The notes under the pieces: generated by a model | The model's input: the letters and a program-made list of their open reading frames with translations, nothing else | What the model was told of the DNA's origin: nothing | Databases searched by the model: none | Position numbers and translations under genes: made by a program | Shown: positions 1 to 64,000 of the stretch, piece after piece | How the letters are laid out: every line of letters starts with the position of its first letter | Numbering within the stretch: position 1 is the stretch's first letter | From: Gammaproteobacteria bacterium | Lineage (GTDB): Bacteria > Pseudomonadota > Gammaproteobacteria > Ga0077554 > Ga007554 | DNA: 64,000 nucleotides | Direction: 5' to 3' | Assembly: GCA_040183005.1 (NCBI GenBank) | Contig: JAMPIW010000007.1 | Coordinates: forward strand, 1,246,188 to 1,310,187

Positions 1-998
1 GACCAGAAGCTGAAGGCGGCTTCATCAAGCGGCTATGGGCAAGCTTGTTTGGCGGTGGCCTACCGGCAGCAACCAAAACCGAGGTTGAGACCAAGGCTAC
101 GACAAGCATCGACGAATCAGATTCCAGGAGAAAGGCTCCGCCTCACAAGGCGCGGTCCGCACCTTCTCAGCAAGCCAAACCGCGCCGCGACGAATCGCAG
201 CGCAAGAGGCCGCCGCGCGGCACAGAGGAACGCAAGAAAACGGTGCCTTCCGAGTTGCCTGCAAAGGCAGAAACAGCCCCGCAAGCGGCCCTTCCTGCCC
301 AAAGAACGCCATCAAGGGCGCTGCCACAGCCCACTTTTGAAGAACCCATTATCGAAGCCGCTGCGGGTGATACCACAACGGAAGCCGGGCAGGCCGTTTC
401 AGGTGAAGCAGAGCTTACGGCAAGAACCGCCGGCCAGCGTCCCGGTGGCCGGCGTGGACGCCGTGGTGGACGCCGCCGCCGTAGAGAACCAAGGGCTCCT
501 GGAGAAGCCGGCACGGAGTTTGCCGGAGACACCGAGGACGCAGGCGGAGAAGAAATGCGGCAGAATGAGAATAATGTTCTCGCCGCCACACCCCGCACGG
601 AACCCAGGATTGAAGCCAGCCACGCATCAACTGAAACTGGCGAATCGCCCCAAGTCGAGAAGAAAACGTCTGCGCCTTATTACCCACCGCGCAGAAATGC
701 CTATCGCCCAGGGAATATTGATCAGCCATCGCCGGACTCCGGCAACGTGGCTGTAGCGGCTGAAAACACAGGTGACGCACCTTCCTTGCCGCCACCCATT
801 AAAGCGACACCGCCTGCCCCTGTCGCAATCCAGGAAAACCGGGGCCAAGAAGAGGCCCGCGCGCCCAGGCAAATGACGTTTATGAGCGAAGCACCGTCTA
901 CCGACGCGACCCCGTCCAATGTCATCCCGGTAGCGCCCAAAGCCACCGTCGAAACTCCTGCCGTCAATCCAAAAACGGATTCGACAGGAAGCGAATAA
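1..998 (+). CDS. rne: C-terminal part of a large protein, probably ribonuclease E (Arg/Pro/Glu-rich scaffold region); the frame is open from position 3, so the 5' end lies outside the window
   Basis: Open frame continues upstream of the listed TTG start at 45. Composition (RRGRRGGRRRRREPR, low complexity, R/E/P/A-rich) is typical of the RNase E C-terminal scaffold. A strong intrinsic terminator follows. Confidence 0.45.
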   Translation, partial: PEAEGGFIKRLWASLFGGGLPAATKTEVETKATTSIDESDSRRKAPPHKARSAPSQQAKPRRDESQRKRPPRGTEERKKTVPSELPAKAETAPQAALPAQRTPSRALPQPTFEEPIIEAAAGDTTTEAGQAVSGEAELTARTAGQRPGGRRGRRGGRRRRREPRAPGEAGTEFAGDTEDAGGEEMRQNENNVLAATPRTEPRIEASHASTETGESPQVEKKTSAPYYPPRRNAYRPGNIDQPSPDSGNVAVAAENTGDAPSLPPPIKATPPAPVAIQENRGQEEARAPRQMTFMSEAPSTDATPSNVIPVAPKATVETPAVNPKTDSTGSE

Positions 999-1012
999 AC
1001 TTTAGCTTCAAG

Positions 1013-1050
1013 ACCGGCGGGTACGGAATACCGTACCCGCCGTTTTTTTT
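1013..1050 (+). terminator. Rho-independent terminator after the rne-like gene
   Basis: Stem cggcgggtacgg / ccgtacccgccg with a 4-nt loop, followed by TTTTTTTT (1043-1050). Confidence 0.8.
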
Positions 1051-1106
1051 GACAACCGAATCGCCGGTTTTAGCTGCAAACATTCAGGCATGAATAAAAC
1101 ACTGCC

Positions 1107-1331
1107 ATGACAGAACCCTCCGCTATCGACCCTCGTCGCTGCCCATTGTGCGGCGCTGAAAATGAATGCAATATGGCCAACGATCGCCAGCACCAACCTT
1201 GCTGGTGCCGCGAGGAATCTTTTCCTCAAACCCTGCTGGACGCAGTTCCGCCTGCCGCAAAGCACAAGGCCTGTATCTGTAAACGCTGCGCCCAGGCCCA
1301 TACTATCCCTGGCCTCGCAGAGGCTTTATAA
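1107..1331 (+). CDS. Small cysteine-rich protein, CWC-type (CxxC ... PCWC ... CxCxxC)
   Basis: 74-aa ORF with an ATG at 1107. It carries CPLCG, PCWCRE and CICKRC motifs, resembling the Cys-rich CWC family. Function unknown. Confidence 0.5.
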   Translation: MTEPSAIDPRRCPLCGAENECNMANDRQHQPCWCREESFPQTLLDAVPPAAKHKACICKRCAQAHTIPGLAEAL

Positions 1332-1451
1332 TCGCCTGATTTTAAGCGACTTATCGGCTTCTCAGGCTTTCGGTCTGGATAAATCTGGCAATATACTTCA
1401 TAGTGCTGCGTACGTTATTAATATGCTTTAAAAATACAATGGAGGGCAACG

Positions 1452-2489
1452 ATGTCTGCATCATCGAAAAATGAAAACCAGGGCAATTGGGAAGTACCAG
1501 AAGGCATGGACCCGATGCGGGTCATGCAAGTGGCCTCCGGCTACTGGCAATCCTGCGTCCTGCACGCGGCTAACCGGCTCGATATTTTCAATCTGCTGGA
1601 CGGCAAAGCAAAAGACCTGGACACCTTGACCAATGAAACCGGCGCCGACCGGCGTTGTCTGGGCGCACTGCTCAGCGCCCTGGTCTCGATCGACTTCCTC
1701 GACCGTGATGGCGATGTGTTCCGCAACAACCCGTTTAGTCAAACCTTTCTCACCAGCTCCAGCAAATTCTACCAGGGCGGCATCGTCTACATGTTCGAAA
1801 ACTGGTATCAGGCCTGGGGCGGACTGTATAACACGGTAAAAACCGGCACGCCGTCGGCGCTGATGCATCAGGAGTACAGCGACGAAGAAACACGCAATTA
1901 CATGATGGGCATGCACAATCGCGCGCTGTCGCAATCCAATCTATTGACCAGCCTGTTCGATCTTTCGGGTAAAAAACAGCTGATGGACGTGGGCTGCGGC
2001 CCGGCGACCTTTGCCGTGAAATTCTGCGAGAGTTATCCCGGCCTGAATGCCGTGGCCATGGACCGCCCGCAGAACCTGAAAATCGCCAAAGAAATCGTCG
2101 ACATGTACCACATGCAGGATCGCGTCAAGCTCCTGCCCGGCGACTACAACACCGACAGCCTGGGCACCGGCAATGACGCCATGCTGCTATCGTCGATGAC
2201 CAACCAGGAATCGCCGGAAAACATCAAAAAACTGCTCAAGAAGTGTTATGACTCCATGAACAAAGATGGCGTCATCATGATCCAGGAACAGCTGTTGCAT
2301 GCCGACAAAAAAGGGCCTGCGCTCGCTGCGCTGATTGGAGTCAACCAGATCATCAACACCGTCAGCGGCACCTCCTACTCCACCACCGAGATGGAAAATA
2401 TCCTCCGCGAAGTGGGGTTTGTGGACATAAAATCAGAGCAAATGGCACCCCCCAGCCCATTTATCATGGTCTCGGGGTACAAACGCTAA
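1452..2489 (+). CDS. Class I SAM-dependent O-methyltransferase (family-2 OMT with an N-terminal dimerisation-like region)
   Basis: 345 aa. Glycine-rich SAM motif LMDVGCGPATFA and OMT-like overall architecture. SD-like GGAGGG sits upstream of the ATG. Confidence 0.75.
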   Translation: MSASSKNENQGNWEVPEGMDPMRVMQVASGYWQSCVLHAANRLDIFNLLDGKAKDLDTLTNETGADRRCLGALLSALVSIDFLDRDGDVFRNNPFSQTFLTSSSKFYQGGIVYMFENWYQAWGGLYNTVKTGTPSALMHQEYSDEETRNYMMGMHNRALSQSNLLTSLFDLSGKKQLMDVGCGPATFAVKFCESYPGLNAVAMDRPQNLKIAKEIVDMYHMQDRVKLLPGDYNTDSLGTGNDAMLLSSMTNQESPENIKKLLKKCYDSMNKDGVIMIQEQLLHADKKGPALAALIGVNQIINTVSGTSYSTTEMENILREVGFVDIKSEQMAPPSPFIMVSGYKR

Positions 2490-2534
2490 ACCCTATTGGT
2501 TTGCCTGCGCTGTTTAAAACCGTGCTCAAGCTCG

Positions 2535-2570
2535 TAGGATGCGGTTCCCGTTGGTCACCGCATCCTACCA
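2535..2570. terminator. Perfect 12-bp stem hairpin between the convergent OMT and hypothetical genes (possible bidirectional terminator; no U-tract)
   Basis: gtaggatgcggt - 11-nt loop - accgcatcctac. Confidence 0.35.
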
Positions 2571-2589
2571 AGCTAACCCAGGGTACGCG

Positions 2590-3333
2590 CTAATGTACCG
2601 GGGAGGAAATCTGGCCACGAATTAAATCAGCAATGGCAATGTCACTGGCAAACTCTACAGTTTTGTCGGTATAGTAGTTTGCCCGCGTGTACTGTTTTAC
2701 ACCAATTGCACGCACATCTTCGACTAAAGCTAAAACGTAAGCTGATTCTTTGCGGCGCGCACAATCAAGAAAAATAATCTCGGCCTCCATTAACCGTTGC
2801 GCAGATGTTGCAGCAACAATCAATACTGGTCGGGGGACCACCAAGTAAGCATCCACAAAAATGGATTTGCTTTCGTCAGCAGCCACATCGCGGCGCATGA
2901 TGATATTGGCGGATTTTGCAACTTGTTCAACGATATCCATAATACGCTCACGAAAACCTGAAGTTTGGCGTGTTTGGCGCAAACAGGACAGTGCAACAAG
3001 CTGAGAGGCTGCTTCGGCAACTGCAAAAGCTCGCTCGGCGATTGTTATATTATCCGCTAGTGAATAGAGCGTCTCACCATCTTGGTCGCAACATACCCCC
3101 AGCAATGATTGCAAATCTGCAATACGTGCTTGCACCCGTTCGGACTCGGGATCAACGCCACTTGCAGCAAGACGAAACAAAGCTTCACCATTATCGTCCA
3201 ACTGCCAGCCTTGTGATAGGCGGCGGGCAAAAATTACGATGTTATCGCCATCATCAAAATGAAACGGGGTGATTAACTGCCCGCCCTCTGTTGTTTCGCG
3301 CCATACCAGCGATTTGCAAAAATCTGGCTTCAT
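2590..3333 (-). CDS. Hypothetical protein (distal gene of a two-gene cassette). The longest ORF extends to 3378, but the ATG at 3333-3331 overlaps the upstream stop as ATGA.
   Basis: 262-aa ORF (247 aa from the coupled start). No recognisable catalytic motif. ATGA stop/start overlap with the upstream 162-aa gene. Confidence 0.5.
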   Translation of the reverse strand: MKPDFCKSLVWRETTEGGQLITPFHFDDGDNIVIFARRLSQGWQLDDNGEALFRLAASGVDPESERVQARIADLQSLLGVCCDQDGETLYSLADNITIAERAFAVAEAASQLVALSCLRQTRQTSGFRERIMDIVEQVAKSANIIMRRDVAADESKSIFVDAYLVVPRPVLIVAATSAQRLMEAEIIFLDCARRKESAYVLALVEDVRAIGVKQYTRANYYTDKTVEFASDIAIADLIRGQISSPVH

Positions 3334-3818
3334 GACAGCAACTCGCCTTCGCCCAGTGTAATACCACAACAGCGACAAAAAATACTTACAAGCTGAAGAC
3401 GGTCTGTCGCGTTGGCTGGGTTTAGACCTTGCGGCGTGTCGAGAGCAAGCTCTGGGGCGCCGGGCAAAAGGCGGTCTAAGTAATCTCGGTCAGTTTGACA
3501 GTTAAGCATGATACATGATACGTATCCCTTTGTGGCTGGGATGATAATGCAAAATCGCGAGCGGGAGCAGCCCCCACTAGGCAGCCCGTCTTGAAACAAG
3601 TGCGCAAAAAACGCACGGCGCTCCAGAGTGTCACCATCACGCACCAGAAATATAACCAACAAGTTATCGGCAACTTGCGCCGGCCCAGCAACAAGTAAAC
3701 GCTTACCGCCCATTTTATCCAGTGGCCGAGGTAACCCGCCACGCTTAAGTGGACGGAATTGAATCGCGGTTAGTCGCTTGGCTTGATGTTTAAGCGAGCC
3801 CAGTTCCTGTTTACGCAT
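3330..3818 (-). CDS. Hypothetical protein (proximal gene of the two-gene cassette), Cys-containing C-terminus (CRCCG)
   Basis: 162-aa ORF translationally coupled to the downstream gene. An imperfect palindrome ccaggatatttctaatatccgg lies 52-74 bp upstream. Confidence 0.5.
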   Translation of the reverse strand: MRKQELGSLKHQAKRLTAIQFRPLKRGGLPRPLDKMGGKRLLVAGPAQVADNLLVIFLVRDGDTLERRAFFAHLFQDGLPSGGCSRSRFCIIIPATKGYVSCIMLNCQTDRDYLDRLLPGAPELALDTPQGLNPANATDRLQLVSIFCRCCGITLGEGELLS

Positions 3819-4000
3819 GGTTTGCTCTGTAAATTTATTGAAATTTAGTGGGGCAGTATACTACTTAACCAGGATATTTCTAATATCCGGGCGGCGATTG
3901 TGGCGCCAGGTTAAAACAAGTAACCCGGATGAAGCGATAGCGTAATCCGAGGGCTCTCCGTCGCACCCCGAATTGAGTGTTACTCGATCCTGGCCACTTA

Positions 4001-4008
4001 CTATTTTT
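4001..4008. repeat. 8-bp target-site duplication CTATTTTT flanking the ISL3 element (second copy at 5387-5394)
   Basis: Identical CTATTTTT sits immediately outside both IR ends. ISL3 elements are known to generate 8-bp AT-rich duplications. Confidence 0.7.
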
Positions 4009-5386
4009 GGCTCTTCGCGTGATCGTGTGGGTAAATTTCATGTTTTTTAGAGCCTCGGGAGCATAGACGTGAGTATTTTTAGTCGCAGATATTCTTCATC
4101 GCGCAGACCATATGCACGGCGTTGGATGACGCGTATCTTATTGTTGAGCCCCTCAACAAAGCCGAGTGAAACTTTATTCTCTGGCTTGCAATAGGCTGCG
4201 ATCCCATCCCAATGGCGCTCAATCATCTCGGCAAATTTCTCGTAAGGTTTCAGGCGCTGCCACTTCAGGCTGGTTTTCCAATTCTCGAAGAAACGCCGCG
4301 CCCATGCTTCGCTCCTGTAATCCCACAACTGGCCAAACGACTCTTTCAGCAGGTACGCCGTGTTCAGCCGTTTGTTCGCTGCCAGCAAAGCCTTCAAAGA
4401 ACGTCTGCCGTCCAGTGTCATATTTTCGTGATTGGAAAGCAGTACGTATTTCTGCCCCTTAATGTAGCGCCTATCCTTGCCCTGAAGACGTGCATATTCC
4501 ATCTTTCTGACTTTATCCAGAGCATCGCCGAGATGGCTCATGATGTGGAATTTGTCGAACAGGATGGCCGCCTGCGGGGCGCGTTCGTTGGTTACGTTAC
4601 GAAAGGGCTTCCACATATCCATCACTGCAAGACAAATGCCTTTGGATTTCTTCTCTCCCAGCCAGTCATAGAACTGTCGCATGCTGTCCTCCGAACGGTC
4701 GGCACCGCCAAACCAGATGGGACGACCACGGATCAAGTCGCTGACTACAATGCGATAGGTATGTCCTTTGCGAATCGATATTTCGTCGATGCCAATGGCC
4801 TTGGGTGCTGGCGTTCCGGCGCGTTCCAGTTGCGCGGTCATGTATTGCTTGTCCAGTTCCTTGACGGTGTGCCAGTCCAGAAGCAATTCGCGGGCAATGT
4901 CCGACACCGTGCTGGCGCGACACCGTCTGCCTACATACCAAGAAAATCGCTTTGTATAGAGTGGGTTGTCGGCGAGAAAGTCGAGTCGTTCGCGTTTCAC
5001 TTTCCCGCAGTGCCGACAAAGCACCCGTCGAATTTCGATTTCCAGATAGATACGTGTGTCGCCACAGGAGAGGTCGCGAACTCGTCGAAGCCTCTTGTCG
5101 TACCAACCAGAGCGCGTTCTGCCGCAACTGTTGCAGGCCGTTTTTTTGAGCGCCGAACGAGCGTGATGATCCGTGCTTTGGAGTCGCCAAAGATGCCGCG
5201 TATCTTTTCCAGCGGGCGAAAACAGGGGAATCGGTATGCGTCGAGAATGCGTTTGGGTTTGCGTGAAATAGCCATTGAAAAAACCTCCCATTTTCTGCAA
5301 CAGGTGCAGGATGCATTTTGCCTGATGCCACAAGGCTTGCGGAGGTTTTCATGTTAAATTTCACCCACTCGATTTCACGAAGACCC
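4009..5386 (-). mobile_element. Complete ISL3-family insertion sequence (1378 bp) with imperfect ~30-bp terminal inverted repeats starting GGCTCTTCG / GGGTCTTCG
   Basis: The IR at 4009 (ggctcttcgcgtgatcgtgtgggtaaatttcatg) matches the reverse complement of 5353-5386 (gggtcttcgtgaaatcgagtgggtgaaatttaacatg) at about 24/30 positions. It encloses a single ISL3-type transposase gene. Confidence 0.85.
4047..5333 (-). CDS. ISL3-family transposase (zinc-finger N-terminal region plus DDE domain)
   Basis: 428 aa. CxxC...CxxC zinc-finger block (CNSCGRT...CRHCGKV) followed by an ISL3-type catalytic region. The true start may be an internal Met (for example MGGFFNG). Confidence 0.85.
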   Translation of the reverse strand: MWHQAKCILHLLQKMGGFFNGYFTQTQTHSRRIPIPLFSPAGKDTRHLWRLQSTDHHARSALKKTACNSCGRTRSGWYDKRLRRVRDLSCGDTRIYLEIEIRRVLCRHCGKVKRERLDFLADNPLYTKRFSWYVGRRCRASTVSDIARELLLDWHTVKELDKQYMTAQLERAGTPAPKAIGIDEISIRKGHTYRIVVSDLIRGRPIWFGGADRSEDSMRQFYDWLGEKKSKGICLAVMDMWKPFRNVTNERAPQAAILFDKFHIMSHLGDALDKVRKMEYARLQGKDRRYIKGQKYVLLSNHENMTLDGRRSLKALLAANKRLNTAYLLKESFGQLWDYRSEAWARRFFENWKTSLKWQRLKPYEKFAEMIERHWDGIAAYCKPENKVSLGFVEGLNNKIRVIQRRAYGLRDEEYLRLKILTSMLPRL

Positions 5387-5578
5387 CTATTTTTTTTCAT
5401 ATCACACCCCAGTTATCACACGTCCATGGGGTCTACTATCGAGCTTGCAGGCGAGCATTACCACGTTACCTCGCGGGTGTGATCGTCTCATGAACCGGGA
5501 CACACTCTGAGTACTGCCCTGTCCAATTGCCGTATTTAGGATGATGCAATACGTTCTACTTTTACCTGCGAACTCCTC

Positions 5579-7066
5579 TCATCCGTTGGCAATAGTCTCT
5601 GCCCGTATCGCAAGCCCCTTTGCCACACTGCCAAAACTATCGCCATAGACGATGGGGACGCCTGGAAATTGTTCACGGACGATCTGATTCATCAGGGGAA
5701 TTTTCGACGTTCCACCGGTCATGAATATCTCATCCGGCGGTGCTTTAGCATGACTACAAGCGGCCTGCATCAGGTGGATAATTTTTCCGATATAGTGATG
5801 TATGGTGTGCTCCAATTCCGCCCGACTCACAGATATGTCTATCGGATTTTCAAAGTAATCGAGCGGCACAATCGTATCATCCTTATCGGAAAGCCCGATT
5901 TTTCCTAGCTCTGCACTGCGATTGACCCGCATGGATAAATGACCTTCCCTGAGTTCGATGAGCCGCCGAATAGGCACTTGATCAACCGCATCGCGCAAAT
6001 AGTCGTTGAGCTCCTTCGCCATGGCCCTGCCATAAAATCGGGTCTGGGCTGGGATATCGGTAACAGACAGCGCATCCATGATGCCGCGCTTGGGTACCGG
6101 CAATCCCGATTTGAAATGCGTGCCAATACCCAATGCCGGACCAAAGAATGCCTTGGCAAACGACACATCCAGATCGGTACCGCCCAGCCGCTCCCCAGTG
6201 GTACTGAGAATGTCGGCCTCTCGATCCGCCTTCATTTTTCTGTCTGGCCCCAGCTTCATCAGGGTGCAATCGGTAGTGCCGCCGCCCGCATCCAACACCA
6301 GAACGGTCTTATCGGTAGTGAGCTGATGCTCGTAAGCCACTGCCGCCGCAATCGGTTCATACTCGAAAATAAAATCATTGATCCCTGCCTCAGCGGCTGC
6401 GCGACGCATGATGTCCAGCGCGCCCGGTTCAAAGGCGCGCGCGCCGTGGTATTTGACAGGCCTGCCCAGCACGATTAGCTCGGCTTCCGCCCCCAGCGCC
6501 CGTTCTGCACTCAACTTGAGGTGGCGCAAAAACACCGCTGTGATCGCTACAAATAATTCAACTTTGTCGGGGTGAAGTTCCACGGCAAGAAAGTTTTTAG
6601 GCGATTTAATCAAATACCCAATACTTGGGTCATCCATATGCATACGTAGCGCTTCAGTACCCAGCAGTACCTCAGACGTCCGAATCAGTGATGCGCTCAA
6701 GCTCTGTGGTTTACCTCCTTGTTCGGCGTGCAGCAAGGCCTCTCTGCGCACAGCATTACGCGCCATCATTTGGATGCCGGCTTCGTCCAGCGCCTCCAGG
6801 CCAGTTGGCTCTATCGAAATACCCGATAGGTGTCCTTCAGTCTGTCGCCTTTGCCTGAGCGCTGCCTGTTCTTCTCGCAGCGATGCGGCAATGATTTCAA
6901 TGTCGCTATTGGACAGGGTAAGGTGCCGAATCGGTGAACGTGCCACCCACAATACTGAAGGAAGAAAAGCGCTCCCGGACTCGAGCTGAACCAGACAGGG
7001 TTCGCCATCATGTACAAACGATGCGGCACAATTTGAGGTGCCATAGTCGATAGCGATTGTTTTCAT
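5579..7066 (-). CDS. Hsp70-family ATPase, YegD-like (actin-like ATPase fold, no canonical substrate-binding/lid domain)
   Basis: 495 aa. Hsp70 motifs IAIDYGTSN, LVLDAGGGTTD, IFMTGGTS. Confidence 0.75.
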   Translation of the reverse strand: MKTIAIDYGTSNCAASFVHDGEPCLVQLESGSAFLPSVLWVARSPIRHLTLSNSDIEIIAASLREEQAALRQRRQTEGHLSGISIEPTGLEALDEAGIQMMARNAVRREALLHAEQGGKPQSLSASLIRTSEVLLGTEALRMHMDDPSIGYLIKSPKNFLAVELHPDKVELFVAITAVFLRHLKLSAERALGAEAELIVLGRPVKYHGARAFEPGALDIMRRAAAEAGINDFIFEYEPIAAAVAYEHQLTTDKTVLVLDAGGGTTDCTLMKLGPDRKMKADREADILSTTGERLGGTDLDVSFAKAFFGPALGIGTHFKSGLPVPKRGIMDALSVTDIPAQTRFYGRAMAKELNDYLRDAVDQVPIRRLIELREGHLSMRVNRSAELGKIGLSDKDDTIVPLDYFENPIDISVSRAELEHTIHHYIGKIIHLMQAACSHAKAPPDEIFMTGGTSKIPLMNQIVREQFPGVPIVYGDSFGSVAKGLAIRAETIANG

Positions 7067-7158
7067 ATTGGCAGGGATTGCAAATTAAACGAGGGGTGAT
7101 GAGAATAATTCAATGGCGAACTGGCCCATCGCTTGTTTCCAGCCTCAGTAGCCTGCTC

Positions 7159-7632
7159 TCAACGTCGAGGTTTTCTGACCTCTGCTATCAGCCCCTCGGC
7201 GGCGGCCTCGATCAGGTCCAACACGCGCTCAAATCCGGTGAGTCCGCCATAATACGGATCGGGCACTTCCTTCTCACTGAGGTGCGGGGCGTATTCCAGA
7301 AACAGCTTGAGTTTGTGCTGATAACCCGGTGGGCAAACCGCGCGCAAGTTATCCAGGTTTTCCTCATCCATCGCCAGAATATAATCAAAGCTGTCAAAAT
7401 CTGTCACGTCTACCCGGCGCGCGCGTTGTGCGCTGAGATCAACCCCGCGCCGCAACGCCGCTACCTGGGAACGACGGTCCGGCTCATGTCCAATGTGATA
7501 GGCGTGCGTACCCGCCGAATCGATCTCGACGATGGATTCCAGGCCATGCTGGCTCACCAGATTCCGAAACACACCCTCAGCCGTCGGCGAACGGCAGATA
7601 TTACCCATGCAAACGAATAAAACACGTACCAT
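7159..7632 (-). CDS. Low-molecular-weight protein tyrosine phosphatase
   Basis: N-terminal P-loop CMGNICRS (CX5R) and a DPYY motif; 157 aa. Confidence 0.85.
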   Translation of the reverse strand: MVRVLFVCMGNICRSPTAEGVFRNLVSQHGLESIVEIDSAGTHAYHIGHEPDRRSQVAALRRGVDLSAQRARRVDVTDFDSFDYILAMDEENLDNLRAVCPPGYQHKLKLFLEYAPHLSEKEVPDPYYGGLTGFERVLDLIEAAAEGLIAEVRKPRR

Positions 7633-7678
7633 TTTCTACTCCGGAATACGGTGGTTTAACTTTAAAAAACTATATGAA

Positions 7679-7803
7679 CCGCAGAGCGCGCGGAGAGCGC
7701 AAAGAAATTCATATGGTTAGCGTAAGGCGCACTTTCACCCAGCGGGTGACTCGACACAACTTGCCAAGGTCTTTTTTCTCTGCGTTCTCCGTGCGCTCTG
7801 CGG
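7679..7803. repeat. Family-1 intergenic inverted-repeat element, copy A (~125 bp; arms built from three GCAGAG-type units followed by an A-run)
   Basis: Left arm ccgcagagcgcgcggagagcgcaaagaaa. The reverse complement of the right arm is ccgcagagcgcacggagaacgcagagaaaaa. The central part is homologous (in inverted orientation) to the copy at 58654-58783, including the shared GTTAGCGTAA...CAAGGTC core. Confidence 0.6.
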
Positions 7804-7863
7804 TGAATCGCCGTTTTTAAGCCTTACCTTGCTTTTCAATCTGACTACTTCTAGCATAGGATC

Positions 7864-8148
7864 ATGACGTACTACCCCGAACACACGCCCTCTTACTCCC
7901 TGACGCAATTGCGCGGCCTGATCGGCCTGCATGTTCACTATAACGGCGCGCGCTGCCAGATTATTGAAGTGCTGGAGGATGAGCCAGCGCTAATCCTTCA
8001 GGATTGCGAGAGGCACACCATGATCCAGCCGGATCAGCTCGGCGAGGCCCACCGCCGTGTGCCCTCTACCTTTACCATCCCTGTCCTGAACGGCGATAAA
8101 ACCGAGCTCAATCCGGTGTTTTTGGACCTGAATTTGCTGGGCGCTTAA
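7864..8148 (+). CDS. Hypothetical 94-aa protein on the opposite strand, in the gap between kdsB and ptp
   Basis: ORF with a weak SD. No recognisable motifs. Overlaps the kdsB 3' end by 4 nt. Confidence 0.3.
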
Positions 8149-8900
8149 TCTTCAAGCACCCGCCGCACCCGCAGCAAGTCCTCCCCCGTATCAACGCCAA
8201 TCCCCGGCGGCGCCAACGCCTCGGCGACATGAATCTTACGGCCCTGCCACAAGGCTCTTAGCTGCTCCAGGGATTCAGTCTGTTCCAGCACGCACGGCGG
8301 CCATTGGACATAGTCCTGGAGGAAGGCGGCGTGATAGGCATACAGGCCGATATGCCGGTAGTGTTCGGAGCGGGCAGGCAGTTCGCCGGTAGTTGCGGTG
8401 AAGGCATCGCGATCCCAGGGGATGGCGGCGCGGCTAAAATAGAGGGCGTAATTCTGTTGATCCATCACGACCTTGACAAGATGGGGATCGAACAGCTCGC
8501 CTGCGGTCTTGATGCGCTCGCACAATGTGGCGATGCTGGCCTGCGAGTGTGCTTGCAGGTTTTCGGCGACCTGACGGATCAGCGCGGGCGGCATGAGGGG
8601 TTCGTCGCCTTGCAGGTTGACGATGATTTGATCGCCGGCATAGCCCATCAGCCGCGCCACTTCAGCGAGGCGGTCAGTGCCGGAGGGGTGATGCGCTGCC
8701 GTCATGCACACATGCGCACCAAAGCCTAGCGCTACGCTGCGGATGCGCTCGTCATCGGTGGCCACCACCACTTCGGCAGCACCGCTTTCCAGCGCGCGCT
8801 CATAGACGTGCTGAATCATGGGCTTGCCGCCAATCTCAAGTAGCGGCTTGCCGGGTAACCGGGTGGACGCGTGACGTGCGGGAATGATGACGCGGAACAT
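8145..8900 (-). CDS. kdsB: 3-deoxy-manno-octulosonate cytidylyltransferase (CMP-KDO synthetase)
   Basis: 251 aa. N-terminal [16 protein letters not shown] motif, typical of KdsB. Confidence 0.9.
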
Positions 8901-8902
8901 TG

Positions 8903-9081
8903 TCAGACTTCCTCGTCCGCTCCAAGTTTACGCGCCTCTTCTTCGAGCATGACGGGGATTTCGTCGCGGATTGGATAGGCCAGGCGATCCGCCTTGCAGA
9001 TGAGTTCCGCTTCTGCCTTTTTGTAAACGAGCGGACTCTTGCAGATGGGGCACACAAGAATATCGAGTAATTTTTTATCCA
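8903..9081 (-). CDS. Trm112/YcaR-family small protein (DUF343), ~59 aa. It is absent from the ORF track because it is shorter than 60 aa.
   Basis: Reverse-strand translation reads [59 protein letters not shown]. It sits in the conserved lpxK-ycaR-kdsB context. Coordinates may be off by one. Confidence 0.7.
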
Positions 9082-9100
9082 TTTTTCACCTTCTTCAATG

Positions 9101-9245
9101 TGAGAACCTGTTCACGATCTCGATCAAGGGATGCAGTGCAAGGCAAAATCGAACGAAAAAGCGGAGCATACACGAACTATGTGAGCATTTTGAGTTCGAT
9201 TTTAACGCCGCAATGCGCTCTTCAGCGAGATCGTGAACAGGTTCT
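9101..9245. repeat. Family-2 intergenic element, copy 1 (~145 bp): a 106-bp conserved core flanked by 19-20-bp inverted repeats. The right IR encodes the last 7 residues of LpxK.
   Basis: IRs gagaacctgttcacgatctc / gagatcgtgaacaggttct. The core is ~85% identical to the reverse complement of 30437-30539. Confidence 0.6.
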
Positions 9246-10211
9246 TAGCAAGTTAAGTAATCGCTTACCAAACCCCTCATCCAGCTCTGCATCCACCGGC
9301 AGATACCAGTGCTGCGCACCGGCAAACCTGCGGCATTTTGCCGCGTCTTTTTCAGTCATGATAACAGGCGCATTGTCGCCGAATTGAATATCCTGCGCCA
9401 CAAACGGATGGTGATCCGGGAAAACATGTTCGATGATGGTCATTCCGAGACTTTTAAGGTGCTCAAAAAACCGCGACGGATGGCCAATGCCTGCAACCGC
9501 GTGGATAACCTGCCCCTGAAAATCCGTGGGTTGGCGCGTCATGGATTCATCGCATAAATTACGGATCAAGCCGCTACGCAGTCGCATGGAAAACTGGCCT
9601 TGCCCTGCCTGCCCGTTGTTCACCACGACCAGATCCACGCTCTTTAATCGGCCTTGTGGCTCGCGCAATGGCCCTGCTGGCAGACAATAACCATTGCCGA
9701 AGCGGCGCGTGCCGTCGATCACTGCGATTTCTATATCACGGCCCAGCGCATAATGTTGCAAACCATCGTCGGAGATAATAATGTCGCACGCCGCACTTTC
9801 CAGCACCTTTCTGGCTGCGGCAACGCGATTTGGCGCAACTGCCATCGGGCATCCGCATCGCCGCGCCAACAGCACAGCCTCATCCCCCACCAGCGCGGGG
9901 TCACTACCTGCATTCACCAATTGTGGCCACTGGCAGGCCTTGCCACCATAGCCGCGACTGACAATAGCGGGCGAATATCCAGCCTGTTCGAGATGCCCAA
10001 CCAACCACGCCACCAACGGCGTTTTGCCAGTACCACCGACACTGATATTTCCAATCACAATTACCGGCACGGGCAGCCGCGTGACCTTGCGCAATCCGGC
10101 GCGATAGGCCATGCGGCGCAGCATGACCACCAGACAGAACAGCCAGGACAGGGGCGCCAGCAATACCGATATGGGATTATTGCTGTACCAATAATGATCC
10201 AGCCGCTGCAT
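9222..10211 (-). CDS. lpxK: Tetraacyldisaccharide 4'-kinase (lipid A biosynthesis)
   Basis: P-loop VGGTGKTP. The ORF extends to 10274, but the Met at 10211 (MQRLDHYW) avoids overlapping msbA. Confidence 0.85.
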   Translation of the reverse strand: MQRLDHYWYSNNPISVLLAPLSWLFCLVVMLRRMAYRAGLRKVTRLPVPVIVIGNISVGGTGKTPLVAWLVGHLEQAGYSPAIVSRGYGGKACQWPQLVNAGSDPALVGDEAVLLARRCGCPMAVAPNRVAAARKVLESAACDIIISDDGLQHYALGRDIEIAVIDGTRRFGNGYCLPAGPLREPQGRLKSVDLVVVNNGQAGQGQFSMRLRSGLIRNLCDESMTRQPTDFQGQVIHAVAGIGHPSRFFEHLKSLGMTIIEHVFPDHHPFVAQDIQFGDNAPVIMTEKDAAKCRRFAGAQHWYLPVDAELDEGFGKRLLNLLRTCSRSR

Positions 10212-10216
10212 GCGCG

Positions 10217-11974
10217 TTAACTGATCTCCGCAGCAAACTGCATGCGATGCAGATTGGCGTAATGCCCGCCACACGCCAGCAGTTCGGTGTGCCCGCCCTG
10301 CTCCACGATCTGCCCGGCATCCATCACCACAATCACATCCGCCTGTTCAATGGTGGACAGCCGGTGGGCGATAATCAACGTGGTACGGTTGCGCACAAGC
10401 TGGGCAAGCGCAGCCTGGATCATGCGCTCTGATTCGGTATCCAGCGAGGCCGTGGCCTCATCGAGAATCAGCACAGGCGCGTCCTTCAGCAGAGCACGGG
10501 CAATCGCCAGACGTTGCCGCTGACCGCCGGACAACATCATGCCCTTCTCACCGACAATGGTCTGCAAACCCTCCGGCAGCTTACGAATAAACCCCATCGC
10601 ATGCGCCGCCTCGGCGGCACGAATGATATCTGTCTCGCTCACATCACTCCAGCGTCCATATGCAATGTTATTGGCGATAGTGTCATTGAACAGGGTCACA
10701 TCCTGGCCCACAAGTGCGATTTGATTGCGCAGGTCTTCAAGCTTGAAGTCGCGGATATCGCAACCATCGAGCGTGATACGGCCTGTAGTCAGGTCATAAA
10801 AACGCGGCAGCAGGCTGACCAGCGTTGTTTTACCACTACCGGAGCGTCCGACAAATGCGACTGTCTGGCCGGGTTCGATCTTCAGGCTGATATTTTCCAG
10901 CACCCTGCCCTTCGTTGAGTCATAGCTAAACGAGACATTGCCGTATTCGATGGCGCCACGCGCACGCTCGATGCGTACCGTGCCGGTATCTTTTTCCGCC
11001 TCACAATCCAGCAGGCCAAAAATGCTTTCCGAGGCAACGATGCCGCGCTGAATCGAGGAATGAATAGTGGTCAGGCGCTTGAGCGGTGTAAGCAGCATGG
11101 TCATGGCAACGATGAACGACATAAACGTGCCCACCGTAATCGTTGCCAGCATGGAATCCATGGTCGCCAAATAGATGATGCCAGCCAGCGCAGCCCCCGC
11201 AACCAGCTGAACCAAAGGGACACTCGCTTCCCGCGTCGCCGTCATTTTCATGTGCTGACGCCGGTTGACTGCGTTCACGTTGTCAAAAATTTCCGCCTGG
11301 TGGCGCTGACCGCCAAAAATCTTGATGACACGCTGCCCTTCAATAGTCTGGCCCACCGCCTCGGTAACACCGCCCATGCTTGCCTGGATGCGGCCACTGA
11401 TGCGCCGGAAACGCCTATTCACATAGACCACCAGTAATGCGATGAGAGGGCCGGTCAACATAAAGGTAATGGCCAGCATCCAGTTCAGGTAAAACATCCA
11501 GGCCAGCAGGCCGGCGATGGTCAAGGTATCCCGCACAACAACGGTCAACACACTGGTGGATGCCTCCGCGACCTGCTCCACATCATAGACCAACTTTGAA
11601 ATCAACTGCCCTGAGGAACTTTTGTCATAGAACCCGGCAGGCAGACGCAGCATATGCTCGAACATCTCCCGGCGCAGATTATTGATCACCTGCCGCCCCA
11701 CCCAGGTCATCCCATAGGAGGATAAAAATCCACTGACACCGCGCAGAATAAACAATCCGATAATCGCCAGCGGGATGATGCGGATGGTATCCGGGTCTTT
11801 GTTTACAAAGCTGCCATCCAGCATGGGCTTCATCAGCGCGGCAAATCCGGTGTCGGTGGCCGCCAGAATCACCATGGCGATGATAGAGATAGCGAAGATT
11901 TTCCAGTAGGGCCGCGCATATCCAAGCAGGCGGCGATATACCATGGAGATGCTCGGGGAGGATGAATCAGTCAT
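10217..11974 (-). CDS. msbA: Lipid A export ABC transporter, fused permease/ATPase
   Basis: 585 aa. N-terminal six-TM region followed by an ABC ATPase (GRSGSGKTT, LSGGQRQR). Confidence 0.9.
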   Translation of the reverse strand: MTDSSSPSISMVYRRLLGYARPYWKIFAISIIAMVILAATDTGFAALMKPMLDGSFVNKDPDTIRIIPLAIIGLFILRGVSGFLSSYGMTWVGRQVINNLRREMFEHMLRLPAGFYDKSSSGQLISKLVYDVEQVAEASTSVLTVVVRDTLTIAGLLAWMFYLNWMLAITFMLTGPLIALLVVYVNRRFRRISGRIQASMGGVTEAVGQTIEGQRVIKIFGGQRHQAEIFDNVNAVNRRQHMKMTATREASVPLVQLVAGAALAGIIYLATMDSMLATITVGTFMSFIVAMTMLLTPLKRLTTIHSSIQRGIVASESIFGLLDCEAEKDTGTVRIERARGAIEYGNVSFSYDSTKGRVLENISLKIEPGQTVAFVGRSGSGKTTLVSLLPRFYDLTTGRITLDGCDIRDFKLEDLRNQIALVGQDVTLFNDTIANNIAYGRWSDVSETDIIRAAEAAHAMGFIRKLPEGLQTIVGEKGMMLSGGQRQRLAIARALLKDAPVLILDEATASLDTESERMIQAALAQLVRNRTTLIIAHRLSTIEQADVIVVMDAGQIVEQGGHTELLACGGHYANLHRMQFAAEIS

Positions 11975-11980
11975 TATTAA

Positions 11981-12403
11981 TTATCGGTGATCTGGCTTTT
12001 TTGTGGTGGCCAGTGAAAGGTGCGTGAAACCAAGCTGGCCTGCGGCATCCATGGCGGTAACAACGGCTTGGTGCGCGGTCTTGGCGTCGGCACTGATCAG
12101 TAGTGGAATTTTTGCGTCATCACCTGCCGCCGCGCGAATCGCCTGTTTCAGGGTTTCAATCTGGGTATTGATCACCCGTTGCTGATTGACGTAGAAACGC
12201 CCTTCAGCGTCAATGGTAATTTCCAGCGGTTTTTTCGACTCCTGACGATGCTCGGCGGAGGCCTCCGGCAGATCAAGGGTAATCGCAGACTGCTTATTGA
12301 ACGTGGTGGAAAGCATAAAAAACACCACCAGCAGGAGCGCTACATCAACCAGCGGGATAAGGTTGACATCGGGTTCTTCTCTGCGGGATTTGCGGAAATT
12401 CAC
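11981..12403 (-). CDS. exbD: ExbD/TolR-family biopolymer transport protein
   Basis: 140 aa with a single N-terminal TM segment (NLIPLVDVALLLVVFFM). Confidence 0.85.
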   Translation of the reverse strand: MNFRKSRREEPDVNLIPLVDVALLLVVFFMLSTTFNKQSAITLDLPEASAEHRQESKKPLEITIDAEGRFYVNQQRVINTQIETLKQAIRAAAGDDAKIPLLISADAKTAHQAVVTAMDAAGQLGFTHLSLATTKKPDHR

Positions 12404-13053
12404 GCGCTCTTCTTCCGCACCACTGGCGTGGCCTCTTTTTCGCCGTCGCGCTCGCCGTGCAGCATCTCAACCATTTTAAGGGATTCTTGTTCCATGTAGA
12501 CCACCAGCTCGTCCACACGTCCGCGAAAGTAGCGGTAAAACATCAGACTGGGAATCGCCACCACCAGACCCGCAGCAGTGGTGATCAACGCTTCGGAAAT
12601 ACCCCCGGCCAGCAGTGCGGGACTGCCCATGCCTTCCCCCCCGGAAATGGCGTGAAAAGCCCGGATGATGCCCGTCACCGTGCCCAGCAGCCCCAGCAGC
12701 GGCGAAATCGCCGCAATCGTGCCCAGCGTGTTCAGGTAGCGCTCCAGCTCCGGCACCACCTGGCGGCCCACGTCCTCAATCGCCTCCTTCATGATCGTGC
12801 GGTCACGGCGCAGATTAATCAAACCGGCAGCGAGGATGCGACCCAGCGGAGAGTCATTGCGCAACGCGGCAACATGGCTGGCATCGAGCTGACCGTCCTT
12901 TACCCATTGCCAGATCTGCGGCACCAGGCGCGAGGGGCAAATGCGTTTTCTCTGCAACGACCATAGCCGTTCACCGATGATCGCCAGCGCGGCAATGGAG
13001 CACAATATGATTGGCGCCATCACCCAGCCGCCGGCTTTGACTATTTCAAACAC
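12400..13053 (-). CDS. exbB: MotA/TolQ/ExbB-family proton channel (GTG start)
   Basis: 217 aa, 3 TM segments, ExbB-type motifs. A 4-nt overlap with exbD. Confidence 0.85.
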   Translation of the reverse strand: MFEIVKAGGWVMAPIILCSIAALAIIGERLWSLQRKRICPSRLVPQIWQWVKDGQLDASHVAALRNDSPLGRILAAGLINLRRDRTIMKEAIEDVGRQVVPELERYLNTLGTIAAISPLLGLLGTVTGIIRAFHAISGGEGMGSPALLAGGISEALITTAAGLVVAIPSLMFYRYFRGRVDELVVYMEQESLKMVEMLHGERDGEKEATPVVRKKSA

Positions 13054-13391
13054 GCAGAATTCCTTGCTAGATCACTCTTGATGGCACAACCCGGTAATAA
13101 TACTTTATTCAAGAGGGTAGTCATAGCAAATCACATCACAAGAAACACAGCGTGCGGCGCTATATTTTGTGATGGCGTTTTAGGCACCTCGGGGAGGTTA
13201 AATTCGCGCGTGGCGGCGAGTTTGACGGGGCCAAACTAGAAACGGCAATTGACCGCACTATGGCCCCCTCTCACACTCCTTTTTCAAGAGGAGAAACTAC
13301 CTTCGACTCGTCAGCGATGAGGCTTAAATAGCCCTGGTGGACAGGCTGCCAAAGACGCCCGCAACAGGTGGAGCCTTGTTTGCGCAGACGC

Positions 13392-14726
<1,335 letters not shown>

Positions 14727-15929
14727 TTACAAAGAAACAACCGTCCATTTGCCCTCGCGCCGCTCCAGAATACGGTCACAGCCCATCTCGCGGATATCAC
14801 CTCCAGCGCCTGGCAAGGCATGGATAACCCGTTCACCGCGTTGACGAAGCTCGCGCACCAGCGCTTGCAGGCTCTGATCGTCAGCATTATCGTCGGGCGC
14901 CAGAATCGCGCGCACCTGGTAAGGCGTGACGGCGCTCAGGGAAATCAGGGTGTTAAGGTCGGCGCTAAATCCCGTGGCTGGACGGGCACGTCCGAAGACC
15001 TTGCCGATGTCGTCATAACGTCCGCCGCGCGCAATCTCCTGACCATGGCCCGGTACAAACGCCGCATATACCAGACCTGTCTGATAGTGATAACCACGCA
15101 GCTCGGCAAGATCAAAATGCAGCGGGGTGGAGGGCATACGACGACGCGCCAGGGCGGCGATTTGCCGCAGGTTATCCAGTGCGGCCAGCACCCTATCACC
15201 GGCGGCGCTGAGCGCAACGCTCGCCTCAGCCAGCACCTCTTCACCACCATTCAGATCTACCAGGCAGGTCAATCTCCGGCGCTGCTCCGGACTCATCGCA
15301 AGCTGCGCCAGCAATTCCTCTATTTCAGGTTTGGCCTTGCGTTGCAAGGCGTTAAACAGGGCCATTTCCTGCTCGCGCTCAAGCCCGGCATCATGCGTCA
15401 GGGCGCGGAAGATGCCGACGTGGCCAAGATCGATATGCGCCTGCTTGATGCCAGTTGCAGAAAGCATCTCCACCATTAGGTGCAGCACTTCGACATCGCT
15501 CTCGATACCGGCGTGACCATAGAGTTCGGCGCCGATTTGCAACGGGCTGCGGCTGCGGGTAAAGCCGGACGGATAGGTGCGCAGTACCGTGTCGATGTAA
15601 CACAGGCGGGTGGGCGCTTCGCGCTTGAGGCGATGGGCATCAATGCGCGCCACCTGTGGCGTCATATCGGCACGCACACCCATCAGACGGCCCGTCAACT
15701 GGTCGATAAGCTTGAAGGTCTGCACATCGAGATCATCGCCGGTGCCGATCAACAGCGATTCGAGATATTCGATCAGTGGCGGGATAACCAGCTCGTAACC
15801 CCAGCCATGGAACAAATCGAGCAAATCCCGGCGCAATCTTTCAAGGTGTTCGGCCTGCTGCGGCAGAACTTCCTCTATGCCCTCGGGCAACAGCCAGCGG
15901 TCTTTCTCTGAAAAGGAACGATCAATCAT
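14727..15929 (-). CDS. hisZ: ATP phosphoribosyltransferase regulatory subunit (HisRS paralogue)
   Basis: 400 aa, class-II aaRS-like. Conserved position between hflC and purA. Confidence 0.85.
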   Translation of the reverse strand: MIDRSFSEKDRWLLPEGIEEVLPQQAEHLERLRRDLLDLFHGWGYELVIPPLIEYLESLLIGTGDDLDVQTFKLIDQLTGRLMGVRADMTPQVARIDAHRLKREAPTRLCYIDTVLRTYPSGFTRSRSPLQIGAELYGHAGIESDVEVLHLMVEMLSATGIKQAHIDLGHVGIFRALTHDAGLEREQEMALFNALQRKAKPEIEELLAQLAMSPEQRRRLTCLVDLNGGEEVLAEASVALSAAGDRVLAALDNLRQIAALARRRMPSTPLHFDLAELRGYHYQTGLVYAAFVPGHGQEIARGGRYDDIGKVFGRARPATGFSADLNTLISLSAVTPYQVRAILAPDDNADDQSLQALVRELRQRGERVIHALPGAGGDIREMGCDRILERREGKWTVVSL

Positions 15930-16032
15930 TGGGAGTCAAATCTGGCCAAAAATACAGACAGCGGAATGGATGGGCATGGTATTTTCAAGAAGGAGCACAG
16001 GAGAAGCAGGCATAAGAATACCAAAAATCCAG

Positions 16033-16218
16033 CTAGCGAACCAGACTCAGCACGATAACACCCAGCACCATACTGACTAAGCCCGCGATACGCAACGAGC
16101 GGTCATCCATCTGCGTGATAAGCAGCATGGTCCGGCGCATACCCTGGGGATTGAGAAACGGCATGACACCTTCAAGTACCAGCACCAACGCGACCGCTGC
16201 CAGGAAATCTTGCCACAT
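16033..16218 (-). CDS. DUF2065 (YjeT-like) small membrane protein
   Basis: ~61 aa, two hydrophobic segments. Conserved location between hflC and hisZ. Confidence 0.6.
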   Translation of the reverse strand: MWQDFLAAVALVLVLEGVMPFLNPQGMRRTMLLITQMDDRSLRIAGLVSMVLGVIVLSLVR

Positions 16219-16307
16219 TAACCCTCCCCGGCCGAGACCACACAAAAGGGGTGGCGACGGTTTTTATTCGCCACACACCCCCCTTGCTTGTTTATCCTGC
16301 ACAAAAA

Positions 16308-17180
16308 TTACTTGGGGTTCGAGCTCTTGAAATACTTGAAGAACTCCGAACCAGGATCAAGGACAACCATATCGTTCTGGTCTTTAAACGTCGCTTTGTA
16401 GGCATTAATACTGCGGTAGAAAGCATAGAACTCAGGGTTCTTTTTGAATGCCTGGGCATAAATATCGGACGCCTGGGCGTCGCCTTCACCACGTGTGCGC
16501 TCCGCCTCGCGATAGGCCTCGGCAACGATCACGGCGCGCTGGCGATCTGCATCAGCGCGGATGCGCTCTGCCGCTTCAGCACCTCGCGAACGCAGGTCCT
16601 TGGCTACTCGTGAACGTTCCGCCACCATGCGCTGAAACACCGAGCTACTGACCTCTTCCGGCAAATCAATGCGCTTGATGCGCACGTCGACAACACTTAT
16701 GCCGAACTCCTTGGCTTGCTTGTTGGAATTGGCAGTCAGAATCGCCATGATCTGCTCACGCTCACCCGATATCACTTCCTGAATGGTGCGCTTGCCGAAT
16801 TCATCACGCAGGCCATTTTTGATAAGCTGGGCCAGACGCACGTTGGCACGCTCTTCATCGCCACCCATGGTGGTGTAATAGCGAGCCACATCGCTGATCT
16901 TCCATTTGACGAAAGAATCAACGATCACATTCTTCTTTTCCGCCGTCAGATAGCGCTCAGGCGCCGCTTCCAGGGTAAGAATGCGCGCATCAAACTTGCG
17001 GACATTATTGATAAAAGGGAATTTAAAATGCAGCCCCGGTGCAAAGTCGGAATCCACCACCTCACCAAGACGAAACAGTACGGCGCGCTGCTGTTCACCC
17101 ACAGTAAACACCGACATCGAGCCTATTATCAGCACGGCGCCGATCAGGCCAATCAAGCCAAATATTTTTTTCTGGTCCAT
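16308..17180 (-). CDS. hflC: Protease modulator HflC (band-7/SPFH)
   Basis: 290 aa, N-terminal TM segment plus SPFH domain. Confidence 0.9.
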   Translation of the reverse strand: MDQKKIFGLIGLIGAVLIIGSMSVFTVGEQQRAVLFRLGEVVDSDFAPGLHFKFPFINNVRKFDARILTLEAAPERYLTAEKKNVIVDSFVKWKISDVARYYTTMGGDEERANVRLAQLIKNGLRDEFGKRTIQEVISGEREQIMAILTANSNKQAKEFGISVVDVRIKRIDLPEEVSSSVFQRMVAERSRVAKDLRSRGAEAAERIRADADRQRAVIVAEAYREAERTRGEGDAQASDIYAQAFKKNPEFYAFYRSINAYKATFKDQNDMVVLDPGSEFFKYFKSSNPK

Positions 17181-18409
17181 TAACGTTGCTCCCGTGCACG
17201 TACATTGTCACGCGCGCGACCGGCATCCGAAGGGATCACCGACGAGCCGTCCGGTATCTGCGCCGGCTCAATGGCCGAACTGCCGGAAGCGGCGCCACCG
17301 GCCTGCCGCTGGGTCATGCGATCCAACGGTAGATACAGAAGATTGTTACCGCCTTTCACATCCACCATCACCTTGCTGCTCTTTGACAGCACAGACTCCA
17401 TGGCTTCGATATAGAGACGGTCACGCATCACTTTGGGTGCCTTTTGATACTCCGTCAACACCTGCTCAAAACGGCTGGCCTCACCTTTTGCCTGTGCCAC
17501 CACCTGGGCTTTATAGCCATTCGCCTCTTCTATCTGGCGAGCCGCGCCGCCGCGCGCCTTGGGGATCACGTCATTGGCATAGGCCTCGGCCTCGTTGATC
17601 AGCCGCTGCTCATCTTCACGCGATTTAACCGCATCCAGAAAGGCGCTCTGCACCTCCTCCGGAGGCTGGGCATCCTGCATGTTGAGGCTGCTGACTAACA
17701 AACCGGCGCCATAGCGATCCAGCGTTTTCTGAATCAGCTCGATAGCGCGGGCGCCAATCTCGCTACGCCCCTCTTTGAGTACGAAATCCATGTTGTTTTT
17801 GCCCACGACATCACGTACTGCGCTTTCCGTCGCTTGGCGCAGGGCAGCATCGGGATCACGGGTATTAAACAAATAATCGCGCGCATCCTTGACCTTATAT
17901 TGCACGGCAAATTTGACATTGATGATGTTTTCATCTTTGGTCAACATCAGGGCCTCGTTCGATACCGAACCGGCCTGGGCGCCCCCGCCTCCACCACCGG
18001 AGCGATAGCCGATTTCTACAGTACGGATCTGCTCGACATTGACAACTTGCACCGTCTCAATGGGGGCCGGGATATGCCAATGCGGACCGGGCAAGGTGGT
18101 GTCGACATATTGACCAAAGCGCGTCACAACGCCCCGCGTTCCTTCATCAACGATATAAATACCCGTAGCTACCCATACGACTACCGCAACACCTGCAATT
18201 ATGCCAACAATCTTGGCGGGCGCAGTCCCCGGCCCTTTGGGGCCTTCGGGTCGACCACCACCCTTGCCGCCAAACAAGCCGCCAAGTTTTTGCTGCACCT
18301 TGCGAATCATCTCGTCAAGATCAGGTGGAGACTGTTTATTGCCACGATTGCCACCGCGGTTACCCCAAGGGTCGTTATCGCGGGAACCACCCGGTTCATT
18401 CCAGGCCAT
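17180..18409 (-). CDS. hflK: Protease modulator HflK (band-7/SPFH)
   Basis: 409 aa, Gly-rich N-terminus, SPFH domain. Confidence 0.9.
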   Translation of the reverse strand: MAWNEPGGSRDNDPWGNRGGNRGNKQSPPDLDEMIRKVQQKLGGLFGGKGGGRPEGPKGPGTAPAKIVGIIAGVAVVVWVATGIYIVDEGTRGVVTRFGQYVDTTLPGPHWHIPAPIETVQVVNVEQIRTVEIGYRSGGGGGGAQAGSVSNEALMLTKDENIINVKFAVQYKVKDARDYLFNTRDPDAALRQATESAVRDVVGKNNMDFVLKEGRSEIGARAIELIQKTLDRYGAGLLVSSLNMQDAQPPEEVQSAFLDAVKSREDEQRLINEAEAYANDVIPKARGGAARQIEEANGYKAQVVAQAKGEASRFEQVLTEYQKAPKVMRDRLYIEAMESVLSKSSKVMVDVKGGNNLLYLPLDRMTQRQAGGAASGSSAIEPAQIPDGSSVIPSDAGRARDNVRAREQR

Positions 18410-18471
18410 CAGATAGATACTCCATAATATTTTTATTAAAGGTACATCTTACAGTTACAAAAATCTGCAAT

Positions 18472-19644
18472 TTATGCGCATTCCGGACATTCTGTATCAG
18501 CGGCTTCCGCGCGCTCTTGCTTTTGACCATCGTCCCATGAATAGTTCGACAATACCTGCCGCAACATGTCCAGCCCTGCGCCCGTCGCGGCGGATAACCA
18601 GACCCGCTGCACCCGGCCTTCGGCATCATAATCGACATGTGGGGCACAACTTTCAAGCATATCAATCTTGTTGTAGATCTCAATGCACGGAATGGAGTCA
18701 GCTCCGATTTCCTTGAGCACCTCGTTCACCTGCTCGATGCATTCATGACGCTTGTCATTATGCGCATCGATAACATGCAATAACAGAGCCGCCTCACTGG
18801 TCTCTTCCAGCGTGGAACGGAACGCCGCTACCAGATTATGGGGCAGATGGCGGATAAATCCTACCGTGTCGGCCAAAATGACAGGATCAGCGCCGGGCAG
18901 TTTGACACGCCGCAAGGTAGGGTCCAGCGTAGCGAACAACTGATCCGCCGCATAAACCGTGGAACCCGTCAAGCGGTTGAACAGCGTCGATTTGCCTGCG
19001 TTGGTATAACCCACCAGGGATACCGTCTTGATAGCCGCCTTGCGCCTGGCTTTTCTGCGTCCGTCGCGCTGCCCGCCCACCTTTTCGAGGCGCTTGTTGA
19101 GCTGCTTGATCCTTTCCGCAACGAGCCGCCGGTCGGTCTCGAGCTGTGTCTCACCTGGGCCGCGCAGGCCAATACCGCCCTTCTGCCGCTCCAAGTGCGT
19201 CCAGCCGCGCACCAGTCGCGTGGACAAATGGCGCAACTGCGCCAGCTCGACCTGTAACTTTCCCTCGAACGAATGGGCGCGTTGCGCAAAAATATCCAGG
19301 ATCAGGCCAACGCGGTCCAGCACCCGGCATTGTAGCAAGCGCTCCAGATTACGCTCCTGGCCTGGCGAAATGGCGTGATTGATGAGCACCACGTCGGCCT
19401 TCATGCTTTCGACGCAGGCGCGAATCTCCTCAGCCTTGCCGCTGCCCACAAAATACTTGGGGTCGGGAGTCTGACGGCTGCCGCTAATAACAGCAACGGG
19501 TTCGACCCCCGCAGAACGCGCAAGCTCACGAAACTCATCGAGCTCTTCGCGGATCCCTGCCGCGCGAAAATCCACATTGACGAGGATCGCGCGCTCCGCT
19601 TTCCGTGAGTGTTCGGGCAAACTCACTCCGGCGAACAACTCCAT
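18472..19644 (-). CDS. hflX: GTPase HflX
   Basis: G1 motif GYTNAGKST and a DTVGF motif. Confidence 0.9.
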
Positions 19645-19662
19645 TCACCGGGGCGCAGGCTG

Positions 19663-19914
19663 TTACTCTTCATCACTCTCTGCTACTGCCTCGCCAGCAC
19701 CCGCATACTTGACATTGCGCGCCGGTACAACAGTGGAAATGGCGTGCTTATAGACCATCTGGCTGACTGTGTTTTTCAGCAACACAGCGAACTGGTCAAA
19801 CGATTCGATCTGCCCTTGCAACTTGATTCCGTTCACCAGATAGATGGAAACGGGCACCCGCTCTTTGCGTAGTGCATTCAGGAAAGGGTCTTGTATACCT
19901 TGCCCTTTAGTCAT
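19663..19914 (-). CDS. hfq: RNA chaperone Hfq
   Basis: [47 protein letters not shown] (Sm motifs). The start is an internal Met of the longer ORF. Confidence 0.9.
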
Positions 19915-19995
19915 GTGAGTGTCTCCTTTTTTTGTTGTGTAGTCCAAACGGTTTTTCAAGCCGTGCATTCAGGCAGAGTATAACATAGCCCACCA

Positions 19996-20955
19996 TCAAC
20001 GCTTTATGATCAAGGCGCCAGCAAGATATTGCAACACCTCATCAAAAATATTTTGCCCGCCGTCAAACCATACCGCATCCGGCGTACTACGCAGCCAGGT
20101 CATCTGCCGCTTGGCGAACTGGCGCGTGGCTATGATGGCACGCTCGACCATTTCCGAGTATGCCATATCCCCCTCAAGATAGCTCCACACCTGCCGGTAA
20201 CCCACGGCACGTATCGAGGGAAGATCCACATGCAGGTCACCGCGACTGCGCAACCTTATGACCTCGTCCACGAATCCAGCCTCCAACATAGCATGAAATC
20301 GCACCCCAATGCGCCGATGCAACACGGCGCGATCCGCTGGCGACACCACCAGCTTCAATATGCGATAAGGCAGTCGCACGGCGGCATGTTGCGCATATAA
20401 CTCACTCATCGGCACCCCACTCAATTCATACACTTCCAGGGCGCGCTGAATGCGCTGTGGATCGTTGGGGTGTATCCGTTGCGCTGCGACAGGATCCACC
20501 TGCGCCAGCCGGGCATGAAGCGCAGCCCATCCCAAGTCGCCCGCCTCGGCTTCCAGGCGTGCGCGCACCGCACTGTCTGCGGACGGCATGTCCGTCAACC
20601 CCTGCTGCAAAGCCCGGAAATACAGCATTGTCCCACCCACCAACAGGGGAATCCGGCCCGCCTGGGTAATCTGCGCCATCTCCCGCAGGGCATCATCACG
20701 GAATTGCGCAGCCGAATACGTCTCAGAGGGGTCGCGAATATCAATCAGGCGGTGCGGCGCAGTCGCCAACACGTCTGGCCCCGGCTTGGCGGTACCGATA
20801 TCCATGCCGCGATAGACAAGCGCAGAATCGACGCTGATGATGTCGCACGGCAGATGGCGGACCAGCCCCAGGGCAAGATCAGTCTTGCCTGCGGCGGTCG
20901 GCCCCATGAGAAAAATGGCGGGCGGGAGTGCATCCTTGGGCATGGATTGAATCAC
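19996..20955 (-). CDS. miaA: tRNA dimethylallyltransferase
   Basis: P-loop GPTAAGKT; 319 aa. Confidence 0.9.
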
Positions 20956-21009
20956 AGCGGACGGGGATTATTATCGAGAGCAGCATGGAGCTGCAAAAAA
21001 GGCGATGGC

Positions 21010-21645
21010 TCAATCCTCAATCATTCGATAACGCATCGCAAGATGCGTCAATTCGACGTCGCCCTGCACACCCAGCTTCTCGAACAGGCGATAACGGTAG
21101 GTGTTGACAGTCTTGGGGCTAAGGCAAAGCTTGTCCGAGATATCCGGCACTTTGATCCCCTTCGCCACCATTAGCATCACCTGCATCTCGCGTGACGACA
21201 GCTTGTCAAAAGGCGACTCAGCCGCGCCCGGCAACAGGCTCAGCGCCAGACTCTGAGCGATAGCAGGGGCAATGTAGCGGCCTCCTTTGTATACCGTCTC
21301 TATGGCGCGCACGATTTCGTCGATGCCGCAGTCTTTGGTCAGATAACCGGCGGCGCCGGCCTGCATAAAGTGGTTAGGGAAAGGCTCACTATCATGGACT
21401 GTGACGACAATGATCTTTATGGTGGGATCGATCTGCAGCAACTTGCGCGTCGCCCCTAGCCCGCCGATGCCAGGCATATTCACATCCATGAGCACGACAT
21501 CGGGCTTACATTGCCTGACCAGGAGGACCGCCTCTTCGCCGCTGCCAACCTCGGCAATCACGTCAATGCCCGGAACGTCCGCGAGCATGCGCTTTATGCC
21601 ACTGCGCACCAGCGCATGGTCATCAACCAAGACCACCTGAATCAT
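21010..21645 (-). CDS. NarL/FixJ-family response regulator (REC + LuxR-type HTH), UvrY/GacA-like
   Basis: Receiver-domain motifs (VLVDDH, DVVLMDVNMPG) and a C-terminal LuxR HTH. Only the start at the internal Met is consistent with the overlapping tRNA. Confidence 0.8.
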   Translation of the reverse strand: MIQVVLVDDHALVRSGIKRMLADVPGIDVIAEVGSGEEAVLLVRQCKPDVVLMDVNMPGIGGLGATRKLLQIDPTIKIIVVTVHDSEPFPNHFMQAGAAGYLTKDCGIDEIVRAIETVYKGGRYIAPAIAQSLALSLLPGAAESPFDKLSSREMQVMLMVAKGIKVPDISDKLCLSPKTVNTYRYRLFEKLGVQGDVELTHLAMRYRMIED

Positions 21646-21661
21646 GCTCGACCCTGAGTAT

Positions 21662-21755
<94 letters not shown>

Positions 21756-21812
21756 AAAGAGAGCGCTAGAATACGCGTTTTCCGGCTTCAGAACAACTAG
21801 CAATCTTGGTTT

Positions 21813-22385
<573 letters not shown>

Positions 22386-22393
22386 CTACTTCG

Positions 22394-23968
22394 TCACTCC
22401 CATTCAATGGTCGCCGGGGGCTTGCCGGAGATGTCGTAGGTGATGCGTGAGATTCCAGGCACTTCATTGATAATGCGGTTGGAGATAATTCCCAGCACAT
22501 CATAGGGCAGATGCGCCCAGTGCGCGGTCATGAAGTCGACAGTTTCGACGGCGCGTAGCGCTACAACATAATCATAGCGCCGCCCATCGCCCATAACACC
22601 CACGGACTTCACCGGCAAGAACACGGCGAAGGCTTGACTGACCTTGTTATACAGATCGTTTTTACGCAGCTCTTCGATGAAGATGGCGTCGGCGCGGCGC
22701 AGCAGATCGGCGTATTCTTTTTTCACCTCGCCGAGGATGCGCACGCCCAGGCCCGGCCCGGGGAAGGGATGGCGATAGACCATGTCGAAAGGCAGGCCAA
22801 GCTCAACACCGAGGCGGCGCACTTCGTCCTTGAATAGCTCGCGTAGCGGCTCGATCAGCTTGAGCCGCATGTCCGCAGGCAGACCGCCAACGTTATGGTG
22901 AGTCTTGATGACGTGCGCCTTGCCGGTTTTGGCTCCGGCGGATTCGATGACATCAGGATAGATAGTACCCTGCGCCAGCCATTGCACATTGGTGAGTTTG
23001 GCGGCCTCTTCCTCGAAAATCTCGACGAACAGATTGCCGATGATCTTGCGCTTCTTTTCCGGGTCGGCCTCGCCTTTGAGGGCATCCATAAAACGCTGCT
23101 CGGCATTGACGCGGATCACCTTGATGCCCATGTGCCGGGCAAAGGTCGCCATCACCTGGTCGCCTTCATTCAGACGCAGCAGGCCGTTATCGACAAATAC
23201 GCAGGTCAGCCGATCACCCAACGCTTTATGCAGCAGCGCCGCCACCACAGAGGAATCCACACCGCCGGACAGCGCCAGCAGCACTTCATCGTTCCCGACT
23301 CGCTCATGAACCAGACGAATGCTGTCGCTGACGATATTTCCCATGGTCCACAATGCCGCGCAGCCGCAGATGTCGAGCACAAAGCGTTGCAGGATACGTG
23401 CGCCCTGACGGGTGTGGGTCACCTCGGGATGAAATTGCAGACCGTAGAAACCGCGCGTCTCATCGGCCATGCCCGCCATGGGCGCAGCTTCGGTGCTGGC
23501 AATCATCTTGAAACCTTCCGGCAGACGGGCGACACGGTCGCCGTGGCTCATCCAAACATCGAGTATGCCGTAGCCTTCGGGGGTGGTGTGGTCCTCGATG
23601 TCGCGCAATAGCCGTGAATGTCCACGCGCGCGCACCTGGGCATAGCCGAATTCGCGGTGCGTGGAGGACTCTACGGCGCCGCCCAATTGCGCGGCCATGG
23701 TCTGCATGCCATAGCAGATGCCAAGCACCGGCACGCCCAGCTCAAACACCACTTGCGGGGCGCGCGGCGTTGATTCGAGCGTGACCGATTCCGGCCCGCC
23801 GGAGAGGATGACACCACGCGGCTTGAAGGCGCGAATCGCTACCTCATCCATGTCGTAGGGATGCAGCTCGCAATAGACTCCCGCCTCGCGCACCCGGCGC
23901 GCGATGAGCTGGGTGTACTGGGAACCAAAGTCGAGGATCAGGATGCGGTGGTCGTGGATATTAGTCAA
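22394..23968 (-). CDS. guaA: GMP synthase (glutamine-hydrolysing)
   Basis: 524 aa, GATase plus ATP-PPase (SGGVDSS). Confidence 0.95.
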
Positions 23969-23994
23969 TGTTGTGCCCGTTTTAATTTATTAAT

Positions 23995-24115
23995 CACAGA
24001 GAACACAGAGTTCACAGAGAAAAAACGATTTCCCCATGAAGGAGACAATGCGGCATTGCACCCTTCACGGGGACGAGAACCCGCACCACCTCTGTGTTCT
24101 CTGTGAACTCTGTGG
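23995..24115. repeat. Family-1-like inverted-repeat element, copy C (arms CACAGAG x3 + A6 / T... CTCTGTG x3) in the guaA-guaB intergenic region
   Basis: cacagagaacacagagttcacagagaaaaaa ... tctgtgttctctgtgaactctgtgg. Confidence 0.5.
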
Positions 24116-24143
24116 CTTGTATCTGCGGATTTGTTAATACAGA

Positions 24144-25610
24144 TCAGTCAATCCGATAATTCGGCGCTTCGCGGGTGATCGTCACGTCATGCACATGGCT
24201 TTCACGCATACCGGCGCTGGTGACGCGCACGAATTTTGGCTTGGTGCGCATCTCCACGATATCTTTGCATCCGGTATAGCCCATGCTGGCGCGCACCCCG
24301 CCCATCAACTGATGCACGATGGCCACCATGCTGCCTTTATAGGGCACGCGGCCCTCAATGCCTTCCGGCACCAGTTTCTCGGCCTCAGCAGTCAGTTCCT
24401 GAAAATAGCGGTCGCTGGAGCCCTGCTGCATGGCGCCTATCGAACCCATGCCACGGTATGACTTGTAGGAACGGCCCTGGTAAAGCTCGACATCGCCGGG
24501 GGATTCCTCGGTGCCAGCGAACATGCTGCCGATCATCACCGAAGAGGCGCCCGCAGCGATGGCCTTGGCAAGATCGCCCGAATAACGGATACCGCCATCG
24601 GCGATGACCGGCACACCCATGCCCTGCAAGGCGTTGGCGACGTTGTTAATCGCCGTAATCTGCGGCACGCCCACACCGGTGACGATGCGTGTGGTGCAGA
24701 TTGATCCCGGACCGATACCGACCTTCACGGCATCGGCGCCTGCGTCCACCAGTGCCAGCGCTGCTTCGGCGGTAGCGATATTGCCGCCAATAAGCTGTAT
24801 CTCCGGAAAATTGCGCTTCACCCAGCGCACCCGGTCCAGCACGCCCTGTGAGTGGCCGTGCGCGGTATCAACGACAATGACATCGACACCGGCGGCCACC
24901 AGCGCGGCAACGCGCTCATCAGTGCCCTCACCCGTACCCACAGCCGCTCCGACACGCAAGCGCTCCAGATGGTCCTTGCATGCATTAGGCTTTTCCTTGG
25001 CCTTCTGAATGTCCTTCACGGTGATCATCCCGCGCAATTGAAACCTGTCGTTCACCACCAGGATTTTTTCGATGCGGTGCTTGTGCAATAGCGCCACCAC
25101 CTCATCACGCCCGGCGCCTTCGCGCACGGTGACCAGGCGCTCCTTGGGTGTCATGATGGTGGAGACAGGGTTGCCGTAACGACTCTCCGTCTCAAAGCGC
25201 AGATCCCGATTGGTTACGATACCGACCAGATCTTCCCCATCCACCACCGGCACACCCGAAATATTATGGGCGCGCGTCAAAGCCAGCACATCGCGAATAC
25301 TGGTATTCGGCGAAACAGAGATAGGATCTTTGATGACGCCGCTCTCAAACTTTTTGACGATGCGCACCTGCTCCGCCTGCTCTTCGGTGCTCATGTTCTT
25401 GTGGACAATCCCGATACCGCCTTCCTGCGCCAACGTAATCGCCAGCCGCGCCTCAGTCACGGTATCCATGGCGGCCGATAGCAAGGGAATATTCAACTTG
25501 ATTCCACGGGTAAGCTGGGTTTCCAGGCTTACCTGTTTGGGCAACACCGTGGAGTGATCCGGCACCAGCAGAACATCATCAAAGGTAAGGGCTTCCTGGA
25601 GGACGCGCAT
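24144..25610 (-). CDS. guaB: IMP dehydrogenase
   Basis: 488 aa, CBS pair plus catalytic IGPGSICTT loop. Confidence 0.95.
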
Positions 25611-26177
25611 GGGGAGGGTTCCGCCTTAATTGGGAAAAGAATTAACTGATAAGTATAAATTTTATCCTTGACCAGGTAAATAGCATAAAAAATATGGGAT
25701 TGCCGTGCGTCCTGCACCGAACTGCCGGGATATCTTAAATGCAATCATACACCTGCCTGATCCCAGCAACTCCAAGCATGCTTGCGCGTAGTGATATGAA
25801 GACATACGAAATACAATAAAATCAAATAGATAAATAATAGCAAGCTATGGGATGTCCCCATTCAGGGACGTTCGTGCAGATTCTTTGGGGATTTTGGCCT
25901 GATTAGCGCCTTCCGCGCGCTTATTACTGCGACATACGGGTGCCTTACCTTGCTCTTGCCGCCTTATAAATGTGCAATATCTTGCTTGCGCATACCGGCT
26001 AACCCATCAACATCATAATTTTTTGTTATATTTTTCATAATGTTAATTTTAGTAACCCCGGAAAGAAAAATATGGCACGATGTCTGCGTGATATTGCGTG
26101 CAGCAACCCAGTTGCTTTTTTACACCGTAACCCAGTGCTTTTTAATCACGGCGTAACAAAACACTGACAGACTAACT

Positions 26178-26212
26178 CATGCTATCCGGCACCTCTCTCC
26201 TGGATGGCATGA
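26178..26212 (+). promoter_or_regulatory. Leader hairpin immediately upstream of the RBS of DUF2892-like gene 1 (slightly degenerate copy)
   Basis: catgctatcc...ggatggcatg; homologous to the perfect hairpin at 27080-27113. Confidence 0.4.
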
Positions 26213-26242
26213 GTTAGTCCCCATTAAATGGAGGTATATGGA

Positions 26243-26524
26243 ATGAAGGATTTTGAAATGACAGCGAACATAGGTGGCGCCGACAAGGGCTTTAGAACGA
26301 TTGTCGGAATGACCTTGCTAGGCGTGGCGTTGGCACACCCAACATCCACATTGTACGCCACCGTGTTTCCAGTGATCGGGGCCTATTTCGTCCTGACGGC
26401 GATCATGGAATGGGATCCTATTGGCTATCTGGTTCAGTCAGCACAGAAGGTCATTAACCACCTGGGTGAGATGGTCAGCTCGCCGGCCATGGGGTTAATG
26501 TCACGACAAGCTCTCAGCGCCTGA
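26243..26524 (+). CDS. Small membrane protein, DUF2892 (YgaP-TM-like) family, paralogue 1 of 3
   Basis: MKDFEMTANIGGADKGFRTIVGMTLLG...AIMEWDPIGYL. SD GGAGG sits 7 nt upstream of the ATG at 26243. About 85% identical to the two downstream paralogues. Confidence 0.55.
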   Translation: MKDFEMTANIGGADKGFRTIVGMTLLGVALAHPTSTLYATVFPVIGAYFVLTAIMEWDPIGYLVQSAQKVINHLGEMVSSPAMGLMSRQALSA

Positions 26525-26775
26525 TGGCAGGTGCGTGGGCAAGGATGCACCGTGGGCCGCCATGGATGGCTGAGGCCACGACTAAACACATGTAGGGTGC
26601 GTTCCACGCACCACAACCATTTGTGCGCGGGACGCATTACTGCTCCACTGTCAATTTAATGTTTCAAATTTAGCAGCAACAGTTTGCAGGAGTGGCAGGT
26701 AACCTCGGGGACCCGTTACATACTGGCACCCCCTCCCGCCTTTTGGCACGGGGCCACGAGCAGCCGCTCCTACCC
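26520..26775. repeat. ~255-bp segmental repeat following paralogue 1. It matches 27764-27980, the region following paralogue 3 that runs into the xseA 5' flank.
   Basis: Near-identical blocks; for example, the 115-bp block 26661-26775 matches 27865-27980 with a few mismatches. Confidence 0.7.
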
Positions 26776-26972
26776 TTTTATTTCAATTTCCGCAAATAAC
26801 CCGCAAAACGCATATCCACCCTCACCGGTCATGACATGCACGTTGTCTTTTGTGAAAAACTGTTTCCTCGTGCCCGGCATCAGAAATCCACCACCTTCTT
26901 ATCGCTGAACTTGCCCACCACCCCTCCTTTTGTTGCCATCAAGTGAAAAATTTCCGGCAAGAGGCTTGACAT

Positions 26973-27008
26973 CCGACTTAATTGGGAATAAATTCCCAAT
27001 TAAGTCGG
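26973..27008. promoter_or_regulatory. Perfect 17-bp-arm palindrome CCGACTTAATTGGGAAT-aa-ATTCCCAATTAAGTCGG (candidate operator or hairpin), ~135 bp upstream of paralogue 2
   Basis: Read directly. Preceded by a TTGACA hexamer. Confidence 0.45.
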
Positions 27009-27079
27009 AAACGGCGAGCAGTCCACGGAACAGATACTGTTTTTTAATCGTGGTGCAACAAAACACTGACAGACTAACT

Positions 27080-27113
27080 CATGCCATCCGGCCCCTCTCT
27101 CCTGGATGGCATG
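27080..27113 (+). promoter_or_regulatory. Leader hairpin (10-bp perfect stem catgccatcc/ggatggcatg, 14-nt loop) just upstream of the RBS of paralogue 2
   Basis: Conserved with the copy at 26178-26212. The third paralogue carries a truncated version. Confidence 0.45.
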
Positions 27114-27144
27114 AGGAAGTCCCTACCAAATGGAGGTACATGTA

Positions 27145-27426
27145 ATGAAGTATTTTGAAATGACAGCGAACATAAGTGGCGCCGACAAGGGCTTTAGAGC
27201 GATAGCCGGAATGGCCTTGCTAGGCATGGCGTTGGCACATCCAACGTCGGCATTGTACGCCACAGTCTTCCCAATGATCGGGGCCTATTTTGTTCTGACG
27301 GCGATCATGGAATGGGATCCTATTGGCTATCTGGTTCAGTCAATACAAAACGTCCTTAATCACTTAGGTGAGATGGCAGGTTCATCGGCCAAGGGAATAA
27401 GGACACCACAAGCTTTCAGCGCCTGA
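27145..27426 (+). CDS. Small membrane protein, DUF2892-like, paralogue 2
   Basis: MKYFEMTANISGADKGFRAIAGMALLGMALA...; SD GGAGG upstream. Confidence 0.55.
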   Translation: MKYFEMTANISGADKGFRAIAGMALLGMALAHPTSALYATVFPMIGAYFVLTAIMEWDPIGYLVQSIQNVLNHLGEMAGSSAKGIRTPQAFSA

Positions 27427-27482
27427 TTACGCCTGAGCGGACAAGGATGCGAGGAAGTCCCTATCAAATGGAGGTACATGTA

Positions 27483-27764
27483 ATGAAGTATTTTGAAATG
27501 ACAGCGAACATAAGTGGCGCCGACAAGGGCTTTAGGACAATTGTCGGAATGGCCTTATTGGGCATGGCGTTGGCAGATCCAACGTCGACATTGTGCGCCA
27601 CCGTCTTCCCAATGATCGGGGCCTATTTCGTCCTGACGGCGATCATGGAGTGGGATCCTATTGGCTATCTGGTTCAATCGGCACAGAAGGTCCTTAATAA
27701 CTTAGGTGAGATGGCCGGTTCATCGGCCATGGGAATAAAGACACCACAAACTTTCGGCGCCTGA
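27483..27764 (+). CDS. Small membrane protein, DUF2892-like, paralogue 3
   Basis: Same family. Its leader is truncated relative to paralogues 1 and 2. Confidence 0.55.
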   Translation: MKYFEMTANISGADKGFRTIVGMALLGMALADPTSTLCATVFPMIGAYFVLTAIMEWDPIGYLVQSAQKVLNNLGEMAGSSAMGIKTPQTFGA

Positions 27765-28019
27765 TTGGCCTGAGTGAGCAAGGATGCATCGTGGGTCGCC
27801 ATGGACGGCTGAGGCCACGACTAATCATATGCAGGGTGTGTCCCACGCACCACTATTGATTTAGAGTTTCAAATTTAGCAGCTACAGTTTGTAGGAGTGG
27901 CAGGTAACCTCGGGGACCCGTTACATACTGGCACCCCCTCCCGCCTTTTTGCGCGGGGCCACGAGCAGCCGCTCCTACCCTTATCTCCCTTTCTGCGGAC
28001 AACCCGCAAAACGCCGACC

Positions 28020-29414
28020 ATGAATGGTATCATTCATGCCATGCAAGAACTCTTTGATGATCCTCGGAAAGATCTCCCTCAGCGCGAAGTCTACAGCGTG
28101 TCGCAACTCAATCACGCCGCGCGCTCAGTGCTGGAAGGAAGCTTCCCGTTAATCTGGGTGGAAGGGGAGATATCCAATCTGGCCAAGCCCTCCTCCGGCC
28201 ACCTCTACTTTACCCTCAAAGATGAGGCTGCGGCGGTGCGCTGCGCCATGTTCCGTCAGCGCAACCTGCGCCTGGGCTTTACGCCGGAAAACGGCATGCA
28301 GGTACTGGCGCGCGCGCAGGTCAGCCTGTATGAAGGCCGCGGCGAATTCCAGCTCATTGTTGAACACATAGAAGAGGCGGGGGATGGCGCGCTGCGTCGT
28401 GCGTTCGACATGCTCAAGCAGCGCCTGGCCGCCGAGGGTCTGTTCGATGCCGAGCGCAAGAAACCACTCCCCGCCCTGCCCCACTGCATCGGCGTCGTAA
28501 CCTCCCCCACCGGCGCGGCGGTCCGCGACATACTCACCGTGTTAAAACGGCGTTTTCCTGCCATTCCGGTGATTGTCTATCCTGTACCGGTGCAAGGAAC
28601 AGGTTCAGCGGCACAGATTGCACTAGCGATACGCACCGCGTCACGGCGCAAGGACTGTGATGTGTTGATTGTGGCGCGCGGCGGTGGCTCACTGGAAGAT
28701 TTATGGGCATTCAATGAAGAGATAGTGGCGCGCGCCATCCATGCCTGCGAGTTACCGGTCGTCACCGGTATCGGCCATGAAATCGACGTTACCATTGCCG
28801 ACTTCGTGGCCGATCAGCGCGCCGCCACACCCTCCGCCGCCGCCGAGCTGGCCAGCCCCGATCAAAGCGAATGGCTGCAGCAGTTCGTCCGTCAACAACA
28901 GCGTCTTGAAACGCGCATCCACGACAAGCTGGACCGCAAGCGCCAGACGCTGGACTGGATGGAGCGGCGCCTGCAACAGCAGCATCCCGGAAGCCGCTTA
29001 CGCCATCAGACTCAACGGCTCGACGAACTGGAACAACGCCTGAACCATGCACAGCGTGTTGTTTTTCGGCACAAACATGCATCTTTGGCCGAAATCTCCG
29101 CACGCCTGCATCGCCACACCCCACTGCACCGGCTGACGCAGCTCCAGATTCACCATGCAAACCTTGAGCAACGCCTGCACGGCGCCCTGCAACTCACGCT
29201 GGAAAGAAGCCATCAGCGATTAATCTCCAGGAGCCGCGCATTGGACACTGTCAGCCCGCTGGCCACACTAGGCCGCGGCTACGCCATCGTCAGCCGCCTG
29301 CCGCAACGCACCGTGTTGCGCGCCGCAGCCGACGCGGCGCCGGGCGATAAGGTAGAGGCACGCCTCGCGCGTGGGCGTTTGATTTGTAGTGTCGAAAAGG
29401 TGCTTGATGATTAA
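28020..29414 (+). CDS. xseA: Exodeoxyribonuclease VII large subunit
   Basis: OB-fold N-terminus VYSVSQLN...IWVEGEISNL...YFTLKD and a catalytic region. The ORF-track start at 27897 lies inside the duplicated repeat, so the ATG at 28020 is preferred. Confidence 0.85.
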   Translation: MNGIIHAMQELFDDPRKDLPQREVYSVSQLNHAARSVLEGSFPLIWVEGEISNLAKPSSGHLYFTLKDEAAAVRCAMFRQRNLRLGFTPENGMQVLARAQVSLYEGRGEFQLIVEHIEEAGDGALRRAFDMLKQRLAAEGLFDAERKKPLPALPHCIGVVTSPTGAAVRDILTVLKRRFPAIPVIVYPVPVQGTGSAAQIALAIRTASRRKDCDVLIVARGGGSLEDLWAFNEEIVARAIHACELPVVTGIGHEIDVTIADFVADQRAATPSAAAELASPDQSEWLQQFVRQQQRLETRIHDKLDRKRQTLDWMERRLQQQHPGSRLRHQTQRLDELEQRLNHAQRVVFRHKHASLAEISARLHRHTPLHRLTQLQIHHANLEQRLHGALQLTLERSHQRLISRSRALDTVSPLATLGRGYAIVSRLPQRTVLRAAADAAPGDKVEARLARGRLICSVEKVLDD

Positions 29415-29477
29415 GCTAATCACAGATTATCCATTAGCCCCAAAACCGTTCGCCCTGAGCCTGTCGAAGGGCCGTTC

Positions 29478-30416
29478 ATGATTCGACAAGCTCACCACGA
29501 ACGGCGCTGTACGCTCTATTTCGCCGTGGGACAATCTGGGTTAATATCGCGGGCACTTGCGCTGCTGCTCATGCTGGCCTTTTCCACAACTTTGCTGGCC
29601 GCCAACACCCTGCCCCGCACCGAACCCGTGCCGGGCGGTGTCGCCATTATTTCTCTGCCAGTAACTCCCGTCCCTGAAAAGGATTGGTGGGCGCGCATAG
29701 CACAGGACAACAAACCGACACCCCCCGTCGCCTACTTCAATGGACAACGGGTACTCATTACCCCGAATGAAACGGGCTGGGCCGCTATCGTTGGCATACC
29801 CCTGGACACCACACCCGGCGAATACAGGCTGGACGTGCAGCCCGTGACAGGCATAAAAGAAACCATAGAATTTACTGTGCGCGGCAAGGAGTATGCCGCC
29901 CAGCACATCACCCTCAAAGACCAGCGCAAGGTTGAACCGCCACCAGAGGATCTGAAACGCATCGAAAAAGAAGCGGAACAGATCAAAGCGGCATTCGCTC
30001 AGTGGAGCGAGCAGCGCGATATATCACTGGACTTCCTTCGGCCGGCGCAGGGCGATTTATCCAGTCCCTTTGGCCTACGGCGTTTCTTCAACGGCCAGCC
30101 GCGCAACCCGCATAGCGGCCTGGACATCGCCGCCCCCAGCGGCACGCCGGTGCGCACCCCGTCGGACGGAATGGTGATCGCCACCGGCGATTATTTCTTC
30201 AATGGCAACACCGTATTCATCGACCATGGCCAAGGCCTCGTCACCATGTATTGCCACCTGAGCAGCATCACCGTCCAGCCCGGCCAGCGATTAGCACGCG
30301 GCGCGATCATCGGCGCGGTGGGAATGACAGGGCGTGCCACCGGCCCGCACCTGCACTGGAGCGTGAGCCTCAACAACACCCGCGTCGACCCGGCGCTTTT
30401 TTTGCCGGGCCGCTAA
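29478..30416 (+). CDS. M23-family metallopeptidase (lysostaphin-like), secreted
   Basis: Signal peptide. HxxxD and HLHWS-type M23 motifs (HSGLDIAAPSGTPV, GPHLHW). Confidence 0.85.
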   Translation: MIRQAHHERRCTLYFAVGQSGLISRALALLLMLAFSTTLLAANTLPRTEPVPGGVAIISLPVTPVPEKDWWARIAQDNKPTPPVAYFNGQRVLITPNETGWAAIVGIPLDTTPGEYRLDVQPVTGIKETIEFTVRGKEYAAQHITLKDQRKVEPPPEDLKRIEKEAEQIKAAFAQWSEQRDISLDFLRPAQGDLSSPFGLRRFFNGQPRNPHSGLDIAAPSGTPVRTPSDGMVIATGDYFFNGNTVFIDHGQGLVTMYCHLSSITVQPGQRLARGAIIGAVGMTGRATGPHLHWSVSLNNTRVDPALFLPGR

Positions 30417-30418
30417 TC

Positions 30419-30557
30419 CTACTGTGTCACAAAGTGCTGAAGGGCGCATTGCGGTGTTAAAATCGGGCTCAAAATGCTCATTTACCACGTGTAAACTGCG
30501 CTTTTTCGCCCGATTTTGCCTTGCACTGCATCCCTTGATCACTTTGTGACACAGTAG
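30419..30557. repeat. Family-2 intergenic element, copy 2 (~139 bp, inverted relative to copy 1). It is flanked by different 18-bp inverted repeats, CTACTGTGTCACAAAGTG / CACTTTGTGACACAGTAG.
   Basis: The core is ~85% identical to the core of 9101-9245. An internal 10-bp stem aaaatcgGGc/gCCcgatttt covaries with aaaatcgAAc/gTTcgatttt in copy 1. Confidence 0.6.
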
Positions 30558-30578
30558 GACTAATCTCTGAGCGCTCAT

Positions 30579-31643
30579 TTAGGCGTAATAATCCACCAAT
30601 CCAATAGCTATATCCCTGCTGAGATTGGCTGATGAGGAATCGTCTAGCACCGCCTCCGAAGATTCGCTTAGGGACGCACGATAGACATCGTGAGAACCGG
30701 CCTGCTGCCCGCGCTGATCGGAAAAGGACTGGGATGAGACATTAACATTTGCCAGGTTAAGGCCGTTATCGCCGAGCATGTCGCGTAACCGCGGGATGGC
30801 GGCTTCAAGGGCGTCGCGCGTCACTACATGCTGCGAACTGAACGACACGCTGGTTTGATCCCCGTCGACCTTGATACGTATTTCGATGGGCCCCAGATGG
30901 GGAGGATTAATTCTCAACTCCGCTGCCTGCACATTATTATGAGCCAACCATTGGACGCGGCTTCCCAGCTCCTGGCCCCAGCCATCGGCGCCGACGGGGA
31001 GAGTTATGGCAGTGCTGATTGGCGCCGGGGCGGATGAGCTTGCCTGGAGGCTAGACAAAGGTGCCGCCGCATAACCGGTTACGCCAGCCAGTGGTAACGC
31101 CACATCACGCGCGTCAGCTTTATCCGCCACCGCTCCCTGCAACAATCCGGCAGCCATATCCATCGTCGCTGGAAGCGCTGCGGGCAATGCAGCGGATGGT
31201 ATTACAAACGCGGAAGCTCCAGCTTGAGAAAGCGGTGATAGCAAGGGCTGATTCCCTGCCGCCGGTATAAGCGTCGTCAGCTTTCCGGCAAGCGCATCAG
31301 GTGAGGGTGCTAGGGGAGCATCACTTGCGGCAGGGAGCGTCCCTCCACCTGGCACCAAGGAAACAGGCACGGAAGCTGGCACAACAAGCGGCAATCCAAT
31401 ACCGGCCGCCGATGGCAAGGAATTGCCGTCCGTTGACGGCTCCTGAGGTGGCGAATCTATGGAAGACTGGGAAACAGCCGCAGCCGAACCCGGCGCCTCG
31501 CCCAACCCTAGCAGCGCCGCAAGCGCATCATAAAAAACACTTTTTTCCCCTGTGTCCGCGCTTTTGGCGGCAGGGTTCCCGGTATTCAGCGCCGGCCCAC
31601 GGCCATTGGTTGGCTGTGGCGTTGTCAGCATGTCAGACATCAT
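30579..31643 (-). CDS. FliK-like hook-length control protein (C-terminal Flg_hook-type domain), orphan
   Basis: Pro/Ala/Ser-rich N-terminal two-thirds. The C-terminus (WGQELGSRVQWL...LRINPPHLGPIEIRIKVDGDQTSVSF...) resembles the FliK/YscP substrate-specificity domain. Confidence 0.55.
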   Translation of the reverse strand: MMSDMLTTPQPTNGRGPALNTGNPAAKSADTGEKSVFYDALAALLGLGEAPGSAAAVSQSSIDSPPQEPSTDGNSLPSAAGIGLPLVVPASVPVSLVPGGGTLPAASDAPLAPSPDALAGKLTTLIPAAGNQPLLSPLSQAGASAFVIPSAALPAALPATMDMAAGLLQGAVADKADARDVALPLAGVTGYAAAPLSSLQASSSAPAPISTAITLPVGADGWGQELGSRVQWLAHNNVQAAELRINPPHLGPIEIRIKVDGDQTSVSFSSQHVVTRDALEAAIPRLRDMLGDNGLNLANVNVSSQSFSDQRGQQAGSHDVYRASLSESSEAVLDDSSSANLSRDIAIGLVDYYA

Positions 31644-31817
31644 CTTCCCTCATTGGCTATGTTGATGTCCGAGACAATGCAACTTGTGCGCCAAAGAGGT
31701 ATTGGGGAGACAAAAGGCAAGACCAGCGGCGAGATGTGGGGAGGGAGCGGCCCTCAGAGGCTATAAAAATATTCCACTGCGGTAGATATAGTGGTTTTTC
31801 ACAACCTCTTGGTTATG

Positions 31818-31866
31818 TAGGGTGCGTCCCACGCACCACAATCATTGGTGCGTGGGACGCACCCTA
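31818..31866. repeat. REP-like perfect palindrome TAGGGTGCGTCCCACGCACCA-caatcat-TGGTGCGTGGGACGCACCCTA between lspA and the fliK-like gene. Degenerate copies at 26590-26640 and 27818-27850.
   Basis: 21-bp arms read directly. Each arm contains a nested palindrome, GTGCGTCCCACGCAC. Confidence 0.55.
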
Positions 31867-31883
31867 CGGATTTAAAAATGGGA

Positions 31884-32360
31884 TCAGCTCAGTCTACCCT
31901 GCTTTTCCTTGCTGCGTAGCGTATCAATCACCAGCATCACTGCGCCCACAGTGATAGCCGCGTCGGCAATGTTAAAGGCCGGGTAGTACCAGTCTTCATA
32001 ATATAACTGAATGAAATCGACAACGTAGCCATACATAACACGGTCAATGAGATTGCCCACAGCGCCACCCAGCACCAGCGCAAGGGCGGCAGCCATCCAC
32101 TTTTCCTGGGGCTGAAGACGGCGCAGCCACACTACCAGCACCACGCTGACAATGGCCGCCAGCGCAGTGAAGAACCAGCGCTGCCAGCCGGAGGCATCGT
32201 GCAGGAAGCTAAATGCTGCGCCGGTGTTGTGCATCAGGGTGAGATTGAAAAACGGCAGCACCGCCACCGGATCGTGCAAAATCAGCGTGCCGCTGGCGAG
32301 AAACTTGGTCGCCTGATCGAGTACGATCACGACCAGCGACACCCATAGCCATTTCAGCAT
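31884..32360 (-). CDS. lspA: Lipoprotein signal peptidase II
   Basis: Four TM segments. Conserved NxGAAF and DxxD motifs ([17 protein letters not shown]). Start at the internal Met overlapping the ileS stop. Confidence 0.9.
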
Positions 32361-35239
32361 CACGCGTACCGCCTCTGCTCGCCGTTGCCTGCGACGTTTT
32401 CGACGCAGCGCCCGCAGATTTCCGGGTGTTCCGGGTGGCTTCCTACGTCCTCGCGATGATGCCAGCAGCGGATGCACTTGGTATGCGTTGATGGCGCAAC
32501 TTTCATCAGCAATTCGCCTTCTGAGGATGACGCCCTCACTGCACCGGCCACGTCAACATGTTTTTCTACCGGATGGACTCGCGCATAGGAAGTAATCAGT
32601 ACAAAACGCAACTCATCCTCCAATTTTAAAAGTTCTTCCTTCAACTTTTCATCGCAATACAGATCCACCTCTGCATCCAGCGAAGAACCGATTTCACGCG
32701 CCACGCGCTTTCCTTCCAACACCGTCTGAACCTGCCGACGCAGCTCAATGACGTGAGGCCAGTTCACTTCATTGGCGGTGATGCACGACGGCAATGCGTA
32801 CCATGTCTCCAGCAATACAGAATCGCTGCGCTGTCCAGGCATGTGTTGCCAAATCTCTTCTGCGGTAAAACTCAAAACCGGCGCCAGCCAACGCGCCATA
32901 GCTTCAAGGATGTGATACATCGCTGTTTGCGCGGAACGGCGCGCGTGGCTGTCGGCCTGGGTGGTATACTGACGGTCTTTGATGATGTCCAGATAAAAAC
33001 CACCCATCTCCACAGTACAGAAATTGTGAACTGCGTGGTAAATAAAATGAAATTCGCATCGTTCATAAGCAGCGCACACCTCTTCTTGTAACTGCCGCGT
33101 GCGCTCAACTGCCCACGCGTCCAGAGACAGCATTTTGTCAGTGGCAACCAGGTGTTTTTCCGGATCAAAGCCGTTTAAATTGGACAGCATGAAACGCGCG
33201 GTATTGCGTATACGGCGATAGGCATCGGCAATGCGTTTCAAAATCTCGTCGGATACGCTCATCTCCGCACTGTAATCGGTGGCGGCCACCCACAGGCGCA
33301 GGATGTCCGCGCCCAGCGTGCTTATCACCTGCTGCGGCGCGACGACATTGCCCTTGGATTTGGACATTTTCATGCCCTGCGCGTCCACAGTGAAGCCGTG
33401 CGTCAACACCGATTTGTAAGGCGCAATGCCGCGCATCGCCACCGAGGTCAGCAGCGACGACTGGAACCAGCCACGATGTTGATCGGAACCTTCCAGATAC
33501 ATATCCGCCGGGAATTGCAGCTCGCCGCGTTGTTCCAGCACGGCGGCATGCGTCACGCCGGAGTCGAACCAGACATCCAGCGTATCGCTCACCTTGTCAT
33601 AATCACCGGCCTCAACGCCCAGTAGTTCAGTCGGGTCAAGCTCGAACCAGGCGTCGATGCCACCCGCTTCGACAAGCTGCGCCACTTCCTCTATCAACTC
33701 TGCCGTGCGCGGATGCAGCGCGCCGCTCTCTTTATGCACAAACAGTGCAATCGGCACGCCCCAGGTACGCTGCCGCGAGATGCACCAGTCGGGGCGGTTG
33801 TTCACCATGCCCTCGATGCGCGCCTGACCCCAGCCGGGAATCCATTTAACATCGCGAATAGCTGCGAGCGCCTGTTCACGCAAGCCGCGCTGCTCCATAT
33901 TGATGTCCTGGCGCTCGCTCCCTACGGCGCCAGGATACACCGCGTCCATGCGGATAAACCACTGCGGCGTGGCGCGGAAGATGATCGGTGTTTTGTGCCG
34001 CCAGCAATGCGGATAGCTGTGGCGGATCGACTCGCCATGCAGCAGTGCGCCTTTGGCCTTGAGCACTTCGAGCACATGATCGTTTGCCTTCAGCACATGC
34101 TCGCCCGCGAACAATTCGACACCCGGCAGAAACTTACCGCCCGCATCCACCGGATTGTCCACCGGCAGGCCGTAGCGCGCGCCTGCCACATAATCTTCCT
34201 GACCATGCGCTGGGGCGGTATGCACCGCACCGGTGCCCGCCTCAAGCGTGACATGCTCACCGAGGATCACCGGTACCTCGCGATCATAGAACGGATGCGC
34301 CAGTTTCAACCCTTCCAGATCCGCGCCACGGCCATAGGCGATGACGTGATAATCCTCGATGCCGTAACGCGCCATTGCATTTTTGAGCAAGCCTTCAGCG
34401 AGCAATAGCCGCTCGGCGCCATGTTCCGTGGTGCATTGCACCAGCGCATAATCCAGATCGGGATGCAGCGCCACCGCCTGATTAGCGGGCAGCGTCCATG
34501 GCGTGGTGGTCCAGATTACTACTGAGGCGGGTCCTTGGCCTTCGTGTTCCGGGACATGCTGCAAACGTGCTGCCAGTGCCACTTCATCGAGCACCGCAAA
34601 GCGCACGTCGATGGCGGGCGAGGTCTTGTCTTCGTATTCCACCTCTGCCTCGGCCAGCGCCGACCCGCAATCTGTACACCAATGCACAGGCTTTGCGCCC
34701 TTGTGCAAATGACCATTATTGATAATACGGCCCAAGGCGCGGATGATGTCCGCCTCGGTTTTGAAATCCATCGTCAGATAAGGACGTTCCCAGTCGCCGA
34801 TCACGCCCAGGCGCTGAAAATCCTGGCTCTGCCGCGCTACTTGGCTGTGCGCATAATCGCGGCACGCTTTACGAAAGGTTTTGGCATCGACCTTGACGCC
34901 CGCCTTGCCGATTTTTTTCTCCACCATCAGCTCAATAGGCAAGCCATGGCAATCCCAGCCCGGCACATAAGGCGCATCCAGGCCATTCATGCTGCGCGCC
35001 TTGACGATAATGTCCTTGAGCACCTTGTTCACCGCATGACCGATGTGAATATCACCGTTGGCATAGGGTGGGCCGTCATGAAGCACGAACTTCTCCTGCC
35101 CGGCGCGCGTCGCGCGCAGCTTTTGGTACAGGCCCAGCTCCTGCCAACGCTTGAGCATTTCAGGCTCGCGGCCCGCGAGATTGGCCTTCATAGGGAAATC
35201 TGTTTGGGGCAGATTTAGCGTATCTTTGTAATCAGTCAC
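32360..35239 (-). CDS. ileS: Isoleucyl-tRNA synthetase
   Basis: 959 aa. HIGH-type ([11 protein letters not shown]), KMSKS, and C-terminal zinc-finger Cys motifs. Confidence 0.95.
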
Positions 35240-35335
35240 ATCAACCTCATTCTAGCAAGTCGTTTCTTATTGCCACAGAAACACAAAGTTCTATGAAAGA
35301 ATCCTCTGTGTTCTCCATGCCCCTGTGGCAAAACT

Positions 35336-36277
35336 TCAAATCAATTCAATTTTATTGTCGAAAAAGCCCCGCGCCTGCACGGCATCGAACTCTATCTGCC
35401 GCTTCAATTCATCCAGCGAGGCGAACTTCTGCTCATCGCGTAGTTTGTGCAGGAAATCCACTTGCACGTAGCGACCATAAATATCCTGTGCGAAATCTAA
35501 CAGGTGTATCTCCAACAGGGCACGCGTACCGTCCACCGTGGGCCGCGTGCCGACATTCGCCACGCCGGGGAGAGGTTCCGCATCGAGTCCAAACATCTCC
35601 ACCGCGAACACGCCTTGCACTGGCGATGCCTTGCGATGCAGATAAATATTGGCGGTGGGGAAACCGATGGTCCGTCCCCGCTGGTCACCATGCGCCACAC
35701 GCCCGCACATGCGATAAGGCCGCCCGAGCAGTTTCCCGGCGGTATTCAGGTCGCCATGGGCCAACGCCTCGCGGATACGTGTGCTGCTGACGCGCGCGCC
35801 ATCAATGCTGAAGGTATGCCGGTTCACCACTTGGAAACCGTACCGCGCACCCGCTTCCTTGAGCATGGCAAAATCACCCTGGCGCTGGTGGCCGAAACGG
35901 AAATCATCACCCACCACGAGATAACGCACTCCCAGCCCTTCCACCAGAATACGGCGGATAAAATCCTGTGCGTTTGTTTCAGAGAGTGTGCGGTTAAATG
36001 GCAGGCACAGCACACGATCAACTGAAAAGCGACGCAACGCCTGGATCTTTTCCCTGAATCGCGTCAGGCGTGGCGGCACCGCGCTTTGCGCAAAAAACTC
36101 CTGTGGATACGGCTCGAAGGTGATCACCACCGAGGGCAGATCCAGCTCCGCCGCCTTTTCCGCCAGTTGCCCCAAAACCGCTTGGTGCCCCAGATGCACA
36201 CCGTCAAAATTACCAATCGTCGCCACACAACCGCGATGACGGGGGCGAAGATTGCAAAGGCCGCGGATTAATTCCAT
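35336..36277 (-). CDS. ribF: Bifunctional riboflavin kinase / FMN adenylyltransferase
   Basis: GNFDGVHLGH motif; 313 aa. Confidence 0.9.
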   Translation of the reverse strand: MELIRGLCNLRPRHRGCVATIGNFDGVHLGHQAVLGQLAEKAAELDLPSVVITFEPYPQEFFAQSAVPPRLTRFREKIQALRRFSVDRVLCLPFNRTLSETNAQDFIRRILVEGLGVRYLVVGDDFRFGHQRQGDFAMLKEAGARYGFQVVNRHTFSIDGARVSSTRIREALAHGDLNTAGKLLGRPYRMCGRVAHGDQRGRTIGFPTANIYLHRKASPVQGVFAVEMFGLDAEPLPGVANVGTRPTVDGTRALLEIHLLDFAQDIYGRYVQVDFLHKLRDEQKFASLDELKRQIEFDAVQARGFFDNKIELI

Positions 36278-36348
36278 GAATTTAAAATGTCTACTTTAGC
36301 CACGGAAAACATAGCGGCAGGGTTTCAGATTATACACGCTTGACACCC

Positions 36349-37884
36349 TCACTTGGCCTTCTGGCGAAAGTGATGGTAGCGCACGCCTGTCACCCACAAA
36401 CAGGCAAAATAGGCCGCTGCGCCTGCACTCACCAAAAGCAAAAGATACATGATACGTTGCGAGCCGCTCCAGGCCATCCACACTGACCAATCCGCCGCGC
36501 CCCACCACAACAAGGCAGCCATTGCGGCGTTGGCAAATCCTACTTGCAGCATCAATCGCCACCACCCCGGTTCGGGCCGGTAGACTCCTTCGCGCCGCAA
36601 TGCGCGGTACAGCAGCCACGCATTCAGATAGGCGGCCAGCGTCGAGGACAATGCAAGCCCCGCGTGAGCCAGCGGCAATACAAGCACCGCCTTGAATGCC
36701 AAACCGAGACCCAGTGCGATCAGGCCGATGCGCACCGGGGTGCGGGTGTCCTGCCGCGCGAAGAAGCCCGGCGCCAGCACCTTGATGAGCATAAAGGCGA
36801 GCACGCCCAGACCATACCCCATCAGACTACGCGAGGACATCTCCACGTCATGCGCACTATACTTGCCATATTGGAACAGCGAGATAAGCAAGGGTCCCGC
36901 CAACACCAGCAAGCCGACCATTGCTGGTGTGCCGACTAGCATCACCCACCGCAACCCCCAATCCATGGTGTGCGAGAACCCCTCGCTTGACGCCTGCGCA
37001 TGTTTAAGCGATAGGCTGGGCAGGATTACAGTGGCCAGCGCAACGCCGAACACCCCCAGCGGAAACTCCACCAGGCGATCCGAGTAGTAGAGCCACGACA
37101 CGCTGCCTGTCACTAAAAATGAGGCAATGACTGTATCAATCAGCAAGCTGACCTGCGCCACCGACGAGCCAAACAGGCTGGGCAGCATCAGCGTGAGGAC
37201 GCGCTGCACCCCTTCCTGCTTCCATGCCCAGCGCGGGCGTGGCAGCAGGCGCAGGCGATACAAAAAGGGCAACTGAAACAACAACTGCACGATGCCGGCA
37301 ATGAACACGCCCCACGCCAGCGCCACTATCGGCTCATCCATAAGCGGCGCGAGCCAAAGCGCGGTGCCGATCATCGCCAGGTTCAAAAAAACCGGTGTCA
37401 GGGCCGGCACGACAAAACGTCCGTAGCTGTTGAGTATGCCCCCGGCAAACGCGGTCAACGAGATGAACAATATATAGGGAAAGGTGATGCGCAACATCTC
37501 CACCGTCAGATCATACTTGTGCGGTTCGTCCAGAAAACCCGGCGCAAAGATCATGATCAGCAGCGGCGCAGCAATGATGCCGGCGAGCGTAATCAGAAAC
37601 AGCAATGCCCCCAGCGTACCCGCCACATCATCGGCCAGTTTTTTCACCTCGTCGTGGCTACGCTGGGTTTTGTATTCGGACAGCACGGGCACAAAGGCCT
37701 GAGAGAACGACCCTTCCGCAAACAGACGGCGCAAAAAGTTAGGGATACGGAACGCCACAAAAAAGGCATCCGCACCCGCACCCGCACCGAACACCCGCGC
37801 AATCACCATATCGCGCACAAAACCCAGCACGCGCGAGACCATGGTCATTGCGCTGACCGTGGCGGTGGATCTCAATAAACCCAT
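36349..37884 (-). CDS. murJ: Lipid II flippase MurJ (MviN)
   Basis: 511 aa, ~14 TM segments. N-terminal RVLGFVRD and AFFVAFRIPN motifs. Confidence 0.9.
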   Translation of the reverse strand: MGLLRSTATVSAMTMVSRVLGFVRDMVIARVFGAGAGADAFFVAFRIPNFLRRLFAEGSFSQAFVPVLSEYKTQRSHDEVKKLADDVAGTLGALLFLITLAGIIAAPLLIMIFAPGFLDEPHKYDLTVEMLRITFPYILFISLTAFAGGILNSYGRFVVPALTPVFLNLAMIGTALWLAPLMDEPIVALAWGVFIAGIVQLLFQLPFLYRLRLLPRPRWAWKQEGVQRVLTLMLPSLFGSSVAQVSLLIDTVIASFLVTGSVSWLYYSDRLVEFPLGVFGVALATVILPSLSLKHAQASSEGFSHTMDWGLRWVMLVGTPAMVGLLVLAGPLLISLFQYGKYSAHDVEMSSRSLMGYGLGVLAFMLIKVLAPGFFARQDTRTPVRIGLIALGLGLAFKAVLVLPLAHAGLALSSTLAAYLNAWLLYRALRREGVYRPEPGWWRLMLQVGFANAAMAALLWWGAADWSVWMAWSGSQRIMYLLLLVSAGAAAYFACLWVTGVRYHHFRQKAK

Positions 37885-38026
37885 AACAATATTCTCAAAG
37901 GCGGGGGATACGCGGAGGAATCAATAGCATCTATCTTACTATGCGCATGCCGGAATTGACAAAAGATGGGAAAACCAGCATAGTAACAGACTTAACGAAT
38001 TTACCGGATTTCAGGAGTCCACAACC

Positions 38027-38293
38027 TTGGCCAACACTGCACAAGCTAAAAAACGCGCCCGTCAGGCGGAAGTACATCGTCAACACAACACCAGCATGCG
38101 CTCCAGCGTACGCTCCGCGATCAAGAAGGTGGTAAACACCATCGAGTCGGGTGACAAGACCCAGGCGCAAAGCGCCTATGCCAGCGCCACCCCGCTCATC
38201 GACCGCATGGCGCGCAAGGGCATCATGAGCAAGAACAAGGCCGCCCGCCACAAAAGCCGCTTGAACCAGCATATCCGGGCGCTACAGGCTTAA
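38027..38293 (+). CDS. rpsT: 30S ribosomal protein S20
   Basis: MANTAQAKKRARQAE...; 88 aa. Confidence 0.95.
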   Translation: MANTAQAKKRARQAEVHRQHNTSMRSSVRSAIKKVVNTIESGDKTQAQSAYASATPLIDRMARKGIMSKNKAARHKSRLNQHIRALQA

Positions 38294-38383
38294 TTTCTGC
38301 CTGGGGCAACTCTCTCCGAGTTGCCCCACCCCTCAATCCTGATGTTGTTGCCAGCCGGGGATCACATCTCCCGAGCTAAACAA

Positions 38384-39511
38384 TTACGTCAACACCAAAT
38401 TATCTCTATGCATTAGCTCCGGCTCGTCCACGTAACCCAGCAATCCCTCAATTTTATCGCTCGGCTGGCGCATGATTTTACGTGTATCCTCGGCGCTGTA
38501 ATTCACTAGGCCACGGGCCACTTCTGTGCCGTCTTCACCCACACAAGCCACTACGTCACCGCGCCCGAAACTGCCTTCCACAGCAACTACCCCGACAGGA
38601 AGCAGACTGCGTCCAGCCTCACGCAACACACGCACCGCGCCCGCATCCAGCACCAATCGTCCCCGAACCTGCAATTGTCCAGCCAGCCACTGCTTGCGTG
38701 CCGCCAGCGCCTCCTGGCCGGGCAACAGCAAAGTGCCGACCTTTTCTCCTTCAGCAATGCGCTGCAAGATGTTGGCCTCGCGCCCGTAGGCGATGACCGT
38801 AGCAGCGCCGGAGCGCGCGGCGCGGGCGGCGGCGCGCACCTTGGTGAGCATGCCGCCGCGTCCCAGGCTGCCCACGCCACCGGCACCGGCCATTTGTTCG
38901 AGTTGCGGATCTCCGGCAAGGGCCTCGCTAATCAAGGGGGCGCCGGGATCTTTGCGCGGGTCACGTTCGTACATGCCGGGCTGATCGGTGAGCAACACCA
39001 GAAGGTCGGCCTCGATCAGGTTGGTGACCAATGCACCGAGGGTGTCGTTGTCGCCGAAGCGGATTTCTTCCACCGCCACTGTATCGTTTTCGTTGACCAC
39101 CGGCACCACACCCAGGGAGAGCAAGGTGCGCAAGGTGCTGCGCGCGTTCAGGTAACGTTGCCGGTCGGCGAGGTCGTCGTGGGTGAGCAGGATCTGCGCG
39201 GTGCGGATACCGTGGCGCTGGAAGCAGGTCTCGTAGGTTTGCACCAGCCCCATCTGCCCCACCGCCGCCGCAGCCTGCAATTCGTGCAGCGCGCTGGGGC
39301 GGCGCGTCCAGCCCAGGCGCTTAACGCCTTCGGCCACTGCGCCAGAGGAGACCAGCACCAGCTCGATGCCGCTGGCACGCAATGCGGCGATCTGTGCTGC
39401 CCAGGCGCCGATCAGGCCTTCGTCCAGACCTCGCCCGTTATTGGTAAGCAGTGAGCTACCGACCTTGACGATCCAACGTCGCGCCTGGGTGATTTGCTGT
39501 CTATTGTTCAT
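38384..39511 (-). CDS. proB: Glutamate 5-kinase (with PUA domain)
   Basis: N-terminal KVGSSLLT motif and a C-terminal PUA-like region; 375 aa. Confidence 0.9.
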
Positions 39512-39522
39512 GCAGTAACACC

Positions 39523-40722
39523 CTACGAAATAACCGGCCGCACCTTGCTCGCCGCCAGCTTGGCGCGGTTGCGCGCCTCGTCGGTGGTTGCACCATTAGC
39601 CAGTGCCACGCCCATGCGGCGGCGTGCGAATGCTTCGGGTTTGCCGAACAGGCGCAGATCGGTCTGCGGCACACGCAGCGCTTCATCGACGCCCTCAAAA
39701 GCAATGCCCTGCTCTTCCATGCCACCGTAGATCACCGCGCTGGCGCCGGGAGCGCGCAATGCGGTGGACACCGGCAAACCCAGGATGGCGCGCGCATGCA
39801 ACTCAAATTCATTTTGTGTCTGGCTTATCATGGTGACCATGCCGGTGTCGTGTGGACGTGGGCTAACCTCGCTGAACCAGACCTGATCCCCCTTCACGAA
39901 CAGCTCCACGCCAAAGATGCCACGCCCACCAAGATTATCGGTAACCGCTTTGGCGATCTGTTGCGCGCGCTTCAGCGCCGCGCTGCTCATAGCCTGTGGC
40001 TGCCAGCTTTCCACGTAATCACCCTTGACCTGCACGTGGCCAATGGGCTCGCAGAAATAAGTCTCGACCGCGCCAGATTCACCCTGCGCCCGCACGGTGA
40101 GCAGGGTGATCTCGAAGTCAAAGTCGATCATCTCTTCAACGATGACCCGGCCCCGATGCACGCGCCCACCGCTCATGGCATACTCCCAGGCGGTGGCGAC
40201 ATCCTCAGGTTCATTGACGGTAGACTGCCCCTTGCCCGAGGACGACATCACCGGTTTGACGATGCACGGATAGCCGATGCCACCATCGATAGCGATTTTC
40301 AATTCGGTGAGGCTTTCAGCGAAGGCGTAGCGCGAGGTCAGCAGCTCCAGCGTTTCCGCCGCCAGGCGGCGGATACCTTCACGATTCATGGTGAGCTGTG
40401 CGGCGCGCGCAGTGGGAATAACCTCCGCCAGACCTTCTTCCTCGATCCGTACCAGCATGTCGGTGGCAATGGCCTCAATTTCAGGCACGATGATGTGCGG
40501 GCGTTCCTGCTCCACCAGGGCACGCAACGCCTCTCCGTCAGCCATATTGATGACATGCGCACGATGCGCCACCTGATGCCCCGGCGCATCGGGATAGCGA
40601 TCCACAGCGATCACTTCCACTCCCAGGCGCTGCAGGGCAATGATAACTTCCTTGCCCAGTTCACCGCTACCGAGCAGCATCACGCGAGTTGCGCCGGGGG
40701 ATAACGGGGTGCCAATTTTCAT
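39523..40722 (-). CDS. purT: Phosphoribosylglycinamide formyltransferase 2 (formate-dependent, ATP-grasp)
   Basis: [14 protein letters not shown]-terminus and ATP-grasp motifs; 399 aa. Confidence 0.9.
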
Positions 40723-41024
40723 GCTTTCGACTCCATCGGAGCTTGAGCCAGCAACGCATCGAGTTCGCCGCGCCGGTTCAGTGCGTTTATATCGTCGAAC
40801 CCGCCGATATGCTGATCATTGATGAAAATCTGCGGCACGCTGCGCTGCCCTTGAGCGCGATCAAGCATGCGCTCCCTGGCTTCCGCATCGAAACCGACGT
40901 TGTATTCGAAATATTCCGCGCCTTTCAGCTTGAGCAACGCCTTGGCGCGCACGCAATAGGGGCATATCAGCGTGGTGTATATTTCAATATGCGCGCGGAT
41001 TGGATTCTGGGTCGAGTCTTTCAT
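40719..41024 (-). CDS. grxC: Glutaredoxin (Grx3-like, CPYC active site)
   Basis: [16 protein letters not shown]...VPQIFIN..HIGG. Confidence 0.8.
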
Positions 41025-41108
41025 CTTTATATCGAGGGCGTTCGGCTATCTGATGAACAAGCAGGTGTATAATAGCAGCGAATCAGAACACCTGAAAGGA
41101 AAACCCTA

Positions 41109-41411
41109 GTGAAAAAAGACCAGATCTACGTCGGTATAGCCAACGATGAATTCGGCGGTATGACCACCATCGGCGGCGTCATCAAGGACGCTTGGGTTTT
41201 CGGCATTATCCCAGAAACAGAAACGTGCGAAGGATGGAATTTGGCGCAGATTCAGATGATCATGGACAAGGTCTGCCAGGAATGGGACCACCACGGCCAC
41301 CTCGTAAAACATCTACCCGAAGAAATGCGCCAGCGCCACGAACGCATCCATACCGAGGCGATCCGCAAGGCGCGTGATGCAGGCTGGTCGCCGGAATTGA
41401 TGAACGAATAA
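41109..41411 (+). CDS. Hypothetical 100-aa protein (GTG start; SD AAAGGA; a TATAAT hexamer ~40 bp upstream)
   Basis: ORF with plausible translation signals. No recognisable motifs. Confidence 0.4.
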   Translation: MKKDQIYVGIANDEFGGMTTIGGVIKDAWVFGIIPETETCEGWNLAQIQMIMDKVCQEWDHHGHLVKHLPEEMRQRHERIHTEAIRKARDAGWSPELMNE

Positions 41412-41437
41412 AAACGGCTGCCATTCACAAACGAAAC

Positions 41438-41463
41438 TCAGACCCTCAAGGACAGCGAGGGTC
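41438..41463. terminator. Putative bidirectional terminator between the convergent hypothetical and HDOD genes
   Basis: agaccctc-aaggacagc-gagggtct hairpin followed by gguuuugg. T-rich on both flanks. Confidence 0.5.
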
Positions 41464-41479
41464 TAGGTTTTGGCGACAA

Positions 41480-42346
41480 TCAATGCGCCGCTCTCATTCC
41501 CGGCAGCATCAATAACTGTGCCTCAACAAACCGCGCGCGGGCTTCCGGCAGGATGGATTCAATGATCTCTTCTGTCAAACCGGTGATTTTCCATGCCACA
41601 GGATCCACGGTTTCCGTCGATTTCTTGCGCGCCCCGTCCGGCTCCACCTGGTTTGCGACCACGCCGGCGATATGAACGATAGCGGTCTCCAGGCCAAATT
41701 GCTCCGCCTTGCCTGGCTCATGATGAAACTCCAACACCTCTTGCAGGCTCACCGGCAGGCGCCACAAACGCATCAGCTCGCCACCCACCTGCGCATGATC
41801 GAAGCCTATCACCTCACGTTCGGCGAGATAGGCAGGGGTGCCGGAATCACGGGCGCGCACCAACGCAACTTTCATCAACTCCGCTATTTTGGTATACATG
41901 ATCAAGTACCCAACATCATGTAACAAGCCGGCAACAAACAAGCGCTCACTATGCAGCACGCCGCAATGTGGCCCTAGCATCTTCGCCACCACACCGCAGC
42001 AAATACTATGGCGCCAGAAGCTGTCCATATCGACCAGTGTGCTGGGGATACCTGAAAACATCCGCATCGCCGATGTCGCCACAACCAGATCACGCAACTC
42101 CCGCGCACCAATTAATGTAACGGCACGCGACACCGTGTCGACACGCGACACGTGGCTGTAAAACGGGCTATTTGCGATCTTCAGCAGACGCGCCGTCAAC
42201 GCTGCATCCTGGCCGATCACCTTACCAATGTCCGAGGCAGAGTAACGGGGGTTCTCGGCCATTTCGTTGACACGCACACACACCTCAGGAAGGGAGACAA
42301 GGCCAGAGATACCTTTAACAAGTTCATGGGGGGTCGTCATGTACAT
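41480..42346 (-). CDS. HDOD-domain signalling protein
   Basis: 288 aa with an HD-related motif (LLHDVGYLIM...HHEP). Confidence 0.75.
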   Translation of the reverse strand: MYMTTPHELVKGISGLVSLPEVCVRVNEMAENPRYSASDIGKVIGQDAALTARLLKIANSPFYSHVSRVDTVSRAVTLIGARELRDLVVATSAMRMFSGIPSTLVDMDSFWRHSICCGVVAKMLGPHCGVLHSERLFVAGLLHDVGYLIMYTKIAELMKVALVRARDSGTPAYLAEREVIGFDHAQVGGELMRLWRLPVSLQEVLEFHHEPGKAEQFGLETAIVHIAGVVANQVEPDGARKKSTETVDPVAWKITGLTEEIIESILPEARARFVEAQLLMLPGMRAAH

Positions 42347-42460
42347 CTCCTTATTTTGAGCGGTTGAGTCCTGGTTAAGCCAAAGTGGGTAATGCTCATA
42401 TCGTCCTGTTGCTTGCTTTTCTTTAGGCCATTATTTCCGGCGTACTGTTAAAATGATGCT

Positions 42461-44674
42461 ATGCCTAAATCCCAACCTATATTGCGCCTTGCCATCCCCT
42501 CACCGCTACACCGCAATTTCGATTATCTGCCTCCACCCGGCTGCGATACTACCCAGCTCCTGCCCGGTGTGCGTCTGCGCGTGCCGTTCGGCAGGACAAA
42601 AACAATTGGCATACTGTTGGAGGTGGACTCGCAAAGCACGGTGGAAGGCGCACGGCTCAAGGCGGTGCTGGAGGTGCTGGACGAGCAGCCGGTGTTGCCG
42701 CCGGACATCATGCAGCTCGCCAGGTGGGCAAGCGGCTACTACCATCACCCCTTGGGCGAGGTGCTTTCCGCTGCACTGCCTGGACTGCTGCGCACGGGGC
42801 ATACGCTGCAAATACGGGGCACTCGCTGCTGGCTGCTTACTGAGGCGGGCAAGACTGTTGAAATCAGCGACCTGTCCCGTGCCCCGCGACAAGCGGCCCT
42901 GTTGCGTTTACTGCAAACCTCTCCTGACGGGATGATCGCAGAACAGTTGGCGGAGCAAACCGGCGATTGGCGGGGAGCGATGCGCGCGCTCATCGAAAAA
43001 GGCTGGGTGGAGAGCAAGGAAAGTCCCTGCCTGACGGTACCGGATCGAAAACCCAACGAATCCCCACCATCATTAAATGTCGCTCAAAACGAGGCTGTCA
43101 CAGCAGTGTGCGGCTCGCTGCAACGTTATCAGGCATTTCTGCTGGATGGCGTCACTGGCAGCGGCAAAACCGAGGTTTATCTGCGCATCATTGAGCAGGT
43201 GCTTGCTCAAGGACTTCAGGCGCTGGTGCTGGTGCCGGAGATTGGACTTACCCCGCAGCTTGTCACGCGTTTCCAGCATCGTTTCAATGTGCCGCTGGCG
43301 GTGTTGCATTCAGGGCTATCCGACCGGGAACGGCTGACCGCCTGGCTGATGGCGCGTGACGGACAGGCACCTATCGTCATCGGCACCCGTTCAGCGGTGT
43401 TCACGCCACTGGCCCGGCCCGGTGTATTTATTATTGACGAAGAGCACGACCTGTCACTCAAACAGCAGGAGGGTTTTCGTTACTCGGCACGCGATGTGGC
43501 GGTGATGCGCGCGCATCAGGCACAGATTCCCATCCTCCTGGGTTCCGCCACCCCCGCGCTGGAAAGCCTGCATAACGTCACCACCGGGCGTTATCACCTG
43601 CTCACGCTGCCGGAACGGGCAGGTAGCGCGCTGCACCCCACTATTGAAGTGCTGGACGTGCGCCACCAGCCCATGGAAGACAGCCTGTCCCAGCCCTTGC
43701 TCAGCCTGATCAAACGCCACCTTGCCGGCAACAATCAAGTGCTGCTGTTCCTGAACCGGCGCGGCTACGCGCCCACCCTGCTCTGTCACGACTGCGGCTG
43801 GGTTGCCGAGTGCCGGCGCTGCGACGCGCGACTGACATTACATCACGGATCGCGCCTGCTGCAATGCCACCACTGCGGCACGCAACGCCACATAGACAAG
43901 CACTGCCCGAAGTGCAACAGCGCGGATCTACGCTCATTGGGACACGGCACCGAGCGCATAGAGCAGGCGCTGCAACGCCACTTTTCGAACACCCCCGTGC
44001 TGCGCATTGACCGCGACAGCACGCGGCGCAAAGGCGCATTACAGGCCTTGCTGGACAGCGTGCATACAGGCGAAAGTCAAATATTGATCGGCACACAAAT
44101 GCTCGCCAAGGGCCACCACTTTCCCGATGTCACATTGGTCGGCATTTTGGACGCGGATCAAGGATTGTTCGGTGCCGACTTCCGCGCCAGTGAGCGCATG
44201 GCGCAGTTGATTGTTCAGGTGGCCGGGCGCGCGGGACGCGCCGACAAACCGGGGCAGGTGGTAATCCAGACCCACCACCCCGATCATCCCTTGCTGCATT
44301 TGCTCATCACCCAGGGCTATCACAGCTTCGCCGCAGCGGCACTGGAAGAACGGCGCGAGACACATCTGCCCCCGTTCAGCAACCTGGTGCTGCTGCGCGC
44401 CGAGGCGGGCAACCGTGAGCTCCCTCAGCAATTCCTCAACGAGGCGCGCACCGCTGCTGAAATACAGATGATGGAAGGTATTGAATTAATGGGCCCTGTG
44501 CCTGCCCCAATGGAAAAACGCGCGGGCCGTTACCGCGCCCACCTGTTGCTACAGGCCACGCGCCGCAGCGATCTGCACCGCCTGCTCGACGCCTGGATAC
44601 CCCGCCTTGAAAAATTGCCGCTGGCGCGCAAGGTACGCTGGGCGCTGGATGTGGATCCGATGGAGATGTTTTAG
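42461..44674 (+). CDS. priA: Primosomal protein N' (replication restart helicase)
   Basis: 737 aa. Walker A GVTGSGKTEVY, DEEH box, and Cys4 zinc-binding region (CHDCG...CRRC...CHHCG...CPKC). Confidence 0.95.
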   Translation: MPKSQPILRLAIPSPLHRNFDYLPPPGCDTTQLLPGVRLRVPFGRTKTIGILLEVDSQSTVEGARLKAVLEVLDEQPVLPPDIMQLARWASGYYHHPLGEVLSAALPGLLRTGHTLQIRGTRCWLLTEAGKTVEISDLSRAPRQAALLRLLQTSPDGMIAEQLAEQTGDWRGAMRALIEKGWVESKESPCLTVPDRKPNESPPSLNVAQNEAVTAVCGSLQRYQAFLLDGVTGSGKTEVYLRIIEQVLAQGLQALVLVPEIGLTPQLVTRFQHRFNVPLAVLHSGLSDRERLTAWLMARDGQAPIVIGTRSAVFTPLARPGVFIIDEEHDLSLKQQEGFRYSARDVAVMRAHQAQIPILLGSATPALESLHNVTTGRYHLLTLPERAGSALHPTIEVLDVRHQPMEDSLSQPLLSLIKRHLAGNNQVLLFLNRRGYAPTLLCHDCGWVAECRRCDARLTLHHGSRLLQCHHCGTQRHIDKHCPKCNSADLRSLGHGTERIEQALQRHFSNTPVLRIDRDSTRRKGALQALLDSVHTGESQILIGTQMLAKGHHFPDVTLVGILDADQGLFGADFRASERMAQLIVQVAGRAGRADKPGQVVIQTHHPDHPLLHLLITQGYHSFAAAALEERRETHLPPFSNLVLLRAEAGNRELPQQFLNEARTAAEIQMMEGIELMGPVPAPMEKRAGRYRAHLLLQATRRSDLHRLLDAWIPRLEKLPLARKVRWALDVDPMEMF

Positions 44675-46384
44675 TTATTTCAGCCCTGATCTGGCCTTGA
44701 TAAATTCCACAACCTGGATCAGAGGAATATTCTGACTCTCTGCGTCACGCCGTCCCTTATATTCAATCACACCTTCGTCCAGCTTGCTCTCGCCAAGCAC
44801 CAAACGGTGCGGGATGCCAATCAGCTCCATATCCGTGAACATCACGCCCGCGCGCTCCTTGCGATCGTCGTATAACACCTCGACGCCTGCCGCCTGCAAT
44901 TCACTATAAAGGGTGTCAGCGGCGTCACGGATGCGCTGTGATTTGTGCATATTCATCGGCAACAGTGCGACCTGGAAAGGCGCGATAGCGTCGGGCCAGA
45001 TGATGCCCTTGTCATCGTTGTTCTGCTCGATGGCGGAAGCGACGATGCGCGACACGCCGATGCCATAGCAACCCATCGTCATCACGATGCTGCGTCCTTG
45101 TTCATCCAGACAGGTGGCGTTCAGCGCCTTGCTGTACTTGTCGCCCAGTTGAAAAATGTGGCCTACCTCGATGCCACGGCGGATCGCCAGCCGTCCCTCG
45201 CAACGCGGACATTGCTCACCCGCGCGCACTGTGCGCAGGTCGGCCACCGGCGGTAGCGCCAAGTCTTCGCCCCAATTGAGATTGATCCAGTGGTAATCCA
45301 GCTCGTTCGCGCCGCTGGAGAAATTGCGGGCCTGGGCGGCCTGCTGATCCACCATCACAGTCAAACCGGCGGGCAGTCCCAGCGGGCCAACAAAACCCAC
45401 CGGTGCGCCGGTGGCGGAAAATACTTCGGCGACTTCCGCCATACGCAGATTTGTCGCACCGAGAGCACGCGCCGCTTTTATCGTGTTGAGTTCGTCACCT
45501 CCACCAATAAAAAACACTACCGGTTTATCATCGGCGATCACCACCACGCTCTTGACGATGCGCTCAAAGGAGATGCCAAGCATCTGCGCCTGTTCGTCGA
45601 CAGTGCGGATGCCCGGTGTAGAGACTTTCTCCTTCTCACGTGGCGCTTCATGCGCGGGCGCGGGCAGGCGACTGGTGGCCATTTCTACATTCGCGGCGTA
45701 GTTACAGCTATCGCAAAATGCGATGGCGTCCTCGCCCGAATCGGCCAGCACATGGAATTCATGCGAGTAGCGCCCGCCGATACTGCCGGTGTCTGCCTCC
45801 ACGGGACGGAATTCCAATCCGAGACGCGTGAAGATGCGCGTATAGGTTTGATGCATCAGATCATAGGTCTCTTGCAGCGAAGTCTGATCGAGATGGAAGG
45901 AATAGGCATCCTTCATGATGAACTCGCGGGCACGCATCACGCCGAAACGCGGGCGGGTCTCATCGCGGAACTTGGTCTGAATCTGATAAAAGTTGGAGGG
46001 CAGCTGCTTGTAGCTGCGGATCTCGCGGCGGATCAGATCGGTGATGACCTCTTCGTGCGTCGGGCCAAAACAAAATTCACGACCGTGGCGATCCTTGAGA
46101 CGCAGCAGCTCCGGCCCATACTGCTCCCAACGTCCGGACTCCTGCCACAGCTCGGCGGGTTGCACGGCGGGCATCAACACCTCCAGCGCCCCGGCGCGGT
46201 CCATCTCCTCGCGCACGATGGCCTCTACCTTACGTAATACGCGCAGCCCCAAAGGCAGCCATGTATAAAGGCCGGCAGCAAGCTTGCGGATCATCCCGGC
46301 GCGCAGCATCAGTTGGTGGCTAATCACCTCAGCATCGGACGGGGTTTCTTTGACGGTAGATAATAAAAATCGTGATACGCGCAT
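44675..46384 (-). CDS. proS: Prolyl-tRNA synthetase
   Basis: 569 aa, class II aaRS with an editing insertion. Its stop codon directly abuts the priA stop. Confidence 0.95.
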
Positions 46385-46546
46385 GGTGTGTCTTTCTTAA
46401 GTGAAGTCATGGAATTCTACTGGTGTATATGCACCACGTACAGCCCTGTACAAGCTGACGTAACCTTATGAAAGCGACAGGTCACGCACTCTTCCTGTGC
46501 TTATGATGGGAAAAGTGTAGGAGTCTCTCCGGCAGGCCGCCAGTAC

Positions 46547-46575
46547 CGTAGGCTGGGATGACAATCCCAGCTTTT
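46547..46575 (+). terminator. Orphan plus-strand intrinsic-terminator-like hairpin (gctgggat-gaca-atcccagc + UUUUACC) in the proS/patatin intergenic region
   Basis: Read directly. No plus-strand gene lies upstream. Confidence 0.35.
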
Positions 46576-46685
46576 ACCATACAATCAATAAGCCTCACTC
46601 TTGTTCGCATGTGTTCAGACTCCCCCGCAACACCTGTCGTAATTTTCCGTGCAAAAACAAACTCCGCCTTTGCTGTGGACGCGGC

Positions 46686-47552
46686 TCACTTCCTACGCCA
46701 TCCCTGGATTTGCTTGCGGATCAGCGGTAATGCCGCTTGCGCCGCCCTCTCTCCTTCCAGAATAGCAAGATGCTTGCTTTCGAAATCGGTGGCGCCAATC
46801 ATGCCCGTGTTGGGGCGAATCACTATGTCGGCGCCGGCTAATTCATAGCTGCTTATCGATTGCCCCATGATGGTGAAGGTCTGCAACAGGACGTCCAGCG
46901 TGTCTTCGATCTTGGCGGCGCCTGGTTTTTTGGAGATGTCTACCGCGATCACTATATCAGCGCCGAGGCTCCGCGCCGCGTTGACGGGAACGGGGCTGAC
47001 CAACCCACCGTCCACATATTCGTGCCCGGCAATCGAGACCGGTTGAAACACGCCTGGTACGCTGCTGGAGGCGCGCACTGCCATGCCGGTATTGCCGCGC
47101 CGAAACGCGACCATTTCCCCGCTTTGCAAGTCGGTAGCCACGGCGGCATAGGGTTTAGCCAGGTACTCGATACCCCGGTTCTGCAACGCCTTGTTTATAA
47201 ACGTCTGTAATTGCTCACCCTTGATGAAGCCACGGGACGGCAGCATATAGTCGCTCACGCTGGATTCTTCCAGCTGGAATGCGATTTTCTGTAGATCAAA
47301 GCCGGTATACCCACCGGCGTATAGCGCACCGACCACGCTTCCGGCGCTGGTGCCGACCACCATATCCGGCACGATGCCCTGCGCCTCGAGAACCTTGATG
47401 ACACCGATATGAGCGAATCCCCGCGCCGCTCCACCACCCAGCACCAAAGCGATCTTCGGTGGTGGCGGTGGCTTGACCGCCACTGGTGGGGGCACGCGTG
47501 GCACCTCCTTTACTACGGGCGGAGCAGCACATGCGGCTACAAGCCAAATCAT
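46686..47552 (-). CDS. Patatin-like phospholipase, probable lipoprotein (start uncertain: 47552 or 47651, or a non-ATG start)
   Basis: Patatin motifs LVLGGGAARGFAHIGV, GTSAGS and a DGG box. N-terminal lipobox-like LVAAC. The ORF track extends to 47978 but overlaps the neighbouring cytochrome gene. Confidence 0.7.
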   Translation of the reverse strand: MIWLVAACAAPPVVKEVPRVPPPVAVKPPPPPKIALVLGGGAARGFAHIGVIKVLEAQGIVPDMVVGTSAGSVVGALYAGGYTGFDLQKIAFQLEESSVSDYMLPSRGFIKGEQLQTFINKALQNRGIEYLAKPYAAVATDLQSGEMVAFRRGNTGMAVRASSSVPGVFQPVSIAGHEYVDGGLVSPVPVNAARSLGADIVIAVDISKKPGAAKIEDTLDVLLQTFTIMGQSISSYELAGADIVIRPNTGMIGATDFESKHLAILEGERAAQAALPLIRKQIQGWRRK

Positions 47553-47709
47553 TAACGAGAAGCTCAGGCGGCGGACTAAGGAGAACGTGTGAAGACCACG
47601 CTGCCGGTTGGTGCCTTGGCCGATTGGTCCGGGGCCATTCGATCTATTCATGTTCGCGCAGCAGAGTGGAAATACCAGAAACCCTGCATTCGGCATCCAA
47701 TAGGCCATG

Positions 47710-48912
47710 CTATTTAACGCGATGTTTCTTAGACTTATTGACCTCAAATCCCTCACCCAAAGACGGTGTACTCGATGGGTTGAGGTTCTTGCAAGTGTCG
47801 CTGGCGAGCCAGTCGGCGATGGGTTTCCAGGGGCCAAACTGAGCTTGCTCGGCAGAGAAGGGAAAGCCCTTGGGTATGGCGCCAACATTAAGCGGCAGGT
47901 AGGGTGGTCGACTGCAGGGCGAGTGCTGAAAATAATAGGTCTGCCACCATACCGAATCACGCGGCAGGGTCGCGACATAAGCCATTACATTCAGGGCCTC
48001 TTGGTCAGTCAGCGCGCCGGGGCTGGTGAGCGGCATCTGATGTTTTATGAATGCCGCCCCCACTGGAATCATGAATGGTCCACCCGCATGAGAGAAGGAT
48101 GCGCTGCCCGCGAGGGGCGGAAATACAAAGCCAACGCCATCTTCCCATTGCCCCAGGCCGTCTTCGCCGTGACAACCGGCGCAGCTGTTCTTAAATATCT
48201 CGGTGCCCGCCACTGGATCGGCTTTCATTTCCAAAATGTTTGGAAAAAGCGGAATACGGCTGCCCGGGATCTTGGCCACGTCCTTCAGTGTTTTAAAGGC
48301 CGGAATCAGAATACCCTCGCCAGGGTAAACCCCATCGCGCACTGCTGTTATCCACGCGATCAGTGCATCCATTTCGAATGACTCGGTGGGTATAACGACG
48401 ATGCTGCCACATTCACGCCCACAATCGCGCGCTCGCAGGCGTGCGTCTCGATGGTACCCCAATCCGCCGAAATATTCGCCGCGATCACCCTGTTCCTTCA
48501 GGCCGAAATGCGTGAGAGTACGGAAGAATGGCCAAGCGTAGGGGGTGGTGCCGCTTTGGCCGTGACATGACGTGCAATTGATGATTTTCCCTTCAGCGAG
48601 CGAAGGCTTGCCATCTTTCCGGCCATCACCGATCGTCGTATAGGTGTTATTGACGAGACCATATCCGAATAAAATCAACCGTCCCTTTTTCGCATCTCCT
48701 GCGAACGTACCAGCGGCCAATTCTTTCCTCAAACGTTCAATGTCCGGGGCGCGATACCACTGGGTGCCAGCGGCCAGAATCTGTCCAGAGGACAGCTCCA
48801 GATCCGTCTTGAGGAGATAGTCCTGCGCTGAAGGTAGTATGTGAACGGATGCATTTGCGTAGCCGCCGAGCACGACCAGCACGAGGCATACGATAACTTG
48901 AAATACTCGCAT
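47710..48912 (-). CDS. Periplasmic diheme c-type cytochrome (two CxxCH; possibly TsdA/SoxA-like thiosulfate- or sulfur-related, unproven)
   Basis: Signal peptide MRVFQVIVCLVLVVLGGYANA; heme motifs CTSCHG and CAGCHG. SD GGGAGG 7 nt upstream of the ATG at 48912. Confidence 0.65.
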   Translation of the reverse strand: MRVFQVIVCLVLVVLGGYANASVHILPSAQDYLLKTDLELSSGQILAAGTQWYRAPDIERLRKELAAGTFAGDAKKGRLILFGYGLVNNTYTTIGDGRKDGKPSLAEGKIINCTSCHGQSGTTPYAWPFFRTLTHFGLKEQGDRGEYFGGLGYHRDARLRARDCGRECGSIVVIPTESFEMDALIAWITAVRDGVYPGEGILIPAFKTLKDVAKIPGSRIPLFPNILEMKADPVAGTEIFKNSCAGCHGEDGLGQWEDGVGFVFPPLAGSASFSHAGGPFMIPVGAAFIKHQMPLTSPGALTDQEALNVMAYVATLPRDSVWWQTYYFQHSPCSRPPYLPLNVGAIPKGFPFSAEQAQFGPWKPIADWLASDTCKNLNPSSTPSLGEGFEVNKSKKHRVK

Positions 48913-49099
48913 GGTCTTACCTCCCAACAGAGCAAACAGCCAGTCCAACCTAACAGAAATGCCCGCGGCATTCAAATAGCCTGTATGTCCATTCGACCGG
49001 CAGACAAACCGAAGTGCACTTTTTTTGATCTATATCAAATGCCATGCGTGTTTTTTAAGCCACTCTTTACACAGAGCCACCATCCGGCCAAAAAAAATC

Positions 49100-49142
49100 T
49101 AGACAAAGTCTAAATTACATGGTTAAATTTAGATCAAGTCTA
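49100..49142. promoter_or_regulatory. Two palindromic sites, TAGACaaaGTCTA (49100-49112) and TAGATcaaGTCTA (49130-49142), 30 bp apart in the divergent promoter region between the diheme cytochrome and ccp genes
   Basis: Read directly. Each site is flanked by TAAATT. Confidence 0.45.
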
Positions 49143-49225
49143 ACTCAGCGGCAGTGGCGGGCGAAATTGGAAAAAATTTACTTACATAACAGTGGCATTA
49201 GTAAAATCAACAGGAGGAGCAGAAA

Positions 49226-50269
49226 ATGAAAATCATGATTCGTGCATTACCGTTTGTCATCGGCAGTGTCTTGTCCATAGGGTTAGCGCCAAACGCATCG
49301 GCCTTTGAGGCCCTGCCCAAACAGCCGCCCATCCCCAAGGACAACCCCATGAGCGCCGCCAAGGTGGAGCTGGGCAAGCAGTTATATTTTGATCCGCGCC
49401 TGTCCGTGAACGGCACGCTATCCTGCAACTCCTGCCATGACGTGAGCGGCAGCGGCACGGACAACCGCCCGGTATCCATCGGCGTGGGCGGCAAGGCGGG
49501 TGGACGCAACGCCCCCACCGTATGGAATGCGGCGTTTCTCACCACCCAGTTCTGGGACGGACGGGCCGCCACGCTGGAGGATCAGGCCAAGGGACCGATC
49601 ATGAACCCCATCGAGATGGCCATGCCCAACGAGAAGGCGGTGGTCGACCGCCTTTCGTCGATCCCTGGCTACAAGGTGCAGTTCGCCAAGGTGTTCGGCG
49701 GCCCCAATGCCCTGAGCTATGACAACATAGCGAAGGCCATTGCAGCCTACGAGCGCACCCTCATCACTCCCAACAGTGCGTTTGATCGCTTTGTGAAGGG
49801 CGATAAAAAAGCATTATCACCGGCGGCGCAGCGCGGCATGAAAACCGCGCAGGATGTGGGGTGTACTGCGTGTCACAGCGGCGTGAATTTCGCTGGGCCG
49901 GCATTGCCGATGGGCGAAGGGTTTTACCAGAAATTCCCCATGATGGAGAACAACGACTATGTGGCAAAGTACAAATTGGCCGAGGATGAAGGGCGTTTTG
50001 AAGTCACCAAGAACGCGGCCGACAAACACATGTTCCGCGTACCGACCTGGCGCAACGTGGCCTTGACCGCACCGTATTTCCACAACGGCGCCGTCAAGAC
50101 CCTGGACGAAGCGGTGCGGGTAATGGGCAAAACCCAGCTCAACAAGGATTTGAGTGCGGAACAGGTCAGCGACATCGTCGCGTTCCTCAACAGCTTGACC
50201 GGGGAATTCCCCAAGCAGGCAATGCCGAGATTACCTGCCACGCCGAACTTCAGCGTGGTGAGTGAATAA
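49226..50269 (+). CDS. Diheme cytochrome c peroxidase (CCP/MauG family)
   Basis: Signal peptide. CNSCHD and CTACHSG heme motifs and a conserved PTWRNVALTAPYFHNG block. Confidence 0.85.
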   Translation: MKIMIRALPFVIGSVLSIGLAPNASAFEALPKQPPIPKDNPMSAAKVELGKQLYFDPRLSVNGTLSCNSCHDVSGSGTDNRPVSIGVGGKAGGRNAPTVWNAAFLTTQFWDGRAATLEDQAKGPIMNPIEMAMPNEKAVVDRLSSIPGYKVQFAKVFGGPNALSYDNIAKAIAAYERTLITPNSAFDRFVKGDKKALSPAAQRGMKTAQDVGCTACHSGVNFAGPALPMGEGFYQKFPMMENNDYVAKYKLAEDEGRFEVTKNAADKHMFRVPTWRNVALTAPYFHNGAVKTLDEAVRVMGKTQLNKDLSAEQVSDIVAFLNSLTGEFPKQAMPRLPATPNFSVVSE

Positions 50270-50284
50270 GTCAGGGTATAAACA

Positions 50285-50312
50285 AAGGGGCGCGAATGCG
50301 CCCCTTTTCTAT
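50285..50312. terminator. Bidirectional rho-independent terminator (aaaggggcgc-gaat-gcgcccctttt)
   Basis: GC-rich 9-bp stem flanked by an A-run and a T-run, between convergent genes. Confidence 0.75.
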
Positions 50313-50327
50313 GCACCACCCGGTGGA

Positions 50328-50687
50328 TTATTTGACCACCGAAGCCGAAGAAACAAAAATGATCCTATCGAATGTGCGATTCAGCGTTTTACTGGTGAAC
50401 TTCTCCATCACCATGCTCTCGGCAAAACGCACCTTATCGCCCACTTTGGCCTTGGTGGTCGGCGCGGCAATCCAGAACCGTTTGCCGTCGGCACCTTCCA
50501 GCTCCATGTAGGTATAGATAGAAGCGTCCTTAGTGGAGACCACCTTGCCTTCGCTGGGCGTGGCAACCTGCGCCACGTTGCCGTGGGCCGCATCTACGGG
50601 AGCCTTTTCCGCGCCTACCGCCAGCAGCGGTCCGAACGAAACCGCCGTTATCAGGGCCATAGCAGCGGGTAAATAAGATATTTTCAC
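50328..50687 (-). CDS. Hypothetical periplasmic protein (GTG start with SD GGAGG; signal peptide)
   Basis: VKISYLPAAMALITAVSFGPLLAVGA signal peptide. The mature ~95 aa has no recognised motif. Confidence 0.4.
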   Translation of the reverse strand: MKISYLPAAMALITAVSFGPLLAVGAEKAPVDAAHGNVAQVATPSEGKVVSTKDASIYTYMELEGADGKRFWIAAPTTKAKVGDKVRFAESMVMEKFTSKTLNRTFDRIIFVSSASVVK

Positions 50688-50782
50688 AAAACCTCCATAA
50701 TTTATCGTATTAATCATCAATCCAGAGGCGCACAACGCCTATTTCATTCACTATGACAGACAACTGGGACACGTAGTTCCTG

Positions 50783-51640
50783 TCAAGCCAGCCAATACGT
50801 CTCGGTAAAGCGCATGGAAAGGTCAATCGCATGCAAGTGCTTGGTGATTGCGCCCAGCGAAATAAAATCCACCCCAGTGTCGGCGATCTGGCGCAGGTTG
50901 TCCAGACCGATGCCGCCAGAGGCCTCCAGTTTAGCCTGTCCAGCGTTTAACGCAACCGCCGCACGCATCTGTTCCAGGTCGAAATTATCCAACAGCAGGA
51001 TATCCGCACCCGCCGCCAAAGCCTCGCGCACCTCGTCGAGATTTTCCACTTCCACTTCCACCGGCCGGTCTTGGGCATGGACGCGTGCCGTTGCTATTGC
51101 CTCCCGGATGGAACCTGCGGCGAGAATGTGATTTTCCTTGATCAGAATGCCGTCGTACAGCCCATGCCGGTGATTGTGGCAGCCGCCGCAACGCACGGCG
51201 TATTTTTGCGCGTCGCGCAGGCCGGGAATGGTTTTACGGGTGTCGAGGATTTTTACCTTGGCGCCTTGCACCGCATCGGCGTAATGCCGCGCCTGGGTCG
51301 CGGTACCGGAGAGGGTTTGCAGAAAATTCAGAGCGGTGCGTTCCCCGCTCAACAGCGGCCGCGCCGGGCCATGCAGTGTGCACAATGTCTGGTTGGCAGT
51401 TACGGCATCGCCGTCGACGGCATGCCAGGTGATCTGAATGGCGCTATCCATCTGCCGGAAAACAGCGTCAAACCACGCCGTTCCGCACAGCACGGCATCC
51501 TCACGGCTGATAACGGTGGCATCACACACCGCATCGACCGGGATCAGCATGGCGGTGACATCGCCGCTGCCAATATCTTCGGCGAGTGCGCGGCGCACGG
51601 AAGCATCAATGTCGCTGGGTAATACGCGTTTTTCGCTCAC
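50783..51640 (-). CDS. nadC: Nicotinate-nucleotide pyrophosphorylase (quinolinate phosphoribosyltransferase), GTG start
   Basis: 285 aa with a conserved C-terminal TIM-barrel ([12 protein letters not shown]). Confidence 0.9.
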
Positions 51641-51647
51641 GCTTCAA

Positions 51648-51882
51648 CCTAAAAACGGCAGTTGGACGGGGTAGAGTGTGCGGTTTTCGGGGTGCAGGGC
51701 AAGGCGCAACGACGCGGAATGGTTGTTCCATTCCAAGGAGTTGCAACGCCGCCATGCGCACTGAAAATCGTGCAATCCACCCCGTAGCGGGCCTCACCAA
51801 ACAGATGAACCCGCAGGATATGATAAAGTCTCACAAACATATTACTAGCCACCCAAAGAAGCGGTCAACTGCCGTTTTTAGG
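51648..51882. repeat. 235-bp element bounded by 19/20-bp inverted repeats, CCTAAAAACGGCAGTTGGAC / GTCAACTGCCGTTTTTAGG. It fills the nadC-hda gap and provides the hda stop codon.
   Basis: IRs read directly. The last hda codons plus TAA lie within the right IR, and the left IR ends 8 bp before the nadC GTG. Confidence 0.55.
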
Positions 51883-52591
51883 TTCCAATAACTCCCTTGA
51901 TAAACGGTATGGTCAATTTGCGCTGGGCAGCCAGGGAAGCATGGTCAAGGCGCTCCAGCAAGGTGAACAGGGCGGGCATGTCGCGGCGCTCGCGGCGCAA
52001 CAGAAACTGCGCCACGTCAACCGGCAGCTCAAGCCCCCGCTGACGCGCACGCAATTGCAATGCAGCGAGCATGCCCTCGTCATCGAGGGCATCAAGATGT
52101 AATACCAGCCCCCATGCCAGGCGCGAGGTTAGGTCGGGCAACACCACACCCAACCCGCCGGGCGCGGCGCTGCCAGCGATCATGCAATGTGAGCCGCTGT
52201 CGCGCATGCGGTTGTATAGATGAAACAGTGCCGCCTCCCATGCCGCTATCCCGGCTACCGCCTGGATGTCGTCGATGCACACCAATGCGAGCTGCTCGAA
52301 TCCCTCCAATAGTCTGGGCGAGAACTCATCGGCCTGCGCCAATGGCACATAGGCGACAGCCTCGCCGCGCGCGTTCGCCTCATGGCAGGCGGCCTGCAAC
52401 AGGTGGGTCTTGCCAACCCCAGGGGCGCCCCACAAATAGATCATTTGCTCGCCTTCGGCACACGCGCTGCGCTGCACAGCGGAGACGGCCTCGCTGTTGG
52501 CGCCAGGGAAATAATTGGCGAACGAGGCATCATCGCGCAAGCCTATGCCTAATGGGAGTTGTGCCATCACGGGAAGGACCGCATCTTTCAT
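51878..52591 (-). CDS. hda: DnaA regulatory inactivator Hda (AAA+)
   Basis: GAPGVGKTHLLQA Walker A motif. Start at an internal Met (52591 or 52567). Confidence 0.85.
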   Translation of the reverse strand: MKDAVLPVMAQLPLGIGLRDDASFANYFPGANSEAVSAVQRSACAEGEQMIYLWGAPGVGKTHLLQAACHEANARGEAVAYVPLAQADEFSPRLLEGFEQLALVCIDDIQAVAGIAAWEAALFHLYNRMRDSGSHCMIAGSAAPGGLGVVLPDLTSRLAWGLVLHLDALDDEGMLAALQLRARQRGLELPVDVAQFLLRRERRDMPALFTLLERLDHASLAAQRKLTIPFIKGVIGT

Positions 52592-52592
52592 C

Positions 52593-53669
52593 CTAAGAAC
52601 CGCCATTCCCGGCGTCATAGATCCGGCTATGCATATAACGCTCATGCGCATGGCGCAGCAACACCATGACCACGGCGGCGAACGGCAGCGCCAGCAGGAT
52701 ACCGAAAAAGCCGAACAACTGCCCGCCCGCCATGACGGCAAAGATCACCATTACCGGGTGTAGGCCGATACGGTCTCCGACCAGCAACGGCGTAAGCACC
52801 ATACCTTCCAGCATCTGCCCCACGCCAAACACCGCCAACACCAGCAATAGATGGAACAGATCCTGATACTGGACAAGGGCGGCAATGCTCGCCGCCAGCA
52901 GGCCAATGGCAAACCCAAGATAAGGAACGAAACTGAGCAGCCCCGCCGCCATGCCGATCAGCAGGGCAACATCCAGGCCGACCATCCACAGACCAATGGA
53001 ATAGATCGTCCCCAGCGCCAGCATAACCATGATCTGCCCACGCAAAAACGCCCCCAGCATCTCATCGCATTGACGCGCCAAACGGGTTACAACCGGCTCT
53101 GCGGTGCGCGGCAACAACTCCTGGATGCGGGCCACAAGCACATCCCAATCACGCAGCAGGTAAAAGGTCACCACCGGGATCAGCAGCAGATTCACGAGCC
53201 AGCCCAGCAGCGTCAAACCGGAACGGGTGACGGAGGCCATCGCCCCCGCCACCACTCCACCGGCGGTTTGCCAGTGATCGGCAATGGCCTGTTTCAAGGT
53301 ATCCAGATCCAGGGAGTGTTCCTGAAGCTGCAATTTCGTCTGCAACCAGGGCAACGCAGTATATTGCAGCCAGTCGACATAGCCAGGCAGCTTGCTTATC
53401 AATATCTCGATCTGATGCGCCAGCAACGGCAGACCGATCAGCAATAGCAGCAGCAACAGCGCCAACAGTCCGGCCAAGACGAGCACGACCGCCATGGTGC
53501 GGGATAATCCCAGCTTTTCAAGGCGGTCGGCAAGCGGGTCCATGGCATAGGCCAGCAGGGCCGCGACAAGAAATGGCGTAAGCACCGGCGCCAGCAGGTA
53601 CAACAGCGCGCCAACAGCTGCGACACCTAATAGCGTCAGCCACTTTTGAGAATCAGTCAGCGACGGCAT
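52593..53669 (-). CDS. AI-2E family transporter (PerM/UPF0118)
   Basis: 358 aa, ~8 TM segments. Confidence 0.8.
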   Translation of the reverse strand: MPSLTDSQKWLTLLGVAAVGALLYLLAPVLTPFLVAALLAYAMDPLADRLEKLGLSRTMAVVLVLAGLLALLLLLLLIGLPLLAHQIEILISKLPGYVDWLQYTALPWLQTKLQLQEHSLDLDTLKQAIADHWQTAGGVVAGAMASVTRSGLTLLGWLVNLLLIPVVTFYLLRDWDVLVARIQELLPRTAEPVVTRLARQCDEMLGAFLRGQIMVMLALGTIYSIGLWMVGLDVALLIGMAAGLLSFVPYLGFAIGLLAASIAALVQYQDLFHLLLVLAVFGVGQMLEGMVLTPLLVGDRIGLHPVMVIFAVMAGGQLFGFFGILLALPFAAVVMVLLRHAHERYMHSRIYDAGNGGS

Positions 53670-53698
53670 TTATTCTCTATTTCTTATCAATGATAATG

Positions 53699-54262
53699 TT
53701 ATCTGCAATGCCGGTCCGAGCGTCCGCGCATCGCACGAAGGGTCCAGGTTCTAAAATAATCCAGCCCGCTCAATACGGTCGTCGCCAGAACAAAATAAAT
53801 CATGCCAGTGATAGCCCACGAAGGCAACGGTATCACGCTCAACGACATTACCAGCGCAAGCACCAGCACAATCTGGGCGAGGGTATTGATCTTGCTCACC
53901 AGGGTAGGTGCCATTTCAACATGGCCAATCAGATAGTGATAGGCAATGGCGCCAAACAGAATCAGCGCGTCGCGGACAATCACGGCAGCCACCAGCCACA
54001 CCGGAATGATGCCCAGCCAACCCAATACCAGATACGACGACACCAGCAGCAGCTTGTCGGCGAGCGGATCCAGAATGGAGCCCAGACGGCTGGTCCAATG
54101 GAAATGCTTGGCGAGATAGCCATCCAGCGCATCCGACGCCCCCGCCACGGCGAACAGTAGCAACGCCTCGGCAAAGCGCTCCCGCATGAGTAGCCACACC
54201 ACCAGCGGCACGAGCAGTATGCGCGCCATGCTGATGATGTTCGGGATGTCGCGACGGTTCAT
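53699..54262 (-). CDS. pgsA: CDP-alcohol phosphatidyltransferase, probably CDP-diacylglycerol--glycerol-3-phosphate 3-phosphatidyltransferase
   Basis: DALDGYLAKHFHWTSRLGSILDPLADK matches the D(x)2DG(x)2AR...G(x)3D(x)3D motif; 187 aa. Confidence 0.75.
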   Translation of the reverse strand: MNRRDIPNIISMARILLVPLVVWLLMRERFAEALLLFAVAGASDALDGYLAKHFHWTSRLGSILDPLADKLLLVSSYLVLGWLGIIPVWLVAAVIVRDALILFGAIAYHYLIGHVEMAPTLVSKINTLAQIVLVLALVMSLSVIPLPSWAITGMIYFVLATTVLSGLDYFRTWTLRAMRGRSDRHCR

Positions 54263-55392
54263 GGCAATAAGATGTATTTCAACTCCGACGCAGCGGGATC
54301 AGAATTGGCGACGCTCAGGATGCTGCCTAAAGCAATGCTTTGAGCAAGACCCGAATCGCTGCTGCGGGTCAATACACGGAATGTTACGCTGTCTGCTTTC
54401 ACACGCACCACCGCTGCCTCCGTCACACCGGCCAGCGACTGCAAATAATTCATGGTCCGTGCATAATCATCGAGCGTAGTGATATTTGTCACCGTCATCA
54501 ATACACTGGTGGCGGCAGCATCGCTCAACACCTGGGCAAACCTTTTGGCCAGCTCATCCGCCGCACCATCGATACCCGCCTCAAGCACATCCTGCGGCGC
54601 ACTGGCGACGCTCTCCCAGTTGACGGCCTCCCCGCCGCCTTGATAAAACGTCCAGCGCACCCGCCAGGTGCCCGAGCGGAGGCTTAACCGGCCCGCCAGC
54701 ACCGCCTCGGTCTGCCCGCGTGCTGCGGCCTTGAGCAGGGCATCCCGTGCATTACTCCAAACATCGGCAAAGCGCACGCCACCCTCTGCTTCCGCATCCT
54801 GCGGCAGGAGAACCGGCAAGCCACGGCGGCGCGCGCGGTTTTCCATAATCGACTGCAACTCGGGGCGGCTATCGCCCAGCAAAACAGTGCGCTGATCCTG
54901 TCCTTCCATCGCTAACAGGATCAATGTCGCCGGGCGCACCCGCCCCCATACCGGCAACCCGGCCTGGCGCAATGCCTGATTCACGGTAGCAGAATCAAAA
55001 CTTACCCATAATACCTGCCCCTTCGCCGCCACTGGCTTGCCGGGAGGCTGAACTGCGGAGGGAGCCACCGGAATGATCCGCGCCATATCCTCCGTCAGTG
55101 GGCGGTAGCGGTATTGCTGCGCCACCTTATCGGCGCGCTTGAACATGGGGGCCAGCGTCGGAAGCGCCGCAACTCCGCGCCGTCCCGTCACCTTCATCAG
55201 CACCTCAGCCAGCGCCGCACGTATTGCCTCGCCCTGCTCCGCCTTGCCTTGACCCACCACCTGGATCTCGGCCTCATACAGGCCTTCCACTTCGGCGGCA
55301 GACAACAAACCTGGCATAACACTACTCATCAACAGAGTAAACAGGGCAATAACCCTGATGCGCAACTGCGTTTTACAATTAGACACCCGCAT
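54259..55392 (-). CDS. DUF2066-domain periplasmic protein
   Basis: Signal peptide after the internal Met MRVSNCKTQLRIRVIALFTLLMSSVMPGLLSA. Conserved neighbourhood between purM and pgsA. Confidence 0.6.
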   Translation of the reverse strand: MRVSNCKTQLRIRVIALFTLLMSSVMPGLLSAAEVEGLYEAEIQVVGQGKAEQGEAIRAALAEVLMKVTGRRGVAALPTLAPMFKRADKVAQQYRYRPLTEDMARIIPVAPSAVQPPGKPVAAKGQVLWVSFDSATVNQALRQAGLPVWGRVRPATLILLAMEGQDQRTVLLGDSRPELQSIMENRARRRGLPVLLPQDAEAEGGVRFADVWSNARDALLKAAARGQTEAVLAGRLSLRSGTWRVRWTFYQGGGEAVNWESVASAPQDVLEAGIDGAADELAKRFAQVLSDAAATSVLMTVTNITTLDDYARTMNYLQSLAGVTEAAVVRVKADSVTFRVLTRSSDSGLAQSIALGSILSVANSDPAASELKYILLP

Positions 55393-55480
55393 CCTCAAAA
55401 AATCATGCCACTGAAAATAACCCCGCGTATAATAGTTATAATACACCTTCCCCATAGAATAAAATAATGCGATTACCCAG

Positions 55481-56545
55481 ATGAACTCGAAATCCGACAC
55501 TGCCCAACATGGAACCAGCCTGAGCTACCGCGATGCAGGCGTAGACATTGAGGCCGGCAACAACCTGGTAAAAAGAATCAAACCCATTGCAGCACGCACC
55601 ACCCGTCCCGGCGTGCTCGGCGGCCTGGGCGGCTTTGGTGCGCTGTTTGAACTGCCACTCGACCGCTATCGCAAGCCGGTACTGGTCTCCACCACCGATG
55701 GTGTCGGCACCAAGCTGAAGCTGGCGATAGAAATGGGCAAACACGACACCATCGGCATCGACCTGGTGGCGATGTGCGTCAATGATCTGGTTGTGCAGGG
55801 CGCCGAGCCACTGTTTTTCCTTGACTATTACGCCACCGGCCACCTGAGCATCGACCAGGCGGAGGATGTCATCAAGGGCATCGGCGCAGGTTGCGAACTC
55901 GCCGGTGCCGCACTGGTAGGCGGAGAGACCGCCGAAATGCCCGGCATGTACAGCCATGGTGACTATGACCTGGCAGGCTTCAGCGTCGGCGTAGTGGAAA
56001 AGGAAAACATCATCGACGGCAGCAAAGTCCAGCCCGGCGACGCATTGATCGGCATCGCCTCCAGCGGCCCGCACTCCAACGGCTATTCCCTGATCCGCAA
56101 AGTCATCGCCGTCAGCGGCGCGGATCTATCCCAGGACTTTCATGGCCGCACGCTGGGCGACACCCTTCTGGAGCCCACGCGCATCTATGTCAAGCCATTA
56201 CTCAAACTGTTTGCGCAGATCCAGGTGCATGCCCTGGCCCACATCACCGGTGGCGGACTGCTGGAAAACCTGCCGCGCGTGATGCCCGACAACACCCAGG
56301 CCGTGATCGGCAAGACTGCATGGCCACGCCTCCCCATCTTTGATTGGCTGCAGGAAAAAGGCAATATCGCGGAGCAGGAAATGTACCGTACCTTCAACTG
56401 CGGCATCGGCATGGTCGTGTGCGTGGCGGAGGCCGACGCCAACGCCACGGTGGACATACTCAATGCGCAGGGCGAAACAGCGTGGCGCATCGGTTCGATT
56501 GAAGCAGCGCAAGACGGCCTGGAGCAGGTTTTAATCCGTGCATGA
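55481..56545 (+). CDS. purM: Phosphoribosylformylglycinamidine cyclo-ligase
   Basis: 354 aa, AIR-synthase fold motifs. Confidence 0.95.
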
Positions 56546-57227
56546 TGCAAGCGCTCCGTTACCCATCGTTGTCCTGATCTCCGGCAGCGGCAGTAATCTC
56601 CAGGCGATCATCGACGCAGCCGCCCGCAAAACACCGCCCGTCGAGATTCGCGCCGTAATTAGCAACAACCCCAACGCCTTCGGCCTGGAGCGCGCCCGGC
56701 GGGCGGGCATCCCGGCACTGGTGCTTGACCACAAGACCTTCCCAGGCCGGGACGCGTTTGACACCGCGCTGCAAACGATGATCGACCGCTTCGAACCGGC
56801 ACTGGTCGTGCTCGCCGGTTTCATGCGCATCCTCGGCCCCGGATTCGTGACGCACTATCTTGGGCGTATGCTAAACATCCACCCCTCTCTGCTGCCCGCC
56901 TTGCCCGGCCTCGACACCCACAGCCGCGCACTTGGGACAGGCATGCGGGAACACGGCGCCAGCGTCCACTTTGTCACCAATGAACTGGATGGCGGACCTG
57001 TCATAGTTCAGACGCGCGTGCCGATATTACCGGATGACAACGTCAAGACACTTGCACACCGGGTACTCGAACAGGAACATCGCATCTATCCCTTGGCGAT
57101 ACACTGGTTCGCTGAAGGACGGCTGCAACTCGACCATGAGCGCAATCAAGTAGTACTTGACGGAACACGCCTAACATCGCCAGTGGACTATACCGATGCC
57201 GATAACAACCCGCACGATCCGCAATGA
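56538..57227 (+). CDS. purN: Phosphoribosylglycinamide formyltransferase
   Basis: [14 protein letters not shown] and NIHPSLLP motifs. Confidence 0.9.
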
Positions 57228-58002
57228 TAGACACAACCGCAAGATATCTAGCCTGTGGCCCTACTTCGCAGCCTTCTTGCTGGGCATGACCCTTTATTCC
57301 ACCGCCTTTGCCGACCCTCTCCCCCTTTTCACCGCCCGTTACACCCTGAGCAAAGCAGGCATCCCGCTGGGCGAGAACATCCGCACCCTGACCAAGACCG
57401 ACGACGGAGGGTATCTTTATCAATCGGTAACCCACGCTACCGGACTGCTCGCCAAATTTGTAAAACAAGAAATCGTAGAACGCAGCGAGTGGACCTACGA
57501 AGGCGAGGGACAAAACGCGCAGCCTCGCCCACTGGAATACCTCAGCCGCCGTAGCGGGAAAAGCGACAAATGGATAAAGCAGATCTTCAACTGGGAAAAA
57601 AACACCACCACCAACATCACCAGCAGCAAATCGTGGCATACGCCACTGCGCCCAAAAATCCAGGACAAGCTCAGCTACCAGCTTGCCATCATGAACGACC
57701 TGCAAAATGGCCGAAAAACCCTGGAATACCTGATCGCGGATAGCGATAAAGTCAAGAATTACCGGTTCGTCATCCTGGGCGAAGAACAGGTCAAAACCGC
57801 CATGGGAACATTGCGCACACTAAAGATCCGGCGCACAGGCGACAGCAGAAACACCACAGTGTGGTGCGCTATCGACTTTCACTACCTGCCCGTAGTTCTG
57901 GAGCAGCACGATGACGAAGATGGCTGGCTTAAAATGCAGATCGAATCTATGCAGTTCGAGAACCAAAAACCTGAAAGCAAAAAGCAAACCCCTCCGGCCT
58001 GA
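57196..58002 (+). CDS. DUF3108-domain protein (secreted beta-barrel-like)
   Basis: Conserved position downstream of purN. N-terminal hydrophobic segment. Confidence 0.55.
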   Translation: MPITTRTIRNDRHNRKISSLWPYFAAFLLGMTLYSTAFADPLPLFTARYTLSKAGIPLGENIRTLTKTDDGGYLYQSVTHATGLLAKFVKQEIVERSEWTYEGEGQNAQPRPLEYLSRRSGKSDKWIKQIFNWEKNTTTNITSSKSWHTPLRPKIQDKLSYQLAIMNDLQNGRKTLEYLIADSDKVKNYRFVILGEEQVKTAMGTLRTLKIRRTGDSRNTTVWCAIDFHYLPVVLEQHDDEDGWLKMQIESMQFENQKPESKKQTPPA

Positions 58003-58017
58003 ACCCCGCCCAAAACA

Positions 58018-58584
58018 TCATGCCTTCGGCAGCGTCACCCCGGTCTGCCCCTGATATTTGCCGCCACGATCCTTGTACGAGGTCTCGCACACCTCGTCAG
58101 ATTCCAGAAACAACATCTGGGCGACACCTTCATTGGCATAAATCTTGGCCGGCAGGGTCGTGGTGTTGGAAAACTCCAGGGTCACATGCCCTTCCCATTC
58201 CGGCTCCAGCGGGGTCACATTGACGATGATGCCGCAGCGCGCATAGGTGGACTTACCCAGACAGATGGTCAGCACGCTGCGCGGGATGCGGAAATATTCC
58301 ACCGTGCGTGCCAGGGCAAAGGAGTTCGGCGGGATGATGCACACATCCGACTGCACATCGACAAAGCTGTTGGCATCGAAATTTTTGGGATCGACAATCG
58401 CCGAATTGATATTGGTGAAAATCTTGAATTCATCCGCACAACGGACATCGTACCCGTAGCTGGACGTGCCATAAGAAATAATCCTGCCCGCCTCGCGCTC
58501 GCGCACCTGGCCCGGCTCGAACGGCTCGATCATGCCGTGCTTATCGACCATGCGCCGGATCCATTTATCAGACTTGATACTCAT
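58018..58584 (-). CDS. dcd: dCTP deaminase
   Basis: [12 protein letters not shown]...; 188 aa. Confidence 0.95.
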
Positions 58585-58653
58585 TCAACAACCTCTCGAA
58601 GTAGGGACAAGACTCCTCGCCCGCCCTAATATTATCCTGAAAATGGCGATTCA

Positions 58654-58783
58654 CCGCAGAGCGCGCAGAGAATGCAGAGGAAAAACGAGACCTTGACAAA
58701 ATATGCCAAACCACCCCCGCCAGGTGGGCACGCTTGTTACGCTAACTCCCTGAATTTCTTTGCGTCCTCTGCGTACTCTGCGG
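58654..58783. repeat. Family-1 intergenic inverted-repeat element, copy B (in inverted orientation relative to copy A)
   Basis: ccgcagagcgcgcagagaatgcagaggaaaaa ... tttctttgcgtcctctgcgtactctgcgg. The reverse complement of its centre aligns with the centre of copy A. Confidence 0.6.
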
Positions 58784-58802
58784 TTCAATAGCTTTTTTCG
58801 GA

Positions 58803-59894
58803 TTACGTGTTCTGAACCACGATATTGGGAAATTTGGCGGCGTAATCCTTCCCCCGCAACGACAGCTTGGCCGCGACGCGCCGGGCAATGTCGCGATAGA
58901 TCTGCGCAATCCTCCCGTCTGGATCGGCCACCACGGTGGGACGGCCGCCATCGGCATCTTCACGGATGCGGATATCGAGCGGCAATGACCCCAGGAAATC
59001 CACCCCATACTGCTCAGCCATTCGCTGGCCACCACCTGAACCGAATATATGTTCTTCGTGCCCGCAGTGGCTGCAAATATGCGTACTCATGTTCTCGACG
59101 ACGCCAAACACCGGCACTTCCACCTTCTCAAACATTTTCAGCCCCCGGCGCGCATCCATTAGAGCGATGTCCTGCGGCGTGGTGACGATCACCGCACCAC
59201 TCACCGGAATCTTTTGCGTGAGGGTCAGTTGCGTATCACCCGTACCCGGAGGGAGATCAACGATCAAGTAATCCAAATCCCGCCAATTGGTATCTCTCAG
59301 CAGTTGCTCCAGCGCCTGCGTAACCATCGGGCCACGCCAGATCATCGGCGCCTCGTCGTCGACAAGGTATCCTATAGACATGGACTGGATACCGTAACTC
59401 ATCAACGGCTCCATGGACTTACCGTCACGCGACTCCGGCCGGGCATGAACGCCCAACATGAGCGGCTGGCTGGGGCCATAGATATCCGCATCCAGAATCC
59501 CCACCGCCGCGCCCTCCGCCGCCAGCGCCAGCGCAAGATTCACCGCCGTCGTCGACTTACCAACACCACCCTTGCCGGACGCCACGGCTATAATATTTTT
59601 CACGCCCTTCAATGGCTTAACGCCATGCTGCACAGCATGTGTGACAATTTTAGAGGAAACACGCACCTCAGCGCTTTTCACACCGCCGACTTCCTCAATC
59701 TGCTTTTTCAGCGCGGCCGCAAGCTCCTGCTGATAGCCCTTGGCCGGATAACCCAGCAACACATCCACAGTTACCTTGCCGCCATCAATCGCAACCTGCT
59801 TCACGGCGTTTGCCGACACCAAGTCCCGTTGAAGATAAGGGTCAATGAAGGCCTTGAGCGCTGCTTCTATCTGTAATTTAGATAATTCTGCCAT
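58803..59894 (-). CDS. apbC: Fe-S cluster carrier ATPase Mrp/ApbC (NBP35 family)
   Basis: Walker A ASGKGGVGKST, CxxC (CSHCG), and an N-terminal DUF59-like region. Start at an internal Met. Confidence 0.9.
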   Translation of the reverse strand: MAELSKLQIEAALKAFIDPYLQRDLVSANAVKQVAIDGGKVTVDVLLGYPAKGYQQELAAALKKQIEEVGGVKSAEVRVSSKIVTHAVQHGVKPLKGVKNIIAVASGKGGVGKSTTAVNLALALAAEGAAVGILDADIYGPSQPLMLGVHARPESRDGKSMEPLMSYGIQSMSIGYLVDDEAPMIWRGPMVTQALEQLLRDTNWRDLDYLIVDLPPGTGDTQLTLTQKIPVSGAVIVTTPQDIALMDARRGLKMFEKVEVPVFGVVENMSTHICSHCGHEEHIFGSGGGQRMAEQYGVDFLGSLPLDIRIREDADGGRPTVVADPDGRIAQIYRDIARRVAAKLSLRGKDYAAKFPNIVVQNT

Positions 59895-60227
59895 AATCTT
59901 CCTCAGGAGAATGGATGAATAACACCTTAAATCCAACGATTCAAATGCCAAAATCCAAAATAATACATAATTACGATAAATATAATAATAACAGGTAGTC
60001 GGCGCCAAGTATCCAACTCACAATTGCAATCCCACCCAGCCTTTGGCCTCATGCCGTCACCTTACCTCTCGGGCGTCAAAAACATGGCAACCCAAAAAAG
60101 ACACGCCTAACTCTTGAGATAGCCTGCCTTTTATGATATATACATATCATCCCTGATGAATGCGTTAAATAGACATTTTCAGCTTGACTAATCACACCAA
60201 ACTTTTAGGAATTAACAAGGACTGCCG

Positions 60228-61121
60228 ATGGATATAATGCCAAGATACCTGCTGCCAGTCCTTGCCGCCCTCTTCATTTTTATGCTTGGCATAAAAGAAG
60301 GCGCGGCCGAATTTGCGCTCAATTTTCAGCCGAGTCCCAGCCTATCGCCCACTCCTGGCATCATCAACCTCAGCTGTAACCGGGGGGGAGTGGATGTAGG
60401 CTGCGTTCATGGCACTACGGCAGACCCACAGAAGACACCTTTCTTAAGCGAACTCGTCAGAGAAGGCACTACTGACTATTGGCACCAAATCATAGGCGAC
60501 CCCACTAAAGGCTTCGCCCAGGAGACTTACATTAGAGTAGGAGTATGCTGCTGGCCAAATGGCCAGCCTGGCACGTCCTCTGCCGGGCTTATAGGCAATG
60601 GGGGCTTTAGCGGCCCTGGACTCGCGCCCTTGGACCCCGCTTCAGCAGGCTCCGGCTCCGGCACTGGCAACCCCCAGAGAGTACAATTGCGGATGGTGCT
60701 AAATGATGGGGGAATGGCTCAGGAATTCTTGAAAAGCACCTTCGCTACAAAGCCCAAGATCACTCAAGACATTGAAACCCCTGATATCTCCGCTCGTTTT
60801 GTTGTGGACATGAGCGCCATACCGTACACAGGCGCCGCCGCAACCTCAACACCAGCAATAGTCACCAATACGGTCAACCTACTCTCCTCTTCCTCCGGCG
60901 GGAGCTTCGACGTGGTCGCTGGAGGACAAAAAAATAATGTAACTGCAGGCAGTTTCACTTGGACTCCTGGAACAGGTTTCGGCCAAAGCAATGGCACATA
61001 TAATTACACAGACGGTAATTTCAATATAAATGCCATAGATTGGAAGGCCGCGTATGAACCAGGGATTAATACATGCTGGTCATATAAGCAAAATCCGGGC
61101 TCTGCGCCGTGTACACCTTGA
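60228..61121 (+). CDS. Secreted Gly/Ser/Thr/Asn-rich protein of unknown function (signal peptide; Cys pairs)
   Basis: 297 aa. The hydrophobic N-terminus is preceded by a 300-bp AT-rich region, with low-complexity G/S/T/N stretches. Confidence 0.5.
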   Translation: MDIMPRYLLPVLAALFIFMLGIKEGAAEFALNFQPSPSLSPTPGIINLSCNRGGVDVGCVHGTTADPQKTPFLSELVREGTTDYWHQIIGDPTKGFAQETYIRVGVCCWPNGQPGTSSAGLIGNGGFSGPGLAPLDPASAGSGSGTGNPQRVQLRMVLNDGGMAQEFLKSTFATKPKITQDIETPDISARFVVDMSAIPYTGAAATSTPAIVTNTVNLLSSSSGGSFDVVAGGQKNNVTAGSFTWTPGTGFGQSNGTYNYTDGNFNINAIDWKAAYEPGINTCWSYKQNPGSAPCTP

Positions 61122-61647
61122 GCATCTAACCACCAACCAAAGCCCCATTCGCCTTTTCTGCGCTAGGACTCCCCGGCCCGTTCGCTTAAGGGCCGCCTCC
61201 CACCGACGGTCGACCAAGGCAATTTGGATCGTACCCCACCTATTAAGCTCATCTTAGCCTCTAATTTACCCCGATCTAGGACTTTTTCCTGGCCATCAGG
61301 CCATATTAGGCGCGACTTTTTCCTGCCTGACCGCATATGAGGCCGCACCCACCCCGCGTGAGATGCGACACGCTGCAGGTCTAGATTCATCATTCCAACC
61401 TGCCCCTCCTGGCCCGAATCATCCCGATGGTGCGCTCTGATGGAAGGGGGTGCCGAAGGCGTGTCAGCAGTTAACGGTGCCAGTCACAGCGACCGCTCTT
61501 GCTAGATTACCAGTAGCGCCACGGAGAGAGACAGCCGATGCCTTAGAAGATCAGCGCCAAGGCGCTGCCCCCTTCCCCAAGTCCTGGGCGACGCTGACCC
61601 ACAATTGCGGGTCAGGGAACTCCGCAATCGATTAAGATCGATTGACT

Positions 61648-62028
61648 TTACGCCACTTGGGCCGGGATGTGATTGCGGTAATGCGTGATGCGGTTGGTTT
61701 CGTCGAGGTATACCATGACGGGCCTGAAGGAAGCCAGCTCATGCTGATTTAACACCGCATAAGTGCAGATGATGACTCGATCCCCCGGTTTGGCCTTGTG
61801 CGCGGCAGCGCCGTTGACGGAGATGATGCCGCTGCCTGCTTCGGCACGGATCGCGTAGGTGGTGAAGCGCTCGCCATTGGTGATGTTGTAGATCTGGATC
61901 TGCTCGTATTCGTGAATACTCGCCGCCTCCAGCAGCGTGGCGTCAATCGCGCACGACCCTTCATACTCCAGCTCGGAGTGGGTCACGCAGGCGCGGTGCA
62001 GCTTGGACTTCAGTAGGGTGTACTGCAT
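61648..62028 (-). CDS. panD: Aspartate 1-decarboxylase
   Basis: [30 protein letters not shown] (the G-S self-cleavage site); 126 aa. Confidence 0.9.
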
Positions 62029-62082
62029 TTGGCAGCTCCTCTAGGCTATGCAGGATGCGTTAGTAGAGCCTAACGCACCCCA

Positions 62083-62964
62083 TTAGACTGATATTATGGG
62101 GTTTTGTTGCCGGTTTTTCAATTCTATCGGCAAGTTATCGATCAGGCGCGTCTTTCCCAGCCTGGCTGCTGCAAGAATCATCAAGGCGTGGTCCGCCACG
62201 GATGCAGGCATCAGATCCTCCGCGCGGCGCACGCTGACGTAGTCAGGATGGAAACCTGCGGCGGTCAACGCTTGCCCAGCCTCTGACTCGATCGCCGTAT
62301 AGTTGACCTCGCCGCCCTGAATCCGCTCTTTCGCCTGACATAGCACCCGGTAGATCTGGGGGGCGCGCGCCCTTTCCTCGGCGGAGAGGTAGCTGTTGCG
62401 TGAGCTCATGGCTAGCCCATCGGGCTCGCGCACGGTCGGCACGCCAACAACCGTGACGGGCAGACACAGATCCGCCACCATACGCCGGATTACCAGCAGC
62501 TGCTGGTAATCCTTTTCACCAAACAGCGCCATATCGGGCTGGACGATATTAAATAACGTATTGACCACGGTGGCGACGCCGGTAAAGTGGCCGGGGCGAG
62601 ACGCGCCGCACAGGATATCCGAGATTCCTGGCACCTCTACCCGCGTGGCACCGGCAACTCCCCTGGGATAGATCTCACCAGACTCGGGCACAAACAAAAG
62701 GTGTGCACCATTTTCGGCCAGTTTGATGCTGTCTTCGGATAATGTGCGGGGATAGGACGCAAAATCTTCATTTTCTCCAAACTGCATGGGATTCACGAAT
62801 ATGCTCACTACCACGCGGTCAGCGCGGTGCCTGGCCTGATTGACCAGATGGATATGCCCCGCATGGAGGTTGCCCATGGTGGGCACAAAGGCAATACGCT
62901 CGTCCTGGCCACGCCACAGACGAACCATGCTACGCACATCGGCAATAGCGCGAACGGTATGCAT
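62083..62964 (-). CDS. panC: Pantoate--beta-alanine ligase
   Basis: [19 protein letters not shown]-like motif; 293 aa. Confidence 0.9.
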
Positions 62965-63776
62965 CAGTTAAAGGTGTGCTCTGGCGCGGGGAAGATGCCA
63001 TTTTTGACGGCGTGCGCGTAAGCTGCGATGGCGGCCTGCGGGGTATGATTGCCCTGCATGAAATTCTTGGAAAACTTGGGCCGTTTACCCAGCGTAATGC
63101 CCAACATGTCATACAGCACCAGCACTTGAGCATCACAGCCCGACCCCGCGCCGATGCCGATCACTGGGATTTCGCTTGCGAGGGTGATTTCCGCTGCCAG
63201 GGCAGCGGGCACGCATTCCAGCAGCAGCATATCGGCGCCTGCGGCCTGTAATGCACGAGCGTCGTCACGCATTACTTGCGCGGCGGAGGCTTCGCGCCCC
63301 TGCACCCGGTAGCCGCCCAGCTTATGTACTGATTGCGGCTGGAGTCCCAGGTGGGCGCACACTGGAATGCCGCGTTCGGTAAGCTGACACACGATGTCGG
63401 CTTGCACAGCGCCCCCCTCCAGCTTGACCATATGCGCCCCGCCTTCCTGCATCAAACGTGCAGCGTTGCGCAATGCCTGCTCCGGCGTGGCGTAGCTCAT
63501 GAATGGCATGTCCACCATCAGCAGTGCGCGGCTGCAGCCACGTGTCACACAACGACTGTGATAAACAATGTCATCGACCGTCACCGGTAGAGTGGTCTCG
63601 CGCCCCTGCACCACCATACCCAGCGAGTCTCCCACCAGAATCACCTCAACGCCTGCGTCATCTATTAGACGCGCAAAGCTGGCGTCATAGGCGGTCAGGC
63701 AGGCGAATTTTTCACCCGCGCGCCTCATATCGCGCAGAGTGTTAAGGGTGACGTGGGGTAGAGGCTGGGCATTCAT
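62964..63776 (-). CDS. panB: 3-methyl-2-oxobutanoate hydroxymethyltransferase
   Basis: [11 protein letters not shown]...[10 protein letters not shown]. Start at an internal Met. Confidence 0.9.
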
Positions 63777-63837
63777 GACGTCATCTCCAAAAATATTCAG
63801 GCAGGGGCCACGAGCCTGTTGGCGTTTCTTCGCGGCT

Positions 63838-64000
63838 CTAAACAGCAAAAGGCAGGGGATTAAGGTAATGGCGCCCGCCCCGAGGGGTGCGCACATGCTC
63901 TACCAGTGCATTGTAATCCTTGTCGTTTTCTGCAAAATTGGCGGTAGCGGCGTTGACGATCAGGAGCGGCGCGGCGGCATAGTTGTGGAAAAACCGCGCA
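63838..64000 (-). CDS. 3' end of an unidentified gene running off the window edge
   Basis: The reverse strand is open into the window end and terminates at TAG (63838-63840). The tail reads ...[42 protein letters not shown]. Confidence 0.3.

What the first reader, a model, noticed from the sequence alone, without database searches (positions are those of the whole stretch)
2590..3892. ATGA-coupled two-gene cassette of unknown function next to an Hsp70-like ATPase and separated from it by a fresh IS insertion
The two genes at 3818-3330 (162 aa) and 3333-2590 (247 aa) overlap by ATGA, indicating translational coupling. Neither protein shows recognisable catalytic motifs. They lie in a clearly accessory patch (CWC protein, OMT, IS, YegD-like Hsp70). 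An imperfect palindrome (ccaggatatttctaatatccgg, 3870-3892) sits 50-75 bp upstream, where an operator would be expected. The ISL3 element landed in the 380-bp spacer between this cassette and the Hsp70-like gene. The size pair and tight coupling are reminiscent of two-component toxin-antitoxin or abortive-infection modules, but nothing in the sequence proves that.
Basis: inference. Interest (0 to 1): 0.55.

Follow-up and report, generated by a model that had tools for sequence, protein, structure and literature searches.

The report
Mobile two-gene conflict cassette, one gene broken
The two overlapping genes are a rare, always-paired mobile cassette found in prophages and next to restriction systems, so it is probably a phage-defence or toxin-antitoxin-like module, and in this genome the first gene has lost its conserved His/Cys motif to a pair of compensating frameshifts.

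Summary
The genes at 3818-3330 (162 aa) and 3333-2590 (247 aa) overlap by ATGA. An ISL3 element (4009-5386) with a perfect 8-bp target duplication sits 190 bp upstream. A 10-nt-arm palindrome (3869-3891) overlaps the -35 of the predicted promoter.

In every related locus recovered where the upstream DNA is present (about 30, gene 2 at 32-100% identity), gene 1 lies directly upstream of gene 2, usually with the same 4-nt overlap. Only the 1.3-kb cassette is shared between genomes. The Hsp70/YegD-like neighbour occurs nowhere else, so that link is coincidental.

Other copies lie beside type IIG restriction + HKD-helicase genes and MAD7/type I restriction genes. They also lie in Mu-like phage accessory slots and directly after CI-like repressors.

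Gene 2 is a DUF1828 protein that weakly matches the untested PADLOC candidate PDC-M24B. Its C-terminal half is predicted to have a restriction-endonuclease-like fold. Gene 1 belongs to a rare orphan family (60 representatives in 1.84 billion proteins) with a conserved HPSHK-x2-H-x4-C motif and no known fold.

In this window a 1-nt deletion plus a 7-nt tandem duplication put that motif out of frame. Even after repair, invariant His100 reads Arg.

Verdict: a new variant of a candidate defence/TA-like module. The function is untested, and this copy is probably crippled.

The parts
3330..3818 (-). Gene 1 (A component), 162 aa. It belongs to a rare orphan family of about 160-aa proteins. This allele carries a compensated double frameshift.
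   Evidence: ORF. There are 18 homologues at 40-100% identity and 60 representatives in 1.84e9 proteins. No Pfam, NCBIfam, PADLOC or PHROG hit. It scores 148 bits against the family HMM, against about 200 for close intact relatives.
3508..3575 (-). Out-of-frame stretch inside gene 1. It is bounded by a 1-nt deletion in a G-run (3571-3575) and a 7-nt tandem duplication, GTATCAT GTATCAT (3508-3521). The protein reads GCSRSRFCIIIPATKGYVSCIM where the family has GLLPLAILHYHPSHKGIHIV.
   Evidence: Frame translations and in-silico repair. DNA alignment to L006 shows one 1-nt gap and one 7-nt insertion. The same sequence is present in an independent Logan assembly, L012. After repair, invariant H100 still reads R.
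2590..3333 (-). Gene 2 (B component), 247 aa, intact. It is a DUF1828-family protein.
   Evidence: PF08861 E=5.9e-10, and 33 of 33 family members hit it. PADLOC PDC-M24B E=7.4e-10. phrog_1960 and phrog_5059. dN/dS is 0.08-0.10.
3016..3270 (-). N-terminal DUF1828 domain of gene 2 (residues 22-106), predicted as a beta-sheet plus helices. It has one weak fold match, to the type III secretion chaperone SpcU.
   Evidence: Pfam coordinates. AF2 model with pLDDT 89.9. Foldseek hit 3tu3_A, E=2e-2, prob 0.93.
2593..2961 (-). C-terminal domain of gene 2 (residues about 125-247) with a predicted restriction-endonuclease-like alpha/beta fold. Invariant residues are D161, R180, E183, R217, T222-D223-K224, within the motif TRANYYTDKTVEF.
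   Evidence: Foldseek against PDB: Can2 (E=6.5e-3, prob 0.99), PspGI, SfsA, VC1899, BsoBI, MspJI, McrC, NucS, Mus81. Conservation. No DUF1829 hit.
3855..3882 (-). Predicted sigma-70-type promoter of the cassette (TAGAAA, 16-nt spacer, TATACT).
   Evidence: The -10 is conserved in L016.
3869..3891 (.). Imperfect palindrome (10-nt arms, 1 mismatch, 3-nt spacer) overlapping the -35.
   Evidence: Not conserved in relatives.
2534..2568 (.). Perfect 11-bp stem with a 13-nt loop, between the convergent stops of gene 2 and the O-methyltransferase gene. It is a likely transcript end, although no T-run follows it.
   Evidence: Read directly from the sequence. The terminator scan, which requires a T-run, did not call it.
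4009..5386 (-). ISL3-family insertion sequence (1378 bp). It is not part of the cassette. It is inserted 190 bp upstream of gene 1 and leaves the predicted promoter intact.
   Evidence: Transposase match NF033550, E=4.9e-91. Inverted repeats and the 8-bp duplication CTATTTTT at 4001-4008 and 5387-5394.

Best explanation
This is a small (about 1.3 kb) horizontally mobile two-gene 'conflict' cassette. It is most likely a phage-defence or toxin-antitoxin-like module, carried by prophages and genomic islands.

Shown here:
- The two genes are always together, in the same order and usually overlapping by 4 nt.
- The cassette relocates as a unit.
- Both genes are under strong purifying selection.
- The contexts are prophages and defence islands.
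- The window's gene 1 carries a compensated frameshift across its conserved motif.

Inferred mechanism:
- The pair is transcribed from its own promoter, or in some prophages together with the CI-type repressor. The proteins are made at a coupled ratio and act as a complex.
- Gene 1 (A), with its H-P-S-H-K-x2-H-x4-C motif (a metal site or a Cys/His active site), is the active or dangerous component.
- Gene 2 (B) binds and controls A through its chaperone-like DUF1828 domain. Its nuclease-fold C-terminal domain contributes DNA binding or cleavage.

In this genome A has been disabled while the reading frame, and so the translational coupling to B, has been restored. The local copy is therefore probably non-functional as a system.
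For: Pairing and coupling:
- Gene 1 homologues lie directly upstream of gene 2 homologues in every locus where the upstream DNA is present (HMM scan of L001-L033).
- The 4-nt overlap recurs in most loci.

Mobility:
- DNA homology between the window and its relatives is confined to 2575-3879.

Contexts:
- HKD/Snf2 helicase + type IIG restriction-methylase in L001, L007 and L014.
- MAD7 + type I restriction genes in L005.
- A prophage in L002/L003.
- A Mu-like head module between the G/F genes and the protease I gene in L011, L026 and L024/L030/L031.
- Immediately downstream of HTH+S24 CI-like repressors in L021 and L032, with a GmrSD-type nuclease next door in L021.
- Four IMG/VR viral contigs carry it.

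Proteins:
- Gene 2 hits PADLOC PDC-M24B. PDC-M24 is an A>>B cassette found embedded in BREX/DISARM/type I RM systems, and its B family also pairs with another A family (10.1101/2024.01.29.577857).
- Gene 2 has a nuclease-like fold.
- The gene 1 motif is conserved across 29 diverse members.

Which component is lost:
- A is defective while B is intact twice independently: in the window and in Verticiella L027 (frameshift plus H100R).
- One lineage keeps A plus only the DUF1828 N-domain of B (L002-4/L033).
- No locus was seen with intact A lacking the B N-domain.

Selection:
- dN/dS is 0.07-0.10 for both genes.
Against: - No experiment exists for this family or for PDC-M24.
- About half of the genome-derived loci have ordinary housekeeping neighbours, so enrichment near defence genes was not quantified.
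- Gene 1 has no detectable relative of known function and no PDB fold match. The assignment of A as effector rests only on patterns of gene decay and on the modular pairing of B-type proteins.
- The nuclease-fold domain of B lacks an obvious (D/E)xK in its third strand, so its activity is uncertain. Alternatively, B could be the effector and A its regulator.
- No DNA-binding antitoxin-type domain (HTH/RHH) was found in either protein.
Confidence: 0.55

Rival explanations
1. B is the effector and A is its sensor or regulator. The nuclease-fold C-terminal domain of the DUF1828 protein cleaves nucleic acid on infection, in the manner of a sensor-domain + PD-(D/E)xK effector such as Can2/Card1. 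A activates or restrains it.
For: The best Foldseek matches of the gene 2 model are nucleases, including Can2 (prob 0.99) and PspGI. The C-terminal domain has invariant acidic and basic residues: D161, E183, D223, K224. The two-domain sensor + nuclease layout is common in defence proteins (my own knowledge).
Against: The third strand reads V-A-A-T with no (D/E)xK. A lineage persists with the nuclease-like domain deleted but A and the N-domain intact. If A were needed to restrain a toxic B, the A-defective loci (window, L027) with intact B should be counter-selected.
Confidence: 0.2
2. It is a plain addiction-type toxin-antitoxin pair that stabilises the mobile elements carrying it and has no role against phages.
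For: A small, coupled two-gene unit that moves on its own and is scattered among unrelated contexts, including housekeeping neighbourhoods. Decay of one partner is seen.
Against: No known toxin or antitoxin domain is present and no HTH/RHH autoregulator was found. None were found on 72,556 plasmids. Placement in the CI-repressor operon and in restriction islands fits defence better.
Confidence: 0.13
3. It is a phage counter-defence (anti-restriction or anti-CRISPR-like) module rather than a defence.
For: In L011 and L026 it occupies the slot between the Mu G-like gene and the protease I gene. From my own knowledge, this is where Mu-like Pseudomonas phages carry anti-CRISPR operons. One BFVD phage protein shares the gene 1 fold (A0A8S5NGZ0, TM 0.56).
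Against: Many copies are chromosomal and co-oriented directly behind restriction genes. Others sit in lysogeny (CI) operons. The proteins are larger than typical Acr proteins and there is no Aca-type HTH. There was no hit in 50,697 GenBank phage genomes.
Confidence: 0.08
4. It is an ordinary housekeeping or metabolic gene pair functionally linked to the neighbouring Hsp70-like ATPase or O-methyltransferase.
For: Physical adjacency in this window only.
Against: No Hsp70 homologue lies near any other copy and the flanks are never shared. The family is extremely rare and patchy. No metabolic domain was found.
Confidence: 0.02

Closest known systems
PADLOC phage-defence candidate PDC-M24 (cassette FAM_00129>>FAM_00065; Payne et al., bioRxiv 10.1101/2024.01.29.577857). 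It is untested.
   Same: Both are two-gene A>>B cassettes. The B protein is about 250 aa with an N-terminal DUF1828-type region; gene 2 hits both PDC-M24B models (E=7.4e-10 and 1.1e-8). PDC-M24 was found embedded in or next to restriction/BREX/DISARM-type systems, as several copies of this cassette are.
   Different: The A protein is unrelated: none of 16 intact gene 1 family members hits any PADLOC model at E<=10. The B match covers only residues about 20-162 of gene 2, so the C-terminal domain is not shown to be shared.
Pfam DUF1828 (PF08861) proteins, often with a DUF1829 C-terminal domain; phrog_1960 and phrog_5059
   Same: The N-terminal domain matches in 33 of 33 family members. The protein length is similar to the PHROG families of unknown function.
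   Different: The C-terminal half does not match DUF1829. DUF1829 itself has only been implicated in defence in a different architecture, DS-6B/HipAD, where it is combined with DUF3037 (PMC13092281).
Sensor + PD-(D/E)xK effector proteins (Can2/Card1) and type II/IV restriction endonucleases (PspGI, BsoBI, MspJI, McrC)
   Same: The predicted fold of the gene 2 C-terminal domain and the two-domain layout.
   Different: The E-values are marginal (>=6.5e-3) and the TM-scores are 0.3. There is no CARF domain and no canonical (D/E)xK in strand 3. No sequence-level PDB relative was found.
Prophage lysogeny-operon exclusion modules such as lambda cI-rexA-rexB (my own knowledge)
   Same: In L021 and L032 the pair lies directly downstream of, and co-oriented with, a CI-like HTH+S24 repressor.
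   Different: There is no sequence or fold relationship to RexA/RexB, and no membrane protein is involved.
Reverse-order type II toxin-antitoxin modules (toxin gene first, e.g. higBA, hicAB, mqsRA; my own knowledge)
   Same: Small size, translational coupling, independent mobility, and decay patterns in which the upstream gene is lost while the downstream one persists.
   Different: No known toxin or antitoxin fold and no DNA-binding antitoxin domain. Toxicity has not been tested.

Membership tests
PADLOC PDC-M24 | The B protein matches the PDC-M24B HMM | tested here: met
   PDLC04540 E=7.4e-10 and PDLC04539 E=1.1e-8. The match covers only residues about 20-162 of 247.
PADLOC PDC-M24 | The A protein matches the PDC-M24A HMM | tested here: not met
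   No PADLOC hit for the window's gene 1 or for 16 intact family members at E<=10.
PADLOC PDC-M24 | The cassette is embedded in or adjacent to BREX/DISARM/type I RM systems | tested here: inconclusive
   Adjacent to HKD-helicase + type IIG RM genes in L001/L007/L014 and to MAD7 + type I RM genes in L005. Many other copies are in prophages or housekeeping contexts. The copy in this window is not.
Pfam DUF1828 (PF08861) | Score above the Pfam gathering threshold | tested here: met
   39.7 bits against a cutoff of 22. 33 of 33 homologues match.
Pfam DUF1829 (PF08862) | The C-terminal domain matches the HMM | tested here: not met
   No hit at E<=1 in any of 33 members.
PD-(D/E)xK nuclease superfamily | alpha-beta-beta-beta-alpha-beta core fold | tested here: inconclusive
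   Many different nuclease families top the Foldseek list (prob up to 0.99), but E>=6.5e-3 and TM is about 0.3. The model itself is confident (pLDDT 89.9).
PD-(D/E)xK nuclease superfamily | Catalytic D in strand 2 and (D/E)xK in strand 3 | tested here: inconclusive
   Invariant D161 lies in predicted strand 159-165, but strand 170-175 reads V-A-A-T with no ExK. Invariant E183 and R180 lie in the following helix. The mapping is from secondary structure only; no coordinates were inspected.
Type II toxin-antitoxin system | Two small adjacent co-transcribed genes | tested here: met
   ATGA overlap, conserved in most loci.
Type II toxin-antitoxin system | An antitoxin with a DNA-binding domain (HTH/RHH/AbrB) and a toxin of a known superfamily | tested here: not met
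   No such Pfam or NCBIfam domains in either protein or in their homologues.
Type II toxin-antitoxin system | One product is toxic and is neutralised by the other | not testable with these tools
   This requires expression experiments.
E2/UBC-like fold (considered for gene 1 because of the HPS...C motif and weak Foldseek hits) | Profile similarity to E2 enzymes | tested here: not met
Foldseek probabilities were 0.04-0.07. No Prok-E2 Pfam hit.
ISL3 insertion sequence (the neighbouring element) | ISL3 transposase, terminal inverted repeats, 8-bp target duplication | tested here: met
   NF033550 E=4.9e-91. Inverted repeats and the CTATTTTT duplication.

The most novel reading that the evidence does not exclude
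The gene 1 family is a previously undescribed effector enzyme with a new fold and a His3-Cys centre (H93, H96, H100, C105). It is held in check by the chaperone-like DUF1828 domain of a partner that also carries a degenerate nuclease fold. Together they form a new prophage- and island-borne anti-phage system. The DUF1828-type B protein would be a promiscuous controller that pairs with several unrelated A effectors (this family, and PDC-M24A/FAM_00129 and FAM_01408).
Probability: 0.3. Interest if true: 0.7.

Novelty: new variant of a known kind. Interest (0 to 1): 0.5.

Why it matters
If the pair is a working defence or TA-like system, it adds a new effector family with no Pfam, PADLOC, PHROG or PDB relative. 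It would also give a first functional handle on DUF1828 proteins, which are partnered with different upstream genes in candidate defence cassettes.

The natural alleles found here give ready-made hypotheses about which part is dangerous and which part neutralises it. They are the compensated frameshift and H100R in this window, the frameshift plus H100R in Verticiella, and the B protein truncated to its N-domain in a phage lineage.

For this particular genome the practical message is more modest. The cassette is an accessory insertion unrelated to the Hsp70-like gene, and its first gene is probably inactive.

Tried and rejected
- Hsp70 association: tblastn of the YegD-like protein against all 33 related loci found nothing. 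Rejected.
- E2/UBC-like idea for gene 1, prompted by the HPS...C motif and several weak E2 Foldseek hits: hhalign probability 0.06%. Rejected.
- HIT-, HNH- and zincin-like readings of the His motif were considered from memory only. No Pfam hit supports any of them, so none is claimed.
- DUF1829 as the C-terminal domain of gene 2: no hit in 33 members.
- Sequence-profile searches of PDB for both families returned only chance-level hits.
- Foldseek of the gene 1 model against PDB: nothing. Against BFVD: one uncharacterised phage protein.
- GenBank phages and PLSDB plasmids: no homologue of either protein.
- Palindrome as a conserved operator: not conserved upstream of the closest relatives.
- Literature: DUF1828 appears only incidentally in two papers. 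PDC-M24 appears only as a cassette ID in the supplement of the guilt-by-embedding preprint.
- P0112, a 984-aa hit with 14 matched stretches in the exhaustive search, is a spurious repeat translation.
- The neighbourhood summary of 113 flanking ORFs was heterogeneous, so no enrichment statistic is claimed.
Full report

Yes. The ORF table and the sequence show a 162-codon ORF at 3330-3818(-) and a 247-codon ORF at 2590-3333(-). The stop of the first and the start of the second share ATGA.

Upstream there is one sigma-70-like site (TAGAAA, 16 nt, TATACT; 3882->3855). A palindrome with 10-nt arms, one mismatch and a 3-nt spacer lies at 3869-3891, covering the -35. Palindromes of this quality occur 20 times in the window against about 14 in shuffled sequence. 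Finding one in this 190-bp spacer is therefore mildly unusual (about 0.05) but not compelling.

The ISL3 element is real and recent-looking.
- Its transposase matches NF033550 at E=4.9e-91.
- It spans 4009-5386 and has matching terminal inverted repeats.
- It is flanked by an identical 8-bp duplication, CTATTTTT, at 4001-4008 and 5387-5394.

The IS leaves the predicted promoter intact. The gene beyond it is a YegD-type Hsp70-like ATPase (NF008673, E=5.4e-112).

**2. The pair is a conserved, mobile unit.**

Gene 1 has 18 homologues in the 5.8-billion-protein index, and gene 2 has 43.

I fetched contigs for several of these. I also fetched 17 genome loci and 4 IMG/VR loci found with the gene 2 alignment. 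I then scanned all stop-to-stop ORFs with HMMs of both families.
- Every locus that has gene 2 and enough upstream DNA has gene 1 immediately upstream on the same strand.
- This includes loci where gene callers had missed it or fused it to upstream sequence (L009, L011).
- In most loci the two genes overlap by the same 4 nt.

blastn of the first 12 kb of the window against all loci finds homology only between 2575 and 3879. The flanks differ in every genome, so the 1.3-kb cassette travels on its own.

Both genes evolve under strong purifying selection, with dN/dS of 0.07-0.10.

**3. Where it lives.**

- In L001, L007 and L014 the cassette follows, on the same strand, an HKD/Snf2 helicase and a type IIG restriction-methylase.
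- In L005 it lies next to MAD7, an N6-methylase, a specificity subunit and a DUF87 ATPase.
- In L002/L003/L033 it sits in a prophage or viral contig.
- In L011 and L026 it is inserted between the Mu G-like morphogenesis gene and the Mu protease I gene. In L024/L030/L031 it follows the Mu portal and F genes. From my own knowledge, this is a known slot for accessory genes in Mu-like phages.
- In Marinobacter L021 and in IMG/VR L032 it lies directly behind a CI-like HTH+S24 repressor. In L021 a GmrSD-type nuclease gene is on the other side.
- Other copies have plain housekeeping neighbours.
- Neither protein has a homologue in 50,697 GenBank phage genomes or 72,556 plasmids.
- An exhaustive HMMER search finds only 60 gene 1 representatives among 1.84 billion proteins. 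The family is rare and mostly environmental, in beta- and gammaproteobacterial MAGs.

**4. What the proteins are.**

*Gene 2.*
- It carries Pfam DUF1828 at residues 22-106, as do all 33 aligned relatives.
- It weakly matches both PADLOC PDC-M24B models (E=7.4e-10) and two PHROGs of unknown function.
- PDC-M24 is one of 145 untested candidates obtained by 'guilt-by-embedding' in BREX/DISARM/type I RM loci. Its definition is the cassette FAM_00129>>FAM_00065, and the B family also occurs behind another A family, FAM_01408 (10.1101/2024.01.29.577857).
- The AlphaFold2 model is confident (pLDDT 89.9).
- The Foldseek hits for its C-terminal half are almost all PD-(D/E)xK nucleases: Can2, PspGI, SfsA, VC1899, BsoBI, MspJI, McrC, NucS and Mus81. 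The scores are marginal (best E=6.5e-3, prob 0.99, TM about 0.3).
- The N-terminal domain has one weak match, to the type III secretion chaperone SpcU.
- Invariant D161 sits in the second core strand, but the third strand has no (D/E)xK. Other invariant residues are R180, E183, R217 and T222-D223-K224. Catalytic competence therefore remains open.
- The C-terminal half is not DUF1829.

*Gene 1.*
- It has no hit in Pfam, NCBIfam, PADLOC or PHROGs. This holds for the window copy and for 16 intact relatives.
- It has no sequence-level PDB relative.
- The model of the intact relative P0002 (pLDDT 79.9, pTM 0.80) shows an N-terminal helix, a long conserved loop, a five-strand meander and a C-terminal helix.
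- That model has no significant PDB match. In BFVD it matches one uncharacterised phage protein (TM 0.56).
- Across 29 diverse members the invariant residues are H93, H100 and C105. P94, S95, H96, K97, R114, E121 and D131 are nearly invariant. The resulting motif is H-P-S-H-K-x2-H-x4-C.
- An E2-like reading suggested by this motif was tested and rejected (hhalign probability 0.06%).

**5. The copy in this window is damaged.**

In the family alignment the window reads GCSRSRFCIIIPATKGYVSCIM where all relatives read GLLPLAILHYHPSHKGIHIV. The conserved peptide is encoded in another frame of the window DNA.

Relative to the closest relative (L006, 90.6% DNA identity) there are two indels:
- a 1-nt deletion in a G-run (3571-3575);
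- a 7-nt tandem duplication, GTATCAT GTATCAT (3508-3521).

Undoing both restores the motif. However, invariant His100 then reads Arg (CGT for CAT).

The same sequence is present in an independent Logan assembly of run SRR19360587, which breaks inside the IS (L012).

The NCBI record contributes gene 2 but not gene 1 to the protein collection (sources). This fits gene 1 being unannotated or flagged as a pseudogene there.

Outside the scrambled 20 codons, gene 1 still shows dN/dS=0.07 against L006. The underlying nucleotides of the scrambled stretch are nearly unchanged. The events are therefore recent.

Either frameshift alone would stop translation about 145 nt before gene 2. The compensated state restores read-through to the ATGA junction, which hints at selection for coupled expression of gene 2 or for the C-terminal part of gene 1. 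This last point is inference.

**6. Natural variants elsewhere.**

- Verticiella sediminum (L027) has gene 1 frameshifted just after the motif, and it also carries H100R. Its gene 2 is intact.
- A phage-borne lineage (L002-4/L033, in at least 7 contigs) keeps gene 1 and only the 123-aa DUF1828 N-domain of gene 2.
- L017 has C105G together with G98C.
- I saw no locus with an intact gene 1 lacking the DUF1828 domain.

**7. Most likely mechanism.**

*Shown:* an obligate, coupled, mobile pair under purifying selection, in prophage and defence-island contexts.

*Inferred:* the pair is a defence/TA-like module whose products act as a complex. I favour A (gene 1) as the active or dangerous component and B as its controller acting through the DUF1828 domain. 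The reasons are:
- B-type proteins pair with unrelated A families;
- A is the partner that is found disabled;
- A persists with only the N-domain of B.

The reverse assignment, with B as the nuclease effector, is a serious rival. An addiction-only TA pair and a phage counter-defence module are less likely rivals. A housekeeping role linked to Hsp70 is effectively excluded.

**8. Novelty and score.**

The cassette is not PDC-M24, because its A component fails the test. It is the same kind of object: a DUF1828-type B protein behind a small variable A protein in conflict loci. I therefore rate it as a new variant of a known, and itself untested, kind.

Interest is moderate (0.5). It is a clean, rare orphan family with a sharp motif and informative natural alleles. 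It is also one candidate among hundreds, with no functional data, and this genome's copy is probably dead.

Noticed in passing
window 7662-7707 and 7775-7820: A pair of 46-nt inverted repeats (78% complementary, 67 nt apart) lies in the intergenic region between the phosphotyrosine-phosphatase-like gene and the next ORF. It looks like a REP/MITE-like element.
   Followed up: no
L027 7295-7935 (Verticiella sediminum DSM 27279): The gene 1 homologue is split by a frameshift just after the conserved motif, and it also carries H100R, the same substitution as the repaired window allele. Gene 2 is intact.
   Followed up: partly
L002 8441-8812, L003, L004, L033: This is a phage-associated lineage in which gene 2 is only 123 aa (the DUF1828 domain alone) while gene 1 is intact. 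It is seen in at least 7 contigs.
   Followed up: partly
L017 7516-8004: The gene 1 homologue has Gly at the otherwise invariant Cys105 and Cys at the conserved Gly98 (HKCLHLLVNGE). This may be a relocated cysteine.
   Followed up: no
window 5579-7066 (-): The YegD-like Hsp70 ATPase aligns to the NF008673 profile only from residue 128 (profile position 81). This implies about 45 extra residues in its N-terminal part relative to E. coli-type YegD.
   Followed up: no
window 2534-2568: A perfect 11-bp stem-loop lies between the convergent ends of gene 2 and the O-methyltransferase gene. No T-run follows it, so the terminator scan did not report it.
   Followed up: no
window 45-998 (+): A long ORF encodes a low-complexity protein segment rich in Pro, Ala, Glu and Arg (RRGRRGGRRRRR...). 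It probably forms the C-terminal tail of a gene that starts before the window.
   Followed up: no
window 3330-3818 / NCBI record of the MAG: The exact gene 1 protein is on record only from a Logan assembly, whereas gene 2 is also on record from NCBI. This suggests the public annotation omits gene 1 or marks it as a pseudogene.
   Followed up: no
L009 6970-8004 (Thiocapsa rosea) and L011 1495-1974: Gene 1 homologues are mis-annotated in public gene calls. In L009 the gene is fused to about 185 upstream codons, and in L011 it is not called at all.
   Followed up: yes

Follow-up and report, generated by a model that had tools for sequence, protein, structure and literature searches.

What are the short hairpins that stand between genes of housekeeping operons in this stretch of DNA, and how did they come to be there? 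A first-pass annotation of the window (the whole stretch analyzed, 64,000 nucleotides) had described three copies of an intergenic hairpin element of ~125 bp, with arms built of triplicated short units and capped by an A-run. We found the three copies where they had been placed and located both arms of each. Copy c1 (7652-7820, minus strand; arms 7680-7704 and 7778-7802) lies in the spacer that runs from the kdsB stop (8145) to the ptp start (7632). Copy c2 (58637-58801, plus strand; arms 58655-58679 and 58758-58782) occupies the apbC/dcd spacer. Copy c3 (about 23984-24138, plus strand; arms 23995-24019 and 24090-24114) lies in the spacer from the guaB stop (24144) to the guaA start (23968), and its boundary toward guaA carries an uncertainty of ~5-10 nt. 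Pfam searches agreed with the gene contexts given earlier (ptp/kdsB, dcd/apbC, guaA/guaB). The count of three was incomplete. A decayed fourth copy with a short loop, c4 (35272-35329, minus strand), sits in the ribF-ileS spacer; compared to its orthologous copy in a 98% relative (L202, about 271-355), it lacks 23 nt, with the inner unit of one arm among those lost. In addition, a solo triple 9-mer (CACGGGGAT x3; 21839-21863, plus strand) lies without an inverted partner in the 3' tail of a tadA-like deaminase ORF, past the Pfam domain, and its membership in the family is uncertain. A separate GTAG palindrome is located at 31817-31867.

Each arm is a direct triplication, as had been proposed, of units that are composed otherwise than the 6-7 nt plus 3 nt first suggested: the period is 9 bp, a 7-nt core CRCnGAG plus a 2-nt purine-rich spacer. 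Copies c1 and c2 are of the GCAGAG type. The units of c1 read CGCAGAG-CG-CGCGGAG-AG-CGCAAAG in one arm and CGCAGAG-CG-CACGGAG-AA-CGCAGAG in the mirrored arm, and those of c3, which is of the CACAGAG type, read CACAGAG-AA-CACAGAG-TT-CACAGAG in both. The A-run caps one arm and is missing from the other; in c1, the arm preceding it is the 5' arm on the minus strand. These repeats are far more frequent in the window than expected. We observed 10 matches to CACAGAGNNCACAGAG with at most two mismatches (0.3 expected), 20 matches to GCAGAGNNNGCAGAG (6.8 expected) and 7 chains of at least three units (0.22 in shuffles).

Copies c1 and c2 stand in opposite orientations, and their homology takes in arms, center and flanks. 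The likeness of their centers, noted in the first-pass annotation, proved significant (local score 24 vs 13.5 +/- 2.3, z = 4.6; 1/1000 dinucleotide shuffles reached the score). Copy c3 had rightly been called the more diverged, since its center showed no similarity to that of c1 and only the arms and outer end are common to both. The small central hairpin of c1 is TCACCCAGCGGGTGA (7735-7749). An extent of ~125 bp was too short: among c1, c2 and copies from other organisms, a further 17-27 bp outside the arms are homologous on each side, up to ends of the CCTAAAAA...TTTTTAGG type. The outer ends of c1 are TTAAAAAAC / CGTTTTTAA, and its termini are CTTTAAAAAAC...CGTTTTTAAG. All three copies carry (T)TCACC / GGTGA(A)-like bases beside the first unit (ATTCACCGCAGAG and GAACCGCAGAG in c1 and c2; AAGCCACAGAG in c3). 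In a profile of 98 arm pairs, the two outer positions o-2 and o-1 are A/G and then C, and c1, c2 and c3, each with two inverted arms of CRCnGAG cores at a 9-bp period, match this profile.

To survey the family more widely, we scanned species-representative genomes with a single-arm pattern (CAGAG three times at 9-bp spacing, then RAAAA). At least 120 genomic stretches were recovered, and the same arm was present in more than 15 phyla. Among the matches listed were Desulfuromonadota, Bacteroidota, Chloroflexota, Planctomycetota, Verrucomicrobiota, Cyanobacteria, Acidobacteriota, Nitrospirota, Chlamydiota and Zetaproteobacteria, along with many Beta- and Gammaproteobacteria, cultured isolates included. 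Bases that the pattern left unspecified were conserved too among the matches listed (C[AG] ahead of every CAGAG, (A/G)CC ahead of the first unit). An inverted arm lay within ~300 nt for 76 of the 126 arms listed, and about half of the stretches had it at 40-300 nt. Copies in Gallionellaceae, Sideroxydans, Sulfuricella and a Nitrospirota MAG have the outer ends common to c1-c3 and the small central hairpin tCACC-n-GGTGa common to c1 and c2. Further copies of the elements exist, and the CRCnGAG hairpin family is not lineage-specific. In viral contigs, only 5/149 arms had an inverted partner, a proportion judged near chance by a rough estimate, and most matches looked like coding tandem repeats. 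The ORFs beside solo arms were ordinary host genes, with no transposase among them. A literature search for CACAGAG returned irrelevant matches only.

Empty sites in related strains and target-site duplications had been proposed earlier as checks. The dcd gene was too conserved as a probe for close relatives; GuaA worked and gave relatives at 97-98% identity, GCA_021731145.1, GCA_947085925.1 and GCA_001468985.1 among them. Exact matches to the kdsB, ptp and GuaA proteins led only to short contigs of SRR19360587. The guaB-guaA spacer is 175 nt long in the window (GuaA 100%) and holds c3. In three relatives (L204, L205 and L214; GuaA 97%), it is 23 nt long and empty, reading GATCT-GTTCA-AAGACGAGCAC. 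It is 102 nt long with a degenerate small hairpin in L202 and L203 (GuaA 98%), and 56 nt long with outer-end remnants only in L213 (GuaA 98%). The four states of this spacer show that insertion was followed by rapid erosion. The apbC-dcd spacer measures 218 nt in the window vs 57-91 nt in more distant relatives. On a Nitrospirota contig (L043), two copies that are 97% identical over 165 bp lie 1.9 kb apart at different sites, and their similarity ends exactly at CCTAAAAAG and GTTTTTAGG. We did not observe a flanking direct repeat at these two copies or at c1-c3; GTT...GTT flanks the insertion in L202/L213, and no consistent target-site duplication was found across the sites compared. These data show that the copies are DNA insertions, with gain, duplication and erosion all taking place over the time that corresponds to 97-98% protein identity. 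The repeats sit inside essential operons (guaBA, fabDG, kdsB-ptp) and seem to break a short-read assembly, where contig L337 appears from its coordinates to end inside c3.

Some arm pairs enclose a gene. In four phyla, arm pairs 400-600 nt apart contained genes or fragments of PDDEXK_3, the GxxExxY family (PF13366, TIGR04256; PD-(D/E)XK), and all 4/4 PDDEXK_3 tblastn matches in ~800 kb of loci fell inside arm pairs. We then used 80 metagenome loci fetched by GxxExxY protein similarity only, 74 of which had both flanks available. At least two units (mode 3) were located just upstream of the gene on the sense strand in 54/74 loci and just downstream on the antisense strand in 61/74; arrays were present on both sides in 49/74, compared to 0/74 gene-internal controls. 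Unbiased k-mer counts gave the same picture. CAGAG occurred in 94/148 GxxExxY flanks vs 1/148 controls, with an autocorrelation peak at lag 9, and CGCAGAG, CACAGAG and CACGGAG were counted 46, 43 and 27 times in the flanks vs 0 in controls.

The distance between convergent arms was bimodal, with 73 pairs at 0-150 nt, 41 at 350-600 nt and almost none between. The 73 short pairs had no gene inside. The locus-defining GxxExxY match lay within 38 of the 41 longer pairs, and the remaining three (L010, L058, L088) held GxxExxY genes or fragments. Larger gaps contained host genes (LamB/YcsF, dehydrogenase, NUDIX) or GxxExxY, which was the only gene repeatedly found between CRCnGAG arms in our data set. 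Coding remnants of GxxExxY were present in arm pairs of five loci (L108, L197, L058, L010 and L088). Some database GxxExxY proteins start with TAENAESAE or end with PRSLRTLR, which are arms translated by over-long gene calls. The layout is found in two cultured isolates, Sphingomonas parapaucimobilis YK209 (fabD-[CGCGAAG arms + GxxExxY]-fabG) and a Bernardetia strain. Other candidate cultured carriers are Trichlorobacter thiogenes ATCC BAA-34 and Alcanivorax jadensis T9. Because GxxExxY was co-oriented with its neighbors (23 in the same direction as both vs 1 opposite to both), the data indicate that these genes rely on host read-through transcription.

The GxxExxY gene has ~125 codons and belongs to a family of at least 7,994 database clusters in one search. 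A 2012 survey of the PD-(D/E)XK superfamily listed the function of PDDEXK_3 as unknown and noted ‘multiple transfers’ (PMC3424549). A sequence search of the PDB returned no GxxExxY relative. We obtained an AF2 model (pLDDT 79.6), for which the best 25 Foldseek matches were all PD-(D/E)XK-fold nucleases except two methionine aminopeptidases and one membrane protein. Because all of these matches were weak (E >=0.02), the model supports only a generic PD-(D/E)XK fold and no specific function is assignable. GxxExxY was absent from the phage genome collection searched and present in 8 records of a plasmid collection, two of 24.8 and 42 kb and six of >400 kb that we would call megaplasmids or chromids. 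The literature set searched, an incomplete one, contained no paper linking GxxExxY genes to CRCnGAG repeats.

No GxxExxY gene is present within the 64-kb window, and c1-c3 fit the gene-less size class (0-150 nt between arms), with no GxxExxY between their arms. Their loops showed no significant similarity to the inner ends of gene-bearing elements, and blastx of gene-less loops gave no coding remnant, the matches being translated arms in over-extended database ORFs. The link of c1-c3 to the gene-bearing elements therefore rests on the arms. An apparent match of the c2 loop start to GxxExxY N-terminal codons was considered and withdrawn, the inner-end similarity not being significant. With good confidence, we assign c1-c3 and the decayed c4, as gene-less and non-autonomous members, to a hairpin-cassette family that extends over many phyla. 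A family member consists of two inverted arms, usually of three 9-bp units each, around either a short non-coding loop or a GxxExxY gene; in the subfamily of the window the arms are subterminal, with 17-27 further bases belonging to the element. The overall reading that we favor, and to which we give an even chance, is that the window copies are non-autonomous copies of a nuclease-associated mobile hairpin cassette, whose movement we infer.

The main rival holds that the arms are recognized by an enzyme from outside the element (a host factor or another mobile element), so that GxxExxY, S23p/IVP or nothing at all is loop cargo, as in integron cassettes. Two unrelated small proteins are bracketed alike, GxxExxY and S23p/IVP; the latter is seen in the Coxiella intervening sequence with its GACAGAT repeats (PMC4990558) and, in one locus (L055), as a 23S_rRNA_IVP gene outside rRNA that is bracketed by inverted arrays of different 7-nt units. 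Because the unrelated 23S_rRNA_IVP is also enclosed by 7-nt-unit arrays, the enclosed gene may be cargo and not the mobilizing enzyme. Gene-less copies outnumber gene-bearing ones, and unit type barely follows GxxExxY phylogeny, with proteins that are 89% identical carrying CGCCGAG, CGCTGAG or CGCGGAG. Against the rival, no third-party gene recurs beside the elements in ~1 Mb of loci, GxxExxY is the only cargo with CRCnGAG arms in the data set here, and the IVP arms use other units at a 7-nt period. We consider such passenger status unlikely.

We next asked at which level the arms are constrained, using the profile of 98 arm pairs, for which the search pattern itself prescribes core positions 1 and 3. 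The bases at core positions 1, 3, 5, 6 and 7 are C, C, G, A and G, and the 94-100% G, A and G at positions 5, 6 and 7 is conservation beyond what the pattern demands. Almost any base is allowed at position 4. At position 2, which is A or G, the two arms co-vary (0.87-0.97 complementary), with double-sided A-U to G-C changes. Over the core as a whole, complementarity between the arms is 0.9-1.0. In the spacer it is only 0.28-0.50 at the two positions, which is about random, and both arms are rich in purines there on the CRCnGAG strand. Arms matched their own partners better than arms of other loci (16.5 vs 8.25; shuffled 7.0). Orthologous gene-bearing copies persist in related organisms with compensatory arm changes; between L172 and L198, for instance, CACGGAG/CTCCGTG corresponds to CACAGAG/CTCTGTG. 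In ORF-oriented elements, the only informative set for this count because the orientation of gene-less elements is arbitrary, G.T and A.C mismatches were equally frequent (55 vs 61), with no wobble signature of sense-RNA selection. Because the spacers are not complementary and the two mismatch classes are equally frequent, these patterns argue against RNA pairing as the main constraint and favor one at the DNA level. Equivalent protein-binding sites at both ends would need the purine symmetry, whereas a stem alone does not.

The same evidence bears on a second rival, in which the hairpins are selected at the RNA level as signals for mRNA processing, stability or insulation (RNase III sites, REP-like 3' stabilizers) and the repeats serve only to build the stem. 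The predicted stems are very stable (c1-c3: -55 to -70 kcal/mol, z -5 to -10, on either strand). Every copy in the window is flanked by two co-directional genes of the minus strand (kdsB>ptp, apbC>dcd, guaB>guaA, ribF>ileS), a few nt from a stop codon and 15-52 nt ahead of the next start: c2 is 1 nt past the apbC stop (58803), with 52 nt between it and the dcd start (58584), and c3 starts 5 nt past the guaB stop and ends ~15 nt ahead of the guaA start. RNase III is known to cut the stems of rRNA intervening sequences (PMC4990558), and relatives carry other small hairpins in the guaB-guaA spacer. However, the spacers do not pair, each arm is rich in purines on its own CRCnGAG strand, a property for which a stem has no need, G.U is not in excess over A.C, and close relatives can lack an insertion at the site. 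The copies also differ in their direction relative to transcription, c1 being opposite to c2 and c3. Promoter and terminator scans gave no consensus in c1 or c2. An intrinsic terminator (G+C-rich stem with a direct U-run) was absent from c1 and c2 and represented by trivial matches in c3, the T-runs lying 10-14 nt away from the stem. Rfam returned one tRNA only at gathering score over the whole window (no rRNA and no family for the elements), and noise-level matches only in an E-value search around c1 (7600-7900). Selection for an RNA function as the primary explanation is thus improbable.

The first-pass annotation had compared the arrangement of the copies to ERIC/Correia-type elements, while calling the sequences distinct. 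A dispersed intergenic hairpin family that behaves as insertions is indeed what we observed; an assignment to a lineage-specific MITE of a DDE transposase was not borne out. A classical MITE would be a deletion derivative of a DDE-transposase IS (e.g. IS630- or IS5-like), and the subterminal 9-mers would be bound by the transposase of that IS. Terminal inverted repeats and the repeats just inside them, a length of <300 bp, many copies and insertion polymorphism would all fit, and termini of the form CC-TA-AAAA...TTTT-TA-GG could hide a TA duplication in a CTAG-like target. However, no transposase gene was found between arms at any locus, nor a parent IS with the same ends, in ~1 Mb of related loci; CCTA/TAGG at the termini changes along with the element, and outside these bases no direct repeat lies in two independent copies. 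These data make a classical MITE very unlikely. To our knowledge, the arm units do not resemble the IHF consensus. Least probable is that the copies are binding sites of a host nucleoid or global regulator (IHF/HU), as was proposed for paired TCTCCGTS[Y] x3 ‘class 2’ sites of Geobacter metallireducens (PMC2700814): a conserved symmetric motif with free spacers fits a DNA-binding protein, but in the passages of that paper on these sites the idea stands as a proposal only, and presence/absence polymorphism, sharp-ended duplication and the tight GxxExxY link indicate a mobile element, not regulon sites.

We return to the reading of the copies as members of a nuclease-associated cassette, for which we suggest a tentative mechanism, one that we regard as somewhat short of probable. 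In it, a protein would recognize the unit arrays at the DNA level and read the two arms in the same way. The best candidate for this reader is the putative GxxExxY nuclease from full-length copies elsewhere in the genome, which would cut at the element ends and mobilize gene-less copies in trans, as is thought for RAYT/REPINs. As a by-product, an operon transcript across a copy would fold into a ~27-33 bp stem of 7-bp helices with 2x2 mismatches between them, which could be an RNase III substrate just upstream of the ribosome-binding site of the next gene. Because the copies sit in operon transcripts and rRNA intervening sequences offer a precedent, an RNA role of this kind (RNase III cleavage or stabilization of the upstream mRNA) is plausible by analogy. 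Tying GxxExxY to a defined DNA motif yields a directly testable hypothesis for its activity, and a small nuclease that reads phased 7-mers could have practical interest.

Several known systems resemble these elements in part, the REP/RAYT system and the intervening sequences of 23S rRNA most closely. REP sequences and REPINs are short, intergenic, multicopy palindromes, often in operons and without target-site duplication; they are non-autonomous, their hairpins being related to the repeats on either side of a small nuclease gene (RAYT). The window hairpins are likewise short, intergenic and operon-located, and related to repeats flanking a small nuclease-fold gene. In contrast, the RAYT enzyme is of the HUH/Y1 type and the fold of GxxExxY is PD-(D/E)XK; a REP is one palindrome, 20-40 nt long and headed by GTAG, whereas the arms here are 9-mer arrays lacking that head; and REP sequences are lineage-specific whereas CRCnGAG is common to many phyla. 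Bacterial MITEs (Correia, ERIC, Nezha, Chunjie) share a length of 100-170 bp, terminal inverted repeats, intergenic positions inside operons, hairpin-forming transcripts and presence/absence polymorphism. The window elements differ from them in having no cognate DDE transposase or clear target duplication, and in their subterminal triple 9-mers, their spread over many phyla and a 125-aa nuclease-fold coding partner. Cyanobacterial STRRs are 7-nt short tandem intergenic repeats, sometimes in inverted arrays, but their units and taxa differ from those of the CRCnGAG family.

The Geobacter metallireducens sites, described in 2009 by Aklujkar as ‘class 2 predicted global regulator binding sites’, form pairs, one site per strand with a variable distance between the two, and in each site the 9-mer TCTCCGTS[Y] stands three times in tandem; IHF/HU was the proposed ligand (PMC2700814). 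Read on the other strand, that unit is [R]SACGGAGA, which includes ACGGAG, the core of the c1 units ACGGAG/GCGGAG. Judged from the motif and layout given in the published description, the class 2 sites are very probably the same kind of element as the window hairpins, and the hairpin family would re-interpret these ‘global regulator sites’. They differ in scope, as the relevant passages concern one genome and draw no link to GxxExxY or mobility (PMC2700814).

The nearest described architecture is that of the 23S rRNA intervening sequences (IVS) of Coxiella, Leptospira and Salmonella. The Coxiella IVS is 428 nt long, with a 28-bp terminal stem and a small ORF, S23p, and three tandem GACAGAT repeats, whose copy number varies between strains, precede the S23p start codon; RNase III cuts it out within the stem, and the IVS is regarded as selfish and has no explained origin (PMC4990558). 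Like the elements described here, 23S rRNA IVSs have terminal inverted repeats of about three short tandem repeats that form a long stem, around a loop that holds a small ORF or none. Unlike them, they reside in helices 9, 25 or 45 of 23S rRNA, while the window copies lie between protein-coding genes; their cargo is the four-helix-bundle S23p and not GxxExxY, and their period is 7 nt vs the 9-nt CRCnGAG+RR here. RNase III excision is established for the IVS and applies to the window copies by analogy only. Overall, we offer as a possibility, less likely than not, that GxxExxY and inverted CRCnGAG arrays make up a class of mobile element that had not been described before and that occurs in more than 15 phyla. 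In this class, a minimal 125-aa PD-(D/E)XK nuclease would recognize phased 7-mers at both ends, move itself and gene-less derivatives without target duplication, and ride on host operon transcription. The 23S rRNA IVS would then be the same kind of element with another cargo, and the hairpin family would offer an explanation for the origin of these intervening sequences.

Hairpins with other 9-mer units (CGCAGAT, CGCGGAT, CACAGAT and CGCGAAG) were found nested inside, or adjoining, the hairpins built on the CACAGAG and GCAGAG units. We observed this arrangement at the compared loci L296 (about 1406-1620) and L274, and also at L029, L105, L060 and L017. Because these other-unit hairpins lie within or beside hairpins of the main family, the data suggest that the 9-mer units fall into several "dialects" and that one hairpin element inserts into the loop of another. 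In four different metagenome organisms (loci L129, L135, L142 and L173), the GxxExxY elements apparently occupy the same host intergenic site, since the four loci share sequence on both flanks. Two of the four carry an extra GC-rich palindrome inserted in the 5' arm of the element.

A short-read contig from the window's organism (L337, SRR19360587) starts 114 nt upstream of guaA and, judged from coordinates alone, ends inside c3, the gene-less CACAGAG-type copy between guaB and guaA. Because this contig ends there by its coordinates, the hairpins may break short-read assemblies and may be under-represented in MAGs.

Downstream of guaA, relatives at 88% and 97% GuaA identity carry an integrative conjugative element (L204:11872-21575, L205, L214 and L209). 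At 97% identity (L204, L205 and L214), the element opens with an integrase ~300 nt downstream of guaA, followed by AlpA and Trb/VirB genes. At 88% identity (L209), AlpA and Trb/VirB genes were found from ~1.5 kb downstream of guaA, with no integrase call. The window has no integrative conjugative element in this position; there, guaA is succeeded by tadA and a tRNA. A solo triple 9-mer (CACGGGGAT, three times; 21839-21863) lies in the tadA-like deaminase ORF, to which it adds a PVIPVIPV tail past the Pfam domain; a tRNA gene (21668-21755) adjoins this array.

The window contains a second family, with no kinship to the CRCnGAG hairpins, represented by two inverted-repeat elements of ~140 bp (9103-9245 and 30414-30562). 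The two copies are 87% complementary to each other over their inner 105 nt (9122-9226 and 30436-30540), and each copy has its own set of terminal inverted repeats of 26-31 nt.

A low-GC (0.505) stretch of large direct repeats spans 26136-28014. It comprises a 300-nt repeat in three copies (73-90% identity), a 136-nt repeat in two copies and an 83-nt repeat in two copies. In relatives, the matching region is occupied by YgaP-like_TM genes, between one and three of them in tandem. The stretch looks like an array of small, tandemly duplicated genes.

The perfect palindrome GTAGGGTGCGTCCCACGCACCA (22 nt; 31817-31867) has kin within the window at 26590-26636, 26532-26614 and 27771-27853. Together they would be the third repeat family of the window; the palindrome has a GTAG head, which is typical of RAYT-associated REP sequences.

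Follow-up and report, generated by a model that had tools for sequence, protein, structure and literature searches.

Two hairpin elements with a common core and different transposon ends in a gammaproteobacterial genome

The gap between trm112 and lpxK near position 9,100 of the window (the whole stretch of DNA analyzed here, 64,000 nucleotides in length) holds a ~140-bp element that shares its core with a second copy about 21 kb away, and the question raised by the pair is how two elements with such similar centers come to have outer arms that differ completely in sequence and still pair perfectly within each copy. A preliminary description read them as a structured RNA or a novel MITE, leaning toward the RNA. 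Both features are very probably copies of a ~140-bp non-autonomous DNA transposon (MITE) with ends of the IS5 and IS701 families, so the MITE half of that description stands, as do the compensatory changes it reported inside the core, and the argument drawn from the outer stems in favor of RNA does not. The evidence consists of the multi-copy spread, the classes of terminal inverted repeat, the target duplications, the empty sites found for both insertions, the termini identical to those of insertion sequences (ISs) and the replacement of the lpxK tail. Within the window this is an ordinary MITE, the sole unusual feature being a conserved central hairpin that is found in many other bacteria. 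The two insertions, the altered LpxK C terminus and the lost lpxK-trm112 overlap are thereby explained.

The two copies and their insertion sites

A search of the 64 kb finds the core twice and no more, in opposite orientations, and the 105 nucleotides common to 9122-9226 and 30436-30540 are 87% identical as reverse complements. The outer arms of 18-20 nt have no sequence common to both copies and pair perfectly inside each, and the internal exchange of AA/TT for GG/CC is present in the alignment, all of which agrees with the preliminary description. The boundaries proposed there (9101-9245 and 30419-30557) mark real copies, whose true limits are shifted to 9104-9244 and 30417-30559 by comparison with the 70 complete copies described below. 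The orientation termed top is that of all other aligned copies and corresponds to the plus strand in copy 1 and the minus strand in copy 2. The features of the two loci are as follows.

9104-9244, plus strand: MITE copy 1, family A, 141 bp, limits set by 25 family-A copies
9101-9103: left flank of copy 1, TGA, a degenerate 3-bp TNA target duplication
9245-9247: right flank of copy 1, TTA, partner of the TGA at 9101-9103
9104-9120, plus strand: left terminal inverted repeat of copy 1, GAACCTGTTCACGATCT, the same as both ends of the Xanthomonas IS (17/17)
9228-9244, plus strand: right terminal inverted repeat of copy 1, AGATCGTGAACAGGTTC, the minus strand of which is part of the new LpxK tail
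9157-9191, plus strand: central module of copy 1, AAAAGCGGAG-CATACACGAACTATG-TGAGCATTTT, located by regular expression and alignment
9222-9245, minus strand: new lpxK 3' end, seven element-encoded codons (RTCSRSR) and TGA at 9224-9222, from translation
9075-9100, minus strand: stranded relic of the old lpxK 3' end (..LKKVKNG*), from the alignment of filled and empty sites
30417-30559, minus strand: MITE copy 2, family B, 143 bp, limits set by 45 family-B copies
30413-30416: left target-site duplication of copy 2, CTAA, holding the M23 peptidase stop codon TAA at 30414-30416
30560-30563: right target-site duplication of copy 2, CTAA, a perfect match to the left one
30417-30433, plus strand: terminal inverted repeat of copy 2, TCCTACTGTGTCACAAA
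30543-30559, plus strand: opposite terminal inverted repeat of copy 2, TTTGTGACACAGTAGGA
30471-30505, minus strand: central module of copy 2, AAAAGCGCAG-TTTACACGTGGTAAA-TGAGCATTTT, located by regular expression and alignment

The lpxK reading frame (9222-10274, minus strand) enters copy 1 by 21 nt, giving the C-terminal residues RTCSRSR and the stop codon at 9222-9224 that had been noticed earlier. Comparison of lpxK 3' ends, as the preliminary description had proposed, shows that LpxK orthologues of 90-94% identity have 330 amino acids and the C terminus ...LLALKKVKNG or ...LLALRKVKNG, and that copy 1 is absent in eight relatives with a 100% identical Trm112, where lpxK and trm112 overlap by 8 nt. 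One of these eight, the MAG ND4_Bin_8, has near-identical copies of family A elsewhere. The empty site of the nearest relative (L135) reads TTGC-TAG-CATTGAAG, with CATTG following TAG, compared with TTGC-TAA-(element)-TCA-CATTGAAG in the window when viewed in the gene sense, and alignment to the empty sites gives a clean insertion of 141 bp plus a trinucleotide. Since the flanks differ (TGA/TTA), the duplication at copy 1 is assigned from the family and the empty site. The insertion swapped the last eight lpxK codons for seven encoded by the element and broke the overlap with trm112, leaving the old tail in front of trm112, where the relic still overlaps the start codon at 9082-9080.

Further repeats are present in this area. 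Between the identical-Trm112 relatives that were compared (L133, L135 and L137) the spacer downstream of kdsB differs by about 78 and 144 nt, and in ND4_Bin_8 (L133, about 2440-2580) the extra DNA downstream of kdsB is a copy with a third end class and the same core (GGGTGCCTCTATAAATT...), which makes the region near kdsB a repeated landing zone. A second, unrelated hairpin repeat of about 160 bp is located at 7662-7820 and, inverted, at 58640-58798 of the window, with arms AACCGCAGAGCGCGCGGAGAGCGCAAAGAAA / TTTCTCTGCGTTCTCCGTGCGCTCTGCGGT; one copy directly follows kdsB, and at 23989-24025 there is a sequence more weakly related to one arm. The ~300-nt repeats at 26136-27982 are three tandem paralogous genes (98, 98, and 105 amino acids) with a YgaP-like transmembrane domain (PF11127).

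Copy 2 sits between two convergent genes, those for an M23 peptidase (plus strand) and fliK (minus strand; PF02120). The exact sequence of the window M23 peptidase is not on record, and the empty site was located through a homologue (L145, 93% identical M23 peptidase), in which GGGCCG-ATAA-TCTCTGAGCGCTCATT takes the place of GGGCCG-CTAA-(143 bp)-CTAA-TCTCTGAGCGCTCATT in the window. The peptidase gene is untouched because the duplicated CTAA contains and regenerates its stop codon. A terminator-like hairpin followed by T7 is placed at 30382-30396 in the last codons of the M23 peptidase, directly upstream of copy 2, and with this hairpin and the convergent arrangement of the genes read-through from the peptidase gene is only one of two possibilities; the earlier statement that both loci are transcribed in the same sense is weakened accordingly for copy 2. 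In the MAG JACREB01 a truncated copy (L100 130-215) and a full copy of 191 bp (L100 1716-1905) flank a different M23 peptidase gene that adjoins secA, the element again being placed at the peptidase gene end.

Terminal inverted repeats and partner insertion sequences

A search with an exact core 23-mer, using one genome per species, gives at least 120 loci spread over about 20 MAGs, with those among the matches listed labeled Gallionella, Gallionellaceae, Nitrosomonadales, Nitrosomonas, Methylococcales and unclassified "Gammaproteobacteria" and with about 65 of the listed loci in JACREB01 alone. For 50 of the 125 matches listed, the end of the locus, mostly a contig end, is no more than 170 nt away, a clustering typical of repeats that break assemblies. 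The 70 copies with complete flanks among the matches listed define two end classes, each conserved across many MAGs. These classes and the autonomous ISs sharing their ends are as follows.

Family A (25 copies), 141 bp: ends GARCCTGTTCAMGATCT (GARCCTGTTCA...), 3-bp TNA duplication
Family B (45 copies), 143 bp: ends TCTTACTGTGTCACAAAGCG (TCTTACTGTGTCAC...), 4-bp YTAR duplication
Family A partner IS, L144 2004-2852, 849 bp: Xanthomonas campestris plasmid AP019683.1, target-site duplication TTA
Family B partner IS, L142 2510-3979, 1,470 bp: Ralstonia solanacearum megaplasmid CP076416.1, target-site duplication TTAG

Identical flanks, expected by chance in 1/64 of copies for the 3-bp class and 1/256 for the 4-bp class, are found among the matches listed in 14 of 25 family-A copies (TTA 9, TAA 3, TCA 2) and 28 of 45 family-B copies (CTAA 10, TTAG 9, plus CTAG, TTAA, ATAA, GTAA, and others). 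The element abuts the stop codon of a neighboring ORF in 13 of these 70 copies, a placement explained by the TNA/YTAR target preference, as the targets TAA, TGA, CTAA, CTAG, and TTAG resemble stop codons and landings are therefore often on or beside gene ends. A transposon with this preference can insert at stop codons without destroying the gene.

Longer variants (155-203 bp) contain internal insertions. In many copies a GC-rich insertion of 47-48 nt is found at a fixed position of the core, reading ...GTGGGTCAAGCAGGGATGGGCGGCTTGCCGTTGCCGCCCAACTCGC in family B, for which variants of 191 bp occur at L003, L005, L014, L023, L043, and other loci, and the 188-189-bp variants of family A (L021, L112, and L119) have a different insertion, CGGCAACTGCTCC...GCCGTCGT. 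The 47-48-nt insertions suggest nested small elements or modular additions.

The partner ISs were obtained by BLAST of the element ends against plasmid records. The Xanthomonas IS has GAACCTGTTCACGATCT at both ends (17/17 each) and encodes two overlapping ORFs matching NF033580 (NCBIfam, IS5 family); this IS427-like, two-ORF element has the same 17-nt termini and the same length and type of duplication (TTA) as copy 1. The ends of the Ralstonia IS match the family B consensus at 17/17 (TCTTACTGTGTCACAAA) and 16/17 (TCTTACTGTGTCATAAA) positions, its duplication is of the same type (TTAG), and its transposase of 348 amino acids matches NF033540 (IS701 family, 345 bits) and PF13546; the end of copy 2 in the window is itself one base off the consensus TCTTACTGTGTCACAAA (TCC versus TCT). 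The two ISs differ from the MITEs in encoding transposases, in their greater length, and in belonging to other genera. In both families the similarity of IS and MITE ends past the 17-nt terminus, indicating MITEs for which the ends are the sole part in common with an IS. The view that the outer stems are "not a transposase-binding end" is contradicted by the two conserved classes of inverted repeat, the duplications, and the 17-nt identity with ISs.

A search for terminal inverted repeats and tblastn with two IS5-family queries gave no partner transposase in the window or among the loci fetched from the matches listed, which are fragments; the two proteins matched only the loci of the queries themselves, and the solo terminal repeats in the fetched loci are further MITE copies. 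Across the plasmid records, the window, and the partial loci among the matches listed, matching autonomous ISs are found only in Xanthomonas and Ralstonia. A match of the right arm to a Cupriavidus plasmid was discarded as a chance match within coding-like sequence.

In the proposed mechanism the ~105-nt imperfect-palindrome core is flanked by 17-nt termini that would serve as the binding and cleavage ends for a DDE transposase supplied in trans, with the 3-bp TNA duplication made at the IS5-family (IS427-like) ends of copy 1 and the 4-bp YTAR duplication at the IS701-family ends of copy 2. Judged from the sequences of the termini, transposases of the IS5 and IS701 types may have mobilized these elements in trans in this lineage. 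The elements are small and non-coding, with conserved terminal inverted repeats, duplications of fixed length, dispersed copies and presence/absence polymorphism. Many copies with conserved inverted repeats and target-site duplications had been named in advance as the finding that would count against an RNA, and this is what the at least 120 loci show.

Among known systems the closest in kind are type II MITEs such as ERIC/IRU, Correia/NEMIS, and YPAL/RU-2, which are likewise non-coding elements of about 100-170 bp with terminal inverted repeats, short target duplications, dozens of mostly intergenic or gene-end copies, and long hairpins. ERIC and Correia duplicate TA, whereas the window family duplicates TNA or YTAR, and in a further difference with ERIC, Correia, and YPAL a single core is combined with the ends of at least two IS families. 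Enterobacterial elements can extend or replace the ends of ORFs (Delihas, PMC2759123), to which the window copies are comparable. Identity with YPAL/RU-2 was rejected, as the sequence given in the same paper is unrelated when compared by eye.

Fold, compensatory changes, and strand

Both copies form one long hairpin apiece whichever strand is folded (-62 to -73 kcal/mol, z -7.2 to -11.4), with values of -72.7 kcal/mol and z -9.9 for copy 1 and -71.8 kcal/mol and z -10.7 for copy 2, and no sequence among 200 shuffles is as stable as either copy. The consensus fold of 44 distinct canonical copies among the matches listed has 55 pairs, 24 of which have changes on both sides, in a sample in which the search pattern fixed the left arm and the copies share descent. 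Concordant change at both transposon ends is also predicted by transposase recognition. In the internal stems, with the ends left out, 98.8% of the cells of the 37 pairs are paired and compensatory changes occur at 9 pairs, in counts that ignore kinship; 0 of 500 shuffles reach these values, and shifting the partners by 1-3 columns drops the pairing to 24-48%. The compensated variants of the lower stem are GG/CC, AA/TT, GA/TC, GAT/ATC, and AAATYA/TRATTT, and others are AAAA/TTTT versus GGAA/TTCC and, at the tip, CATAC/GTATG versus TTTAC/GTAAA. Counted on the aligned strand there are 49 G.U cells against 11 A.C cells (in 22 and 9 columns, respectively), and G.U is invariant at two pairs, which hints that one strand is the relevant one. 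The strand that the mRNA would carry at both window loci is the opposite of the aligned strand.

These observations support maintenance of the element structure, and the core may have a structural role as RNA or as single-stranded DNA. The long hairpin is probably kept by selection on nucleic-acid structure, for which the candidate roles are a cruciform or single-strand hairpin that would unite both ends and a hairpin in a transcript. An element this short, with ends only ~105 bp apart, would gain from a palindrome able to extrude and unite them, which fits the unbiased orientation and the constant length of the element. A palindrome for end synapsis alone leaves the invariant asymmetric loop at the tip and the strand asymmetry unexplained, and thereby leaves room for an RNA or single-strand role. 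A plain MITE model with terminal inverted repeats only does not explain the excess of G.U over A.C either, nor the invariance of the module, including its unpaired positions, across unrelated ends.

The compensatory changes might instead be a mutational by-product of template switching in quasi-palindromes, an account that is somewhat unlikely. A replication template switch that copies one arm onto the other makes double changes in one step, and copying of an adjacent IS end to the opposite side of the hairpin would explain the different end pairs on one core. The entire element is an imperfect palindrome, the terminal repeat variants of family B change concordantly at both ends (for example pairs 13-18), the switch from core to end is placed at the same distance at both ends in each family (17 nt, then CGATCAAGG ... 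CTTCAGCG), and the correction of quasi-palindromes is well established as a source of mutations in E. coli, all in agreement with such copying. The same process should erase asymmetric loops and bulges, which are however invariant across families and taxa, and it does not predict the excess of G.U over A.C.

A core that is primarily a structured RNA, acting in cis in an mRNA or as a processed small RNA, with the transposon ends as its vehicle and selection on folding as the source of the covariation, appears unlikely. The orientation of the element relative to co-directional flanking ORFs is unbiased among the matches listed (17 sense and 19 antisense), no sigma-70-like promoter is found in either copy, and the strand expected in the mRNA would turn the G.U pairs into A.C mismatches at both window loci and at the two E. 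coli loci examined. The compensatory changes in the internal stems agree with an RNA, in counts that take no account of shared descent, as do the invariant G.U pairs with the G.U excess on one strand, and the invariant asymmetric internal loop (GSAG / UGAG) that caps the hairpin across several phyla. A 53-nt RNA of Salmonella Typhi, StyR-327, is reported to come from a putative MITE with multiple copies (PMC2943607) and is possibly related. In Rfam a gathering-score scan of the whole window gives no family at either copy, the best match in E-value mode is a plant miRNA hairpin with 24 bits compared with a threshold of 184, and the relatives in E. coli, Pseudomonas, Halomonas, and Haliscomenobacter have no matches. 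The sole Rfam match of the window is a tRNA gene at 21668-21755 on the minus strand.

Several other roles were considered for the element. A terminator is rejected, as a T-run was not found after the element hairpin. The module as a small ORF with a Shine-Dalgarno-like start (GGAG ... ATG/GTG AGC ATT TTG) is also rejected, as the downstream frame and its length vary between families. Compared by eye, the IHF, CsrA, TyrR, and sigma-54 motifs match only in part.

It is highly improbable that the copies are palindromes of the REP/REPIN type, mobilized by a RAYT (IS200/IS605-like) transposase, or attC-like sites of integrons. Both are contradicted by terminal inverted repeats identical to those of DDE ISs, by target duplications of 3-4 bp where IS200/IS605-type elements are not known to have either terminal inverted repeats or target duplications, and by the absence of a GTAG head from both copies. 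What REPINs share with the window copies (PMC3116915) is the form of long intergenic hairpin repeats with pairing kept by compensatory change; the terminal repeat and target duplication signature and the class of transposase differ. The window does contain a pair of perfect 22-nt palindromes with a GTAG head (GTAGGGTGCGTCCCACGCACCA / TGGTGCGTGGGACGCACCCTAC) at 31817-31867, with a second copy 5 kb apart at 26590-26636, which looks like a REP/REPIN-type repeat and is unrelated in sequence to the MITE copies.

The central module in other bacteria

Matches to the center of the core occur on plasmids and chromids of unrelated bacteria (Pseudomonas veronii, P. tremae/amygdali, Halomonas, Legionella, Candidatus Fukatsuia, Salmonella, and Haliscomenobacter, the last of the Bacteroidota), and each of these distant matches is the tip of a 140-160-bp hairpin that has its own, different inverted ends and mostly TTA/TAA/CTAG/TTAG flanks. 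An alignment of 11 elements of nine taxa has 19 invariant columns, 17 of them inside the module, and the invariant skeleton AA.CG.AG..TA ... TA..TGA..ATT....G represents AAAAGCGSAG followed by a stem-loop of 15 nt and by TGAGCATTTTGAG, with the same fold architecture of the tip in all aligned elements. The window copies belong with the E. coli 152-bp repeat in one superfamily, recognized by AAAMSCGSAG, a 15-nt hairpin, and TGAGSATTTYGAG, which form the apex of a hairpin ~140-150 bp long flanked by TNA or YTAR. Gallionellaceae loci carry the same core with at least three more end classes, GGGYGCCTCTATAAATT, GAGACCTCTGAGAAACT, and AAGCTCTGAAAAAGG. Scanning metagenomes with 23 specified bases of the module gives at least 120 matches; 83 of the 106 evaluable matches listed lie in ~140-bp hairpins with many different ends, including the IS5-like GGAAGCGCTGAATAATG, and exact CTAA/CTAG/TTAA/TTAG/TNA duplications are found in 35 of these 83. 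The module is absent from both autonomous ISs, those of Xanthomonas and Ralstonia, and on inspection the short frames that run through it are not conserved between families. No description of the family or of the module was found in the literature on Gallionella/Nitrosomonas MITEs, "RSA" repeats, and IS701/IS427 MITEs.

The invariance of the central module suggests a functional site. A tentative reading that joins these observations, possible rather than probable, is that the core, and its tip in particular, is a portable, functional single-stranded module that has been repeatedly combined with DDE ends, forming a very widespread, undescribed MITE superfamily. The module would be the ~40-nt tip AAAAGCGSAG - 15-nt hairpin - TGAGCATTTTGAG, with a tandem G.A-type loop and an invariant closing G.U pair, and the end families combined with it would be IS5/IS427-like, IS5-like, and IS701. 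Its range would take in Beta- and Gammaproteobacteria, at least one Bacteroidota plasmid, and the 152-bp repeat of every E. coli genome. The module would be a processed RNA or the tip of a DNA hairpin or cruciform that aids synapsis of ends ~105 bp apart, and hairpin-templated copying of a neighboring IS end could capture new end pairs. The wider point is that the same hairpin tip is present in MITEs with unrelated ends, in distant bacteria, and in an unannotated repeat of E. coli K-12. A function of the module, if it has one, would be directly testable in E. coli and would bear on why bacterial MITEs so often keep long hairpins.

The E. coli relative has a length of 152 bp and is present in all 5,426 complete genomes, in a median of 5 places, examples being hemE-nfi in strain 042 and glrK-qseG in K-12; it is probably the repeat catalogued as "RSA" when the K-12 genome was published in 1997. 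In architecture, length class, and TTA/TAA flanks it is like the window copies, its ends of the GAGCCTGGTC type resemble family A (GAGCCTGTTC), and its central module is likewise the same, AAACCGGAG-hairpin-TGAGGATTTTGAG. The flanking TTA contains the stop codon of hemE, just as the M23 peptidase stop codon lies inside the duplication at copy 2. It differs in the sequence of the arms that link ends and module, which is unrelated, in its low number of about 5 copies per genome, and in being unannotated in RefSeq. In K-12 the intergenic region between glrK and qseG (L141 6508-6671, NC_000913.3 2,689,507-2,689,670), which has no RefSeq annotation, consists wholly of this MITE relative.

Follow-up and report, generated by a model that had tools for sequence, protein, structure and literature searches.

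Three diverged, selectively maintained genes of the DUF2892 family with structured untranslated regions between guaB and xseA

The window, i.e. the whole stretch of 64,000 nt that was analysed, contains three paralogous ORFs of 93 codons each on the plus strand (26243..26524, 27145..27426 and 27483..27764). They lie between guaB (IMP dehydrogenase, 488-aa ORF, 24144..25610, minus strand) and xseA (exonuclease VII large subunit, 28020..29414, plus strand), which form the left and right border of the slot. Orthologues of guaB at L001, L003, L008, L009 and L024 match PF00478 (IMPDH) and those of xseA match PF02601. A GGAGG motif is located 8 nt upstream of each of the three ORFs. The products are 78% (1 vs 2), 80% (1 vs 3) and 87% (2 vs 3) identical in amino acid sequence, with nucleotide identities of 86.5, 86.5 and 90.4%, respectively, which confirms the three ~93-aa paralogues described in an earlier sequence-only reading of this DNA.

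All three copies match PF11127 (YgaP-like_TM/DUF2892) in a profile HMM search with 39.0, 36.9 and 36.1 bits at a cut-off of 25.3 (E-values 9e-10 to 7e-9). The cut-off is also exceeded in 16/16 relatives (best E = 1.4e-22), and NCBI labels these very proteins as 'DUF2892 domain-containing protein'. The suspected membership in this family thus holds, as does the suspected replacement of the family's Cys by Asp. D58, at the end of helix 2, occupies the alignment column of the Cys in canonical DUF2892 proteins and E. coli YgaP; in this column Asp is found in all members of the branch, and Cys in the canonical proteins P0039 and P0040 and in YgaP. W57 and D58 are invariant across the branch, P59 nearly so, and the canonical C-P-x-Y Cys following helix 2 is absent. 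Since the signature Cys is replaced by Asp, we place the proteins as a variant branch of PF11127. This W-D-P (WDP) branch within a widespread, uncharacterised family is rare, amounting to 13 clusters (50% identity) at E <= 1e-3 among 1.84 billion representatives.

The AF2 model consists of helices at residues 12-31, 36-55 and 59-80, whereby the first two are joined by a 4-residue loop (pLDDT 81-92 over residues 11-60). The product is thus predicted to be an inner-membrane protein with a hairpin of two TM helices. It shares with the stand-alone DUF2892/YgaP TM domain the N-terminal N-[IV]-G/S-x-x-D-[KR]-x-x-R motif as well as two hydrophobic helices, a short loop and a Pro-containing motif directly after helix 2. 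In contrast, the canonical Cys motif F/T-C-P-L-Y (G-F-C-G-M in YgaP) is replaced by W-D-P with its invariant Asp, and the protein is extended by five N-terminal residues (MKYFE) and, at the C-terminus, by a third helix that is variable. Unlike YgaP, the protein has no rhodanese domain, and ArsR, rhodanese or thioredoxin neighbours are not recurrent.

Two Cys-type members have been mentioned in the literature: Dsui_0042 of Azospira is induced by H2S (PMC5358917), and another member is located in a trxC operon of Bradyrhizobium (PMC6710368). These findings may not be transferable to the Cys-less branch. Hints of a role of the WDP protein in metal or redox stress are weak. Loss of the signature Cys argues against the WDP branch sharing the thiol chemistry of canonical members. 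A kinship with StyA/indole monooxygenases (phmmer match to PDB 7z97, E 1.5e-3; Pfam Smoa_sbd, E 0.04) was rejected as chance: the family profile had no match in the PDB at E <= 10, and the weak Smoa_sbd match occurred in only 2/16 family members. A Foldseek search of the PDB with the AF2 model yielded no hits at E <= 0.001, a small helical hairpin being an uninformative query.

The leaders of copy 1 (26136..26242, with homology to the leader of copy 2 from ~26136) and copy 2 (27038..27144), both on the plus strand, contain a hairpin with 18-nt arms and a 14-nt loop that ends 10 nt before the GGAGG Shine-Dalgarno sequence (SD). In copy 1 the arms are located at 26170-26187/26202-26219 (plus strand, 94% complementary) and the SD at 26230-26234 (plus strand); in copy 2 they are located at 27072-27089/27104-27121 (plus strand, 89% complementary) and 27132-27136 (plus strand). 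The sequence-only reading had proposed a hairpin with a 10-bp stem here; its existence stands for both copies, its size does not. Fold energies of the leaders are -38.7 kcal/mol (copy 1) and -37.8 kcal/mol (copy 2), corresponding to z = -4.1 and -3.4 compared to shuffles.

The intercistronic region between copies 2 and 3 (27427..27482, plus strand), which is the leader of copy 3, is without the hairpin, and its fold is no more stable than that of shuffles (z +1.05). It has an SD at 27470-27474 and no terminator between the two genes. The region fuses the first ~24 nt of the tail (see below), up to GGATGC at 27445-27450, with the last 32 nt of the leader, starting with GAGGAAG at 27451, resulting in the junction caaggatgc/gaggaag at 27450/27451. 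At the corresponding junction L001 keeps the full leader hairpin. Hence the short leader in the window is a secondary loss of ~40-48 nt adjoining GGATG-like repeats, and the scar that had been suspected here is supported as a deletion scar.

An attenuator- or riboswitch-like function had also been considered for the leader. Across the alignment 96% of the cells of the hairpin are paired, and the basal pair shows one G-C to A-U exchange; covariation is not significant, with 101/500 shuffles reaching the score. An Rfam search of the window region and the related loci yielded no relevant match at E <= 1. There is no U-tract after the stem, and the SD is located outside the stem and not sequestered. 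Pairing of the loop CCUCUCUCC as an anti-SD is unsupported, as the predicted duplex (-5 to -8 kcal/mol) is equally good with shuffled loops. Moreover copy 3 can dispense with the hairpin, and the L022 leader has none. A pattern scan of the genome contigs returned matches at two already known loci only. Taken together the leader hairpin is stable, nothing points to a riboswitch, and a function of this kind is not supported.

The 3' UTRs, here termed tails, of copy 1 (26525..26811, plus strand) and copy 3 (27765..28019, plus strand) share a repeat in three blocks: 26532-26614 vs 27771-27853 (88% identity), 26642-26777 vs 27847-27982 (93%) and 26778-26811 vs 27981-28014 (79%). The duplication of the segment behind copy 3 in the segment behind copy 1, as noticed before, is thereby established over ~290 bp. 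In the copy 1 tail a small hairpin (26551-26580) precedes a degenerate REPIN insert (26592-26640) and a long rod-like hairpin (26686-26773) with one C.A mismatch in its closing stem P1. This rod hairpin is followed by the U-tract CCUUUUAUUU and a copy of the xseA-proximal AACCCGCAAAACGC. The copy 3 tail shows a single REP-like hairpin (~27831-27851) and the second rod hairpin (27891-27978), after which come CCUUAUCUCCCUUUCU, a weak U-rich tract, and the sequence proximal to xseA.

The rod hairpin is ~88 nt long, with the base G[U/C]AGGAGCGGC / GCCGCUCCU[A/G]C and unpaired pyrimidine-rich loops. It is located behind 13 distinct homologues, with a length of 86-93 nt and conserved P1, even where these are merely 38-53% identical and whether xseA is located downstream or not (it is not at L007, L020 and L022). 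In the close set 93.5% of the cells are paired, 5 pairs show compensatory changes, and the covariation score is reached by 0/500 shuffles; exchanges within P1 include U-A to C-G as well as C-G/U.G/U-A. The structure is rich in G.U pairs, which fits an RNA from the plus strand. Fold energies of the tails range from -38 to -47 kcal/mol in the relatives (z -4.5 to -6.7), and are -37.4 and -40.8 kcal/mol in the window with z of only -1.6 and -2.1 compared to shuffles. A U6 directly follows the rod hairpin at L007, L020, L023 and L024.

We interpret the rod hairpin as an intrinsic terminator of the gene that would partly insulate xseA. Such terminators likewise consist of a stable coding-strand stem directly behind the gene and a subsequent U-run. 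In contrast, these span ~20-30 nt and not ~88 nt, and the rod hairpin differs further by large pyrimidine-rich unpaired loops, a closing-stem sequence that is conserved over very diverged homologues and a U-tract that is degenerate after copy 3 of the window. Since the latter tract is poor, termination there may be weak. The conservation of the P1 sequence far beyond the need of a terminator suggests a further or different role. Other readings of the tail were rejected. Single-nucleotide indels among relatives show it to be non-coding, even though the reading frame of xseA extends upstream without a stop to 27897. By inspection, a sigma-54 site at TGGCACCCCCUCCCGC has a GG-to-GC spacing of 11 instead of 10 and is lost in L007, and the tail ends GTAGGAG…CTCCTAC show no RYYYAAC … GTTRRRY core consensus of an integron attC; the modules also have promoter-like sites of their own.

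Between the copy 1 tail and the leader of copy 2 lies a junction segment (26812..27037, plus strand) which is unique to three-copy arrays and also present at L001. Neither the 5' part of xseA nor the region preceding copy 1 shows detectable homology to it; local and global alignments score within shuffle distributions, and its interpretation as a decayed copy of either one was rejected as not demonstrable. The segment contains the promoter-like site P2 (26966..26994, plus strand), TTGACA-17-TAAATT, matching 10/12 positions and identical in L001. A perfect 18+2+18 palindrome (26972..27009) overlaps the -10 of P2 and the expected start site. Its core TTGGGAAT-AA-ATTCCCAA is kept in L001. P2 with the palindrome is unique in the window, and the same arrangement is found upstream of the distant, 53%-identical homologue at L022, with the homologous site TTGACA-17-TATTAT (11/12) and a slightly different form of the palindrome. 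P2 has the characteristics of a near-consensus sigma-70 promoter, and the palindrome over its -10 probably acts as the operator of a repressor and is native to this gene family. Copies 2 and 3 may form one operon. For copy 1, a promoter composed of TTTACA upstream of the leader and a -10-like TTTAAT or TGTAAT was rejected, as the spacing ranges from 12 to 19 nt among relatives. For xseA, an extended -10-like TGGTATCAT (28025-28033) upstream of an alternative start ATG at 28041 suggests a putative leaderless start.

Copy number at the slot is variable, as had been supposed. A single copy between guaB and xseA is found in the four sampled relatives L003, L008, L009 and L012 and also in the more distant L024 (GuaB 90% identical, small protein 38%), while L001 has three copies with the same junction segment as the window. 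The paralogues show a dS of 0.26-0.37 with omega values of 0.24-0.33, and all three copies are under purifying selection. The dS of guaB between these genomes is 0.24-0.39. As both values are on the same level, the copies have the same age as the split between these genomes and the duplication is not recent, in contrast to what the sequence-only reading had assumed. Mosaic identities among the copies indicate patchy homogenisation by gene conversion.

The array is an ordinary gene-family amplification. Its best explanation, with a probability of roughly 60% in our estimate, is an amplified, old and selected version of a lineage-specific module of the guaB-xseA slot, encoding a WDP-type DUF2892 protein and having acquired an operator-controlled second promoter. 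The module would start with a promoter, followed by a 5' UTR whose 18-bp stem-loop immediately precedes a free SD, by the 93-codon gene and by a 3' UTR ending in the rod hairpin and U-rich tract. A repeat with a period of ~0.9 kb, from the leader through the first bases of xseA, would have arisen in a first step, whereby the junction segment contributed the second near-consensus sigma-70 promoter with its -10 inside the palindrome. An internal tandem duplication of ~0.38 kb (leader, ORF and ~20 nt) may then have put copies 2 and 3 into one transcription unit, and the lineage of the window would later have lost ~40-48 nt near the GGATG-like repeats, leaving copy 3 without a leader hairpin. This order and placing of the steps is tentative: the guaB trees of these genomes are star-like, and the two tails are similar to two distinct allelic types of single-copy genomes (see below). 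The presumed consequence is more, and differently regulated, small membrane protein, with copy 1 expressed from the ancestral upstream region and the other two copies under the operator-controlled promoter.

Alternatively, the array may not go back to an ancient duplication in place but be a stack of diverged module alleles, brought together from different strains or lineages through recombination (homology-facilitated capture). The divergence between copies would then be that of the donors, and the array could be young. We regard this as a real possibility, albeit clearly the less probable one. The single-copy genomes have two allelic types of tail. The tail of copy 1 is of type A, as found beside xseA at L003, L008 and L012 (…TTTTATTTCAA…GCAxATAACCCGCAAAACGCA), and the tail of copy 3 of type B, as at L009 (…TTCTGCGGACAACCCGCAAAACGCC). 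Furthermore, the junction promoter/operator has no counterpart in any single-copy genome but is present in the distant L022, copy 3 of the window and copy 2 of L001 differ by a dS of only 0.08, and close homologues elsewhere adjoin an ISL3-like ORF and a group II intron. However, no donor is found among the sampled genomes, plasmids gave no match by DNA or by protein, the array is common to two genomes with diverged flanks, and gene conversion within an old array explains the mosaicism equally well.

A second alternative concerns the rod hairpin, which might not primarily be a terminator but a selfish REP/REPIN-type element or a functional RNA, i.e. a small RNA derived from the 3' UTR or a site where Rho or some other protein docks on the C-rich loops. 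REP and REPIN elements are repetitive extragenic palindromes mobilised by RAYT transposases. The rod hairpin resembles them in being a hairpin-forming extragenic sequence, and its GTAG head and CTAC end match the REP family GTAGGGTGCGTCCCACGCACC that is truly dispersed in this genome (REPIN at 31817-31867, related hairpin at 2534-2568), has a similar head and has copies inserted in these tails. The head also appears to resemble the Pseudomonas putida REP head GTAGGAGCGGG. The near invariance of P1 across homologues of only 38-52% identity, the steady length and the persistence of unpaired pyrimidine-rich loops despite changes in loop sequence would fit an RNA function. In contrast to REP elements, the rod hairpin is not dispersed: within the 64 kb the P1 motif occurs only at the two sites of this locus, and each related locus has one rod hairpin, always directly behind the gene and on the same strand across lineages. 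It is a single long hairpin and not two inverted REPs, its halves are not self-palindromic, and no promoter of its own was found. Position at the 3' end of the coding strand and subsequent U-runs are as expected for a terminator, and two-domain WDP genes have ordinary short terminators instead. Hence we consider this alternative unlikely.

Even more doubtful is an extension by which the rod hairpin and the leader hairpin, whose loop is CU-rich and similar to the unpaired C-rich loops of the former, represent one undescribed regulatory RNA element co-evolving with WDP-type DUF2892 genes, be it as 3'-UTR small RNA or as a dock for Rho or an RNA-binding protein. If true, the element in the slot would gate read-through into a leaderless xseA.

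The sequence-only reading had explained the array by a recent segmental duplication that captured the 5' flank and possibly the promoter of xseA, with the leader hairpin as a possible attenuator or riboswitch-like sensor. Indeed the repeat after copy 1 reaches to within 6 nt of the equivalent of the xseA ATG (28020) and probably includes ATGA, and the leader hairpin, being very stable, is better conserved than the coding region at L013 and L016. Nevertheless this explanation appears very unlikely. The dS values given above contradict a recent event and the array is common to a genome ~8% diverged. The repeated flank consists for the most part of the 3' UTR belonging to the gene, including its presumed terminator hairpin, which exists without xseA at three loci, while the likely -10 of xseA is located outside the repeat; a captured xseA promoter is therefore not borne out. 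A sensor is not supported either, the leader being a single stem-loop with the properties described above. Thus what appeared as a fresh duplication hijacking the promoter of a neighbour is corrected to an old, selectively maintained array, and the 'captured flank' to the presumed terminator region of the gene itself.

Type I toxins are shorter than ~60 aa, with one TM helix, an overlapping antisense RNA and a sequestered SD. Such toxins or holins, which often occur in tandem with structured leaders, might be suggested by the small size and hydrophobicity of the products, the tandem repetition, the long 5' UTR with its structure and one weak PHROG holin match (E 0.09). The long direct repeats ldrA-C of E. 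coli are likewise a tandem array of small membrane-protein genes, each unit with a structured leader and a hydrophobic ORF, in strain-variable copy number. However, the copies encode conserved 93-aa proteins with a two-helix hairpin, a further helix and clear PF11127 membership, the SD is accessible, and the promoter scan of the leaders gave no antisense promoter-like site. Together with single-copy orthologues under purifying selection in a conserved chromosomal slot and no significant PHROG or PADLOC match, this makes a toxin highly improbable. As plasmids gave no match either, an association of the array with plasmids or phages was likewise rejected. That a single gene was falsely expanded during assembly can practically be dismissed, even for a metagenome-assembled genome, because the copies differ by 10-14%, with different flanks too, and the three-copy layout is also found in independent assemblies from another study and other samples (L001, L002, L019 and L021).

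The array has no bearing on a long-standing open question and its significance is modest. Beyond the WDP branch, it offers two testable non-coding elements, i.e. the covariation-supported long hairpin behind the gene and the near-consensus promoter with a candidate palindromic operator common to distant homologues. Loci other than the xseA slot have as neighbours copB, DUF2231 and the ISL3-like ORF (L013), a methyltransferase and the group II intron (L016), DUF305 and a recombinase (L025), xerC (L007 and L020) or a two-component system (L031). No neighbour recurs, including the rhodanese and ArsR genes suggested as context to check, and these heterogeneous neighbourhoods therefore put no constraint on function. 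Copper-related genes are present at two of the loci, which is only a lead.

The array is bordered by guaB (24144-25610, minus strand) and xseA (plus strand, from 28020) and consists of three ORFs on the plus strand, copy 1 (26243-26524), copy 2 (27145-27426) and copy 3 (27483-27764). Each comprises 93 codons and carries the Shine-Dalgarno sequence (SD) GGAGG 8 nt upstream. The genes are 86.5-90.4% identical in DNA, their products 78%, 80% and 87% in amino acids, and all three products match PF11127 (YgaP-like TM, formerly DUF2892) with 36-39 bits at a cut-off of 25.3. This confirms the sequence-only reading, which had proposed three paralogous small ORFs of the DUF2892/YgaP-TM type. The DUF2892 annotation as such was already given by NCBI for the three products in this metagenome-assembled gammaproteobacterial genome. 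New are the definition of a W-D-P branch, a 1-versus-3 copy polymorphism, a conserved long hairpin in the 3’ UTR and a shared putative promoter with operator.

A search through all 1.84 billion representative proteins yielded no more than 13 clusters with E <= 1e-3. Across their alignment W57 and D58 never vary, and P59 hardly does. D58 aligns with the family Cys of canonical DUF2892 proteins (…SFCPLY, …STCPLY) and of E. coli YgaP (…GFCGM), whereas the branch described here has Asp in this column. The replacement of Cys by Asp had therefore been recognised correctly and sets apart a rare W-D-P branch. AlphaFold modelling on 15 sequences predicts helices at 12-31, 36-55 and 59-80 (pLDDT 81-92 over helices 1 and 2) and places W-D-P at the break following helix 2. 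The core FPMIGAYFVLTAIMEWDPIGYLVQS is unchanged in close relatives and lightly altered in L007 (52% overall identity). Cys-type canonical members have been associated with sulfide or redox conditions (PMC5358917, PMC6710368), an association that may not extend to the W-D-P branch, which has no Cys. Searches of the products against PHROG and PADLOC were negative. Kinship to a StyA-like monooxygenase (7z97, phmmer E 1.5e-3) was lost with the family profile and is ascribed to chance. Two-domain relatives with a tandem W-D-P repeat exist, using ordinary short terminators; the contig L027 harbours two such genes (4377-4925 and 8092-8661) 3 kb apart, adjoining a LysR regulator and a DUF4395 gene.

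For comparison, each homologue was followed back to its contig; L003 was grouped with L004-L006, L009 with L010 and L011, and L001 with L002, L019 and L021. The comparison across strains reveals copy-number variation. Four related genomes (L003, L008, L009, L012) hold a single copy in the slot between guaB and xseA, while L001, from an activated-carbon metagenome, shows the same three-copy array as the window including the segment between copies 1 and 2. In the more distant L024 (GuaB 90%, small protein 38% identical) the gene is again located between guaB and xseA, and on the short contig L023 a homologue lies immediately upstream of xseA. Close homologues with the same leader (5’ UTR) occur outside the slot in L013, next to copB, DUF2231 and an ISL3-like ORF, and in L016, next to a methyltransferase and a group II intron. 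Distant ones are found beside xerC (L007, L020) and beside DUF305 and a recombinase (L025). DUF305 is copper-linked; the copper-related neighbours at two loci (copB; DUF305) are only a functional lead. The intron domain of L016 (1908-1981, Rfam RF00029, 52 bits) is situated 1.2 kb downstream of the homologue. The ORF directly after the homologue in L013 (3366-3788) has an N-terminus that by eye resembles ISL3-type transposases, gave no match in a Pfam search, and is followed after ~270 bp by the contig end. Intron domain and transposase-like ORF therefore place these homologues in mobile-element-rich DNA. In L001 a tyrosine integrase gene (1-1101; Arm-DNA-bind_3, Phage_integrase) adjoins guaA.

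Among the window paralogues dS is 0.26-0.37 and omega 0.24-0.33, compared to a dS of 0.24-0.39 and a dN of 0.004-0.011 for guaB between these genomes. Divergence among the copies thus equals that among the genomes, and a recent duplication, as assumed before, does not fit unless the copies stem from lineages that had already diverged. Identity is distributed as a mosaic (over the 5’ halves, L001 copies 1 and 3 agree at 97.5%), which is a signature of gene conversion or exchange. Omega is 0.2-0.5 in all pairs other than window copy 3 and L001 copy 2 (6001-6282). For this pair dS is 0.08, dN 0.09 and omega about 1, which suggests that sequence was exchanged recently and that relaxed or diversifying change then set in outside the invariant core. 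We assign a probability of about 0.8 to the anatomy of the array, the family membership, the copy-number variation and the age of the copies together with the selection on them. The array likely raises the dosage of a small inner-membrane protein and puts it under different regulation.

As noticed from the sequence, the segment after copy 1 duplicates the one after copy 3. The repeat spans ~290 bp in three blocks of 79-93% identity and stops 6 nt short of the xseA ATG. It had been taken for a captured xseA flank, but this stretch is mainly the gene’s own 3’ UTR (tail) and is also present behind homologues without xseA. Its last ~40 nt (…AACCCGCAAAACGC…) alone belong specifically to the xseA side. 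That copy 1 also carries a copy of the xseA promoter, as had been considered possible, is not supported: the likely -10 of xseA (TGGTATCAT, 28025-28033) falls outside the repeat. xseA has no SD, and TGGTATCAT resembles an extended -10 located 7 nt ahead of the ATG at 28041; relatives exhibit TATGAT or TATCAT at equal distance. The xseA mRNA may accordingly be leaderless; among relatives, gene callers place the xseA start differently. The sequence 28032-28044 (ATTCATGCCATGC) resembles an arm of the leader hairpin (ACTCATGCCATCC), with a weaker match in L003, probably by chance.

The tail ends in a rod-like hairpin (26686-26773 in tail 1, 27891-27978 in tail 3). This element of 86-93 nt is found behind 13 distinct homologues, including L007 and L020 (49-52% identity, xseA not downstream) as well as L023 and L024 (38-43%); L022 has a short version of 34 nt. 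The closing stem P1, G[U/C]AGGAGCGGC / GCCGCUCCU[A/G]C, shows compensatory exchanges (U-A to C-G; C-G, U.G and U-A), and several of its G.U pairs turn into C.A if read from the opposite strand. In ten close sequences 93.5% of cells are paired, five pairs are changed on both sides, and the covariation score was reached by none of 500 shuffles. The inner stems vary by lineage, with unpaired pyrimidine-rich loops in all. U6 follows the stem directly in L007, L020, L023 and L024. With moderate confidence we take this element for a structured intrinsic terminator; the promoter and operon readings below are graded alike. The sequence conservation, the GTAG/CTAC ends and the constant length go beyond the needs of a terminator. 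Dispersed in the genome there is also a true REP/REPIN family, headed by GTAG (GTAGGGTGCGTCCCACGCACC); its members include the clean REPIN GTAGGGTGCGTCCCACGCACC…GGTGCGTGGGACGCACCCTAC at 31817-31867; a related hairpin GTAGGATGCGG…CCGCATCCTAC (2534-2568) lies between convergent ORFs. Both tails contain degenerate copies: tail 1 has a REPIN insertion (26592-26640), and tail 3 one single REP-like hairpin (~27831-27851). This accounts for the indel of 34 nt by which the tails differ.

The junction segment between copies 1 and 2 (26812-27037) has no counterpart after copy 3, and no similarity was detectable to the xseA 5’ region or to the sequence preceding copy 1. It contains the promoter-like site P2 (TTGACA-17-TAAATT, 26966-26994). 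A perfect 18+2+18 palindrome (26972-27009) overlaps this site; its core TTGGGAAT-N2-ATTCCCAA is unique in the window and kept in L001. The arrangement is absent from every single-copy genome sampled. Upstream of a 53% identical gene in L022 there is a homologous TTGACA-17-TATTAT within TTTGGGAATATTATCCCAAA (11/12 matches), which argues for P2 as a promoter native to the family, with an operator that probably binds a repressor. That P2 and palindrome form a regulated promoter is held with moderate confidence. At the guaB start (minus-strand ATG 25610), TTCCGCCTTAATTGGGAA (25619-25636) matches one palindrome arm in 17/18 positions, where L001 and L003 have ...CCGCCTTGTAAATAAGGGAA instead; the match could be coincidental, result from local gene conversion or mark a site of a shared regulator.

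Between copies 2 and 3 the tail is missing, and therefore both are probably co-transcribed from the putative P2; an operon of the two is held with the same moderate confidence as terminator and promoter. The tandem period is 377 bp in L001 versus 338 bp in the window. In L001 the first ~20 nt of a tail (…CAAGGATGC) are joined to a leader with complete hairpin, while the window junction reads …CAAGGATGC|GAGGAAG… and the hairpin is missing. The window state is thus a secondary deletion adjoining GGATG-like repeats which flank a long inverted repeat. The scar seen earlier in the copy 3 leader hence stands as a deletion scar at these repeats but is not the original duplication junction. Truncation of this leader is confirmed; it is also unstructured (z +1.05).

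Leader homology of copies 1 and 2 begins at about 26136/27038. Their hairpin is present as described, but the 10-bp stem was too small an estimate: the inverted repeat has 18-nt arms and a 14-nt loop, ending 10 nt before the SD. For the leaders as a whole, fold energies are -38.7 and -37.8 kcal/mol (z = -4.1 and -3.4). A small hairpin with T6 (26100-26122, GCAACCCAGTTGC TTTTTT) immediately precedes the copy 1 leader; L003 and L008 do not preserve its stem, and it is therefore probably not a real terminator. In the non-syntenic loci of L013 (2861-2900) and L016 (~350-385) the conserved leader follows a mini-ORF that is likewise conserved, ATGAAGTGTAATGTCTAA (MKCNV), whose SD, AAGGAGG, is strong; the window does not have this mini-ORF. 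An attenuator or riboswitch-like function of the leader, and with it a sensor role, is not supported. The Rfam search gave no match, the covariation score was not above shuffles, no terminator or SD-sequestering alternative structure was found, and loop-SD pairing did not exceed that of shuffled loops. Wobble-compatible and disruptive substitutions are about equal, and a G-C to A-U exchange affects the basal pair only. The hairpin is strong and well conserved, being nearly identical in L013 and L016 while the coding sequences are just 74-80% identical. L022 lacks the hairpin-bearing ~85 nt, and in L023 and L024 the hairpin is a different and shorter one. Most economically, the leader hairpin is read as a 5’ stem-loop which stabilises the mRNA or binds a protein and can be dispensed with at an internal operon position.
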